In this document: in pieces, positions 1 to 64,000 of the stretch
How the letters are laid out: each line of letters opens with the position of its first letter
How positions within the stretch are numbered: the stretch's first letter is position 1
Origin: Rhodosorus marinus CCMP1338
Taxonomy: Eukaryota > Plantae > Rhodophyta
DNA: 64,000 nucleotides
NCBI GenBank assembly: GCA_029953675.1
Contig: JAMWBK010000001.1
Coordinates: 3,348,001 to 3,412,000 of the forward strand
Direction of reading: 5' to 3'
Notes under the pieces: model-generated
What the model was told of the DNA's origin: nothing
Databases searched by the model: none
Seen by the model: only the letters and a program-made list of their open reading frames with translations
Made by a program: the position numbers and the translations under genes

Positions 1-479
1 GAATTATCGAGGAAAGTCCGCCGAAAATCCTTGGAGTTTACATACGTTAAGGACTATGATTGGTTAAAACGGTCTGACGAGAAACCAATGAATAGAGGTC
101 AAAGCTCAGCCGGCTCTTATATTAACGGTATTAGATATACCAAGGAAATAAATTAAACTTGAAAGTTGTTGAGATTGGAACGATCCCTTCCAAAAATTAC
201 CCAAAATAGTAAACGCCGGTGTCCAGGATTCTCAGTCAATGATAGATTTAGATTGAATTCAATCACGGAACGTGTTAGTCGGGGCTCTAGGAGAAATACA
301 AGAAGTGGCATTTGGAGGACAGTCCCGGTCGTGACTTGGGGCGGCGGTGCTGAGCGTCTGAATCAGCAAGATCCGTCGGCCGATCTTGATCACATGGTTT
401 GATCTGGCCCAGGGCAATCGGGCTATGGAAGGCAGGTTAGCGCTAGGCGCGTGACCCTAGTCCCAGTCTGTGTTTGCGA

Positions 480-1060
480 TTAGAACATGGTGCCTTGCCT
501 GCTTTTGTGTTGTTTTGCTTCCTTCCATGGAGTATTGGTGAGGACGATGGGTCTGGTCTGCCCGATAAGTTCCGGAAAGCTGCTCCGCTCGATTAGGCGC
601 TTGTAATCTTTCTTCGAAAACTGGACACTGAAACTCGCATGATATTCAAACAGAGCACAGCCGTAGCGCAGAGCTTTATTGCCGTGATATAGTATAACGT
701 CGTGAACCCGAGGCCGCAAATGCCAGGTTTGATCCACGTTCGCATCATATACCGGTTGGTTCCTTCTGAAACTCCGGGTGTAACCGAGTCCATGTCATGT
801 ATTGCACGTGTCAAAGTTTGACTCAATCCAAGCTTTTTGTGGTCTGTGGTTGGTGAACTTCGGTGGCCACGCACGGGTTCCACGAGAGCTCCAGGACCGC
901 TGATGCACGTCAGAGATTCGGCTCGGGATGTAATGCTTCGTTCAACAAAAATTTCCCACTCTCGAGAGGCATAGACAACATCAACTGTTCTGACTCGTGC
1001 ATGACTATTACGCGTCATTATTCGGCTGTACAAAAAGAGGCAGCAGGATTCACATTTCAA
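480..1060 (-). CDS. possible orphan protein-coding gene (structure unresolved)
   Basis: Two overlapping minus-strand ORFs (593-1060, 480-737) lie downstream of the DUF179 gene; no recognisable domain. Confidence 0.25.
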
Positions 1061-1229
1061 CGCTATGAAAACAAGGCCGCAACGTAGTTACAATCTCACT
1101 GGCAACTCCAGCTTCGTGATTCGGGGAGGGAAAGGACTTTCTAGTCAGAGCACTCCACGGAATCGTGCTTGTTCAAAGCCAGAATTTACGGCTGTCCACG
1201 CGTGGACGGAGGGGCTAACAGTCGGAAGA

Positions 1230-3152
1230 TCATCCTTCAGATTCCCGAAGACGAGGAATCCTCCACATCTCTGCATATTCACCTCCCAAGCCCTTCAGGA
1301 CTTTCTGCCAGGGCATTTCCTCAGCGTCGTTCATAGCCGACAACTCTACAAACCCTGCTATCAAGAACAGCAAACAACCCGGAATAAAAGAGATCAAAGC
1401 AGGTGAGCAAACCATACAAGAATGCCAGATTCAGGCGGAAGGGTTGTTCGGTCGTACCACCGCTCTGTTCCTTCTCCTCCTCGTTTTCCCGTTCTCGTCT
1501 GAGCCGATCTTGTATCAATAAGGGTACACCTTCAACCTTGGATGCAAACCAGGTGTGTTGTTTAAGTTCTCCTTCCAGCTGATTCGGTCCCCAGCCAGCG
1601 TACCCTTGAATGATCATCAAGTCCTCAGCCTTCAACTCTCCCTGCATGTACTTGTCGTATGCGTCCTCTCTCTTGAAGTTGACAAATAACCCGGGACACA
1701 CAGGTTGGGCACCACGGAGGTCACCGTGAGTGTGCAGTACATTAAGTCGGACCTATTTTGAAGACGAAACGCTGCAAAGTTCAGCCCTCTCCCAACAAAA
1801 CGAAGCAAGAAATTGGAGGTTTGTCTCGAGGTTTAAAGCTAGAAATCATCTCGAATTAACAACAGAAGGCATCAGCTTCAAGAAGAGTTCTTTATGCCCT
1901 CGCAGAAAAGGTATCGAGATGGGCAAGTCTAAATCCAGGCTTGACGGAACACCTAGTCCCCCAACTCCGGTGGAGAGTATCCTAAACTAGATCTTTCCCT
2001 CGTCGAACTATTTCGAGCGGGTGAGCAGTTCTGCTCCAGCGTGAGCCGGCGAAACTACAATGCTACCCAAGCTGACGGCGAGGAAGCTGCGAAAGAGTAC
2101 TTACCGGGGTCTTTCTAGTCGATCCTTGTCTCTCCGTTCTGGACATTACCGGGCCACCGTTGTAGACGTCCAGAGGTCGCGTCTCAGCGTCCTTCTTCGA
2201 GGGTTTAGTGGAAAGCAGGTTATCGAGGGCGATTTCCGCAGTCACAGGGCCGTTTATGACAAGTCCACTTGCTCCTCTTTCCGCCTCGTAATCGTAGAGG
2301 AGGATCAGTTTCCGGCCAAAAATACCGCCTACCAGTGGATGTGCCACCAGAACTGACCCAACCTCCAGATCAGCCCCCTAAGCACCATTGATTCAGTGGG
2401 CAGAAACACATGTAAGCGAGTTTTGCTTCTCCAACGCTCTTATTCATCCCTTTCGCCTTGGAACTAACCGTTGTCTTACACCAGATCGGATTCTTTGTAG
2501 ATGAGTCAGCCACCTCCAGCACCTCCACAGGTGGCTTCTGGAGAACAGAATCAGCAACGGATAGCACGGTCGACATGACTCGCATCGCAACGAATCCAGT
2601 ATCGATACGCACGCCTAGCTTTTCAGGCTGGCTCACTGGATGCCGAAAGGCCTGCCTCAATACCTTACAAGCTGATGTCTGTGGTCTGTACAATAATCCT
2701 CCGCCGAGAATACTCTGCAAAGAATCATCAACGCTTTTTGTGAGTTAACACAACAAGAATCTAACGAAACAGTGCCAATCCAAACGTTTTTTGTTCCAAG
2801 CTCCCCTTACCGAAAGGTGCCGGCTCGCCAGCTGGTCTGCAGTTTCTTTCCGCTGGCCATCCTTATCCAGCTCACTATCAAGATGCGGGATATCCACCCA
2901 CATGCTCTTCGAAAAGTCTGTTTCGTAGCGGCACCAAAAAACGAATTCTTTTTTTGATTAGGCACAGACGTTCCAACTCCGCCGCAAATTGAAAAGCGTC
3001 CCAGTAGGCCCAAATCCCAGATACAGCCCAAACCTACCATACCGGTCTGTGCACGGAAGCCTCAACAGCGCCTTCGAAGCTGGCGCCGCATCCAACCTCT
3101 TCGCTCCTCTATACAGCATGCGATACAACGATCGCACCACCTCCCCATCCAT
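1230..3152 (-). CDS. DUF179 (AlgH/YqgE-like) domain protein with N-terminal LYR-like helix, multi-exon
   Basis: Exons encode AHPLVGGIFGRKLILLYDYEAERGASGLVINGP, VYNGGPV, IQGYAGWGPNQLEGELKQHTWF and WQKVLKGLGGEYAEMWRIP, all typical DUF179 blocks. The N-terminal exon encodes VRSLYRMLYRGAKRLD. Start (MDGE) is approximate. Confidence 0.8.
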
Positions 3153-5047
3153 CTCTCCCACTACCACCACTCTCCCCTCAAACACAGCAACGCCGAACCT
3201 TGCAATTGACTCCCCTCAGCTGTACAAATACATAAAAGTTCACCCGCTTATCAACAAACTCCGTGAAAACTCCCAGTTCCAATCTAACCCCACGTTAACA
3301 AGTACAAAACTCCTACCATCCTATTTCCCGTTCTTCTCCACACCTACGTCCCTCCCCAACACTGAGCCGAGCTAGCGCAAACGCATGTATCTCGACTCTC
3401 CTCACCTGGTCCCCAAAAACCCTTCCGGAACACCACACGAGCTCGGAACCCCCCACACCTCCCTCCCTCCTCACTTTCCTCTCGCCAAACCAACTTCAGA
3501 GCTCACACTCCGTCCCCAAGCCAATCCAACTTGGATGGATTCCCTTTGCTCCTCAACCACTACAAATCCGAAACGCTCGGTCTCAACCCCCCCCCCCCAA
3601 AGTTTCCTCAACTTCTTTCTATTCGGAAACGTGCAAGCCCTTAACCTTTCCAAAGCCGGGTCAGCTCAGATCATCTCACCTTCCCCGGAAAGGAAGCATT
3701 CCAAGTTTGGCACTCGCTCATCACCCTCTTCCCCAAATCCCCAAATCCAACACTTCATCACCTTCCACAAACTCCGAAACAACTTATGTACCCATTCATC
3801 CCAAAATTTCTAAATAAAACCATTATAGAACAGTTTAGAGTTCCAAATCCACATTTATATCTTAATTTAGACTTTGTGCGTCCTAAAATTCTCAAACTTA
3901 ACCAAATTTGGAAATCTTTATCTCTCTGCTCGGTTGAGAACACAAAAAAACTCCTTTTCAGCTGCTTTTGGCACTCGATGGGAAAACGAAATGAAAAGAC
4001 TTTAAGCAGATGTAGCGCGAGTGCTGCTTGCTTGGTTTGGAGGCTGTTTTTGCCGTGCGACTTCTAAGCGCCGACTCTGCTCCGCGTTTTTCGGGGTTCG
4101 TTTTTCGAGTTGTTGTATGAAGCTGCTCTGGCAACAGCGGGCGCCACGCTTCACGCTTCTATCCTCCCTCTTTATCCTCGCCTTGAGACCTCCGAGGTAG
4201 GTTGGTGAGGGATCTGGATGCCTGGAAAACAACGAACACTCCATAAGCAGGCTCTACGTTTTCCGCATGGAGAGGATAGTCTTCAGCAGACATGCACATG
4301 CCCTTTTGTGGAGGGAGAGTTTGCGTAGCTGGCCGGCGTCAAGTCAGTCGTTCTGTCGCCACACTACATGAATATCGCTTGGACACATGGAGAAGTGTCA
4401 GGAATTACTTTTCCACCAGTCCGAATGGAAATGCCCGGGAGGCTGGGAATACACCCAGTGGGGATCCTTTCAGAAGAGCTTCACACTCCTTGAGGAGCCA
4501 AATAGCACGCGTTCGTTTCCTTCCAATTGAATGGACTAGACACAGACAAACGAGGCTCTTAAGCCGGCTTCCCCTGAATAGTGTTTTCCGATATCTCTTT
4601 CACTGCCTACCAGCGATTACAATGACATGCGATCTCATCAAAGTAAACGTCTCCCTCTCTCGCGAGGACCTACACAGGACCACATTACAGCTTAAAATGC
4701 GCGAAACTTAACTATTGGTCAAAATCTGTGAAAATAGATTGGAAATTGGCAATATTTACAAGCGGGAATGATTTTAATTCGATACTAGTCCAGACGTAAA
4801 GGATATACTGTCTAATTAAATTCGTGAAGAAGCTTTTTCGGAAAAGATTATTTGTAGAATTTTAGCACTCGTACTTTCTTTGCATAATGATTGGTTTGGA
4901 TGAGATAGGTAGGGTTCGGAGAAACACAGGGTAGCGGTGGTTGGGGGTGATCCATGAAGGGGGGACAAAGGTGGGGGCGGAGGCCCTTGGGGTAAAGAGG
5001 GATCGAAAAGGTAAGGTTGGGACAGGGTATTTAATTAACAAAACCTG

Positions 5048-6618
5048 ATGGAAGCTGCGTTGAAGGAGGATCCGGAAAAGGCTATAAGGCTGTTGGCTGG
5101 ACATGTCGGACGAAAAGCTCCGGAGAAGTTGATCGTTTCGGTACGTTCCGTGTTTTCACAGCGGCTATGTTTTCCCTCCTTGTGCAGTTTTCTTCACCTC
5201 CCAGCGGGATGCTTCTGTCCTTATTCGAAAATGCGCGTGTGCTTCTTTTTTTTTGCCGCCTCCGTCGGTTTGTCGCTAAGCTTCTCGGAAAGGTCGTGCG
5301 TTCAGTAGAGCTCAACTTTGGGTCCGTCGATGGATTGATCGAATGTGGGGTCTTGGAGGCCCTTGACTTGTGCATGCAGAAGTACGCCAGGTCTCAAAAA
5401 CTATGCTATGCCTTGGTTGAAGTGTGGTACCGGTTGGCACAAAAGGATGCGGTCACAGCGTCGCTCCTTGGGGAGCATGGTGTCGCGGATTTCGCGATTG
5501 AAATTCTGAGGTGGTCAGCCGGGTCCTCGGCGTCGCTGGCGTCACTTTGCCTTGATCTTTTGGTCAAGCTTTGCTCCCTTGCCGACGGAGGAGACGCCGT
5601 CTCTAGCGACGAATCCGCCATCGAGACCATATTCAACCAAGTTGATGCCTTCATTGATACTCACCCCAAGGTGGTATCAGGAGCTCTTGCTTTGCTCGCT
5701 GTGATCGCAAGGTCAACGAGCATAGATTCATTCTCTACGCTCGCTTTTGAATTGATCGTGAGATCCTATCCAGTCGAAAACCTAGCCACTCGCTCCTTTC
5801 AACTCTAATCCATGTTCTCACCCGCGCAGGACTACCTCCTGAAGACAAACCTTGACAGCAAAGGACTAAGCGCTGTATTTGCTCTCCTCGCGACACTGAT
5901 CCACTTCAGCGGCTCGTCTACAATGGAGCTGGTGATCAACGATGTTGCAGAACGACTTGCAGATTCTTTGGAGTCTTGCACGATGACAACCGCGCTTGCA
6001 ACCCAATCTCTCTGGGCGCTACAGGTATGCGTTGTCTACGCCTCCATCCAAAACAAGCTGAGGCGTTTCTCACTGCTTTCCGCTCCTCGCTGATGTACCA
6101 ATTTTTTTAATTTTTTTTGGGCCGAAAGGCTTTAGACAGCTGTGAACTCGTCCCTCGACCGTGGGACAGATGGATGAAACTTCGATCAAGATTTCAAGTC
6201 CGAGGAGCACTTCCATCCCTTCGAGATCACCTGGATCAGCGACTGCTCGTCTCCAAAGATGCATCCAAAGAGGACTGCGTTGATGTCGAAACATCTGAGA
6301 AGCCGGCTGAGAACGAAACCAGCGACGAGCCGATTGTTTTATCCCAGTGCTCGTCCGAGGTACGCCGCTTCTTACAGAAGCCATACCCTTGGCGCGGATA
6401 TCCGGCCGACTCCTCTCATGCTCAAACACTTGATCAATCTGCAGGCGGTCGACGAGGAAGGGAGAAACCACGATCTCGAGGAGGACTTGTCCATTAGCAG
6501 GAAGCGGAAACTGGTCACGGAGAGCAAACCTACAGCCCAACACTCCTACAACACAAGAGCGAGGACCGGAGCTCGCTCTTCATCCAGACGAACCTATTCT
6601 CTCCACGCGAGAAGGTGA
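5048..6618 (+). CDS. ARM/HEAT-like helical repeat protein with basic C-terminus, multi-exon
   Basis: ORFs 5167-5808 and 5812-6093 give amphipathic helical repeats (GVLEALDLCMQKY, HGVADFAIEILR, VVSGALALLAVIA). A GT donor lies at about 5141 and there is a C-terminal RKRK cluster. Ends are approximate. Confidence 0.6.
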
Positions 6619-6683
6619 GGGCCTTCCAAGGTGACTACGGGATCGCGACGTGAAACTATTCTTTGTAGTGCCAATTCTCGTGT

Positions 6684-6746
6684 CCTCTCAAAACTCGATT
6701 GAACTAATAATACGCATCCTCTTAAAACTCAGTTGAACTAATAATA
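6684..6746. repeat. two-copy 29-nt direct repeat, period 34
   Basis: cctctcaaaactcgattgaactaataata (6684-6712) vs cctcttaaaactcagttgaactaataata (6718-6746), located between convergent 3' ends. Confidence 0.8.
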
Positions 6747-6941
6747 TCCCTAATTCTTAAAGTCCTAATAAACCACTCAAAATAGAGCAACATACAAGGT
6801 CGGGAAGCCGCTCGTTTCCACAATGTCCGTCAGGATACGTCTTCTAGCGGAAACCGCTCGTGGTTATAATACAATACAATCCGATGTCATCGTTGCAAGT
6901 TCTGAGGAATTTCTTCCGTCAGTAAGTGCGGAAGTGAATAC

Positions 6942-8766
6942 TCAGCGTCCAAAGAAAACGTCGTGGAGAACCTCAACAGCCTTGTTCGCCTCTTCGTTGT
7001 CAAGTACAAAGCCTATGTTGAATTTTGCAGCACCTTGCGACACCATCTGGATCTGGATTCCATTCTGCACATTCCAAACCACCAACCAGAAAAACGAGTA
7101 AGGAATCCGCAAGTTCAAGGTAGGCAGAGCAACTCAAGCGTGAATTCATCGGTCCCGCTCACCTCAGCAAGTGCGTTCGCAGCTTTGCCCAAAATCAGAC
7201 TCGACTTCGTCTGATTAGACACAAGCGATACGATGGACTTGCCGTTCTGGAACGACGTGTTTGCGATTGTTTCCAGGTCCGTCTTTAGCGTGCATACTGT
7301 AGATTCGGAGCAAGCTACAGAATCCAACGTAAGTGAAATCGAAACTTCAGAAGTAGCAATCATATCCACTGACACCTGTATTGATGACGACATTTTTTTT
7401 TGGCATTTCGTCAGAATCCTCAATTAAATGCAGAGAAAACCAGCATGTCAGCAAGCTTACCTGATGTTGAGCGAATATCTTGAAAACCTCGGCAAGGAAA
7501 CCGTACGCCCCTAGCATCCTCGTCGAAACAATATCAACGAGCTGTACATTGCGCTTCACGGATATGGCCGTGACCGGGGTGTCGTCGGAAAGCTTTCGCT
7601 CGGGTAGTATCTTAGTTCCAGGATGTGTAGGGTTGTAAGAGTTCTTGACTCGTACGGTTATTCTATTCTTCATAGCCGGCATCATTGCTACTGGATGTAA
7701 AACCTTGGCTCCAAAATATGCCATCTCTGCTGCCTCAGTGTAGGTGACGGAAGGAACCGGAACTGCTCTCTCGACAACTCTAGGATCCGTAGACAAAATG
7801 CCATCCACGTCCTTCCATACCTGCACCTCAGAGGCGTTTATCGCGGCGCCAATCGTCGTGGCAGTGAGGTCAGACCCACCGCGTCCCAGTGTCGTAATCT
7901 CGCCGTTGATATCCTTCCCGATGAAACCAGTAACGATCGCGACTGTGTTTGGGCCCAATTCATCGAAGAACCTTGCAATCTTGTCTAGGCTCTCCGGCTG
8001 GATCTCCGCGTTCAGAAAATTCGAATCCGTAAGGAACCCGACGTCGAACGCATCAAACGCCTTCGCGGGAAGGTCCTCGTTTTTGGCAAGATGGGCCGCC
8101 ATAATACGAACACTCAGTCTCTCCCCAAACGAGACGAGGTAGTCCTTCCCTCTGGGCGTGAGCTCCCTGAGAAACTTGATCCCGAGAAGAAGCTGATCCA
8201 AGTTGGTCAGGAGTGGATCCACAAGCTCCTCCTTGTTGAGGCCAAAACTATCGCATGCCTCATAAGCTCTGCTCCGGACGCTCGATATATCAACAACTCC
8301 TTCAGTTAGAGCTCGCTCGCCAGCTCTCAACAGCTCGTTTGTGGATGGGCCCATCGCTGACAAAACAACTACGGGAAATTTCCTGCGACAAAGAAAATCC
8401 AGACGCCTCAGTTGCTCTTCTCAAAAAAATTAGAACCAGACAGGGGCGGCAAATTATCTGAACTCAGACCTACCTCGTTAGCTCCGTCTGCATCTTGACG
8501 ATCTTCGTCACTTCCCGGAGGCGTGTAGAGTCTGCTAGGGAAGAGCCGCCAAATTTACAAATAACTCTATCCAACGTCACATCCGAGCTAGTCCCAGTCG
8601 CATCTGTAGGGATCGGGGCCACGACCATACGGACGCATCGTCCACGATTCGACACAACCCTTGCCGCACTCCGCCCGGCGACAAACCCAGATCGATCAAC
8701 AGAAAGGCTACCCCCACGGGCCCGCTTCGCGAGCACGCCTGTAGAAACAAAGCAGCCCCCGTCCAT
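6942..8766 (-). CDS. lysC: monofunctional aspartate kinase (LysC/plant AK type), plastid-targeted, multi-exon
   Basis: Motifs ICKFGGSSLAD, VVVLSAMG, SFGERLS, TTLGRGGSDLTAT, VWKDVDGILSTDPR and EAAEMAYFGAKVLHP, plus two ACT-domain segments (VDMIATSEVSISLTL, IQMVSQGAAKFNIGFV). N-terminal transit-like peptide; GT-AG introns verified by eye. Confidence 0.96.
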
Positions 8767-10347
8767 TTCGGCAACTTTTCCTCACCGCACCCACTTACCA
8801 AAAAAACATCAAATCTCACTCCACCATTTGCAATCTGCCCTTCTCCTCTCACTTCCTTATCAATCCATAACCGCTCCCTCCCCTTCCGATCCCCCAAAAC
8901 AACCCCCCCCCCCCCTTATACAAAAGGAAATCTCAATGCCGTCCATCCTTTCACACAACAGGCACCAGTGAGCAACGACGCAGACAGACAACAGACGAGA
9001 CCGAACCCGAGACTGACGTAAAACGCGCCCCAATTAATCTGATATTGACTAAACGTTTTAAAAACAACTTTAAAACAATTCTTAGGAATTCCAACATTAC
9101 CAAAATTTAAAAAACGGTTAAAATATTTGAGTGTCTGGAGAATCAATCCTCAACATGAAGGGACCCCCCACTGCGGTGCGAGGTTCCTGGAGTGGATTTG
9201 GACACGTGTCTTTATTTTTTTGAATTTTGTATAAAACAGGGCCGGTTCTTTTAAAATCTTCCTTGTTTGGGGTGGGTGGGATTTCGTTTTGTTCTTATTT
9301 TGTGGAGGGGTCTCTCCGGTCGAGTTTTCGTGCAGTGTTTTTGTTTTGTCTCGCTCACCTGGCGTGAGGGTGGGCTAAGCAGCCTGCGGCGTAGTTTATA
9401 TGCGTTGATCACCATGTTCTGGATATATAGACAGTTATATTTTTTTGATTCATTCCTGAATCCTCTATTTTCCTTGTTTTGCTCGGTCTATTTAAGACTA
9501 CTTCGACCTGAGATCTTGATCTAAAATCCTAAAAAACGTGGAGCCGCATGTCGGAACTGCAAACAAGAAAGGTTTTGGAAGGTCGCCGATGACGTATCGA
9601 TTTTTATTGGAGTTGGACAGGGCTCAGAATTAAATTATGCAAAATCAAATAACTCCGTTTAGATAGAACCGATCTCGGTCTTGATTTGCTTATTGATTGA
9701 ATTAAATGAGATTGACCAATGAATAGCTTGGTCCCCCCTCGGTGTTGGATTTTTGTTGGTTGATAAGCTATCATTTTCCTCCCAATATTGATTCGCCAAT
9801 ATTATTTTGGACGAATGTTTTCTTCCATCTTTTAAGTCCCAATTCTGTTAACGTAGTTGGGATGTTCGACTTTGCGGGGAGAGGGTGGGTGAGGTTTGGG
9901 GGTGAGGTATTGATTTACTAATCCAGTCTTGTTGTGACGTAAATATATTTTAGTAGTTTTAAGCCCATATGAAGACGGTACTGGGCAAAAATTGTTGTTG
10001 GGGAGAAGAGGGGGGAAGGAATTCGTCCCGGGTCAACCCGGGAGGTCCTGGCAAATGGTTGCGCTTTATTTGCTAAGCATATATGATATCGTCCTTTTTT
10101 TGCATAATTGCTCGGTTACGAGCTGACATCTGTTTAGGGCATTTACTTCACCTGCGCGACTGGGCGCGTGGGTGAACGTATGTGACCAAATTTCGCCCTG
10201 ATCAAATCTGGCCATTCCAAAGTCAGGCTGCTGGAAAAGGTAAGGTCCCCTGAACGAAAACCCGTGAATCCTGATGGACACTTGCACCAAGAATTCTTTT
10301 CTTTATTCTTCTTGTACCTCGTCAAGGTCACGGGCTAGGGCATTCTA

Positions 10348-10458
10348 GTATAGCTTGAGGTATCTTAGGATCACTCGCTTCAGGCTCGGGATCCTAAGAT
10401 AAATCGAATCTCAGTCTATACCGGGCGGCCGTCCACCGCAGCGAGTCTAGCTCGCGGT
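10348..10458. other. pair of intergenic stem-loops
   Basis: Perfect 12-bp inverted repeat tatcttaggatc (10361-10372)/gatcctaagata (10390-10401), extended by gtatag/ctatac. A second hairpin acc-gcgag/ctcgc-ggt lies at 10435-10458. Confidence 0.6.
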
Positions 10459-10927
10459 TAAATTCAAAGGACCCCAAGATTCCAAGATGGGTGACATGTT
10501 TCGGATGGTGAAAGTACTAGAGGATGTTCATTTCCAGGACCGGACATCGGATGGAGCGCCATGGCAAAGCGGATACCTGTTGGCTGTACTGCATTGAACC
10601 AATGTGCGGGGGATAATTGAACTAGTTGAATTTGAGGAGGTTTGTCGGACATGCGTTGTCTATTATCACTACCCGCTAGGCTGCGACCTGGCCTCAAGGA
10701 AGAGAGGGGTGGTGAAACCTTGTGAAGCCATTTCATGCTTGAAAGAGAGACCCCTGACTGGGCAGCTCCTTGTTCTGAGTGAATCTTGGCACTGAGCTGT
10801 CTTGAATAACTGTTGTTCACAACTTTTCACCGGAAATCCATATTTGTTTATGAAAATATATATGCCCAACTGCCCAAAGTCGACGACGACAGGGAAGTGG
10901 TCCTTTCGAGGTCGAGCCCCTTGCAGC

Positions 10928-13900
10928 TCACTGAGCGACCGCCGCAGCTGGAGCAGCTGGCTCGTCAACAGCGAACAGGCGCTTCAGTCCCGTCAACGCG
11001 TTTCCAGAAAAGTTGGAAAAGGTTGACCTCAGCGCTGCGCCAGCGTCCTTCTTCCACATCGCATCCTCAGAGCCTTCAACAAAAACGACTCTCCAATCAT
11101 CCCCAAGTGACCAATCTAAGCTGTTGCACACCGCAAAACTAGACGGCCAGGACACCTGCTTGTTACCCTGTTTCTTGATCTGGCTGCTCAGTTTGCTCCT
11201 GCTTTCGTCAAAGTCGTCCGGGAAGGGCAAATCGCGACTAAGCGCTACAATTTCAACGTACTCGTTAACCAGATCGACCCGATAGCTCGTCTCGTCCTGG
11301 ACTCCAGCTCTATCGTGCAGCAACCAAAAAAAAAAAGAAGAAATGGTTGGTCTCCAATAGAATGGCATTTCGTGGTTAGGTTCATAGCACGTACTCTCGC
11401 AAAAGAGATGTGTAGTCGGACATATTCGTCAAATCCCTCTCATTCGAGCAGTGCACCAACTTCATGGACTCGCTACTGCTCTTTGAAAAAATCCTAACAA
11501 CCAGCTTCAGGCACCTCTTGATCAACCAGCTAGTGGAAAACACCTCGTAACAATTAGGACCAAGCACCTTCCGGAGCTCCGTCCGATACTCTCCTGTCTT
11601 TAGATTCGCTCCTAGAAGATTGAACAGCAAATCCATACTCCGCCCGAACAGTTTCTCTTGCGAGGTCTCGGAGGTACTAGCCATCATTGCAAATGACGAA
11701 GAAGATGAAGGCGTGAGTGGCAAACGTAAGAGCAGCGTTTGACAAAGTACTTAACCAGCAACCAATACGAAACGAATTCGAGCTTCAACCTACTCCTGCT
11801 GTGGAAGCCGAAGTCGCCTAGAAGCAGTTCCAGCCAGCACCCAAGTTTCGTGTACTTTTTGTCTCAGAGCCTGCAAAAATCGAACGAGCATGTACAGCTC
11901 CTCCGTCGCGTAGAACGACAAGTGGTCCTTGGGAGAAGTCCTTTCAGTGCTGGAAGGTATGCCACAATCTAAGGTAAGGTACGTATTCACAAAGTCCTCG
12001 TAACGCGAGTAGATAGCGGTCCTTCGATCCTGGTCTTCCAGTTCCAATTCCAAAGACGTTTTGAGCACGCGATTGGCCTCTCCACAGATGCGCTTGTCTG
12101 ACGTGCACGGAAGTGAAATGAACGACTTGCTCTTCATCGTCTGCAACAGTTCGTTCGTGCTAAACTTCTCTTTCTCATGCTCCAAGAACAAAGTTCCTCG
12201 GTGGTCCAAGAATCCATCGAACAGTCGACGAAGTTCCACCTGCCATGCTTGCATATACGAAGATCTTGTCTTTTGCCATTCTTGCTCCTTTTCGCGAAGC
12301 CGGTTGATGACAATTGGAAGGGCCACAGTGGGAGAGCTCTTAACCTGTAACAAGAGCGCGTTACCGGTTAGAATTCCACAAAAAAAGGAGCCATCTCAGA
12401 TCAGTCGGCACACGCCTTACTTGCTCCAAGAACTCCGGGCCCATTTCTCCCCACACTTTCAAGATAACGTCACAATTGCTCTTGGTCAGCAACCCTCCAG
12501 GCAGAGTCTCCAGCTTCTGAGTGTTTTGAAACCGATAAGCGAGCGCGTCAATACATGCCAAGAATCAAGGACGAAAGAGAAAACCACGCCACATCGGCAG
12601 CCTTATACGCACATTTCCTTCCTCGGACATCGACTGAAACACAGGCTCCAGCTTCCGCCGCAAATCCGAGACGCTCTCCAGGGACAAGTCCATAGCGATC
12701 ATCTCCTCCTCAATGCTAAACAGCTTCTTCTCAGGCTGAGTTTTTTCGGCTGCTTTCTCGGTGTGGTAATCTGGAGGGACGGCAATCCATACATCGTTCA
12801 AAACAGTCCTCTCCAGTTCGCCACGTCCTGAGCACGCTGTGTTACAAGCAAAAGCGAAGATCGAGTCAGAACGGTACGCAACAGAGCGTGGTCCTTCAAC
12901 AATCCATTGCTATCCCCAATTTCACGGCGGGTGCTAACCTGGCTGGACGAAAGTCTGCGGAAGAGATCGAAATGAAGGGGAGCACAAGAATTTGCTCTCT
13001 GTAGCAGCTTCGCGGATCGATTTGGTCATCAGTCTTGGCTTTCCATCGACGTAGTCAACACGCTCTGGACTCGGAGGCAACATCGAGCAAGAGCTCTCTG
13101 GTGATCCTCCAGCACGAAGTGCATCGTCCCGTTCTTTGCCCTAAAATAATGAAGAACCACTTACTTGAGCATCCAATCCTCTGTGGGCCAATGCGTTCTC
13201 GAGGGTCTGGAGTTGGAAAATATAGTCCTACCTCGAATTTACCTCCAAGCATCCCTCCGTTTTCCCGCTGGCGCTCTGCGTGAGTTTCAATTGTCGGAAA
13301 TCCGCTGCTCGTGTTGGCCGATGCGACCAAGAAGCTCTTGAAGAAGTCAAACAGACCCGGGGAGGAAGAGAACAGCTCCTCCGTGAGCATCAAAAGCTCA
13401 CTACGAGAAATGATCTCCTGAGAGAAGAGCGACAGGCACTTGATAAACTCATGGTACAAGTCCTGGCCGGGATCTCCGAGCTTCTCGCGAATGCTTTCGA
13501 AGAACCAGAGCTCCGGCCGTGCACCCATTGGTGCCTGTTGGCCTCTTTGCCCTGCTCGTTGGGCACCATCTTCTCCCTGCGATTTCGACGGTGTAATCTG
13601 TGACGATCTCCTCTTCAGTTTCTGGTCATCCCCAGCATTCATTACAACAGCTCCAGAGGAGGCCGCCCATTGGTTCTTCTTTGGAGGGGGCTTTTGCCCA
13701 GATTGAAACGTCATACCACCAATCTTCTGCTTTGATGTAGGGGTTGTTGGCGGTCCTTCCAACCTCCTCTTTTCTTGTTCTCCGCCAGTAGCGATAGCTG
13801 CAAGACCACCAGCCGCAGCACTACCAGGGGGAGGTTGGGCACTCGGATCCGGAAGAAAGTGCTGAAACTCGTCCAGAAGGTCCTTGTGACCGGAGAACAG

Positions 13901-16535
13901 AGTCGCCACCCGCTTATTTACGTCTGAGATTGTTTTCCCCCCCTTCTGATACGCCTGAAGGACTTCCAGGAACTCCTTATAGACGGTCTCGTTGTGGACA
14001 AACCGCTTCTTGATTCTGTTTACATAGTTGATAGCCTGATCAAACTCAGGTTTCAAGGGTTGCGCCGCACCAGCTGCCGCCACCGCTCCTCGACCTGCTA
14101 GCACGTTCATAGGACCCCCGGGAGGTTGTGTAGCCCCAGCCTTACCCCCTCTGACCGGGAACGACTGAGACATCCTGGAGGTTGGTGGACTCTCTTCTGG
14201 CATTTTCTGCGGGGTCTTAGAACCTGGCCGAAAAGGTCCGGAATTCCTACCCGCGGGCGCAGCCTTTCCGGGTTGGTTCGAAGCTGTCGTTTGATCAAAA
14301 GAACCGAGTTTGTCAGCAATCTGTAAGAAGTTCTAACCGTTCCAGTCTACGTCTTTCGAAACACTCACCGCCGTATGGCAAAGGCCCAAACTTGCCCGAA
14401 TTTCTGCCTTGCGGCCCTGGAGAAGGAGGTGGGCCTTGTGACTGCCTGGCAGCAGGCTGTTGTGAGGGTGGCACAGACTGTTGTTGCATGAGAGCTGAGG
14501 CCTGACTGAACCCTGGATCGCCTCCTTTTGGTCCGTCGCTCACAACAACTCCGGACCCTGTATGCAGTCCACGGCAATTCTACATGGTGAGTGCATCTGC
14601 ACAAACGGGGATATCAGGCGATAGAGTTCTAAACTCAGAATCATACCTCCGGGAATAGGGTAGGTTCCACCAGGAGCTGTCACCGTCAGACCAGTTTTTA
14701 ACTGGCCAGTGACTGGATCGTCGTTCAATTCCAGGTTGTAACCGGGCGGGAGGAAAGTGTTGAACCCAAGGATAAGCTCCTTGTGTCCCCGAAAGAGGGT
14801 TGAGACTCTCTTGATGACCTCCGAAGTGTCTATGCTCTGCCCCTTGAAATCCTTCATTATGTCCAGAAATTGATTGTAAACTTGCGGCTCATCTTGGAAA
14901 CGCGAGTTTACTCGCTTAAGATACAACAGAGCATCTTCCACCTACAATGCGAGAGATCGCGGCATCCGCATCAGAACTTTCCTCCGTTCACGGTCAAGAT
15001 TGTACAGTGCACCGTCTACGAAGTTTAATAGGCTGGCGCACCTTTAGGTTTGGGCCCCGCAATCCAACTCCAGCATTAGCTTGTACTGCAGGCGGAAAGG
15101 AACCCTGCCTCCCCATATGCATGCCGCCCTCTGGACCGCTGGAATGGGGTACGCTAGGAATCATCCCAGGTCCAGGTCCAGGTCCAGGTCCGGGTCCGGG
15201 TCCAGGTCCAGGTCCGGGTCCGGGTCCAGGTCCAGGTCCGGGTCCGGGTCCAGGTCCAGGTCCGGGTCCTCTCATGTTCACGCCTGGTCTCGACTGTCCG
15301 CTGGCTTCATGCGGGTTGAATGGCACGCCAGTCCCCTGGTTGCGCACTGGGGGAGGAGAATTCTGCGGCGGCTGCGGTGAGGGCGGCGGCGGCGGGGCCC
15401 CAGCAGAGTAAATATGTCCTCCGTTCTGGTTTCCTCCAAATCGAGCCGACTTCTAGGGAAAACCGCGAGGAAGTTCTCTTAGACGAGGCGAAAAGCTAGC
15501 ATGACTCAAACGCTCCATGGGCAAATGCCTATTTTCCAAGCAAGAAGCACAAATAGCGAACCACAGCAGGAGCGCGTACCGGTGATGGAGGTTGACCTTG
15601 TGGCAGTGGGGGTGCTTGAGCCGGGGGCTGCCTTGGTTGCATCTGCATAAAGTGCGGGTTCTGAGGAGGCATCATCGGGGAATTCACTGGGTGCCCACTT
15701 TGTCCACCTCTCTGCATTCCCTGAATCAGCAACACACGATCGAAGTTCAGCAAAGAACAACAAACATTCTGAATCGAACAGCTTATACATACTCCTCCAC
15801 GGATCTGCGCCATGCCGCCCAGGTCCATTCTCTGTCCAAAGAAGGAGCACACACAAGCAGATAAATGTAAGAGTTCAAAGTCGAGCCTTTGTCCAATTTT
15901 CTGGAGCCGCCAGATCCCTAATCTACACTGTGCTTCTCTGAAAAAAGAACAGCCATCAAGCTCGAATTCTAAGACAGGCCTGCGAATTCGCTCACCGGTC
16001 TCTTAGGTGGGGACGAGGCGAAACTCCCCGGAATCCCACCCCCTTGCAGAGCAGAAGGCGGTTGTCCGCCAGCCGAATAAGGTCCAGGCCCCTGCGGTCC
16101 GTGATGATGCGGGGACTGGGGAGGCAACGGCCCGGCCGGATGGTGCAAGTGCGTAAGCAGGGGTGCCGGTTTCATACCCACTGGTCCAGGACCTTGCATA
16201 TGGAAGGACGACTGGGACACGTTTCCTGGCATACTAGACCCCTGTTTCCCAAGGAAAAATCGTGAGCTCAATCTCAGTTACTAGTAGAAAGATACAACGG
16301 AGCGCGCTAAACGCGTCAAGCATGGCGCCGTGGAAGCTAGGACTATTCTCAAGAGCTAAACTATAGAACTATAAAACATCTCCCTCCTCCATATGTGACC
16401 CTTCGCTTTCTTGCTTACCTGGATCGGAGGATGCACTAGCTCCCCGGCATGGCTGCGCTCCCCGCGCTCTCCAAACACGGCACCTCGATCCTCACCCCCC
16501 GTTCCACCAGGTGGTGTTGGAGCACGCTTGCTCAT
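10928..16535 (-). CDS. SIN3: Sin3 paired-amphipathic-helix co-repressor, many exons
   Basis: PAH1 [32 protein letters not shown]; PAH2 [28 protein letters not shown]; PAH3 [25 protein letters not shown]; HID region [17 protein letters not shown] and [19 protein letters not shown]; C-terminal [16 protein letters not shown]. First exon MSKRAP ends in CAG|gtaagc. Confidence 0.95.
15169..15270 (-). repeat. coding hexamer microsatellite (GGTCCN)17 encoding a Gly-Pro dipeptide tract in Sin3
   Basis: 17 consecutive GGTCCN units on + strand; the N positions follow an a,a,g,g pattern, giving a 24-bp higher-order period. Confidence 0.95.
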
Positions 16536-19500
16536 ATGCAAATGTAAAACAAGAACGGCAAGACCTGCCGGTCGCTAATCCAGACTAAGCAACAAAGCCC
16601 AGCACTTGCTTCCTTGGGTACCGCCTAGGAAAAACCAAAAAAAAAACGACTGAGCAAAGACGTGCAAACCCTTCCAGACCTCCATCGGCACCGGCGGAAG
16701 AGATTCTCACCTCAATCGCGAAACATCTACCAAGACCAGAGGCTAGTAGTACCTTCCCAAACTCATTCTCAAAAACTCAGAAACCTCCGAAACGATCTCT
16801 TCGCCCTCAAACCAAGCTTCCGTATACCAATCCGGCTCGTAGACGTCCCCTCCGCTCTGAACTGTCTCGCTACGCCAAAAGGTCACAGTTAATGTACTGA
16901 CTTCCCGAGCAAGACCCCCACCCCCTAAAGCCGCCCTCTCCCTTCCCAACTTCCACAACCATACCTGACCCCAAATCAAACGTCATGAGAACTGAGCAGA
17001 ACAAAACAAAAATAATTCGAATAAAAATCTACAAAACGGAAAATGGAAAGCAATTAATCGAAAGCCACTCTTCCCCCCCCTTTTCATCCCCCTTCCCTCT
17101 AACCCACCCACCCGTTTTGGCAGAGTCCCATTTTAGAGCATCTGCCACCCCTATGGTTCAACATAATTTTCTTCTAGTCTACTCTCATTTTTCAAAGGTA
17201 TAAAAAATCCAAAGAAAAAACCTAAGGAGGACAAAATATCATTCTGATTTAAGAATATATGAGCAAAGGCCATGAATTAAACAGAAAAGAACAGAAAATA
17301 TCGAAATTCGAGAAGCCTCACGGATGATATCCAAGGACCCGTTCACGTCGTGGACAATCTGGGAAAAATCCATCTAAATTTTAGTCAATAAGCTGATTCA
17401 GGGCGATACCGATCGGATTCGCTGGATTGGAGATGGGTAGGTCAAGGGGTTCAAGTCGAGGGGGTGAACGACTGGTATGGAACTCGTCCGGAAAAGAAAA
17501 TAGACAAAAGGGGCAATCCGCTGCCAAAAAAATACTGGGGGGGGTTGCAATCCAACATTCTGTTTAGAGAACTTTTTTTGCTTAACTATTTCTGTGCCTC
17601 GAAGTTGGTTCGTGGTCACCTTTTCTGATCAAGTCATGCGTTGGAAATGATTCCTATTCATTGGTCGGAGATTATGAAACTATTAGGGGTAGTGTATTTT
17701 CCAAGCAATTTCTCCCGAAGTTAAGATTTTCAACCCAGGGTTCTCCTCTGGTTCCCAACATTTGTGCTTCGCCTTCCGCAAGCAAAGAAAGCATTAATTT
17801 TTTCCAGTTTTTAGGGGGGGAGAGGGACTTGGACGGAAAAATTCAGCAGGATTCCACATCCAATAAATCCGCAGGGGGTGATATTTTTCCGTTGCCTTAT
17901 CCAAAAGAGGATAAGAGCACCTCACAGGGTACCACAAGGATGCAACTTACGTTCCTGAACATGCGGGAACTCTAGTCGAATTTTTGCAGAGGGGTAGGGA
18001 CTTTGTGCAACACTACCCCTGACTAAGAAAAGAACAGAGTTTTTGATCTGGTGGCAGCAACGGTTGAACGGTCTTTTGCATATCTCCGACCCGTCCGATC
18101 TAGAAGAATAAAAAGCAAATATCCCATCAATTTTGAAGTAACTAAGAGGATGTCTAACATTACCTCCCGAGTATAGGGGGGGAAAGGTGTGTTTGATATT
18201 TAGTTTTCAACGGGGTGCATTGCCTGTGCTATGATTGGTCAAACTTTCAACGCTCATCGACGAGCGACCACGAGAGAATGTGGAGTGAACTCGAACCAAT
18301 CAAAGATGTAAAGATAAGGAAAACTTTTTCTGGACTTTGGAGATATCAAGGACCTTTGGCTGTCAGAGTGGGGAGGGGAAGCCCCATTTTGAAATACTGG
18401 CTCAGCTACCCCTGGTAGTTCCCCAAAACCATGTTCGTCAGAAACTATGGGCCAACTTTCAATAGTTCTCTCCCCAGGGGGAAGATTTTCCCCCGATGCC
18501 CATCCTCGCTTGAATATTACGAGAAAAAGTGGACCAGTCGATACGCTCTAAGTGCGTCTAACGCCAGGCTGTGGATGCTTGGAAAAAAAGTAAGCGATGA
18601 AATGCAAATGACTGAAGGAGGCGGTTGGAAACACTTGAGAGTTTGCTCATGGCTTTTTTTGCCAGCAGTAGCAAGAGCAAAGGGGAGGGAATTGTTTCCA
18701 ATTCAAGGGGTTGTTCTTACCCTACTTAGCCGTTTTCTTTTTCGCCTGCGTATTGCAATGAAATATTAATTTCATATAAACCACTATTTATTTGCCAAAA
18801 ACGAATGAAGATTTGATAAAGGAGAATTGTACCCGTGGTATCGAGCTGTGTATTCTATTTTGGAAAGTCGTATCCAAAACTAAGGAAGAATTTCGGTCCA
18901 TATCGTTTCACAAATATGATTGGCCACGAGACCTCCAATAGGTATGTAGCCGTATGTTGTTTTTTGGTTTGCTGCCATTCACCGAGTCGATCGGAATCTC
19001 GACGGGGGAAATCCTGGGAGAGTAAGATAAGTTGAAAATAAAATCGGTGGTCTGATTGAGCCCACAAGCGCTATAACCCCCCAGGCGCGGACGCGAAAGG
19101 CGATCCAGGGGTTGATGGTTTCCTTCTACTCGACGGGCAGATTCGGAAAAATCATTCTCCGTTGAAATCATGGGGCTGGAAACTACAAAAGCAGATATAT
19201 GTTTATGCTTTTCAATATCGAAGGGATGTGGACAGCCAACCCTCGCAAACAACAAGTAGGCGAGATTCGCTGAGGCCACATACCCGACAGCTCGATGCAT
19301 GTCCGCCTACCCCTCGAAAGTGTGGACAGGCCAAATAGATCATTAGTTAGAACAACGGAAATTTTTTTTAACCCCCCTACAACTCCACCTTAAGCCTAAC
19401 TTCGCAAACAAAAGAAAAGAAAATTCGTTAGGATTCGAAGGAAAAGAGAGAAGTAGAGACTGAATGAATACACCCGCAATCAATTTTTTTACTGCTAATA

Positions 19501-19857
19501 CATTTTTGGTACTACGCCTCCCTGACATCATGAGAATCACCCCCCCCTCCCTCCTTCCACCCCCCCGAGGTCAAAAGGAAAGGTAATGTACCCAGTGTCC
19601 TTTCCAGAAGAGGGCTCCGGAGCATATCGGATGCACCGTACTATTGATGTGAGGTGCGCCCAGGCTTAGTTTACCGCGAAAACAACAGCGTCGAGCTTTT
19701 CAAAAGGATTGATATCAATCAATTAGGCTACGGTTGTTCTAAAAATTTTGTGATCGTCAGTTCTGGGCGCAGAACGGGAAAGCTGAACGGCCTTTGTATT
19801 ATCAGACGTGCTGAGCTCTGGCTTACGAGAGGCCTAGTATGCTGAATACTGGACTGT

Positions 19858-20460
19858 CTAATCCTCTGCGGACGCATATGAACGTTCACGAATGTAACGG
19901 CGTGAGAAGTTGGGGGCCAAAGGACGCACGGCACGCTCTTCACCATTGTCGTTGACCGAGCCATGGTCTGAAGTACTCATCACCAGGTGATGACATGGCG
20001 TCTCCTGAGAGGAAAAGTCGATTCTATTAGAATTGTGTGTGTGCACTGGTCCTGTCGAGGCTTCCTTTTTCCCTTCCTCATGCACAAAATCCATTGCCCG
20101 TTGAAGGTCCTGCGTGAATGCTTGGCTGGAAAAGGAGCTCCATCGTATAAACCCAGTGCTACTGTACATTGGACCCGTGGCTAGCCAATTACAGGGTTTC
20201 GATGGAAATGCTCTCGCCAAGCTTCCCAATGAACAGCAAGTTAATTCCCTCAACGGGTATGTGATCGTTTCATGTCTCCACACTTGACACAAGTACAGAT
20301 TCCCCTTGTCTCTGACGGAAAAGAGTTGTTCCACACGGTCGTCAACGTGGGTTCGTAGGATGAAGATTTCCGTCAATTTTGCTTTTTCTTCTGAAGTTCT
20401 CAGCTTCTCAAAACAATTACAGAGCTCAATCGAACTACTCATCCTCCACATCCTCCACAT
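19858..20460 (-). CDS. hypothetical protein, 200-aa ORF divergent from SerRS
   Basis: Uninterrupted 603-nt ORF with globular-looking composition; only a weak impression of a PH-like fold. Confidence 0.45.
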   Translation of the reverse strand: MWRMWRMSSSIELCNCFEKLRTSEEKAKLTEIFILRTHVDDRVEQLFSVRDKGNLYLCQVWRHETITYPLRELTCCSLGSLARAFPSKPCNWLATGPMYSSTGFIRWSSFSSQAFTQDLQRAMDFVHEEGKKEASTGPVHTHNSNRIDFSSQETPCHHLVMSTSDHGSVNDNGEERAVRPLAPNFSRRYIRERSYASAED

Positions 20461-20934
20461 CCTCCACCTACGCGAAGCGTATCAACAGATGAGCTTCAAC
20501 TAAAGTCGATAAATTCTCTCCAGGCTACAGAGCTCGGCGAAAGCTTTGTTAAATCCAAGCTCTGCCAGTGACCAATGTATACTCGGGCTGGGCGCATCGC
20601 ATACACCTAATTGCATCTAGAACAGACTGTTGTGTATTGGAGTACGGAATACGCATGGAAAACCACTCAAGAAAAAGTTCGCGAGATAGTAGGAACCCGT
20701 CTCGTCATTGGATTCGTAATCGTCTCATTGCTTTATAGTCGAAATGGCCCTCCCTTGCAAGCGCGAGGGCAGATCCATCCTTTCCACCCTGACCGATCAG
20801 CTGCCTACTGGGTGTGTGCTTGATACACGAACGGTCGCTAATGAGGAATTAGGACGGGAGTGAGTCGTCTGAGGAAGGCGGAAGATTCTATAGGATTGGC
20901 TTGCTTTTGAGCTCTGTCTACTAGATCGATCAGC

Positions 20935-22936
20935 ATGTTAGATATTAACTTGTTTCGTGTTGAGAAGGGAGGGAACCCGGATCTCGTTCGGGAGTCTCAG
21001 AGGCGCCGGTTTGCGGATGAGGGCGTTGTAGATGAAATTATCGAGCTGGATGAGGCATGGAGAAAGGTACAAGGTTTTCTGTCTTTTCGGATTTTTGTTA
21101 GAGAAAGTTCGCTGCTCCTTGGATCCTATGGCTGAAGACGTTTTTGCCCGCTTTAGTCCCGGTTCGAGCAGGACAGTTTTCGGAGGGAGTTGAACAAGCT
21201 GAGCAAGGAAGTGGGTTTGAAGAAACGGGCGCGTGAGGACGCATCTGAATTGATAGCGCAGACGGTGGAGGTGAAGAAAACGATCGCAGAGGCTGAGAAA
21301 GTAACTGCTGAACTTGAGGAGGAACGAGATGCGCTGCTGAGGAGCTTAGGGAACCTTGTTCATGAATCGGTTCCGACCTCCAAGAACGAGGACGAGAACC
21401 TCGTTGTTCGAACATGGGGAGAGCCTGCTCTGCCAAACGGCCCCAAAAAGTGAGCCCTCAAGTGCCAAAAGAGGACCAGTTTCCCCTGACAACACTCCGA
21501 AAACCTTTGGACTGACACCCGTCTTTCCTCAGGAATCACGTCGATCTGCTGCACATGATTGATGGTGTTGAGTATGAACGAGGCACCAGCGTCGCGGGTA
21601 ACAGAGGGTATTTCCTCAAGGGCTGTGGTGTACAACTTAACATCGCGTTGATTCACTACGGTCTCAACTTCCTGGTTCAAAGAGGATACACTCCGTTGCA
21701 GACCCCATATTTTATGGAGAAGGAAGCCATGTCGAAGGTCGCTCAATTGGAACAGTTCGATGAAGAGCTTTACACGGTATGGCCCCAGGGAGATCTCAAT
21801 CGAGCCAACGCATGTGAATTGGCCGTGCGTTTTTTCAACCCCGGTGGTGGCTGCTTATGATTAGGTCGGAGGAAAAGGTGTGACTGAGAAGTATATGATT
21901 GCCACCTCTGAGCAGCCGATTGCTGCGTATCATGTGGATGACTGGGTGGATCCAAGGACCCTACCCAGAAAGTACGTTGGATATTCAACCTGTTTCAGGA
22001 AGGAGGTAAGCGTTGGGCGTCAAGATACGCTGGCAAGCTCAGGTGTGTGAATATCGTGCGATATTGAGTTGAGGTTCATGGTTCGCACAGGCGGGTAGCC
22101 ATGGTCGAGACACCCTAGGGATCTTCAGAGTTCACCAGTTTGAGAAGATCGAGCAGTTCTGTTTGACCTCGCCAGATGACAACGAGGTGAGGCCGATCAA
22201 CCGCCCCTTACGCGTATGACAAGTTCCGTTAATAGGCTAAGGAATCCGTTCTTTTTCTTCTCGTCGCGGGGAATGTCGATAGAGCTGGAACGCACACGAA
22301 GACATGATCAAGGCGTCCGAGGAGTTCCATCAATCTTTGGGCATACCGTACAGAGTCGTTTCGATTGTGTCCGGGGCCCTGAACAAAGCAGCTGCGAAGA
22401 AGCTCGATCTGGAAGGATGGTACCCCGCTGGTAGCGCTTATCGGGAGCTGGTATCGTGCTCCAACTGCACGGACTATCAGTCTAGAAGATTACAGGTGCG
22501 TACTTTGACATCTAACTCTCGCTTTCGGAAGAAGCTTTCGCAGAGCCTGACTTGTCAGTGTTCAATGTTGGCTTTGATAGACTCGATTCGGGACCAATAA
22601 GAGGGGGGTTCAAGGCGAGAAAAGGTTTGTGCACATGCTGAATTCGACGCTGTGCGCAACGACCAGAGTGATCTGTGCCATTTTGGAGAACAATCAGACG
22701 GACGAGGGCGTGATCATTCCGGAGCCTCTGCGGGCGTAAGTTATAACCCTCCTTGATGAAATTAGATTTTTTGAAGGTGGAAGAAGGTGTAAACCTCCTT
22801 TCTGTTCAAGCCAGTGGGCAATCGGAAATACTGATTTTGCGTTGGCACGATTGGGACTTGTAGGTACATGGGAGGAAAGGAGTTGATGGAGTTCAGTCGT
22901 GCACCACCCAACTTGAGAGACCCCAACAAAAAGTAA
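20935..22936 (+). CDS. SARS1: cytosolic seryl-tRNA synthetase, multi-exon
   Basis: [61 protein letters not shown]|[39 protein letters not shown] and [12 protein letters not shown]. All introns are GT-AG; TAA at 22934-22936. Confidence 0.98.
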
Positions 22937-24317
22937 AGAACGCCGTTCCGATTCCTGGAAAGCCTTGACAGTGAATGCTATTGTTATTCCCGCCTCGGAA
23001 CCCGATTCAATGTTTTGTTGACGCGATCAAGACAGTTTGCCACGTGGCCTGCTTCAATTTCGAGAAGTGCTGCTTCTCACTGTGGTTTCTACTGGCTTCG
23101 AAAAGGTGTATTAAGTAATGCCACAGAGTCCTTTGGGACTAGCCTTTGTTCCATCTTTCCAATCTTTCCGTTGCTGGTGACCAGAAAGCCCTCGTTTCTC
23201 ATCCATCGCTGCTGTTTTTTCTCTTCTTCTCATGTGTACGCGTTTCGTCCACCTGTTTTTTTTTGCTCTGAAGCACTGTACAATTTCGAACGGGGATGCA
23301 CGCAACAAACAGATCATTCTCAAGGCGTTTCTGCACCGGACTCCGTAGATTCTCCAAGTACGCGCTTAGGGTTGGATAGCAAACCACCCAGTCGTATCTA
23401 AAGCATCAATTATTATTGTGTTCGTGGGTCACTTTCAACCTGCAGTCCTTATCAAGGTGGTCATCTTGAATACTCAAATCCTGGAAATATCAGACTCTCC
23501 AAGTCAAAATTCCAGCTTGACATCGATGAAACAGCTTTGTACATTTGTAAAGAGCAAGACCGGGATATCGATAACCTGATCGGGATCTGTTCGCTTGACT
23601 CGTAAATGAACTATTCCAGCCGGAGTGTCTGTCCTTCCTCTACCAGATGGGGCCTCCACAGTATGGGCTCAGCCAAACAACGCTTTCGAGTGGCTAAGAA
23701 TGACCTTTTCGTCATTGGACAAGAGTTGATTAATCGCTCCCTATTAATCAATTATCACTTGACACATGTCTTCACCATCCAACAACAGTGCTTGACAAGC
23801 TAAACATCCCAGCTACCATTGGCCGAAAACCTTTAAAAACACCTATACCTCCAAAATCATCGGCCAGACACGACTAGTTTTCCAATGATATCCGTTTGAC
23901 GATGTATTAATATCTTCCATTGGCCACTGCAATACTAATACCACTAGATTACCAAATCATGTTACTTATTAAGCACGATATATCCAATGAAAACCATGAT
24001 AATTAGGAATAGAACTATTAACGAAATTCAACAAGGCAAGAAAATTTTGGGCGTCGTCGAGCGACGTCTTTTTGCGAACATTGGCGGTGGGGCCATGCGG
24101 TGAGGGGTTCGTGAGGTCTATATGTTTTTTGGATTAAAAAGGAGCGAAATATGGCCGGCGTTGTTAAACGTAATTGGGAGTCGAATTTTGCGTCATTTTC
24201 TCTGGTGGAAGCGTTGATGTTGAGTTTGCTCGAATAGGGAGAGTTTGGGGAGGGGGGAAGATCGGGAAGGAGAAGAGGTGGAGAAGTTTGTACGAGTTCT
24301 TTGTATATTTGAGGAGA

Positions 24318-24811
24318 ATGGTAAGTAGGGAACGTCCAAAAACCGAGCGCTTTTATTTGATTCCATTTGGTGTGGGGTGTGCGTTTAAGTTTTGATGTGG
24401 TGGGGGTGGTGGGGGGACGCGGGATCGTTTACGTTTTCGGAGTTAGAACGTGTGCGAACGATGCTTTTTTGGTCCTTTCGAGAGGGATTTTTGGTTTGTG
24501 ACGTTTAGCTGTTATTTAGATGTGTTGGACACGCCTTGCTGTGGTGTTGAGGGCGCACTATGTTTGGTTAGTACGGGGTTATTGTGCAATTGGTGACTGG
24601 ATGGCTGAATACGTTTGCTCCTTTTTTTGCTTCTTGTGCTCTCGTTCACCTCATTTAGCCGAGCCATAAGACATTCAAGATCAAGGTGAAGCTGGCCAAG
24701 AAGGCCCGACAGAACCGACCTGTTCCGAACTGGTTCAGATACAAGACTGACAACACAATTCGCTATAACACGAAGAGGAGACACTGGAGGCGTACCAAGC
24801 TCGGATTCTAA
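24318..24811 (+). CDS. RPL39: 60S ribosomal protein L39 (eL39); ATG-only first exon and 338-nt intron
   Basis: ATG (24318-20)|gtaagt ... catttag|CCG; exon 2 (24659-24811) encodes [50 protein letters not shown]. It is absent from the supplied ORF track. Confidence 0.97.
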
Positions 24812-25358
24812 TTGTCTGGTGTCGAAGGGAAGGATTTGTCCTTGTATGAGCTCTGATGCTGAGTTGATCGTGCCATCCTTTCCCGATGTGCGAATAGGCC
24901 TGTTGAGGTAATCCCTTCAGGGATTTTATTTTGTTTGACTTTCTAGGCAGAGTCTTAAGAATTGCGAGCCTGTCAAAGAGAGAAATAAAGTACTTGAAAG
25001 AAACTTCTCTTATGCTCTAAGGAGCTTCATCACTGTTCATAATATGCGCCTGCTTTCCAAGCGAGAACGTCGGCAGCTGCCCCGGATACGCCACAATGAA
25101 ACGCGATGAATGTGATCGCGGTCAGCTCTGCCATAGAGTGGCCACCTTTCTCCTTTGATAATCATGTACATTTACAACCCAACCATATCCGGGTGTTTTC
25201 ACCTCCGCTATTTATCTGCAGGGCGCAGACTCTGTGTTGTCCTAGAGGCAACAACAACGTCCAGAGCAAGCATGCTGGAAGTTCTATAATACCTCAAGCT
25301 TGTTTCTTGTGCTTGGCTCAGCGTCAAGCGGTTCCACTTCTGAAAAAAAAACCGTCTC

Positions 25359-25664
25359 CTAAACGCTCCATCCTCGAGGCCGAATCCGTCTCTTCGGTGG
25401 GGCCTTCTTATCCGTTTCGACTTTACCCCTAGGCATCTTTGTGAGGACAAAATCACCAAGCTTATGGCCAACCATCTCCGCCTCGACGTTCACCTCGCAA
25501 AACCATCTTCCATTATGAACCAGGATCTTCTTACCAATCCAGTTCGGGATTATCGTCGACCTTCTCGTTCCAATTGGTGGATCCCCCGTCCCCATGTCCT
25601 TTAGAGGATCAAAGAACGGGGGCTTATATCTCGCACGACCCAACAAGATTCTTGCGGCTCTCAT
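25359..25664 (-). CDS. rps19: ribosomal protein S19 (uS19), bacterial/organellar type, probably mitochondrial
   Basis: RRSTIIPNWIGKKILVHNGRWFCEVNVEAEMVGHKLGDFVLTK matches the uS19 signature (R.STI.P..VG....VHNGK.......MVGHKLGEF..TR). Short Arg-rich N-terminus MRAARILLGRAR. Confidence 0.9.
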   Translation of the reverse strand: MRAARILLGRARYKPPFFDPLKDMGTGDPPIGTRRSTIIPNWIGKKILVHNGRWFCEVNVEAEMVGHKLGDFVLTKMPRGKVETDKKAPPKRRIRPRGWSV

Positions 25665-26218
25665 CTTCTACTTTTCTCGACAGTACTTTCCTCAAGTTCC
25701 CCCAATTCTTCCCACTTGTCACTCATCAAGTTTCGAACTTTTACCAAAACCCGCCTTCTCCGCGAAACAGCCAAATCTTTGCATCCGTAGCGACCGCCAT
25801 GAAGCAGCATTTGCTAAGCCAAGCAAAGCACGGGCGAGGATCTTGGGCGAGGTACTAGGTCTCCTTGACGCCACATACCATCTACAATGGGCAGATTAAA
25901 GACTCGATCCAGGATGCACGAGTCCAATAGCCGAGGTGGTGGACTGTACAGGAATGGTCACCATGCCCTAAGATCGCTGAATCGGTGCGCATGGATGTTT
26001 AGGTTGATGCGGGGCAGTCTAATCGAGTCTTCGAAAGCCATGGAATGCGTGACACGCAGTACTTGTGCGTGTGACTCCTGGGAGAGCCTAAGCGAGTCGA
26101 CTTAGTTCGCATCACGGCCGCAGCTGGTCGGTAAGGTCTTCGAGCGAGTCTGAACAAGATACTCGTCAGAAGCTAGACGATGATGGAACCTTTTTTGCTG
26201 AGTTAGAAACAACCATCG

Positions 26219-26895
26219 TTAGTTCCAACCGAAGACGCACGTGCGCGATCTCTCGGCAACGCTCATTTTTGGAGCGGATTGCGCATGTTCGTGGAATTTT
26301 GAAATACGATTCCCCTGCAGCACTAGCTTCCCTGGTCCTTCAAAGGGAATGGGTATCCGGCCTGTGGAGTGAAAGGATTGGCAGACGCTGGCCTCTACAT
26401 ACAACCCAGTTCCAACCCTTCTTTGGTCAGTTAGGATAGCGGAAGTTCTGGTTATCACGCGTTCCGATTTACATCGATAGTAGTTTCGCATCCGTATGAT
26501 ATCCGATTCGCGCGCATCTCCACTGGGCTAGCCGGTGGGCCAGAAGCGACAGGTCGGACCTCTCGAGGCTACCTTGCTCTGGGATCGTAGTCCTTTCGTC
26601 CACAGTTGCAGCCGTGAAACACACATGCATGGTCTTTCTCGGACTGACAGTGATCCAACGTTGCAAGCACTTGAATACCTGGTGAGATTGACACCCAGGT
26701 GCTTGTGACTTTGATTCCAGCCCTAATTTGTTTCACTTTGAATCCATTAGACAGACACTGCATCCTCGACTCCATCCTATCCTCTGCTGGTTTCAGGAAG
26801 ATATCGTCAAGGTGGACTACGTCTGTGGTCAGACTCAGGACACCAAGGAGCTGTGAACACCTGGTGTTCCTCGACCCTGTGCTATGTCCGTTCAT
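26219..26895 (-). CDS. orphan two-exon (or more) protein with a Cys/His cluster
   Basis: ORF 26569-26895 joins ORF 26219-26491 in frame via a short gtagcc...gcccag intron (PRA-SGDARESDIIRMRNYY). The 5' end is unresolved. Confidence 0.4.
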
Positions 26896-28315
26896 GTCTC
26901 AATGACTTTTTCCCACTATCAGGACAAAGAAACTGAGCTGGAGCTCTGAATGCGCGTGAATCAGTCTGATCATCACCAACACTGAATGTTCATATGCTGT
27001 AACGATCAAATAACACATGTTCAACTAGATAATCCTATAGAAACGCATGGCCGTATAGGACACGCGCAGAGCTGCACTGAACATCCAGAGTCTCTATCCT
27101 ACAAATTACAAGAGTTTCCGTTCTGGATGAGCGGGTACTCTACCCTCTCCACAACATGGGACGTCACGAACAATCAAATAATCGTCAACAAAATGTCATC
27201 TCTGGTCACATCCACCTCAGTAGGGCTGTCGGACACTGCCAGAAAGTGAGCGAAAAAGATCTCACTAGGCATCGGCTGCTCTCAGACGACTTTACTGAGC
27301 TGTTAGATCTGTACGTCAAGGTTAGACTCTACCTCAACGCTCGGCGCCCGGCAGGATAGTCAATGCCCCTCACCACTCCGAGCGAGGCAATGTGTCCCAA
27401 ACATTCCGCTGTCAAAAGCAACGTACTAACCTCCATTTCCCTCCCCCCACGCCGGAGCCAAAAAAACCTCACCGAACGGACACTACACACAAATCCATTC
27501 GAAATAATCGAGTTTCAACGATCATGCCAGAACCTTCCATTCCAGAACCCACCCCCTTACACTCCCCCAAAAAAAAGTACTCCGTCAGTAATATCCGTAT
27601 ACGGGGTGGGAAACAAGCATAGTTTTATTATCTGTAGTTTACCCCCCCTTAAAACATCATCTACAATTTCCCAGTTTTTCAATATCCAGAAGACATTTCA
27701 AATATTTCGTTTCAAAATCTAATCTTACCCCACCTCCCCATTCCGAATCCATCAAACTCCTTACCGCCACGAGCAATATTCCCTAAATTATCGAAGAAAA
27801 TTCGAATAGTTATGAACTACATTTGCTCGGTTACCTCCAGCACAACTGGAACAGTGGTATTTCTTGAATCGCATTTATTCTTCAATCATGACAAACCCTG
27901 AAGCATGTTTTCGGAAACGGATTTTGATGGTATTATGATTATTTTTGAAACAGGGTGAATTAGGTTGACGAGAAACTCCGTTGGGTGGTTGGAAGTTTCC
28001 ATTTGGTTAGGAAGGACGTGAAAGCTAATATGGGGTTTACTTTTTTGGAGGGAAGAGGGGGGGGGGGGAGGAGGTGGAGATAGGAAGCGTTGAGTTGGTG
28101 GAAAGGACTTTTCTCTATTGTTTTCTTTTTATATGTGCGGGAGGAGAACAGAAGTGAAGACGTAGCATGTTTTGGCGATGTGCATAAAAAGGAATCATCC
28201 ATTTTGAAGTTTAAAAGTTGCTTTGGGGGAGGGCGCGTTTTTACTAGTGAAGAGAGTTTCGAGAAGATAATGGGAGGGAATTTGTGATCATCGAGTGTCG
28301 AGCTTTTGTAAAATT

Positions 28316-29694
28316 ATGAGTAAAGCGATGGGAGTGAGGAAAGTTGTATTAGTTGGTGGGGCGATGGTTGCTGGGGTGACCCTTGCCCAGGCGGCGAACT
28401 TGTGGCTGAGCTACCAGTCACCACCGGATCCCGCTGGTCCTCAGTTTGGTTTGGAGACTTACAAAGCTAAGACCTCTGAGTTGTCCCACCAAGGACGGGT
28501 GTTAGTAGACGGGGTGGCCGAAAAATACAAGGCGAAGAAGATGGAGCTGGCGGAACAAGGGAGAAACCTGGTTGACGGAATGTCGGAAACCTACAAGGCA
28601 AAGAGCATATTTTTCCGGGAAGGAGTTCGTGCGATGTGGCAATCAGTCTCCAGACCTGAAGACCATGCACAGAGAGACGACTTCATGATAGCCTTGCAGC
28701 GAGCAGTCGCCAGGTTGAAGGGATCAGAAAGGAAAGTAGACTCGGCGGAAAGCAATGAAGGACCTGCAAAGCAAGCAAAGGCCCGCAGAATATTGTTTAT
28801 TGGTGATTCTCTCGTTCAAGGGGTTGGCTGTGAGGACGGAAACGGCCCAACCTTGCCCCGGAAGGTCGCCGAGTTTCTCGCGGATAAGTGGAAAGTGGAC
28901 GTGAGCTGGCGCGCGCTGGGAATATCTGGTGGGGATGTCCGCCAGCTTCGGGAGGAAGTTCTTCCCCTGCTGCAGGAGGATGTTACAGTAGTGAAGTCGC
29001 AGAGAACACGTTTGCTCTCCGAGGATAGCGACAAGGAGCTGCTGTCCAGACCGCCAGTTGATGCGGTATTTTTGGTGGTGGGCCTCAACGATTGGAAAAA
29101 AGCTGTACGAACCGGGCGCTCATGGCGGTCTTTTCGAGAAGACCTCCATGAACTGGTCAGGGACATTAAGGAAATTTGCGGCGAAGACTGCACAGTGGTA
29201 AGTTGAAAATAGTTTTCTCGTTCCGAAGGAAGTCTTTGGAGTACTGAACGGCGAGCTTGCTCTTCCGCCCGCGTTTTCAGGTCCTACCGTCGCTACCAGG
29301 AGTAGATTTTGCGCCTTTATTTAGGGAACCCCTGAGATCTCTCCTACGTGTCATGAATGGAAGATGGGACGAGCAAAAGAGGTACCTCGCTGAGAACCTG
29401 AAGCAAGTTCATTTCGTGGACAAGCCCACCCTCAAGTTTTGGGGAACTACCAGTGCGGAAGTCAGCGACGAGATGTTCTGCAATGACCGTGTACATCCCA
29501 ATGAAAAAGGGTAAGTCGTGCAAAGTCGTTTAGCTGTGAAGCCTCACCTGTCCCTTGCCGAATTCTCATAACAACTCACTAGTGTATCTTGGATTTCTTC
29601 GTTCAGTTATACAAAATGGGGCGAATATCTGGCAGAGAGTCTCTCCAATGCCTTTCGTCCGGAGTCCAAGAAATCTGACATCGTTGATGCATAG
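28316..29694 (+). CDS. SGNH/GDSL-like hydrolase with N-terminal membrane anchor, 3 exons
   Basis: Block I ILFIGDSLVQGVG, block II LGISGG, block III VGLNDW, block V NDRVHPNEKG-Y. Introns gtaagt...ttttcag and gtaagt...gttcag; TAG at 29692-29694. Confidence 0.9.
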
Positions 29695-30921
29695 CGACTA
29701 TGTGGGAGTTATTGTATTCTTGTACAATGAAACTAACAACTAAATTAACCGGCAAAAAAAGCTTTTTTTCAAGCACGTTTGGCGATCCACCCGCAAAATC
29801 GACAGGTAAATCCTCAAGAAATTCGGCACAGCGAAGCTACTAGCGTCAGGAGATGCTCCAATTTTCTCAAAACCTTCTCAAGGCCCCGTCCCTCACCAAG
29901 CTGTTCCTAGACCAGAACGGCGAAACCGGACTTGTGAAAAACTGGTAATCAGTGACTCGTTGTCTATGGCTCACATAGTCCAAGTGTGAGGACGGGGCAA
30001 CTTGACCACCGACTGCGCGTCAGTTGTTCTGCAACTACTTAGTACATTACACCCACCACTAGGCTGCTTACTAGCATCCAAGCCCTCCGCAGTGCGCCTC
30101 AGAAATGCGCCAAGCGCGATGTCCTCTAAAGACTAGCAACGGTGAATGATCAATTCCATTCATTGGTGAGAATTGACATTTGTCACTTTTTTGTTGGTCA
30201 CAGCGTTATTCTGAATAAGAAACACACAAATTATTTATCGACAGCTGTCCATCATTTTCCCGCTTGCCGAAACCACTCCAAGACTTACATGTCATGGCTT
30301 CCAGTCCCTTTTTAGCATAAAAAATCAAGGCCTGGATCAATGTACTTATAACTGATTACGATTTTCATCACTAAGAACTGGACCGCTTTTGTCCCAAAAC
30401 ACGAATTTAAAATTTCATTAGTATTTTCGTCGCTCCTTGGAAACTGTACCAAACAGCATTGCCATGAGATATGGATTAGGAGCAGGAAGGAATGGGGGGG
30501 GTTAGTTTTATCCCACCACGAGATTTGTACTGTATATGTGAAAAATATCGAAGCTAAACTGGTAGAGAACAATGAAGTCGTCACTGGGGTAAAGATTTCC
30601 AATTCGGCAGGACATGCGATGTTTCTTCTTAAAACCATTTGCGGAAATTTCGGAGGTTTAGTTTGCCGAAAGCGCGGGGGTGTGGGGTGTAGGGGGGGTT
30701 ATCAAAAATAGCGTTTGATGATGTTTCAAAACCAATATCTCCCGAAAAATCTTTGATTCAACATATTTAGTGAAAGAGGACTGGGGCTTTGGAATTTTGC
30801 AACCCCCCCCTTGTCAGTTCGAAAAATTTTGTTTTTGCATTATTATACATCAATCGGGGCGTCGATGTAAGACTCCCCTTCACTCCCGAAGAGGTGAGAG
30901 CGATTAGGTCTGGTTTTGAGG

Positions 30922-32786
30922 ATGAAGGTCCTGCGGAGTAGGTCGGTGAGGGCTGTGGGGGAAGGATTTGATGGAAGGTCAAGTACTAGTTTGTCTTGTT
31001 TTTTAAGATTTTGATGGTACATTTTAGAAAGGAGGGAATTCGAAGGAACGATCCCTTTCTTGTTTGAGTTCCAGTGCAGGTGGCTTGGTTGAAAGTCTAG
31101 CCGTTCAGCTGGTGGTAGACTTCGATGTGGCTGCGCCTGAGTCTGTGCAGGCAGCGTTCTTCTTTGTTTCGCGAAGGTGACTTGGTCACCGGGGCTCACA
31201 GAAAGGTAATTTTTGGCTTGTTGAGAGGCTGAGGGACGGAATGGGTCTGCCCGGTTCGGAGGTGTTTGCAGATCAAGAATCCATTGCGAGTGGGGAGTGG
31301 AGTAGAGTAGGAGAGCAACGGGTCGGGTTTATGTCAGTTGGAGAGCTCAGGGCGATGGCTTTAGCACGTGCGAGAGCTCGTCAGTGGTGCGACCTTTCCT
31401 CAAGGACGCTGACGTCTCTTTCCGGAGTACCTCTGGGGAAAATGCCCGCCGTCGAGCCCCTTGGGGGAATAGCGAAAGGTATGCTTTCCCGGCCGATGAC
31501 GCTGGACCTGATCTGTTTTCCGCTTCAGCGCTATTCTGACCTGAGAGAAACCTACCGTCTTTCTGGAATTGTGGAACATTCAGAAATGCGAAAGTTGTCG
31601 GTGATGGAGATGCGGCAGAAGGGAATGGAAAAAAATGTACATATCACGAATCGGGACAGTCTAGGTGAGTTTGCCTGTCATCGCATGCGTTGATGGCCGC
31701 CCAAGTAGTCCGCTGAATCGAGTCGCCTGTGTCACCTTTCAGTGTCGGCTTTGGCTGGCGCTCAGATGCCTGGATCGGAGAATACAAGAATTCCTATCGT
31801 TCCAGGAGGTGTACCTAGTACTCTTTCGTCGAAGACTTCACGGAGAGAAAGGAAAAGCATGAAGAAACTAACAAAGCCGAGATCGTCGCCTGTGGAGTCT
31901 GCCGATGGAGTTAGTGAACTAGCTGAGAAGTTGCAAACGGACTTGGACTTGAACGTCGCAAAAGACAGTCCGGACGAGGAGAACCCTGAAATCCTTATGT
32001 GCCGGAACTGGCTATCTTGGTATTTCACTGTCGAGCAGCGACAGTTCCGAAAACGTAGAGACGAATTCTCGAATGTTCTCTTTACAATTTTCGATTATAA
32101 CGTGAGCGGTCCCCGATCCAAGCAGCGTTTCGCTGCTCTTGGAGATGAATGTGTTACCCTGCATCTTGGAGCGCTGATCTGAACTCTTTCTTGTCATTTA
32201 GGTAACTGAAAGCAACCTCGGGGACCGCGTATCCTTGGAATGGAACAAACGCTTTAACACAACGGCGGGAATGACCCACTTTCGAATGAAGAAGATTAGC
32301 AAAGAAAGATATGCCGGAATCGTGTTGTCGACGAAGGTCTTGGACTCTCCTCTAAAACTATATCGCACTTTAGCGCACGAGATGTGCCACGCTGCGCAGT
32401 GGGTGATCGATGGCAAGCCAAAACCTCCGCACGGTAAGCCAGGACTGTCATCCGCAGCAAATTGTGATTCGAGGGCTCGTGGACGGACAGCCGTAGCTAA
32501 ACCCTGGTGGTATTGGAATCAATCATTTTACCCCCTTATTGCAGGAGCGCCGTTCAAGAAATGGGTTAAGTGCTTTCGGATGTTCGATCCGTCTCTGGAC
32601 ATTACGACCTGCCACCAGTACGATATTGACTACAGGTACAAATTCGAGTGTGAAGCCTGTCGACACACGTATGGACGACACAGCAAGTCGATCGATGTGA
32701 ACAGAAAGGTTTGCGGAAACTGTCGGGGCAAGCTACGCCTGCTACCCGCCGAACGAAAAGCTAGGAGGCCTAGTGCCCCAGGGTAG
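30922..32786 (+). CDS. GCNA: SprT-like metalloprotease (GCNA/ACRC-like) with C-terminal Zn ribbon
   Basis: WNKRFNTTAG, IVLSTKVLDSPLKLYRTLAHEMCHAAQW (HExxH), PHG-APFKKW, ITTCHQYDIDYRYKFECEAC..YGRHSKSID..VCGNCRGKL. Start and stop are approximate; a further 3' exon (FILFHKE) is possible. Confidence 0.85.
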
Positions 32787-34605
32787 TCGAGGAGAGCCAG
32801 TGCCGAAGTGCAACCCTGTGTAGATTTATACTGTTTCATAAGGAGGACAATTTATATCCTGCTAGAACGCGAATTGTGGATTCGCTGTTTTTTTACGCGT
32901 TATCGTCACATCCTATTAGATTGCCCTGTACGGTCGATAGGGGTGACTAGCGAATGGTCTGTGTCGACTTGATCTATGTATGCGGAAAGCAGTGATGAAT
33001 GACTAAATAGTAGTGAACTTATTGTGCTGAATCATAAGGTGCCTCTGATCGCTTCACCCCAGCAGTGTCCGGTGCGGGATCTCGCTGCTACTCTTGAAAG
33101 GTTTCCGGCCTGCTAAGCTGCGCTAGATGTGCGGGCGTTGCTTACCCAGGGCTCCAGGAGCCAAGAGCCGGAGAAGGTTCTTGGCTCCGGGAAGCAACGC
33201 CTGCTGGCCAACAGTTCCAGTGACAGACAAAAAGATGTTCTGAAGCGCTTAATGCAACCCACACCCCAGGACGATGCTCCACCCAAAAAGCCCAAACTGG
33301 GCAACTCCCAAACTCTCCTTGGCGTTCAGTTTTTAAACCCAACCCATATTTCGAATACTCAAACAACAAGAAGCATTTCGAAAAATACAACAATCGATTT
33401 CCAAAAAAAGCATAAACAGAATATCTATCCATAAACAAGAAAATACCATATATATTTACGATACAAGTTCTTCGTCAATCTTGCCCCCCCTATCAGAAAC
33501 TTCATAGTAATCTGCGTTTCATTATTTAAGAATATTTTATGGCCGTCAGGAGATTCAAACAACTCCACCACAGCCCTCCACAGTAACCGAACCAGATTAC
33601 CGGCTTTTCCGCCCCTCTCGCAAAAAATCAGCCGAAACCAAATGCTGATTCCTCCCACTACGGCGCAAAAAGCAAATAGTTGTCAAAACATTAATCAATA
33701 CGAATATTACGTTCTTTAGTATGGAATCTACTCCCCCCCCCCTTTCTAATTTTCTATTATAAAGAATTCCTTAACCCCTCGGTAGCTTTTTTTTCCACGA
33801 AATAGAAGAAGCGAAATTTGCGCGCCAAAAACTTTCTTTCCAAAAAACGAAAACCTGAAAAGATACCAAAAACACAAACACCATGAATGCCGAAAGCCCT
33901 GATTTGGCCACCCGACGAAGTACCCCCCAAAATATACTCCAAAGCCCGCTTCTTTTTTTTGTTCTTGAGGCGAAATTCTCCCCTCCCGTTTCCAGTTGTT
34001 AATATTGGCCTTCAAATCTAGAAATACGGCAACCCCTATTAATAATCAACAATATATATTTCAAGGAAGAAAAAAGAACGATATTTGTATAGAAAGCGTC
34101 CCTAGGAGGGGGAAATATTTTAAATTTTTGGACTCAGTACGGTCGATGGAAAAAGGGGGGAGGCGTAGTTTACTGCGGAATCGAAGTTGTTGTTTTAATG
34201 GGCAGCTTCGATGTGATCTTTTTGAGGGAAAGTCAGGATGGGTTGAATCTGGTTTTCGATTTCGAGGAGACGGACTTGGGACGGAAGGGTAAGGAGGGGG
34301 GGGTGGGAGGTGGATTGGTTGTCGTAGCGAGGTGGTGGGGAAGGGACGCGCTCTGAGAAATAATTTATCGGTATACTTCGGTTCGGGGTATTTGGTGCCC
34401 TGGACTGTGTTTCTGGGGAGGCCTTTGTCGGTGCCCGGGGGCTGGAGGGGGGGAGGGCCTAGCTTTGTGAGGTGAGAATGTTGGTCGGATTCTCCTCGTG
34501 AGGTGAATATGTTTATTCTGGTGTCGTAGAGGACATTCTAGGTTGTTATTTTAGCTTTTTTGTTTTGGTGGGAGCGGAGGTGAGCTTGTGTTTGAAGGAG
34601 ACGCG

Positions 34606-36506
34606 ATGGCGGCCGCAAAGAAATGGGAAATGGTTGAGCAAAAGTTCTTGTCTGGGGACCCAGTATTTTTCTCGGGGGAGTTGGTCAAGGAATCCACTAG
34701 GATGAGACGACACAAGGTCAGGTATTTTCGTCTCGTAGATGGTGCACTTTACAATTACAGAAGGAAGGTATGCAAAGATGAAGCTCATCGTGCAGACGAA
34801 CTGGACAACTGCGTCCTCGTTTTCACATCGGATCTTTAAACGAACGATTACTGTCCGTATTCTAGGGTGAGACACCTACCAAAGTGTACAGTGTCATCGA
34901 TGGTAAGCTATCCTTGCCTGATGAGGATGGCATAGCACTCCACATGGCGGACGGGACAGAGCTCGTTCTCAGAAGTAAAGACTCGGAATATACACGAAGC
35001 TGGGCTGACGCGCTTATGAGGGCATCGAAGAGAGTAAGCTCAAACGGATCCATGCAGAGCCTGCCGCTTTGCTATGAGATCGAGAAAGATCCTCTCCTCG
35101 AACTCTGCAATTGGAATATAGCCGGCATAACTGATCACCTGTGTTTTTCTACTCAACTCCTTCCTGTGTTTTTGATACAGAAAATCGGCCGTTTCTATGG
35201 TATTCATGGAATCATTGGGGCCGGTGCGTTTGCCGAGGTGCGATTGGCTTACGTAAAGAATACTGGAGAGCAAGTTGCTGTGAAGATCATGCGCAAGAAC
35301 AAGAATGATCAAGAGCTCATGACTGCTGTAAACTGTGAGCTCAAGTTCGTCAGTAGGAACATTGTGCATAAAAACATTGTTGCCACGTAAGTGCAGTCCT
35401 CTACAATGAGCGGCGACCGGTTCTTCCACAGTGCACGTTCTAACTGCTCTCTGTTGCTCCGTTCCTCGTCCTCAATAGATATGACGTCATCAATACAAGA
35501 GAAATTCTGTTTATAGTCATGGAATACATGAAGGGAGGTATGCTTTATGACGTATTGGCAGAGGAGAAAATGCTCTCCGAAAAGGTGAGATCTCTAATAG
35601 AGAAGGTTGCAGTCAATCTAACTAATAAAGGCGGACGGTTTGTAGAAATGTTCGTACGGGGCCTGAAACTCACTCCTTGTAACGCTGTGGAACCTTCTCA
35701 GAAAGCAAGCATCGTCATGAAGTCCCTGCTGGAAGCACTGGGCTATTTGCATGAGAATGGCATCGTGCACCGTGATGTGAAGCCGGAGAACGTGCTTTGC
35801 TCAGGACGAGAATGGCCTCTTACGATCAAGCTTGCTGATTTTGGTCTCGCGGATGTGATCATGGAGGACACCTTTGGGGACAAGACAGCACGGGGAATGT
35901 ACGGGACACCTTTCTTCGTTGCTCCTGAGGTTATCAGAGGCGAGGCTTACGGGCCCGCGGTGGACATATGGTCGTCCGGAGTGCTCCTCTACAACATGCT
36001 GTCAGGTATGAGAAAGACGCGAATATATGCGTATTGCAATTCGCAAGCATCTCACTGGAAATGGATCACTTTGTACAGGTCAACTGCCCTTTGAAGGAGG
36101 AAGTTTAGCAGAAGTTTTGAAACGAGTTAAGGCTGGTCACGTAGAGTTTCCAGAGAAGAAATGGGGGTCAATTTCAGATGAGGCGAAGAACTTCATCCGG
36201 GGGCTGCTTCGTTTCCATCCCGGAGAAAGACTCTCTGCGAAGCAGGCACTAGCAGATCCTTGGTTCACGTTGGCGCAGACACGGAAGGAGAGGATCCTTG
36301 GACACGACATGTCACAGATGATGACGAAGGAAGCGAAAGGAATGAGGAGCTCGGTCGCTATAGAGGACATCGAAGGGCTGCTTCGGGACGCTGTCGCAAG
36401 CCAGAAGGAGAAGAGCGATTCCGGGCCTCGACTTTTTGGGTTCAAGATTTACCGACAGAACTCGGAGAGCAGCAAAGTATCTCGAAGCGCAGCGACAGAA
36501 ACGTAG
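34606..36506 (+). CDS. PH-domain Ser/Thr protein kinase (CAMK-like), multi-exon
   Basis: PH segment FSGELVKESTRMRRHKVRYFRLVDGALYNY ... WADALMRAS. Kinase motifs GAGAFAEV, VAVK, HRDVKPEN, DFG, GTPFFVAPE and VDIWSSG are all intact. Confidence 0.93.
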
Positions 36507-37915
36507 ACCGAGTTTCTGTTGGCCGGATTAAGACTTGCGATTTAGCACAAACGAAGAAGCATTTTTAGGCCTGTTCGATGTAACTAGTTTACCCCTGAGT
36601 TGTTGAGCTCAATCCGTGTAGCACCCGAGTGTAGCTGGCATCTACATCGACTCCTCTCGCTTTGGCTGTGCTCTTGGCTAAGATCAGCACAACTACCAAC
36701 TCAGTGCATTTCAAAGGCGCAGTTGAGGTCATGGACGGCTGGACCTGGCGGACAGCCAACTCGCGGTGTTTTTTTTTTTAAGCTATAACTATTTTTTTCT
36801 AACCTTCGTCATCGTACAACTGCTTTGAGCAGTACCATCCACGTATCAGTTTTGGTGTTTGGCGAAACTGAGCATACAGCTCATTCATGTGCACTATGTT
36901 GTAAACAAAATATACTCTCGACTAAATCAATTGAGGAGCTCTACTTTCGAACCCTGTCAGCCTCATACTCAGCAGCTGCAACTTCGGGCAAAATAAGCGT
37001 AAAAGACCCACGGTGGGAGTGAAATTGAAAGCACGTCAAACCCGAGAACGAGATCTACCAGCACGGGCGGAGAATGGAGATGCATGACCGTCTGTTTGGA
37101 GAAGAATCTTAAAAGGGACAGCTTCGACTGGAGATCTCTGATTCCAGGTTTGTTTCCGAAGATCCAACTGCTTCTGTCCGGAACCAACGGACCGAGGTGG
37201 ACGTAGTTGCGGGAAAATGAGCCTTCAACTTCACGAAAAAGACACTGCCATTGCCACAGTCCACGTCCCTCTCACCCCTACAACCAACAGAGCTCATTTG
37301 CATAGAGCAGTATATACCATCGACCGTGCTTGTCGGCCCGACCAAACCCCACACCCATTGCCCAGGGAACACCAAGCATCAATAGAAAAACAAACTAATA
37401 AAAAACCATAAAAGCCTGTGGAACGTTTTTTAAACGGTGGGAATCGCGCCTTTCCGGAAATTTCTTTTTTTGAAAACAAAACGACAACAAAAAATTCAAA
37501 AAGCGAAAAGGACCCTCGATTGAAAATTCTCGCCAACGCCAAGGAAACCCTATAATAACTGAAATAACCGCCTGAACACAACGCCGGACTTGCCTGCTTG
37601 CTTCCTTTTTTTAAATGTTTCTGAAAGAAGAAGTTGTTTTGGATTGTTTTTACGGGTGTCACTGTTAGCCGTGTTTTGAGCTCGAATCAGTTGATGTCGG
37701 ATTGACGAACTTGCCTTGGAGGCGATGGGCGGCATCGACAAGGTGAGTTACAAACCCGGCTCTGGACGAGGAACGTGAGCGTTTTGGGGGCATGATTTTG
37801 TCCAGACTAATATTGGCCAATGCGTTTGTCAGCCGGGTAAGGTGGGTTGAACTTAAGGTTGTCCGTTCGGGGAGTTGAGCACAGGTATATACTGGGTTTG
37901 GGTTGCTGTCGAAGC

Positions 37916-39887
37916 ATGGCATTGACGAAGCAGCAACGGCTCCAGGGATTTGAGGCAGAACTACTTCAAGTTGATAGCAGCCCTGATCCTCTTAATTCCT
38001 GGATTTCGTATATTTCTTGGGCGCGCTCGGCATTGCAGAAGGATCAGGTGCTAAAACTACTCGAGAGGTGTATAGGAAAGTTCATGAGCGAACCTCGCTA
38101 TCTTGAGGATGCTAGGTTCGTGAGACTGTGCGTCACGCACGCTGACGCCGTCGGGGACTACCACGGAGCTGAGGAAGCGCTTCGCAAGAGCCGGACAGCG
38201 GGTGTGGGATCCAAGTCGGCTTTAATTTATGAAGCACACGCGATCGTACTGGAGAAACTGAGAAACTTTGCCAAGGCTGAGACTGTCTACGCGGAAGGGA
38301 AAAGCAATGGAGCTCAGCCTTTGGAGCGCCTTGAACAGCGGTGGGAGGAGTTCAGGGGAAGGATGAAACGAAGAGTAGAGAGACAGCGGAAACTTGAATC
38401 GCACAGTGTACACAGGAAGGCACTCTCGGCTGTTCAGAAGAACGCTGCACCTATTGAACCCTCACCTCCGCCTCAGAAACTCAGGAAACGGGGTGAAGAG
38501 GACAAACCAATTTCTCGCAAACTCGCCTTTGGAGTTGAGGACAGCTCGGACATGACGATCAACACCAAACTCGCGATGCAAGATGTTGACGCGATGTTCA
38601 ATTCGCCCCTTCCTTTTGAAGAGCACAAGGACGATGACAGCTCTGATGACAACCGCTTCCTCGACGAGAAAGCGAACATCGAACAGACACTTGCCATGAA
38701 CAAGTCGCCTGGGATCGGGTTCCAGATCTACAGCGACGGAAACGAACCAAGACCACTGTCACAAGACTCAGAGAAAACAGCTATAATCAATCCGTACAGT
38801 ATGGATGTCCGCGTCCGCGTCGAAGAGTCTTTAGCAGAGTGGTTTGCTCAACAAGGCAACTACTACGTCGTAGACATTGCGCCAGAAATTGAAGTGGGAA
38901 GAACCTCCATCATAGGGGAAGAACTCCGATCAGACGGCGTAACAGTTGCCGTTCAGAATCTAAGATCGGACACTGAGTAAGCGCTTCCAGAACAAACCTC
39001 GAGGCTTGGAAACGAATATCAAAGCTCACCATTTCGTTCGGAAACTTTTAGGAGAGCGCGCGTATATGATGTCACTGTAGACGACGAGAGGATGACGATG
39101 AAAGTTCAAAATCCAGCAGATCCGTGGGAGCTCTACCTTCTCAGACAACTCTCTAAACAGTCTCAAGGCATATCCATTCCCCGGGCAATGGGCTTGTACG
39201 ATGCGGAGAGCAAGAGCTATTTACTATGCAGCGCATACCCCAACCTTTCTCTTTCGGTAGGCGTGGCGCGCGAGCACCGTATTTGGTAAACCATTAAGAC
39301 TTTGGGACTGAATCCTCCTTTTTGGACTGCTCTCGGCAGCAAATTTATCGGAGCGAACGGCTCAGCAAGGCTCTACTCTGCTTTGTGGTCGCGGAGGTGC
39401 TAACGATTCTAGAAAACTGCCACGCTTGTGGAGTCATTCACGGCGCGCTAACGTCTGACACAATCCTCTTGAAAGGCACAAGCATCCATGACGCAGGTAC
39501 GGTCGTCAATGACCAGATGTATGAATATGGAGAAGTAGTCGCGCAATGGCTGAAATCGAGGCGGGATTTTTGTGTTCAGGTGTCTTGCTAGTTGACTTCA
39601 GCAGAGGAGTAGACACCACAATTCATCCTCCTGGAGCGAGATTCAAAAGCAAGACGGAAAAACCTTGGAGATTTGAGAAGGATACGAATGATCTTGCAGA
39701 TGTTATTCGGCAGTCCATGACCATGACACCATCCCAATCCCTGCGAGTCGCGATGAACAGCTTGACTTCGATTCGCGGAGATAACTATAGGCTCGAGTAC
39801 CTTCGCCAAATACGAAGCGATCTTCAGCAGGACTTTTCAAGCGTCGAGCTTGCAGAGTCTCTGTATGAGGTCTTTGAGATGAAGTAG
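37916..39887 (+). CDS. BUB1: BUB1/MAD3-family spindle checkpoint protein (TPR + CDI + degenerate kinase)
   Basis: Mad3/Bub1 TPR region DPLNSWISYISW..LLERC..RYLEDARFVRLC..GVGSKSALIYEAHA; CDI-like DMTINTKLAMQDVDAMFNSP; FQIYSD; kinase-like TMKVQNPADPWELYLLRQL and IHGALTSD. Confidence 0.88.
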
Positions 39888-40233
39888 TGCTTCAACAGCA
39901 GTGCAGACCAGACCATATTGAATATATATATATAATATCTTGAGATATTTCATAGAGAAAGCAGTTTTATTCCCCTCGCAGGTATGACACGTTCTTATCT
40001 TCGCGGATCGCAATATCATGCCATGGAAATCGCTATTATTTGTATGGATGGCTTTCCATTGTTGTAGCTTTTGGCGGTCAAGTGGTTTCAGCCACGCCAT
40101 CTTGACGCCATCCCAGACTCCCGGATTGCACTGAGGGTAAAATCCTCTTCCGGATTCGTCCTCATGTCATGGGATCCATGCACCTTGGATGAAGCTAAGC
40201 TGAGCGATGCGTTTGAGCATCTTTCACTCTCCT

Positions 40234-40323
40234 GGGCTGCATCCCAACGCTTCCCCCGCGTTCTTCAACCTCGTTCACGTTCCCCAACATTCCTGCGCCG
40301 TCAACTAAGCAACGGAAGGTCTG
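40234..40323 (-). pseudogene. degenerate single PPR-like repeat similar to a repeat of the downstream PPR gene
   Basis: Minus frame TFRCLVDGAGMLGNVNEVEE---RGGSVGMQP vs TYTVLIDGAGRLGDVKRAEEAFEHMKNVGVEP (44084-44179). By my count 33/44 nt are identical in the core. Confidence 0.4.
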
Positions 40324-43039
40324 GAATGTGCGCGATCGCCTTCGAATGCGTGAGATGATATCATGCTTCAAAACAGATATCTACCCTTCTTCCAGCACTC
40401 CGCGACGGCATACCTGATTCAACGGATTTAATTCCAGTTGACTTGCACTCGTTTGACAGCACACGTACGCACCTAAAGGCTTTGGAATCATCTACTCGAG
40501 AGGTTGTTGAAGAAGAAACTGGCGGGGAAGGGGTCGAAGCCCTGCCCGTTCACCATTGCTCTTCCCCACCAAAACCCCGGCATGTTTGCAAAACTAGACG
40601 GTGCTAGAATCCGCACGAACGGTGCGGCACGTCTCTATACGTTGGTAGGGAGTTGTCCTTCCTTTCCCAAATGTAGAAACAGCAAAAATGACATACATCT
40701 CTCCTTTGCCAATTCCAGTGGGCAAAAAATTCAATCACAGGTTTTTCACATTGCACTTCATCCGCAAAACTGTCTAATGCCAAAAATCATCAACCCCAAC
40801 CCCACCCCCCTTCGACGAAAGCACTAGAAGCTGTTCTCCTATCAACATAAAAAAAATTGCAACGCCTCCTCGAAGTCGAACAGTTGGTCAAGTCCTTGCA
40901 ATCCTGCCAACAAACTTGCAGTAAATCTACTGCTCCAATCATTGATCTCTAGATATTTTTCTTACTGGCATATCCAATCCTTTTCTCTACCCCTTCCCCC
41001 CCCATTTAGATTCACGATCAAACATTGCATTGTAAAAATCTCAAACTCCTTCCCCCTCCCTGCTTGCTCTCCCAGATACTCAAATTTCATCGAATATAAA
41101 ATTCAATTCAAACAAACAGATTGATCCAATTCTTTCTTCCTCCGTCATCTGCACCCCCTATATGAGAACTTCTCTTTTTTCTTGAAAGTTTTGAACCGGT
41201 TTTAACGGACAGGGATCTGGACTTGAGAACATCCGCCGCCAAACCCTCCAGGAATATAAATAATATAATTTTCGTGCGGCCAAAGAATCCAAGCAGCGGC
41301 AGGGTCGGAGATGCGTATTGTGAGACCCGTTCAATAAAAATCTGCAATCATTCGTGGATTTTGAAAAAAATAATAGATACTGATTTATCGTTTTAAAAGA
41401 ATGGAAGATATTATTCTGCTTAGCTTTGATTCTTGAGGTCGCGGAGATTTTCCTTTCATCCATCAGGATCGATCCCTGAGCGTGGACCGATACGACACCA
41501 TTACAGAAGTTGGAAGTGAGGTGAAACCAGGATCTAGCCCGAGAATCTCAACAAGCTATGTAGAGCGACTGCATTTGATACCTTAATCGACTTCACTTTG
41601 TTCCATTCTCAGTCAACACACCCTAACTCCACGATCGTTGCGAATGCTTGACTCGTCCTAGGAAGGATGCTTCGGGACGCAAGCAAAGACACAGGATTGC
41701 CCCCACCCCCGTCGATTCACATTCGCCTCCTTTATCGACCTGTAGAAACTCCTTGGGGGGGGGAGGGAGGAGGGGAGCTGGAGTGGCGAGATACGATATC
41801 TAAACGTCATTGGAATATTCAGCTCCCAACTCCCTCACGAGCCGTTTACAAATGAAAACCCATCCCTTTCACCAACATTCCCATTGCACCGCATTGGTCT
41901 CAACGTACACATTTGCCGTCCAGAAACCGCTCAGCTCATCCAAAACGTATCTCGTGTGAGATATTTTTCCCCCAGTGTTTGTCTAATAGAGGCGCAAAAA
42001 AGCCTGCCATCGAGTTACCCCTTGTTCGTCGCGTCCGGCTCCTCACTCAAAAGCAAGGCCACAAGTACTCATCTTACAACCCACTGAAATCAAATGAAAA
42101 CCCCACCCCCTCCTTTCCCGTTCTTTCGTAATTTAAAATCAAAAAGTCAAAGAAATCACATGTCCTTTTTACTAGAGCATCCCAGACGAGATTCTTTTAA
42201 TTTGAGGGCATTGCACTTCAGATGACATTGTCTATTTTTGAAATTTCTCGTCTGTTCTGTTGATATTTCCACAGATAATCCAATAAATGGATGTTCCTCA
42301 ATCAAATCGCAACATACATTACGTTCTATTGGTCATGTTCTCAATCTCATAGTTTCCCTTTGGATACCTTCTCAATACTTTTTTTCCCCAATTCAAAGGG
42401 GTTGTTCCAACAACGTGCAGCTCGTTTCCTACCCCCTAACCACCAGGGGGGTCTTGGTTCCACATCTACCCCCCCAAGAACTGTCTAGTGTGCGACCAAA
42501 TTGTTTTTACCCCTTCAAAAGTAAGTATTCAAGAGACAAGAGAAATAATATCTAGGGGTTGAGTGTTTCTTCACCAGCACAAAGCCAAACAACCAATTTA
42601 ACCCCATTGTTTGTCAGTGAAAACGAAGTAGATAGGAAGAGCTCTGGTGGGGGGAGGAGGGATAGAACAGGACGTTAATGAGTCAAATATGTTTTATATT
42701 TCAGGAATGCCTCGAGGAGCGCCATTTTAAATCACTCAGATTGGATTTTGCGGGTTTGCCAAAAAAAAAGGTTTGTTATGAGTAACTCGAAACGTGCTAG
42801 GATCTGCTTTGGGGAAACGGGGGGGGGGAGGCCTGAGGATTTGGGAAGGGATGAGAAGTTAATGAAATGCAGATACTTTTTATTTTCAGATGGGGTTCCT
42901 GAAATGTCAGGAGTTGGATTTTTTAATTTTAGATTTGTTTGAAATGCAAGAATGGTGAGGGCTTATATAGAGTTGGGATGGGGGATGAGGGATGAGGAAA
43001 GTGTAGAGTAGAGGCGGAACTTTGGTCTGAAGAGAAAAA

Positions 43040-44680
43040 ATGGCGTTTCTTTGTAGCTTTCGTGGGATTGGGCTTGGGCCCGGTTCGGCTAGGGATGGGA
43101 TTTGTAGAAGAGAGGTGAGGCGGGACCTTCCGGTGATGAGGGTGCAACAGCAGCAGCGCCGAGCGCCTCTTGTACGGGGGGCAGAGGACGCGAAGGAGAA
43201 GGTGTCCACTTGGAAGAGGTGCGGTGGGAAGCCGAGCGTGTACAAGATCGCGCAGGTCACTGAAGCGCTGACGAGGAGTGGAGAGACAAATGATGTCATC
43301 GACGTTCTGAATTGGATGATTGACAAAGAACTGCGGCCAAATTGTCGGATCTTCCTGTGCGTGCTCAAGGCTTATGGGAAGCGCAAGGATGTTGCGGGAC
43401 TCTTGGCGACGCACAAGCGGCTGCAGGAGGCGAACGTGAATGCAAATATTTATGTCTACAATTACATTATTAATGTGCTAGGGAAGAATGGAAGGATGAA
43501 GGAAATGCGCCAGTTCAAGGAGGAAATGGAAAGGAACGATATACATCCGGACGTGATTACTTTCTCCGCCATGATTGACGGCTACTCCAAGCGTGGTAAC
43601 TTGACCGAAGCTCTGGCATTGTACGAAGAAATGAAGGAGCGAAGGATTGAGCCCGACACAGTCACTTATGCTACCATCATCAACGCACTTGGACGAAACG
43701 GGGACGTCAGCGGCGCGATCTCACTGTTCGAAGAGATGGGCAGAATCCACGTAAAACAGAATGTCGTCATATTTAACTCGCTTATTCACATCCTCTTGAA
43801 AAATGGGGACGTTGTGAATGCGAAGAGCCTCTTCCACCGAATGAAGGAACACCGCATTGAACCTGACCCGTTCACATACAGCGAGCTGATTCACTCGACA
43901 GCGAAGACGGGGGATCTTCAATTCGCTATCAGTTGTTTTATTGAGATGCAGCGGAAACAAATTACGCCCAATCTCGTCACCTATAACGCTCTCATTGATG
44001 CCTGCGCCAAGAATGGGGACATGGAGGGGGCAATTTCCGCCTTTAGGCTGATGCAGCGTGCAGGTGTGCGCCCGAACGACGTGACTTACACTGTTCTGAT
44101 TGACGGCGCAGGGAGGCTGGGGGATGTGAAGAGGGCTGAGGAGGCATTTGAGCACATGAAAAATGTTGGAGTGGAACCGAGTTTGGTCTGCTACACTGCT
44201 CTTCTCTGTGCGTACTCGAAAGCAGGCAGCACCAAGAAAATCAAGTCAACTATGAGGAAACTGGAAAAGGCGTCTTTGAAGCTGGACTCGGTTGTCTACA
44301 ATGTGGTGATTGAAGCGTACGCACGGAACGGACAGTCCAACGACGCTCTTAACACCCTTAAGGATATGCAACAACGAGGCATGAAGCCGACTTTGAACGC
44401 ATATCACGCGGTCGTACTAGCGTGTGCGGAGAGAGGAGATGCAAAGAGCGGACTTAGCTCATTGAAGGAGATGCAATCAGTCGGGCTGCGAGCGGGATGC
44501 TGTTCAATGTACAATGTGGTAATGAAGGCTTTCTTGAGCCGTAACGATGTCCAAGGAGTTTACAGGACAGTGGCTTTGCTGAAAACCCATGGGTTGCGAT
44601 CCGACTCGACGACGAAAGATATTCTCAAATACACACGAGAGGCGAAAGTGAGACGGGAGAAAGCTTTAGCAAAAGGGTGA
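43040..44680 (+). CDS. pentatricopeptide repeat (P-type PPR) protein, intronless, likely plastid-targeted
   Basis: 546-aa ORF with roughly a dozen 35-aa repeats (e.g. PDVITFSAMIDGYSKRGNLTEALALYEEMKERRIE) and an N-terminal MAFL transit-like peptide. Confidence 0.96.
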   Translation: MAFLCSFRGIGLGPGSARDGICRREVRRDLPVMRVQQQQRRAPLVRGAEDAKEKVSTWKRCGGKPSVYKIAQVTEALTRSGETNDVIDVLNWMIDKELRPNCRIFLCVLKAYGKRKDVAGLLATHKRLQEANVNANIYVYNYIINVLGKNGRMKEMRQFKEEMERNDIHPDVITFSAMIDGYSKRGNLTEALALYEEMKERRIEPDTVTYATIINALGRNGDVSGAISLFEEMGRIHVKQNVVIFNSLIHILLKNGDVVNAKSLFHRMKEHRIEPDPFTYSELIHSTAKTGDLQFAISCFIEMQRKQITPNLVTYNALIDACAKNGDMEGAISAFRLMQRAGVRPNDVTYTVLIDGAGRLGDVKRAEEAFEHMKNVGVEPSLVCYTALLCAYSKAGSTKKIKSTMRKLEKASLKLDSVVYNVVIEAYARNGQSNDALNTLKDMQQRGMKPTLNAYHAVVLACAERGDAKSGLSSLKEMQSVGLRAGCCSMYNVVMKAFLSRNDVQGVYRTVALLKTHGLRSDSTTKDILKYTREAKVRREKALAKG

Positions 44681-46239
44681 AGTCCCGTGGAAGATATGGA
44701 AGGAGTTGTACATTTTGGTGCGTTTTGTTGTCATCGGTATTTGTCGTTTATATGTTCAGACGAGGATGGATTCTTTCTCTAATTATTGAAGGAGGGCTTA
44801 GGTAAGGCTGTTTTAAAGTATATATAGAAGTATTCATATATCTATATGCTATATATGTGTTGTTGAGGTGCATAAATCCTCGAACGCCCTTTCCTCCTGA
44901 TCCACCTTGTGCATAGTGATTCTAAAGAAATTTTGGTATCTGTAATGGTTTGTCCCTTCCTTCACCCCGCCCCACACACGCTACCGAAAGGCAGCGCAGC
45001 CCAAGTCCCAGAGTAAGAGATTTTCGGTCCCTGGGTTGTGCACATACGTCGGATGCTCTTGGAACCTGTATGGCCGTACATACCTGTTTGCTTGTGGTCA
45101 GGGATATTGTCCCTAGATTCTCCTGAAACTCGGGTCATGTGGAGATGCGTGTGAAGAAAAACTTGGCATGGAGGCCGCCTTGCCAAACTCCTTGCGTAGC
45201 TCAGCGAGGAAGAACCGTTCACTTCCCAAAGCATTGCCTCAGTCCGTTTAAGAACTTCCAATGGAGATCGATTCGCACAATCTTTGCACCGCTCCAGGCT
45301 CTCAATAGGCGAGTTGCCAGAGCTGGCGTTGCCACCGGCTGACACCGGTTCAGTCTCTACCAGTAAATGACTGACTTCAGTCATCTTCGCTTGAATTTGA
45401 AAAAAACGCCATTGCCAACGGCAAGCTGACGAAGAATTTGGTTGCCATCCGTTCGTTGGGAATCAAGTTCGTAGAGCGTCGAGGGCTCAGCACTGCCCAA
45501 CTAAATACACTCTAACGAGGTAACTGTCCTATTTCCAGTAGGCGGGCGCTTACATCAGGGCGCGGTGCTTGTCTACTTCGGGCTCTGGGCACTGATCACC
45601 CAACTCCAGATAGCTGAAGCAAGATATCTGGGTTCTTGACACTATAATCGATAGCTTTTCGATTAACATGAAGATCGACCAGAATGGTCACAACGGAAAT
45701 CGGAATTTGACCGTTGATAAGTCCGGTCCTAAGAGCAAGAAGCTGCCAAACCAGGACGTAAATAAGCCTTTTTTAGAACGAGCTCTTAAACTGTGACTAC
45801 TGGTACTAAAATATGACCTAATTTTACAACTCAGTGCGTTGGAAGCAATTTTTAGGTGAGAAGAAAATAAAATTTTACCCGAAATGATAGGGATGTACCC
45901 TAATATACGCATTTGTCCGTTTATTTATTGGGGAGCTCTACAGAGCAAGATCCTGAATTAGATCAATCCGAAGCGTAACTCCAAAAACTAGGACGACCTT
46001 TGTAAGTAATCATTCACACGATGATGCGAGTCATGGCTGGTGGATTGAAGCAACTCGGACTATGACAGATCCGTTTGTTGATTATACGGATCGATGAATA
46101 GGACAACGGATTGTTGGAAAACAAATTTCAAGGTGAAGGCACTTCAGACGCCGAGAGAATCTTCTGGATAAGGAAGACACGGAAGCCCTGTCCTGGAATT
46201 CAGGAGTATGTTTCGGAGAGTTCGTCCGCCTGAGAGGAC

Positions 46240-47049
46240 ATGCCGGGTCAGAAGGAGGACGAGAAGGCGAGTATACCTGTCAGAAGGCCGAGTGCAGATC
46301 TTCGGTTGTGCGTGAGGCCGAGGACATCGATCAAGATTCGTGAGTACTTTCATACCCTCGGCGGTGCTGCAACCCTAAAGCTCGGTGCTGACTACGTTTT
46401 CGACGCCTCAAAGCCCGAAATGCACAACCTACAAATCAGGACTTCCCTCAAGGACACGTTAGCGAACGCCAAGATCCTATACTCAGCGGGCGAGGTACGT
46501 TCTCCGCACAACATTCGCCTTACAACTGGCAGACCCGAAGGACTACAAACGCTAAGCCCAGCCACCATCATCTATCTCTCCAGGTCACCCTCGCGAAAAC
46601 CTTGTGGTTGGATGGACGGACTCGAGTCAACCTCTGGTGCTCCATTCATCTCCCGACAGCGACGCCAGCTTTTGGCTTCAAAATCACTTAATTCCGGGGC
46701 TCCAGATCGGCCAACGTAGAACGGCCCAACAGATCAAACCAGGAACCAGAATTCTCACCGTACTCCCTACCTCCGCTCCGATTCAGGAACGAAATGATGC
46801 TAGCAAATACCCCGGTCGGCGTACAGGTAGATCGACCAAACTCTATCTGAAAACCAGCGGAGAAACTGACTGTTTTTTCATCGGTTCACTCTCCAAACCC
46901 CGGAAAAGCTCGACTCTTGTCTGGAGTTCTTCCCACACGTGGCCTACTCAACCAGCGATAAGAAAGTCGGAATTGGAACTCTTCGAGCCTGTTTGGAACA
47001 GCTGAACATTGTATTATATCTGAACACTTCCAATGTGATTCCGAAGTAA
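46240..47049 (+). CDS. conserved-looking hypothetical beta-strand-rich protein, 3 exons
   Basis: Exons join in frame via GT-AG introns: ..KILYSAGE|VTLAKTLWLDGRTRVNLWCSIHL..VGVQ|LDSCLEFFPHVAYS..GIGTLRACLEQLNIVLYLNTSNVIPK*. Hydrophobic and polar residues alternate. Confidence 0.6.
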
Positions 47050-47520
47050 GCAGAAAAGTCTTGACAATTCTACTCCTTCTGCTGCTTTTGGAAGACTGAT
47101 TCGGAGTGTCGAACACCACTCCTCCCACTCCGTGACTGCCTCGTTAGGTCTCTGCTAAGCAATAAGATACTTTCGCCCGTTGGCTACGTCGAAGAGAGCG
47201 GACCCAGTAGACTAGCCGAGAAGGGCTGGCAGGATGTCAAGAAAGGTAGTGAAGACATCTGGGCCGATGCGAGGAAGAGATCTAAGAAGGGTAAGGCGTA
47301 CGCTCTGAAGAAATCGGAGCAGACGATCACCATTGCACGAAAAAGAATGAGAGAATTCAGCATTCGAGCGCCAAAGTTCCATCCGGTCCAGGCCTTGATG
47401 AGCTGGTTCAACCTGTTCTGATAAAAAACAACAAACTTGTACATCTTTTCTTCCACTGGGGGTTCGCCTCACTAGTACCAAAAGTTAGTCTACCCGCTAC
47501 CTCTACATGCTCCCAACTAT

Positions 47521-49041
47521 CTATCCGCTGTGTTCTCCTTGGACCAAGGATGTGGCTTCTTCTCCTTCAGCTATCATGGACCTAGGGGAGGAGTGTCTTT
47601 CCACAAACGCTTTCACGATTTCGTTCGCTTGTTCAGGGACTTCATCCTGAGGACAGTGACCAACTCCTGGTAGAACAACGAACTCCTCGACGCTTGGGAA
47701 TTCTCCTAGAGTTCTATTTGATTTAAAACAAAGAAACCACATCCAAAACGAACTCAGCAAATAGGTCTCTGGACGTCTTTCCAGATGTTTTTGCACGTCT
47801 CCAGAGATGATAAGAAGCTTAACGTTACCTTCCTATTTTTATCGGCTCCAGCTGATCGTTTTCACCCCAGACAATCATCGTCTACAGAGAGATAGATAGA
47901 GAGAACGGAGCGATGTTGTCAGACATACTCATCAGGGTGCACAAGCTTCTTCCTCTTCACCGTGTCGTTTTACTTACTGGCTGCTGAATGATTTCCAGAA
48001 AGTCTTCTGGAATTGGTCCGGTGTCGTAAGTTATGAAAGCCAGGAAGGTGCCAAGGGCGCCTGGTTCAAGGGCAGGGGCTCTTAGGGCCTGGACGAGCTG
48101 ATCGTCGATTTTTTGCTCGTCCTGGTAGGCGAGCTTGAGGACGTTCTTAAGAGTTTGAGGACTCGAGAGGTTGTTAAAGAAGAAACTTGCGAGGGGCCGA
48201 AGCTGTTTGTAGAGACAGAACGTAGACGCAAGCGGTTCAGCAGGGTGGGAGAGGCTGACAGACGAGTTTTTCCCTCCGCAAGAGCACAAAACGTACGTTC
48301 ACGAGCGCTTTCATAATTAGTGGGGCTGTGATGTTGTCAATCCAGTTACGCCTCTGTACAGTTAACAGCCTCAGCGATGGAGCAAACTGGACCACGCCAT
48401 GAACAAGCTGAGGGTAGTCGACGGCGGCTTGAAGCGCCGCAACACATCCGATGGAATTCGCTACGAGGAATGACTGGCTTCCAACCACCTGTTCGATAAA
48501 CTTACCAACTTGAGAGCTCCAAGTATCGTAATCGTACGCCACAGGACGATCCTCAGAACACAACTCGCCTGGATTCCAAAGGTCACGATTCCAAACCGAG
48601 TTAGCGCTAGAGGTCTTGCCGTGGTAGGATGACTGGCCATGCTACTATCTTACCAACTTGGGGTTTATCTGAGAACCCAAAACCTAATAGATCAATAGCA
48701 TAGACCCTGTATTCCTTTCCCAGCTCAGGAAGGTTCTTTCTCCAGTGGAACGAATGTGCTCCAAAGCCGTGAACACAGACCAGGCTAGGGCGCTCGGTGT
48801 TTTCTTCTCCACAGCTTCGATACGCGACCTATGAACGAAGAAAAACATGTGGAATGAGTAATGAATCAAGAAGAATACGATTAGGGACAGCGGCTGGACA
48901 TACCTTGTACCCCCGAAAGTTCCATTCCTTCCTCGGAATCGATGCGTCACCCCACGGTTCATCTACAGCAGAGCATCTTAAACGTCTGCTCGACGATCGA
49001 GACTTCAGATGGAAACCTGCCGACAGTAAAAACCCGTACAT
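47521..49041 (-). CDS. alpha/beta-fold hydrolase (pheophytinase-like plastid esterase family), multi-exon
   Basis: Nucleophile elbow LVANSIGCVAAL, YDTWSSQV..F, LKNVLKLAYQD..IDDQLV, TGPIPED and LPGVGHCPQDEVPE. N-terminal MYGFL transit-like peptide; start is approximate. Confidence 0.9.
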
Positions 49042-49986
49042 CTTGTCCAAAAGTCTAAATCTTTGTCTGCTAGCTCCTCCCCAACCTGACCAGCCCAAGC
49101 CTAAAGCTCAACCAGCTTGTGTAGGTCTCCTGGATCGGGCCTGGTGGGTGCTGGCTAGGAGAAAGTGCGTGCAGGATAGAATGCAGGAAGAGCGTTTCTT
49201 TTTGGAATTATCGAAACCAGGCCACCCGTCCACAGGTCATCATTCGCACCGGGTTTGCTCTTCTCGTATTGAAAGCGTTTCCCAGCCAGCCATTGACCTG
49301 CAGCGCGAAAGCCACACCAGAAAACGGTGGGTCCCATAGAAGATGGGATTAGTCTCTATGGGATGATAAGTTCATTCAAAAAAAATGCTGAGACTGGATT
49401 ATGTTTCCTGTCCTTGTCCTGGCAAGGCTCGCATTGACCCGCTCAGCATCCTTCTCAAAGGCTTTGGACCAACGCACGTCCACAGCGTACCACCAAAATA
49501 AGCTCTGTTCTTTCTAGAAAATGACCACAGGTAGCTAATTATTACTAAATACAACTAATATAGGTGATATATCTTAATCAAATATCTTACAGCTCTAAAC
49601 TATATTGACCAACTATGTTTTCTTATACGTCTCGGTGCTCCTATTTTAAATTTATTCATTAGTATCTAACCAGTAATTGTCTACTTATGATCGTTTCCAA
49701 ACCTCTAGTGGCTTACAATATTTTCATAAACCAAAAATAAAAGCATCCGCGTCAGGAGCCTTGCTCTCTGCCAGTCGCCTTTACGGTAATTAATTATCGA
49801 TAATATAGTGCAAATATAATGAAAATTAGACAATATCGACCAGATACGACCATGTAAATCCGATAAGCACAAAAGGACCTTGTGCATTCAGTCGTTCTCA
49901 CATAATCAGCACTATATCATTGGATAAAATAGAATATTGATTGAATATCGACTGCGTTGGTGGATCAGAAACAATGGAATCGGTGG

Positions 49987-50125
49987 TAGGGGGAGTATCT
50001 GAGATGATTGGGAAACATTGGTCACCATGCGGTGTGGCCAGGCAGACCAGTTGTAGGGGGATTATCTGTTTGAGATGATTGGGAAACATTCGCCACCATG
50101 CGGTATGGCCAGGCAGACGAGTTGT
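49987..50125. repeat. two-copy ~70-nt tandem duplication between divergent genes
   Basis: tgagatgattgggaaacattggtcaccatgcggtgtggccaggcagaccagttgt (50000-50054) recurs at 50071-50125 with few substitutions. Both copies are preceded by taggggga.tatct. Confidence 0.92.
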
Positions 50126-50455
50126 CCTGACGGCATTTTGACAGTTGGGGGAGTGTGGAGTGTGGATAAGTCAGAGTATCATCAGCCATCGTATCTTGGC
50201 CGGAAAGAAAGTATCAATTTTCAACGGCGATGCGTGAGGAGAATTTTTGGTTTAGGTCTTAAGGGGATGTGCAGGGTTTGGGAAGGTGATAGGGTGTGGA
50301 GCTCGTGTGAGAAGTAGTTGGATACTTTCGTTAGGAAGGAGAGCGCGTCCTAATCTGAATAAAAACGGAAGTTCTGGTCAAGATCTCTGGAGGGTCGGGT
50401 TGGAATCGCCCTGGAGCGAATTTGGGGAGGGAGGGGGGGAAGGAGAGGGGGTAGG

Positions 50456-51268
50456 ATGAGGCTGCTAGGGAGATTGACGCAGTGTGCAGGACGAGGGGGT
50501 GAGAGAGGGCTCAGCTCTCTGTCTGAAGGTGGGAGTGGTGCGAGCTCGTACACGGCAAAGATTTCTCAGATTATCGACAGCGGACAGGCGAAGTACTTCA
50601 CTGTGCCTGAGGATAGAACTGTGTTCCAGGCGGTGAGGCAGATGGTTGACCACCATTGTGGTAGTTTAATTGTGAAGAACGAGAAGACGGGTTCAATGGT
50701 TGGAATTATTACAGAAAGAGATTACTTGACGAAGATCATTACAAAAGACAGGGCTTCGAAGACAACTCTAGTGAAGGAGGTGCGTGACCATCCCAAAAGG
50801 ATTCTTTCCTCCACATCCCTCGCTAAGCGCTTTTCGCATCGGAACGCAACTCTTCAATAGATTATGACGAAACACATCATTTCAGTGGATGCCTCAGCCA
50901 CCGTAGGAGAGTCCATGAAGATAATGGCAAGTCACAACATCAGGTGCGATTTTCACTATGACGCGTCTGCGAAGTATCCTGCAACGGACTAATCCAAAAT
51001 CCTTTCGTTTAGACATCTTCCAGTGCTCGAGAACAACCAGCTCGTAGGGGTAGTGTCCATGAGGGAACTCGTAAAAAAAGTAAGAATCTCCAAATACCGT
51101 ATCGGTCCGTTTGAGTCTGCTGAGTGGTGGAACAAATGTTGACAGCTCGTGGCTGCCCCTTATCAGGTCGCTGAATATCACGAGAAGCATATCTCGTATT
51201 TGATGGCTCAGATTCAGCGGATGGCAATAGCCGTGTCTCACGGCCCGGTTGGAAAACAATCTTCATAG
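50456..51268 (+). CDS. CBS-pair protein (CBSX3-like), probably mitochondrial, 4 exons
   Basis: TVFQAVRQMVDHHCGSLIV..MVGIITERDYL, IMTKHIISVDASATVGESMKIM, IR|HLPVLENNQLVGVVSMRELVKK. Three GT-AG introns; TAG at 51266-51268. Confidence 0.92.
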
Positions 51269-51568
51269 GTCGAGGAGGACTCGGTAGGGATCGTTCTGGA
51301 ACCAGGCAAGATCTAGTTTTCTCTTCTCGCCGAGGACCCGGAGGCCGATTCTGCAGGATGTAAATAGTTGCCAATATAAAAGTGAATCTATGGGGTAAAG
51401 CGTTCACGGTTACCCGTTTGGTTTCGAGAGTTCATCCGTCTGCAAGACGGTGCTTGAGTCCTGTGCTGAAAAGGTAGCTCGAGATGATTAGTTTTTCTTT
51501 AAATACAAGTACAGTGCGGATACGAGCATCACATTAGTCAAGTTGAATCGTTGGGGAAACCCAGCATT

Positions 51569-51844
51569 CTAATACATCGAAGTCTGATGATTCATGCTGG
51601 AGTCTGCGTGAATAACAGAGTCCATGTATCGAGCAAGCAATCTAGTTTCCAAATCCTGGGACTCATCCTCCACGTCGAAATACACAATCTCCCTGTTCTT
51701 CAGCGAACCTTTCACAACCTCATCATCCTCCAGCTTTCTGCAGAACCTCGGACTGCGGTAGTTTGTACCTCCTCGGAAATTGAACAACCCTGAGATACAC
51801 CTCTCGTTCGGTCGCCTTACAAGCCTATTTTCGTAGTCTTCCAT
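51569..51844 (-). CDS. small orphan protein (91 aa)
   Basis: ATG-started ORF with a TATATATATA run about 115 nt upstream (51957-51966) and a purine-rich leader like other genes here. Confidence 0.5.
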   Translation of the reverse strand: MEDYENRLVRRPNERCISGLFNFRGGTNYRSPRFCRKLEDDEVVKGSLKNREIVYFDVEDESQDLETRLLARYMDSVIHADSSMNHQTSMY

Positions 51845-53599
51845 CTTCCAGATAAACGTTCAAAAACATCACATACTCACATGCACATTCGCAACCCTCA
51901 GCTTCTCTTCACTCCTCACCTCCCTCACTTGCCTGTCCGCATCCTCACAGACCTGCTATATATATACCCTTCACGACTACCAACATATTCGCTAAGATAT
52001 TTGCAAAAGGTGCTTCTACAAAGCAACAAGGAAGCCAAGGAACCACGCCAATCTATTTCAGGTATTGCGGATATCCACAACTGTACTGTGGGATCACCCC
52101 GCTGCCTGACAACCACGGACTCTTGTCGGTGCGCCAATGCTAACCAAGTGTCATCCCATATTCAATCAAAACAAACAATTAAAAAATTAATAAACTACTT
52201 AAATTAAATATTATTGATAAAAGATTGAATAATAGAGGTGACACTTTAAAGATGTATCGCTCGCTCCCGCCCACGCTCAGCTGGAATCGAAAGCGGAATT
52301 CCTTTTTTAGTGCTTTACAACTTGAACGACCGACAAAAACCCGACAATAATAGGCTGTTATCCAAGATGACATAAAATCATAAACATTTCAAGAAATACG
52401 AATATGAACAGAAACGGCTCACTTAAACGCACCATCTTCCCTATAAATCTTGAAATATGAATATTATTAGTCTATAGTGTTCTAATTTTGAAACAGAAGA
52501 TGCTTAAATTGGTATATATATGGAACTTTATACTCGATTTATGCTGATTGAACGAGAAAGAGAAAGTTAATAAAAACTTTCTAATAAATCTATTTTTGGA
52601 AACCCAAAACGGGGGTGCCCCAATATCCGCATTTTTTGTTTTGTTTTATTGTATTCTGGTTTCCGGATGTTCTTCGTCCTCGGAGCGTGGGATCGAAGTG
52701 GATAGCTCGTTCCAACTTGCGACAAGGCGGTGGGGCCTTGTGTTACCCTGGATGATAACAAAACAAGACTACCTGAATTGAAGGGGGAGATCCTCGCACA
52801 GCCGGCCCAGCCGTCAACAGAGCAGCCCTAACATACCCATCAATACTCCCCAGAGGGGAGAGGGATGGAGTGGATTGTGATTGATTCAGTTCAACGCTCG
52901 TTGTTGAGAGAGATGTAATTCTGTTGTTTGTTTGGATTGCTCTACCATCTTCTTGATCATTCATTGAGAGCACCACTCCAGCCTGGAGAAAACGTTTAAG
53001 ATATGAAAGCAGACTGAAGGCTGCTTTTCGAGAAACAGCGACTGGAAGTACCTAAAACCCAACCCTGTTGGGTTGGAGAGTGCCTGGTGGAGTAGTCGAC
53101 ATTACTGTTCTGACATATTTTTTCCCCCCTTGGGGATTGTAGTAATTGTCTTCTTTGTGTACAGTGTTCGTCTCCCATTCATTTTGACTTCCACTGCGTT
53201 TGAGGGGCTGGTTAATGGGTTTGGAAACTTGATTACAGCTAAAAACAGCTCACTTCCACTTCCGTACCAAGATCTTGTACGGAATAAAAACCAAAAGCCC
53301 AGGACCCCTCTGCATAAAGTGTTCCGTCGCTTGGTGATGGGTTTGCAGCTTGCAAACAAGGAAGCGAACCCCGCACTTGTGCAGTGATAATGACAAGACC
53401 CACACCATGGTTTGGGAACGTTCTCCTCTCCTTCCTTGCCAGAACGTTTTTATGTTGGAGCGACCGCAACTCCAAATCGAAACTCCGTGAGTCCACGTCT
53501 CTGGCTTTCTATCTGGGGTTCTGATGAATTCTCCGTCTTTGAATTGAACGGCGTGTTTCTTTGATGGATTCCGGCTTCCAGCATGGCAACCGCCTGTAT

Positions 53600-54456
53600 G
53601 CAATCATTCGCGCCATATGCTAATGGGTATTCTCATAATTCCTTTCAACTGAAAAGCTATTATTAAAGGAACTGGTGTCATCGTTGTGGTCTCCAGCAAC
53701 AATCTACTGGAGATCAAACGCTCAGAATCCCGTGCTTGAATCCACCACGAAGCTAGACTTGGACATGCACTCGTGGTGTCCCTCTTCTTTTCCACGAGTT
53801 ACCGAGTGGGAAGGGAAGTCCTTTCGATTAAAGAAGATTGATAAGGATGAATTTGTTTCCTCATGTTTCTCTTTTGTAAACTCGGATTCCAGCAATCGAA
53901 CTATGTACTACTTGTTATTCATAGAGAGCGACGTTGATCGAGGAGTTCCTCTTGATTGTACTCTACTTGGGCAAGGGTTTCTCGCTGATGAGACTGTTGG
54001 CCGGGTAGATCTTTTGAAAAAAACTGGAATTGGCAAAAGGAAGATCAGGAAATCGCCAGCCAGCTCCAGGAGGAACAACAATGAGACAGGTGCTTTCTTG
54101 ATCACCCTGGTTCACTCGAAACGTCCTTACGCAGATCTCAGAACAGTGAGAACCGCCGTTCCCAAAACCCTCAGTTCTTCCTCACTACAATTCGCGTTCA
54201 TCGTCCTAAAAATCGCCACGCAGGACAACAATACCTCTCTCAGCCGACGAACTTCCCCGCCCAACCTACCCAAGGCAAGCCTCTCTTCCAAAACAAGCTC
54301 AGACTCACCACCACCTTCTTCAAACGGTGGATCAGGTCGCTCTGGCTCTCCCACGTCTTCGCAAAAAGAATCCATGCCTTTCATCCTCTCTCCAAGAGGA
54401 AATACCTCTTGTCCCCCTCGTTCCCTTCCCACCAACCGCAGGAGCACCCCGCCCAA
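53600..54456 (-). CDS. hypothetical multi-exon protein (acidic/helical N-terminus)
   Basis: ORF 54127-54456 ends at a GC|gtaagg donor-like site, and a purine-rich start matches other genes. Downstream exons are unresolved. Confidence 0.35.
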
Positions 54457-54483
54457 ACCAGACTTGGGTACCTAGTGGTCCCC

Positions 54484-54715
54484 GGGGTCTTCAGCTTCTC
54501 AGGCTCTGGGGTTCTCAGTTTCTTCAGGTTCCCAGTGCGTCTAGCTCCTCGGGGTCTTCAGGATCTCAGGATCTCAGGACATCTAGCTCTTCGGGGTCTT
54601 CAGGATCTCAGGATCTCAGGATCTCAGGACATCTAGCTCTTCGCGGTCTTCAGATTCAGGTTCTCAGGCTCTCAGATTCCCCGCCTCTCAGACTCCATAG
54701 GCTCTCCTAGGTCAT
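54484..54715. repeat. nested minisatellite: 26-nt core plus variable number of 8-nt TCAGGATC units
   Basis: tctagctc starts recur at about 54541, 54583 and 54633 (periods 42 and 50). CTCAG occurs ten times in 54498-54691 and the flanks are degenerate. Confidence 0.9.
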
Positions 54716-54764
54716 CAGATTGTAAAACGATTGTTGACGAAATGCGTTTGACCAGTCTGAGGTT

Positions 54765-56573
54765 CTACAGACTTGAGAAGCGCATGAGTGGATCCAACGC
54801 CCCAAACACCAAAGTCTCGCTCCTTCTGCGGGGAAGAGTGACTGGATACCTTTCAGGCTTCCGAAGAAATTTCGGGTTTGGGTTGCGACAACTTTTGTAA
54901 TATTTCTCTACATGCAGTAAACACCTAATGAATCGGAGCTCTGAAGCCCTCAGGTCGTATGGTTGGTGGACTGTTGAAGACATCCGTTGGCCTGTCCAGG
55001 GAAAAATTCTTGAGACGTGAACCGGATTCTTGAACAACCAGTTCAGCAACCTTATACGGCCTGAGACCCGGAGAGTAGTGATCTTTCTTCTAACGTATCA
55101 GGATCCTTTTTGAAAATATGGAAGATGGAAACGACCTCGGTCCCAATGAAGCAGATGATGATAATGGTGCATCTGTTGTCGTTGACTGGCTTTTGGAGAA
55201 TTCCCTCTCCCACCTTCAACTTTGGACTTGAAATCGAGAAGACTCTGTGCGCGAGGAGCCGACTCCGGTGATAAGGGTCTGCCCGTGCTCGTACGGCGGG
55301 CGCTGAACACATCCGACGAGTTGAGGAAGACGTTCTGCGGGAAAGTCATAGCAAAAATTCTTCTGAGCTATAGAGTAGTAACTTCATCCAGAGCAAGCGC
55401 AGGAGTGGTGGTAGTTTGGGGATTACCAGTTCGGGTTCCTTCGCTATTGGCACCGTCCGCATTCTCGCACGAATGCTCTGGAACTGGAAAGCACGCAATG
55501 AGAAGCCAGCAATTTAGTTCAACGTCCCGAATGAGTGTGTCGTTTTACCGGGAACACGCTTACACTTTCATAGCTTCCGCGTTCCTTCCAGGCCAGCTCA
55601 TCTATAGCAGTTTGATCGTCTCGCGGTAACTTTCCATAGGCAGGGACAAGGCTCTCCTGAAAGACGACAGTTTGTAACGCAGTTTGAGTCCCTCTTGCGC
55701 CCGGCGTCCTTCTTTGACCCACGCTAAGCTTGTCTACTTACATGCTCCGCAGGCAGGGGTATCTGCAGCAACTCGTTTTCATCCAAGTCGATGAGCTCAA
55801 TCTTCTCAGGCCGGACCAAGAATTCTCCGAGATACGGTACTGTGAACTCCGCTTCTGTCCTCTTTCGTCGAAGGCCCGAACCATCCGAACTTTCTCGGCC
55901 GCTGACCTACCCAAGGGGAATAGCGGGAACGTTTATCTCAAGTCAGACACAGCACAAGGTTCTACTCTTCCGCTAAAGCGAACTCGTCAACTCACGTGCA
56001 TCGAGCCAGGGACCCACAACAGCAAACTTCCCAGAATGAACTACATCAAAATCACACTCTAGACTGAGCAAACTCGAACTACTAAAGTCCAGAAAAGAGG
56101 GCTAGAAGCTCTCCTTCCAGAGAAAATTAATAGCATCCTTTATTTTCCACAAGCCCGTCCACGTTCCTTCCTAAAGCAGGCGCCAATACCCGTTTGCACC
56201 ATCCCTTGGGACGCCATTGACCTACCGATCTCCTGGACTTGAGATTTACCGGGGCTGACAGTTCGAAATGTTTGGGTTTCAGGGTTGAGAGGGATCGGTT
56301 GGTCGTCGAATCCTTCGCGAAGATTTCTACGCCAAATCATCTCTTGATCGGTGCACTCGCTGGGTGCCTAGGGTTTGTTTAGGTCGTTGATCAGTGGGTT
56401 GTTTCAGTCGTCTTAATCTGGGTAATTTTTTCTGAGCTTACTTGGGTAGCCGAGTGATGACTCTCGTCAAGGGAATGAGGCAACCGAGAACGGCCTTGAT
56501 GATCTGCCGCTACTTTTCCATTTGTCTTCGGAAGTATTATACATGAAGCGTTTTCTGAATGAGATTTGTTCAC
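54765..56573 (-). CDS. hypothetical multi-exon gene (unresolved)
   Basis: Exon-like minus-strand segments with gtaagt/gtgagt/gtaagc donors, e.g. EFTVPYLGEFLVRPEKIELIDLDENELLQIPLPAEH|gtaagt. No domain recognised. Confidence 0.35.
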
Positions 56574-56659
56574 AGATTATATTTCTGTCGCGTACGGAAG
56601 ATAGATTCATAGGAGGCGGGTAGATGCGGTGGTGTAGATGAGTGTCTCTTGCGACTGAT

Positions 56660-58899
56660 TTAGAAGTTGTCTCCTGCCGTAATTTTGATTTCTGCGAAAG
56701 GTTCTGCTTGGTGAATCTGGACGAAGCTAAGTTATGGTACGAGGAGCGTGTGTATTTAGCTGTACACCGCCGATAGTGTGACGCGCATGCAGATTTAGTG
56801 TTCAGACTCACTTGTTTCCGGCTAGAACGAGTACTTGATAGAACATTCTAGCCGTTGTTCCCCTGGAGCAGCTCTCGGTTATCTCGTCAAACTGTGGGGG
56901 TGAAAGAAGTCCATGAGTCCGAAGCGGGTGAGATTTCAGAGCGCGAACTGGACTGTTTCTGTCTTCAGCTCGAGCTTAGTTTTGTTATCGTGCTTGCTTT
57001 TGTTCTTACAGTGCACGTGAAGTCTTTATTCTCCGTCATCTCGTCGCCCTTTGTTCTCCTGAGGAGCTTCAGCATCTTGAACCTTTTCGAAGAATGGGAG
57101 CGGCGGGTTGGGGGTGGGGGCTAAGCTGCGCTAGTACATGACCGAAAAGCGTTGACAGATGTATGAACCTACGATTTCACGTCAAGCTTTTCAAATGGCC
57201 CCGGTCCCTCCTGAAGGTCAATAGGATCTGGAAGTTCCTCGTCAGGGAGAATGGACTGATGCGGGCCAGTAATATCTTGCTGTCCGTGTTCTTGACTGCC
57301 AAGTCCTGGTTCAGCTGAATACATCAACGGCGTCTCTTGCCCACCGGTCCCCAAGGATGTCGGTCGCATCGAGGATCCTGGAGTTCAGAACGCAGAGGAA
57401 CAAACAGGGTTTAGACTGCTCCCCAAGTGCTCTTTAGTTGGGCAAGCTCGTACCCTCTATGGACTGGAAATCTGCAGCCGGCGAATCTATTGTCAACCGC
57501 CGGGCCTGAGCGAACTCTGCCCGGTCCATTTCGGTGATCTGTCGAGAAAGGGATCTTCAGTAAGCTGATGCAGCTACTCGAGCTATCGTAGAATTTGGCT
57601 TCAATGTTGACAATACCCTGCGGTGGGGTCATACCTCCTCAAATTGAGCATCCCTCGCTCTTTCGAGCTCCACACTGGAGCTGTGGTGACTTCCGTCGCG
57701 GGTCGTATGTGGCTGTGCGGGAGGAGGCATCGCGCCCTGAACGAGTCTCTGAAACTTGGTTTCCAGCATTTCCTGCAGCTTCGGCCGCATCCGATACAAT
57801 TCTTGATTTCGTACGTAGAGAGTGGGGTGATTCCACAACTTCAAAGCTCCGTTTTCGAACGAGGGCTGTTCTCTGCAGACAATCAACCTCAACCCAGTTC
57901 AGAACACGCCACTGCCTGCAGAAAACGTGGGAAACTACTTCGCAGTTCGAACCTCGTCTTCCTTCCTACAATATCGCTGGTGTTTTCGAGGCACGCTCGT
58001 CTGAACTCGCGGCCGAGCTCAGTCTCGGTATCCACCCGACTCTCATCGGATAGACGCCGCTTCCTCGTCGATCTTGAGCTCTGCGGCGATACAGTTTGGG
58101 CTCGGGGCTCGTCAGTCCTGGATTGAACTCTCCCATCTTGTGCAGTGGCGGTGGGTTGAATATCGGCTTGCAAGGGCACAGTGGGGTGGATGGACCCCTC
58201 TGGATCCCCTTGCGGAAGCAAAAGCTGTTGTTCCCCGACTGGAGGATCTCCGAAGAATAGAGACTCAGAACCGAGTGAAGGCTCAATGTAGCCTTCCGTG
58301 GGTGGCAACAGTCTCCTTAAAACATCTCCAGGCTCTGTCGAGATATCCATTAAGTCGTCATGATGGCTTATTCCTGGAGACAGCGTGATGTCCATGACAT
58401 CCGCTTGAAATGATCTCGCAGGGGATATTCCAAGCAAAGAAGGGCCATCAGCGTTGTGGCTTGGTGTTCCTTGCAGAAGACTCTCTGCAGCAGTTGCATG
58501 CTGATAGGAAAGACGCAGGTTCAGGTCTAAATTGAGTTGATTTTGCTGGTCCATGTTTACAACGGTAATGCTCTCGAATCTGGCGTTCGCATCGACGAGT
58601 GGCAAATCAATTTCTGCTGCCGATTTGGAGTTGAACATTTGAATCGTGGACATCAAATCCGTCACGTCGGACAAGATAATAGTACACTTCTTCACGAAAA
58701 CCCTGCACACTCCCACCATGAGCTGAGCGGATAGCCTCAGGGCCAATGGAGCACGTGGCTGAACAATGTGAGTGCATATGTTCTCGATAGGAGCTTTCAG
58801 AGCGAACCCTTTCTTGATCTTGTCCTTTCCAAGCGTCGCGGCCGTCCAGATCTCAGCAAGCGGGCCCCTTCTCGTCAAGATTTCGCTCGAGTAGAACAT
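56660..58899 (-). CDS. REC8: Rad21/Rec8 kleisin, REC8 (meiotic) type, multi-exon
   Basis: N-terminal MFYSSEILTRRGPLAEIWTAATLG..PLALRLSAQLMVGVCRVF; AATL rather than Rad21-type AAHW. Central RKRRLSDESRVDTETEL..LENTSDIV. C-terminal winged helix SCSRGTTARMFYQVLVLAGN|KIHQAEPFAEIKITAG ends TAA at 56660-56662. Confidence 0.88.
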
Positions 58900-59134
58900 A
58901 CTTCAAAGCTCTAAGAAAGAAAGCCTAGATGGGTGGAACTGCCGAGACTTCTCAACAGACCCAACTCTTAATCTCAGCAACAAGGAGACTCTCGGGCTTC
59001 AAAAACGACGTGTCTGTAATGACAACCACCTGAAAAAATGAATACAAATGGCTCTCGATGTTTTCTATCTTACGATTCTTCCTATCCGACGTCTCGCTTC
59101 CCTCCCCCCCTCCCCGCCCTCTAAACAAGCCGAG

Positions 59135-59340
59135 CCTTATATAGTCCATACCAGTAAGTCTCACGTCATGACGTAAAACTCCCAAGGAGAACTATAAGTC
59201 AAAAACAAGTCTCACGTCATGACGAGAAACTCTCTCCGGATTTAAAAATCCTCTCTGGACGTAAGACTCTTAAACTGGACTTTCGGTTCAGAGTCTCACA
59301 TCATGACGTGCAACACCGTCCAGAGTCTCGCGTCATTCGA
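59135..59340 (-). promoter_or_regulatory. putative REC8 promoter: TATA box plus clustered RAGTCTCACGTCATGACG motifs
   Basis: CTATATAAGG on minus strand (59135-59144). Motif copies at 59156-73, 59207-24, 59291-308 and 59323-40, with an inverted partial copy at 59258-70. Confidence 0.65.
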
Positions 59341-60023
59341 AAAGCTCGCCCTGCTGACACCTTCACAAAAATACTCAAATACGATTTGAGTGGTTAAATG
59401 ATTTTCCATGTTAATATAATTGGAATACTATAAGACTATATATTTTGATTGGATCCCTTCGGAATAAGAATGACCTTAATTCGATAAATAAGGATCATCT
59501 TTTTTGTTTATTTTATAACATTGTTATATGAAGGCGTCACTTAAGTGGGAAGTCTCACGGCGATCGAGATAGGGAGCGGCAGCTACTCAATGGAGTGGTC
59601 TAGCTCTTGACTTGAGCCATTGGAGGCGATCTGGAACATTTCAAGACGTTTGTAACAAGCCAATAGTGTCAGCTGCTGTTGATATTGCGTGGTTTCCTTA
59701 TGTGCTGGAAAGAAATTCTTTTGAAGTACGGGTTTTGAGGTTTTTTGGTTTTTGACCAAAAGCAGGAGTGAAAAGCGATCCGCAAAGGTCGACATGGTCC
59801 CGAGAGTGTCTTAGTGTCTTCAACAAAGTGCAGCATATTACGTTTATGGATAATATAATATTCACTGTCTCGGAGCTCTCCCCTATGAAAAAGGATCGGT
59901 TCTAATGAGTGAGGTGGGTCGTGCGCGCCCTTGGTTCGACGGCATGCGTTAACACATCAGTGCTATTCAGAACACGCAACCCGGTTTTTTCTTTCCTAGG
60001 AGTTCCAGAACATGTGCGGTACT

Positions 60024-60833
60024 CTACAAGAGGTGCTGGTCTTGAATCCAGAGTTTTGCCTCTTCAAAATCTTGACAAACTGCAATCCCCTTTTCTCTCC
60101 ACGTCTTCGCGTCTGGCGAATTGAACCGATCAATCAGGAGTGCACGGAACCCAACGCTCCGAGCACCGTAGTAGTCCTTCTTCAAAGAATCACCTATGTG
60201 AAGAATTCTGGAAGGATTCTCCTCTCCGGCACAGCGGGCGGCAACCTGGAAGATCTTCGGATCCGGCTTTTCGACGCCAACGTTCTTTGAAAATACAGTG
60301 AAGTCGATTGCCTCATCGAAACCAAACATGGGAAGAATTCCGTCACCGTATCGCTCAGTCTCATTGGAAACGATACCCAGCTTAATATTCCTCTCCTTGA
60401 TCCAGTTCATGAAAGGGAGCGAGTCATCGAACGCTTGATACGCTCTTGTTGACCCGAACGCAGAGTAGATCCTTTGAAAAATCTGCTCAAACGTTGTGGG
60501 CGGATAGTGGTAGCCTCCGTACTCAAAGGACATGAACACGCATCGTCTCCACCACTCCTTGGTTGGCATTGTATTATGTCCAAAACAAGGGTACTTCTCG
60601 CACATTTCTTGGTACGATCTCTTGAACCCATTGTAAACCTTTGTGTAGTCCGGGCACTCCTCCCCACATCTTCTCGCCGCAAGGCAGTAGATATCCCCAA
60701 GCTCTCCTTTGAACTGGATGATGGTCCCGGTGACATCCAGAGTCACGGTGCTCAACTTAGACTTCAGAACTTGTTCGCCCGGAATACGAGGAGCTACTCC
60801 TCGAGCCACACGAGATACCAAACTCGCGGCCAT
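60024..60833 (-). CDS. HDHD3: HAD-superfamily hydrolase, HDHD3/REG-2-like, intronless, likely mitochondrial
   Basis: Motif I TVTLDVTGT, motif II GIVSN, motif III EKPDPKIF, motif IV LHIGDSLKKDYYGA. Arg-rich N-terminal presequence. Confidence 0.92.
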   Translation of the reverse strand: MAASLVSRVARGVAPRIPGEQVLKSKLSTVTLDVTGTIIQFKGELGDIYCLAARRCGEECPDYTKVYNGFKRSYQEMCEKYPCFGHNTMPTKEWWRRCVFMSFEYGGYHYPPTTFEQIFQRIYSAFGSTRAYQAFDDSLPFMNWIKERNIKLGIVSNETERYGDGILPMFGFDEAIDFTVFSKNVGVEKPDPKIFQVAARCAGEENPSRILHIGDSLKKDYYGARSVGFRALLIDRFNSPDAKTWREKGIAVCQDFEEAKLWIQDQHLL

Positions 60834-63675
60834 TTTTCTTTCAGAATTGCAGCCCTAGTAAACAACTTTTTACAACCGGAGGTGACGGTATGCCGTATAG
60901 AGCGACGAGACTGAGTACTTACCAAGAGCCGCTTCCCTTCCCCTACCCTAATTCTCCCAGATTTCCCTCGCAGGTAGCGTAGCCCTGCTTACTCGTGCCA
61001 CCGAATGGAAATGCAAAATTGACTGAAGTAGAGTGCCCTACCCCTATACCACTTCAGCGGGACGAACATTATATTCATAATAAGAAAAATATTGACAGCT
61101 TATGCGAGGTATTTACCCCTCATGAGTTTGCCACCAGCAACGCAATATTGATTGATGTTGAACTACCATTTACACTCGTAAAGGACGCCTCGTCATGGAA
61201 CGAAGATTGTTTTTAGAGATATTTAAATTCACATCTGCGCCTTTCGACGGGTGAATAACATGAAATTTCGTCCCAGTTGCGTCTGCGAAATGAAGGTTAA
61301 GAATACTGAGGCAATCTCATCGAAAGGGGCATCACTCGGGTACAGCCAATCGACCTCTTGCTCTACGTATCTACTTCGTCCAAGACGTAATTTTATTGGT
61401 CCGAAGGAGATACACAGTATCTTAATTGGATCACACACGACGTTGAGATATTTTACGAGAAAACAATCGTATCTTAATATGCATTGAAAATTCTTTGGGT
61501 AGGGAAAATATTTGGAAAAAAATCCTGGGTGGGGGGACAGATGTCGGACGGTAACACAAAAACGTGGAGAGGAATTGGGAAGGTGGTATTGCTGAGGTTG
61601 ATGGCGGTGAACAAGTCCAACGTGTATACCGATGAAACGTCGTCTGGCAACGTAGGGGGCGTAGAGCTAGCCTGGTTGAAGGCGGCCGATAGGAGGAACC
61701 AGTTGGATGACAAGTAACAGGACACTACTAGAGTCTTCTACCTGTAAGGCAGTGCACAGTGCTGGTGTGCGCAACCGCACCTTTCGGTGGAAGGCGGTTA
61801 GTCGCCTCGACTTCCCAACTCGGTTTGCATAGCCTGGCGTTAAGTGAAACGTCACTGGGCGTGAAGACACGCCCAGTTCGGGATATAGGAAACTCTCTCG
61901 GGTAGAGGACCTGGAGCTTTCCAAGAGGGGACGTAGACAGTAGATGAGTTCCGTATTTGCTTCGTTGACTTGTTTAGACAGAAAACTTGCTGAGCGACTG
62001 TAGGGCTCAGAGCTCCTTTGGCTAATCCGAAACAGACACGTCCTAGGCAGCATTCGAGGCGGATGACTCTGGTTGGGCACCACCAAGGAGCTCTTTCAGT
62101 AACGCGTTTATGACTGCACATTTGACTTCTGCGTATTGAATGGGCAGGCTCAATTCAACATCAGGGTTTGAGGCTACCAAGTCCGCTGCCTACTGTGCCC
62201 CGCCGATAATCTTATTCGTAAGTGGCTGTTGCAAACTACCATAGGCTCGACTTTGCTCGAAATCATAGTGCTTGTCAGGATCCTGGTTGGAACTCCGGCG
62301 ACCACTGAATCGCGCACTACTATCTATTGCTTCGACGCTTCCCGTTCTGATCAACAGTTACGACCAATTCCGCGCTACTATATTGGCCAAAGTTCGGCTT
62401 CAAGAACGAAGTTTTCACAGTTGTTTGCTCCTCACGGACACGGTTGTCCTAAACGGACGTTCCCAAGCACCGAGCCGAATTCGTTTGGTCTGCCTAGCCA
62501 TACGAATCTAAAACGTCGTGACGTGACTTAGAGAGCCAGCAGCCCTCTCAACGGTTGCACTACCTGGCAATGTTGGAACCCCACGCTTACGTTCATTTGC
62601 TACGCATCCTCCAAGCACCAATCAAACTTGAGAGTGAGCGATCAAAACGAGAACCGGTCCGTACCATCTTTTCCTCAGATCGTTAGACGATCAACGACTC
62701 CATTCCACTTACCACAAGCGGGTCTGCTACTTCTCACGCAGTCGGTGGCATGGGTAGTCAGGAAATCTCGGAGAATTAGGGTGGGGGAGGGGAAGCGGCT
62801 CTTGGTACGTACTCAGCCAAAATTTGCCACATACCTGGACATCCACACCAGAACGCTAGAGCGCATCATGTGCAAAGCGTAAGCTACCGTTGATCCTCCG
62901 AGTAGGGAGTTTCAACCTATCTCTGATCAGGGAATGCACATTAACGGACTCCCAACAAAGCCTGCCGTCAGTTACCCTCCCCCCCCGCAAACTAAGTCTA
63001 GCCCAATTTTCTAAATCACCCTCCTAGGACTTGACATCATTTGATACATTCCAATAAACATAATTTTCACACTCCTTATCGATCGAACAACTTCTCCATA
63101 ACCCCCTGATTACATTTATTTTGGAGAGAGGATGGACTTCTCCTTTGCGCCATACTCAGAATCGGGGTGGTAAACACCATTCCATCGTTAAACCGATCAA
63201 CGACAATTCTGATGAAAGTTCTTCATTTGTTTCGTAAAAAAGCTAAATATATCGTCCCAAATAACCTTCTCTGTCGTCTTAACCAATGCATATCATCGTA
63301 TATACAGATACATTACAACAGAAACCCACCCCCCCGAAAAGGGGGGGGTAGCCTGTTTCACCAGTGCAAGCGCATCCCTGGCCAACAAAAAACTTCTAAA
63401 TTTTAATATTCCGCTGGCTTATTGGCCTGACTTATGGACCACGAGCGGAAGGTTTTTTTTGTCCCCATTAGCATTCGAGACAAATGGAATTTTGGCATAC
63501 GAAAATATGGTGAAAATTGTATGATAATATTAGTAAATAATATTTAGTGCTATATACAAGGGGTAGGGCGTAGTTTGGTGTAAGCGGTTTGCGAGTGTTT
63601 GGGCTGATTTTCTTGATGGGGGAAAAAGATGGGAGTTTTTGAGGAGGATGCGGAGGGTAGAAGTGAGGATTGCGA

Positions 63676-63812
63676 GAGATTGGGGTTGAGGAGGTGGGGA
63701 GGTTGGGAGATGGGGTTGAGGGGGATGGGGAGGTTGGGAGATGGGGTTGAGGGGGATGGGGAGGCTGGGAGATGGGGTTGAGGTGGTGGGGAGGTTGGAA
63801 GATGGGGCTGAG
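63676..63812. repeat. G-rich 31-nt tandem repeat, about 4.5 copies
   Basis: Unit ggggaggttgggagatggggttgagggggat; gagatggggttgag-like starts at 63676, 63707, 63738, 63769 and 63799. Confidence 0.9.
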
Positions 63813-64000
63813 ATAGGATTGAGGTGATCTTTTAGAAGGGTCACCGGGAATTTTTGTTTGGAAAGAATACTTAGGAGTTTTCAAGGAGAGTATTAAATGT
63901 TTTGTTTTGGTGGTGGGAATTGTGAAAGGGGTAAGGGGAGGCTCTATGAGGAATCTTGAGGGTTCGGGAGATGTCTGTGGATGAAAATGGGAGAGGAGGG

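Follow-up and report, generated by a model that had tools for sequence, protein, structure and literature searches.

The spacer upstream of a REC8-type kleisin gene of the red alga Rhodosorus marinus holds an array in which a 24-nt palindromic element is present in two full copies, one near-full copy and two half copies within a span of 180 bp; we regard this array, with moderate confidence, as a homotypic bZIP-type promoter module of that gene. The array, whose function we infer from its sequence, resembles a common type of promoter switch built from sites of a previously undescribed architecture. The sequence features listed in the original prediction are thereby confirmed, and its interpretation is borne out in part.

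The window analysed here is a stretch of 64,000 nucleotides that is identical to the corresponding part of contig JAMWBK010000001.1 in assembly GCA_029953675.1, where the record position equals 3348000 plus the window position used throughout. The original prediction, made from the letters of this window, had taken the host to be an alga, and rightly so, as Rhodosorus marinus (Rhodophyta) is a unicellular red alga of the Stylonematophyceae (PMC10250338). The kleisin gene, NDN08_005835, runs from its ATG at 58899 to 56660 on the minus strand and encodes an alpha-kleisin of 564 aa; its seven exons, rebuilt from the deposited protein, are separated by six introns with GT..AG borders. Its upstream neighbour on the same strand is a gene for a 269-aa HAD-family hydrolase (60833-60024, minus), at a distance of 1124 bp, and the array lies in the spacer between the two, 690-870 nt past the HAD stop codon. 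An AATAAA at 59512-59507 (in minus-strand order) stands between that stop codon and the array, and the gene and ORF annotation of the locus includes no plus-strand gene facing the array. Elsewhere in the surrounding DNA, a 56-nt inverted repeat with 93% complementarity (60911-60966 and 62761-62816) encloses 1.8 kb just upstream of the HAD gene and may represent the terminal inverted repeats of a DNA element, while tandem repeats occur at 54540-54675 (period 42-50 nt) and at 63676-63812 (period 31 nt), the latter within a proline-rich minus-strand ORF.

Every coordinate in the motif list of the original prediction was recovered in the sequence. The 18-mer AAGTCTCACGTCATGACG occurs exactly at 59156 and at 59207, such that copies 1 and 2 are identical at 18 of 18 positions. 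Copy 1 (59156..59180, A-AGTCTCACGTCATGACGTAAAACT) is a 24-nt imperfect palindrome centred 25 nt upstream of a TATA box, and its inner part is the perfect 12-bp palindrome ACGTCATGACGT at 59163-59174. Copy 2 (59207..59231, A-AGTCTCACGTCATGACGAGAAACT) is found 51 bp from copy 1 and is followed by an inverted half-copy on the minus strand (59258..59270, GACGTAAGACTCT, which reads AGAGTCTTACGTC on the other strand). Copy 3 (59291..59315, G-AGTCTCACATCATGACGTGCAACA), 84 bp from copy 2, starts with the variant GAGTCTCACATCATGACG at 59291 and carries one mismatch in a 17-mer, and copy 4, 32 bp further on, consists of the left half only (59323..59336, plus strand, GAGTCTCGCGTCAT). An isolated plus-strand fragment, AAGTCTCACG at 59550..59559, is a weak match without the CGTCAT core and may have arisen by chance. 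Four ATGACGT heptamers fall within the array, two on the minus strand (59163 and 59214) and two on the plus strand (59168 and 59303).

This concentration of sites is specific to the array. When up to three mismatches are allowed, the 17-mer AGTCTCACGTCATGACG has five matches in the 64 kb against 0.15 expected, a count reached in none of 100 shuffles, and all five fall inside the array (59157-59308). Neither this 17-mer, nor the 13-nt half-site AGTYTYNCGTCAT, nor CGTCATGACG was found outside the array, either in the 64-kb window or in the 6.8 kb that follow it. The heptamer ATGACGT is not enriched outside the array, where seven occurrences compare with about 5.8 expected for the whole window, and the Poisson probability of four heptamers in 147 bp, corrected for window count, is about 1e-6. 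The original prediction had allowed that the motif might turn out to be a dispersed repeat; across the combined 70.8 kb there is no other copy, and the flanks of the copies are unrelated to one another. In public metagenome and transcriptome contigs, the exact 17-mer had 15 matches, which were single, unrelated and attributable to chance, and none came from a Rhodosorus transcriptome. A pair of ATGACGT sites at 35481-35553 was considered as a second array and rejected, as it lies inside a kinase-like coding exon. This pair comprises a perfect 10-bp CRE/M26 palindrome, the only ATGACGTCAT of the window (35481-35490), and a further ATGACGT at 35547-35553 in the same protein-kinase-like exon, and it is probably due to chance or driven by the coding sequence.

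A full copy of the element is a 24-nt imperfect palindrome, AGTYTYNCGTCATGACGNRARACT, and is longer than the 18-nt unit described in the original prediction. Its halves are AGTCTCACGTCAT and ATGACGTAAAACT in copy 1 and AGTCTCACGTCAT and ATGACGAGAAACT in copy 2, with 11 of 13 positions mirrored in both, and the half-site reads ATGACGTGAGACT in the orientation of the gene. The core ACGTCATGACGT has CATG as its centre of symmetry and contains two inverted ACGT cores 8 bp apart (59163-59166 and 59171-59174 in copy 1). The two strands of the core read TGACGTG and TGACGTA, which we take to be a hybrid C/G-box and a hybrid C/A-box in plant bZIP terms. The AGTCTC flank had been proposed as the site of a second factor, a suggestion weakened by our finding that it is mirrored on the far side of the core (AGTYTY ... 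RARACT), which is what a single extended site with this symmetry would show; AGTCTC is thus the outer part of a symmetric half-site and not clearly the site of a second factor. This symmetry argues for one putative extended dimeric site over a separate second factor, although a co-factor may flank the core on both sides. Our literature search returned no description of such a 24-nt palindrome, in which the centre is CATG and the outer arms are conserved.

The array occupies the position expected of a promoter element for the kleisin gene. A TATATAA read from the sequence at 59143-59137 on the minus strand, the strand of the kleisin gene, lies 12 nt from copy 1, which bears out the proposed placement of the array just upstream of a minus-strand TATA box facing this gene. 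The array as a whole extends from 12 to 193 nt upstream of this TATATAA, or from about -45 to -230 relative to a TATA-directed start. Transcript contigs of the gene were available from a related Rhodosorus strain (contigs L001-L003, JGI sample 3300017118; the protein is also found under MMETSP) and share 82% DNA identity with the window. They represent sense transcripts, as their downstream splice sites are GT..AG on the minus strand, and they start at about 59068, that is 75 nt downstream of the TATA box and 88 nt downstream of the array, although assembled 5′ ends may be truncated. This leaves a minimal 5′ UTR of 169 nt to the ATG in window coordinates (58900..59068, minus), compared to 176 nt in the sister strain itself. 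Since the transcript start lies downstream of both the TATA box and the array, the array is in promoter position, and a start site upstream of the array, which the original prediction had named as evidence against itself, is not what these assembled 5′ ends indicate. A G-rich tract (59120-59100, minus) is located 3′ of TATATAA on the gene strand; on the plus strand, these 21 nt between the TATA box and the transcript start are almost pure C, and short C-rich matches to the run occur at 27437, 34444, 41757 and 50429.

In the mechanism that we propose, the array would form the upstream activating part of the REC8-type alpha-kleisin promoter. It is well established that bZIP factors recognise TGACGT and ACGT cores, and the core ACGTCATGACGT can be read as two ATGACGT(G/A) half-CRE or hybrid C-box sites set back to back, for which ACGT-core bZIP dimers would be the likeliest readers. 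Each element might accommodate two dimers or, alternatively, one dimer with extended flank contacts reaching AGTYTY; with ACGT cores merely 8 bp apart, two bZIP dimers might not fit. Multiple phased sites would then lead to cooperative, switch-like activation. The centre-to-centre spacings of 51, 84 and 32 bp correspond to 4.9, 8.0 and 3.0 helical turns, and these three values are only weakly suggestive of copies phased at near-whole helical turns.

A different reading of the same symmetry, which we consider doubtful, is that the array is an inverted-repeat hairpin element, either a MITE-like relic or a locus forming a hairpin RNA or a DNA cruciform, in which the ACGT cores are incidental. Copies 1 and 2 can indeed pair in a stem of about 29 bp (25 bp in the motif and four outer pairs), for which the folding energy over 91 nt is -41.7 kcal/mol (z = -6.6), and copy 3 can pair with the inverted half-copy, with z = -5.4 for the 196-nt stretch. 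In addition, of the four positions at which the palindromes of copies 1 and 2 are imperfect, three would become G-U wobbles on a minus-strand RNA, and the only matches returned by Rfam in the array stretch are miRNA-precursor-like. However, any repeated palindromic binding site gives such folds, and since the hairpin follows automatically from the symmetry of the sites, the z-score is not independent evidence. The Rfam matches, which the palindromes explain, also fall far short of the respective gathering scores (28.8 bits where 200 are required, and 28.5 where 84 are), and a miRNA or other hairpin RNA precursor was rejected on these scores and on the fact that the sole known transcripts, L001-L003, start downstream of the array and its predicted hairpins. 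For a mobile element, one would have to accept a family with no other copy in 70.8 kb and an insertion with neither terminal repeats nor a target-site duplication around the array.

Less likely still are three further readings: neutral duplication, a role at the HAD gene as boundary or terminator, and a hotspot of the M26 type. Under the first, which seems improbable to us, local duplications of 51-nt and 32-nt units in an intergenic spacer would have produced a functionless array as a neutral outcome. The copies do fall into two flank sub-types, with copies 1 and 2 starting with AAGTCTC and copies 3 and 4 sharing the 5′ flank GTYCAGAGTCTC, and this pattern suggests that the copies may have a duplication history. 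A duplication young enough to preserve 18/18 identity should nevertheless have left the rest of the unit matching, whereas in copies 1 and 2 the remaining 33 nt of each 51-nt unit are no more alike than shuffled sequence (p = 0.22). Complete core identity next to a random remainder thus favours constraint over recent tandem duplication, and similarity that is confined to the element fits a constrained site, which supports the promoter-module reading. Neutral duplication also leaves unexplained both the internal palindromy of each copy and the position of the array adjacent to a TATA box.

It is very unlikely that the array, instead of activating the kleisin gene, serves the HAD gene or the boundary between the two genes, by terminating or pausing transcription or as an insulator. 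Its location between two same-strand genes and downstream of the AATAAA at 59512-59507 would be compatible with such a role, as would the contigs of the sister strain that read through the next gene boundary. However, the sister-strain kleisin contigs stop short of the array, so that read-through from the HAD gene is not seen, and the proximity of the TATA box fits activation better. Moreover, we know of no use of such hairpins in Pol II termination.

The module is, as far as its sequence tells, probably of a familiar kind, namely a homotypic cluster of ACGT-core sites near a TATA box. The nearest algal precedent is provided by diatom CO2/cAMP-responsive elements (CCREs), reportedly the subject of Ohno et al. 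2012. As in CCREs, several TGACGT-type motifs are found on both strands and in inverted arrangement within a few hundred bp of one algal start codon, here with TGACGT in both orientations between 257 and 411 nt upstream of the ATG, and by analogy the presumed reader of the array would also be a bZIP. Unlike the CCREs, which belong to a stramenopile and to carbon-concentrating targets, the R. marinus array belongs to a red alga and a kleisin gene, and its unit is a palindrome of a fixed 24 nt, with CATG at the centre and conserved AGTYTY flanks. In Phaeodactylum, CCREs are inverted TGACGT/C repeats that are bound by PtbZIP11 in the PtCA1, PtCA2 and PtBST1 promoters (PMC11142338).

Two further groups of elements resemble the array in part. 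Similar to mammalian CRE-TATA promoters, the array has ACGT-core sites 12-193 nt upstream of a TATA box, but it differs from them in half-site composition, copy number and organism. In mammals, CRE activity is highest when the site lies no more than about 200 bp upstream of a TATA box. Plant as-1/ocs elements consist of paired TGACG motifs bound by TGA bZIP dimers, for instance TGACGTAAGGGATGACGCA in CaMV 35S, and TGA factors are a streptophyte family. The R. marinus element likewise includes two ACGT-type cores, and the strings TGACGTAA and TGACGTAAG occur in the array, at 59169-59176 and, with GACGTAAG, at 59258-59265. The spacing rule of as-1 is however not followed, with cores that are inverted and 8 bp apart here but direct and 12 bp apart in as-1.

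The original prediction had likened the array to the M26/CRE site of fission yeast. The S. pombe rec8 gene is itself under MCB/Rep1-type early-meiotic control, not M26. What stands of the comparison is the ATGACGT heptamer, with its TGACGT core, present in four exact occurrences; what does not stand is the full CRE palindrome TGACGTCA centred on ACGT, which is absent from the array, where the centre is CATG and the heptamers overlap tail to tail (ACGTCATGACGT). The likeness in terms of a link to sexual differentiation and meiosis is conceptual only. In fission yeast, M26/CRE sites (ATGACGT, extended ATGACGTCAT) are bound by Atf1-Pcr1 and make recombination hotspots (PMC2396409, PMC9775316). 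Although this precedent and the four heptamers could suggest that the array acts chiefly in meiotic recombination, as an M26-like hotspot at which a bZIP opens chromatin, and not as a switch of transcription, such a role appears highly improbable for a mechanism known only in fungi and an alga without a described sexual cycle, and it would be compatible with the promoter reading rather than exclusive of it.

The original prediction had named the kleisin gene REC8. Pfam resolves NDN08_005835 only to the Rad21/Rec8 family, with PF04824 and PF04825 both recorded on the 564-aa product and an E-value of 4.9e-29 for Rad21_Rec8_N (PF04825). Its relatives in the PDB are all RAD21/Scc1 (S. pombe Rad21, 2e-18; human RAD21, 5e-15), with no REC8 chain among the matches. 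When 1.84 billion representatives were scanned in full with HMMER and the best 20 matches were identified by name, the nearest named relatives among these 20 were a Porphyridium purpureum "rad21-like protein 1" (P0004), a Galdieria protein and plant SYN1-type proteins. The best named land-plant matches were "sister chromatid cohesion 1 protein 1" of Amborella and Ceratopteris, a name that denotes SYN1/DIF1, the plant REC8 (PMC9957857). For the second kleisin of Porphyridium (P0014), the best matches were "mitotic cohesin", SCC1 proteins 3 and 4, and fungal rad21.

Neighbour joining of 38 labelled kleisins (200 bootstraps), a crude distance method in which long-branch attraction is possible, separated NDN08_005835 and the Purpureofilum, Porphyridium P0004 and Galdieria proteins, together with S. 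cryophilus Rec8, whale REC8 and plant SYN1, from the RAD21-types in 136 of 200 replicates. P0014, a Timspurckia protein and one JGI sequence formed a group on the RAD21 side (191/200), and red-algal kleisins were monophyletic in none of the 200 replicates. There is thus moderate support, from best matches and tree, for a candidate REC8/SYN1-type rather than RAD21 protein: membership of the Rad21/Rec8 kleisin family is supported, and the choice of REC8 within it moderately so. A separate RAD21-type paralog beside the REC8-like one is seen in Porphyridium purpureum (P0014 vs P0004). No second R. marinus kleisin was retrieved with a 3-sequence profile or with the Porphyridium RAD21-like query, both of which were limited by a word pre-filter.

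In the promoter of the Porphyridium REC8-like kleisin gene (contig L020) we found no array, a point against the promoter-module reading, but a single CATGACGTGCA at 4569-4579, an 11-mer identical to window positions 59302-59312, for which we estimate a chance probability of about 0.05. The same promoter also contains GCGCGAAAAACGCGT at about 4866-4880, which resembles E2F/MCB cell-cycle sites. The promoter of a RAD21-type protein on a Logan contig (L021) held nothing motif-like. On another Logan contig (L024, positions 1-352, SRR24495967), which encodes the REC8-clade kleisin P0008, three sense-strand CGTCAT occur in the 352 nt upstream of the ORF, where by our own estimate about 0.09 would be expected on that strand; a relationship of this trio to the array is suggestive only.

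The kleisin gene appears from comparison with the sister strain to be functional, conserved and under purifying selection. Once six retained introns were removed in silico, the sister-strain contig yielded an intact ORF of 563 aa that is 87.6% identical to NDN08_005835. DNA identity between the strains was 85-96% in exons, 60-79% in introns and 71% in the 5′ UTR, and dN/dS was 0.22 for the gene as a whole but 0.04 for the N-terminal domain, at a dS of 0.27. Exact look-ups with the 336-aa unspliced ORF and with the HAD protein returned no same-strain transcriptome or second assembly.

The culture transcripts of the sister strain, L001-L003, keep all six kleisin introns (window 57952-56727), while the next gene downstream is properly spliced at GT..AG introns in the same contigs (55994-55905 and 55740-55660). 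The Purpureofilum ORF likewise stops at the end of exon 1. Contigs L001-L003 run past the kleisin gene through a 650-nt spacer into this downstream gene (185 aa; 56001-54838, minus), for which no Pfam match was obtained and in which they differ by alternative splicing, as L002 drops two further introns at 55563-55478 and 55426-55336. Intron retention in the kleisin gene could reflect an assembly in which pre-mRNA or DNA reads were fused to the mRNA of the neighbour. It could also reflect regulated splicing, with the kleisin message kept unspliced during vegetative growth, as is the case for some meiotic genes of yeasts. For meiosis-specific expression of the gene, the retained introns are no more than an indirect hint.

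The link of the array to meiosis is one that we infer. In its strongest and, in our view, unlikely form, the array would be the induction switch of a cryptic meiotic programme, in which a dedicated bZIP reads the 24-nt palindrome and activates the REC8-type kleisin gene, with transcripts otherwise unspliced in vegetative cells, and in which the same element marks the rest of the meiotic regulon. Our literature search found nothing on how REC8 is regulated in red algae, nor on cis-elements for bZIP factors in their promoters. To our knowledge, almost nothing is known of cis-regulation in red algae, and no sexual cycle has been described for Rhodosorus. If the motif is a repeat, or a bZIP site of the general stress or cAMP type, it would be an ordinary promoter feature. 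The combination of an intact REC8-type kleisin gene under purifying selection and a distinctive, easily searchable promoter element provides a concrete handle: if the same 24-mer marks other genes of the meiotic toolkit, it would define a meiotic regulon and point to both the factor that reads it and the conditions that induce sex in this alga.
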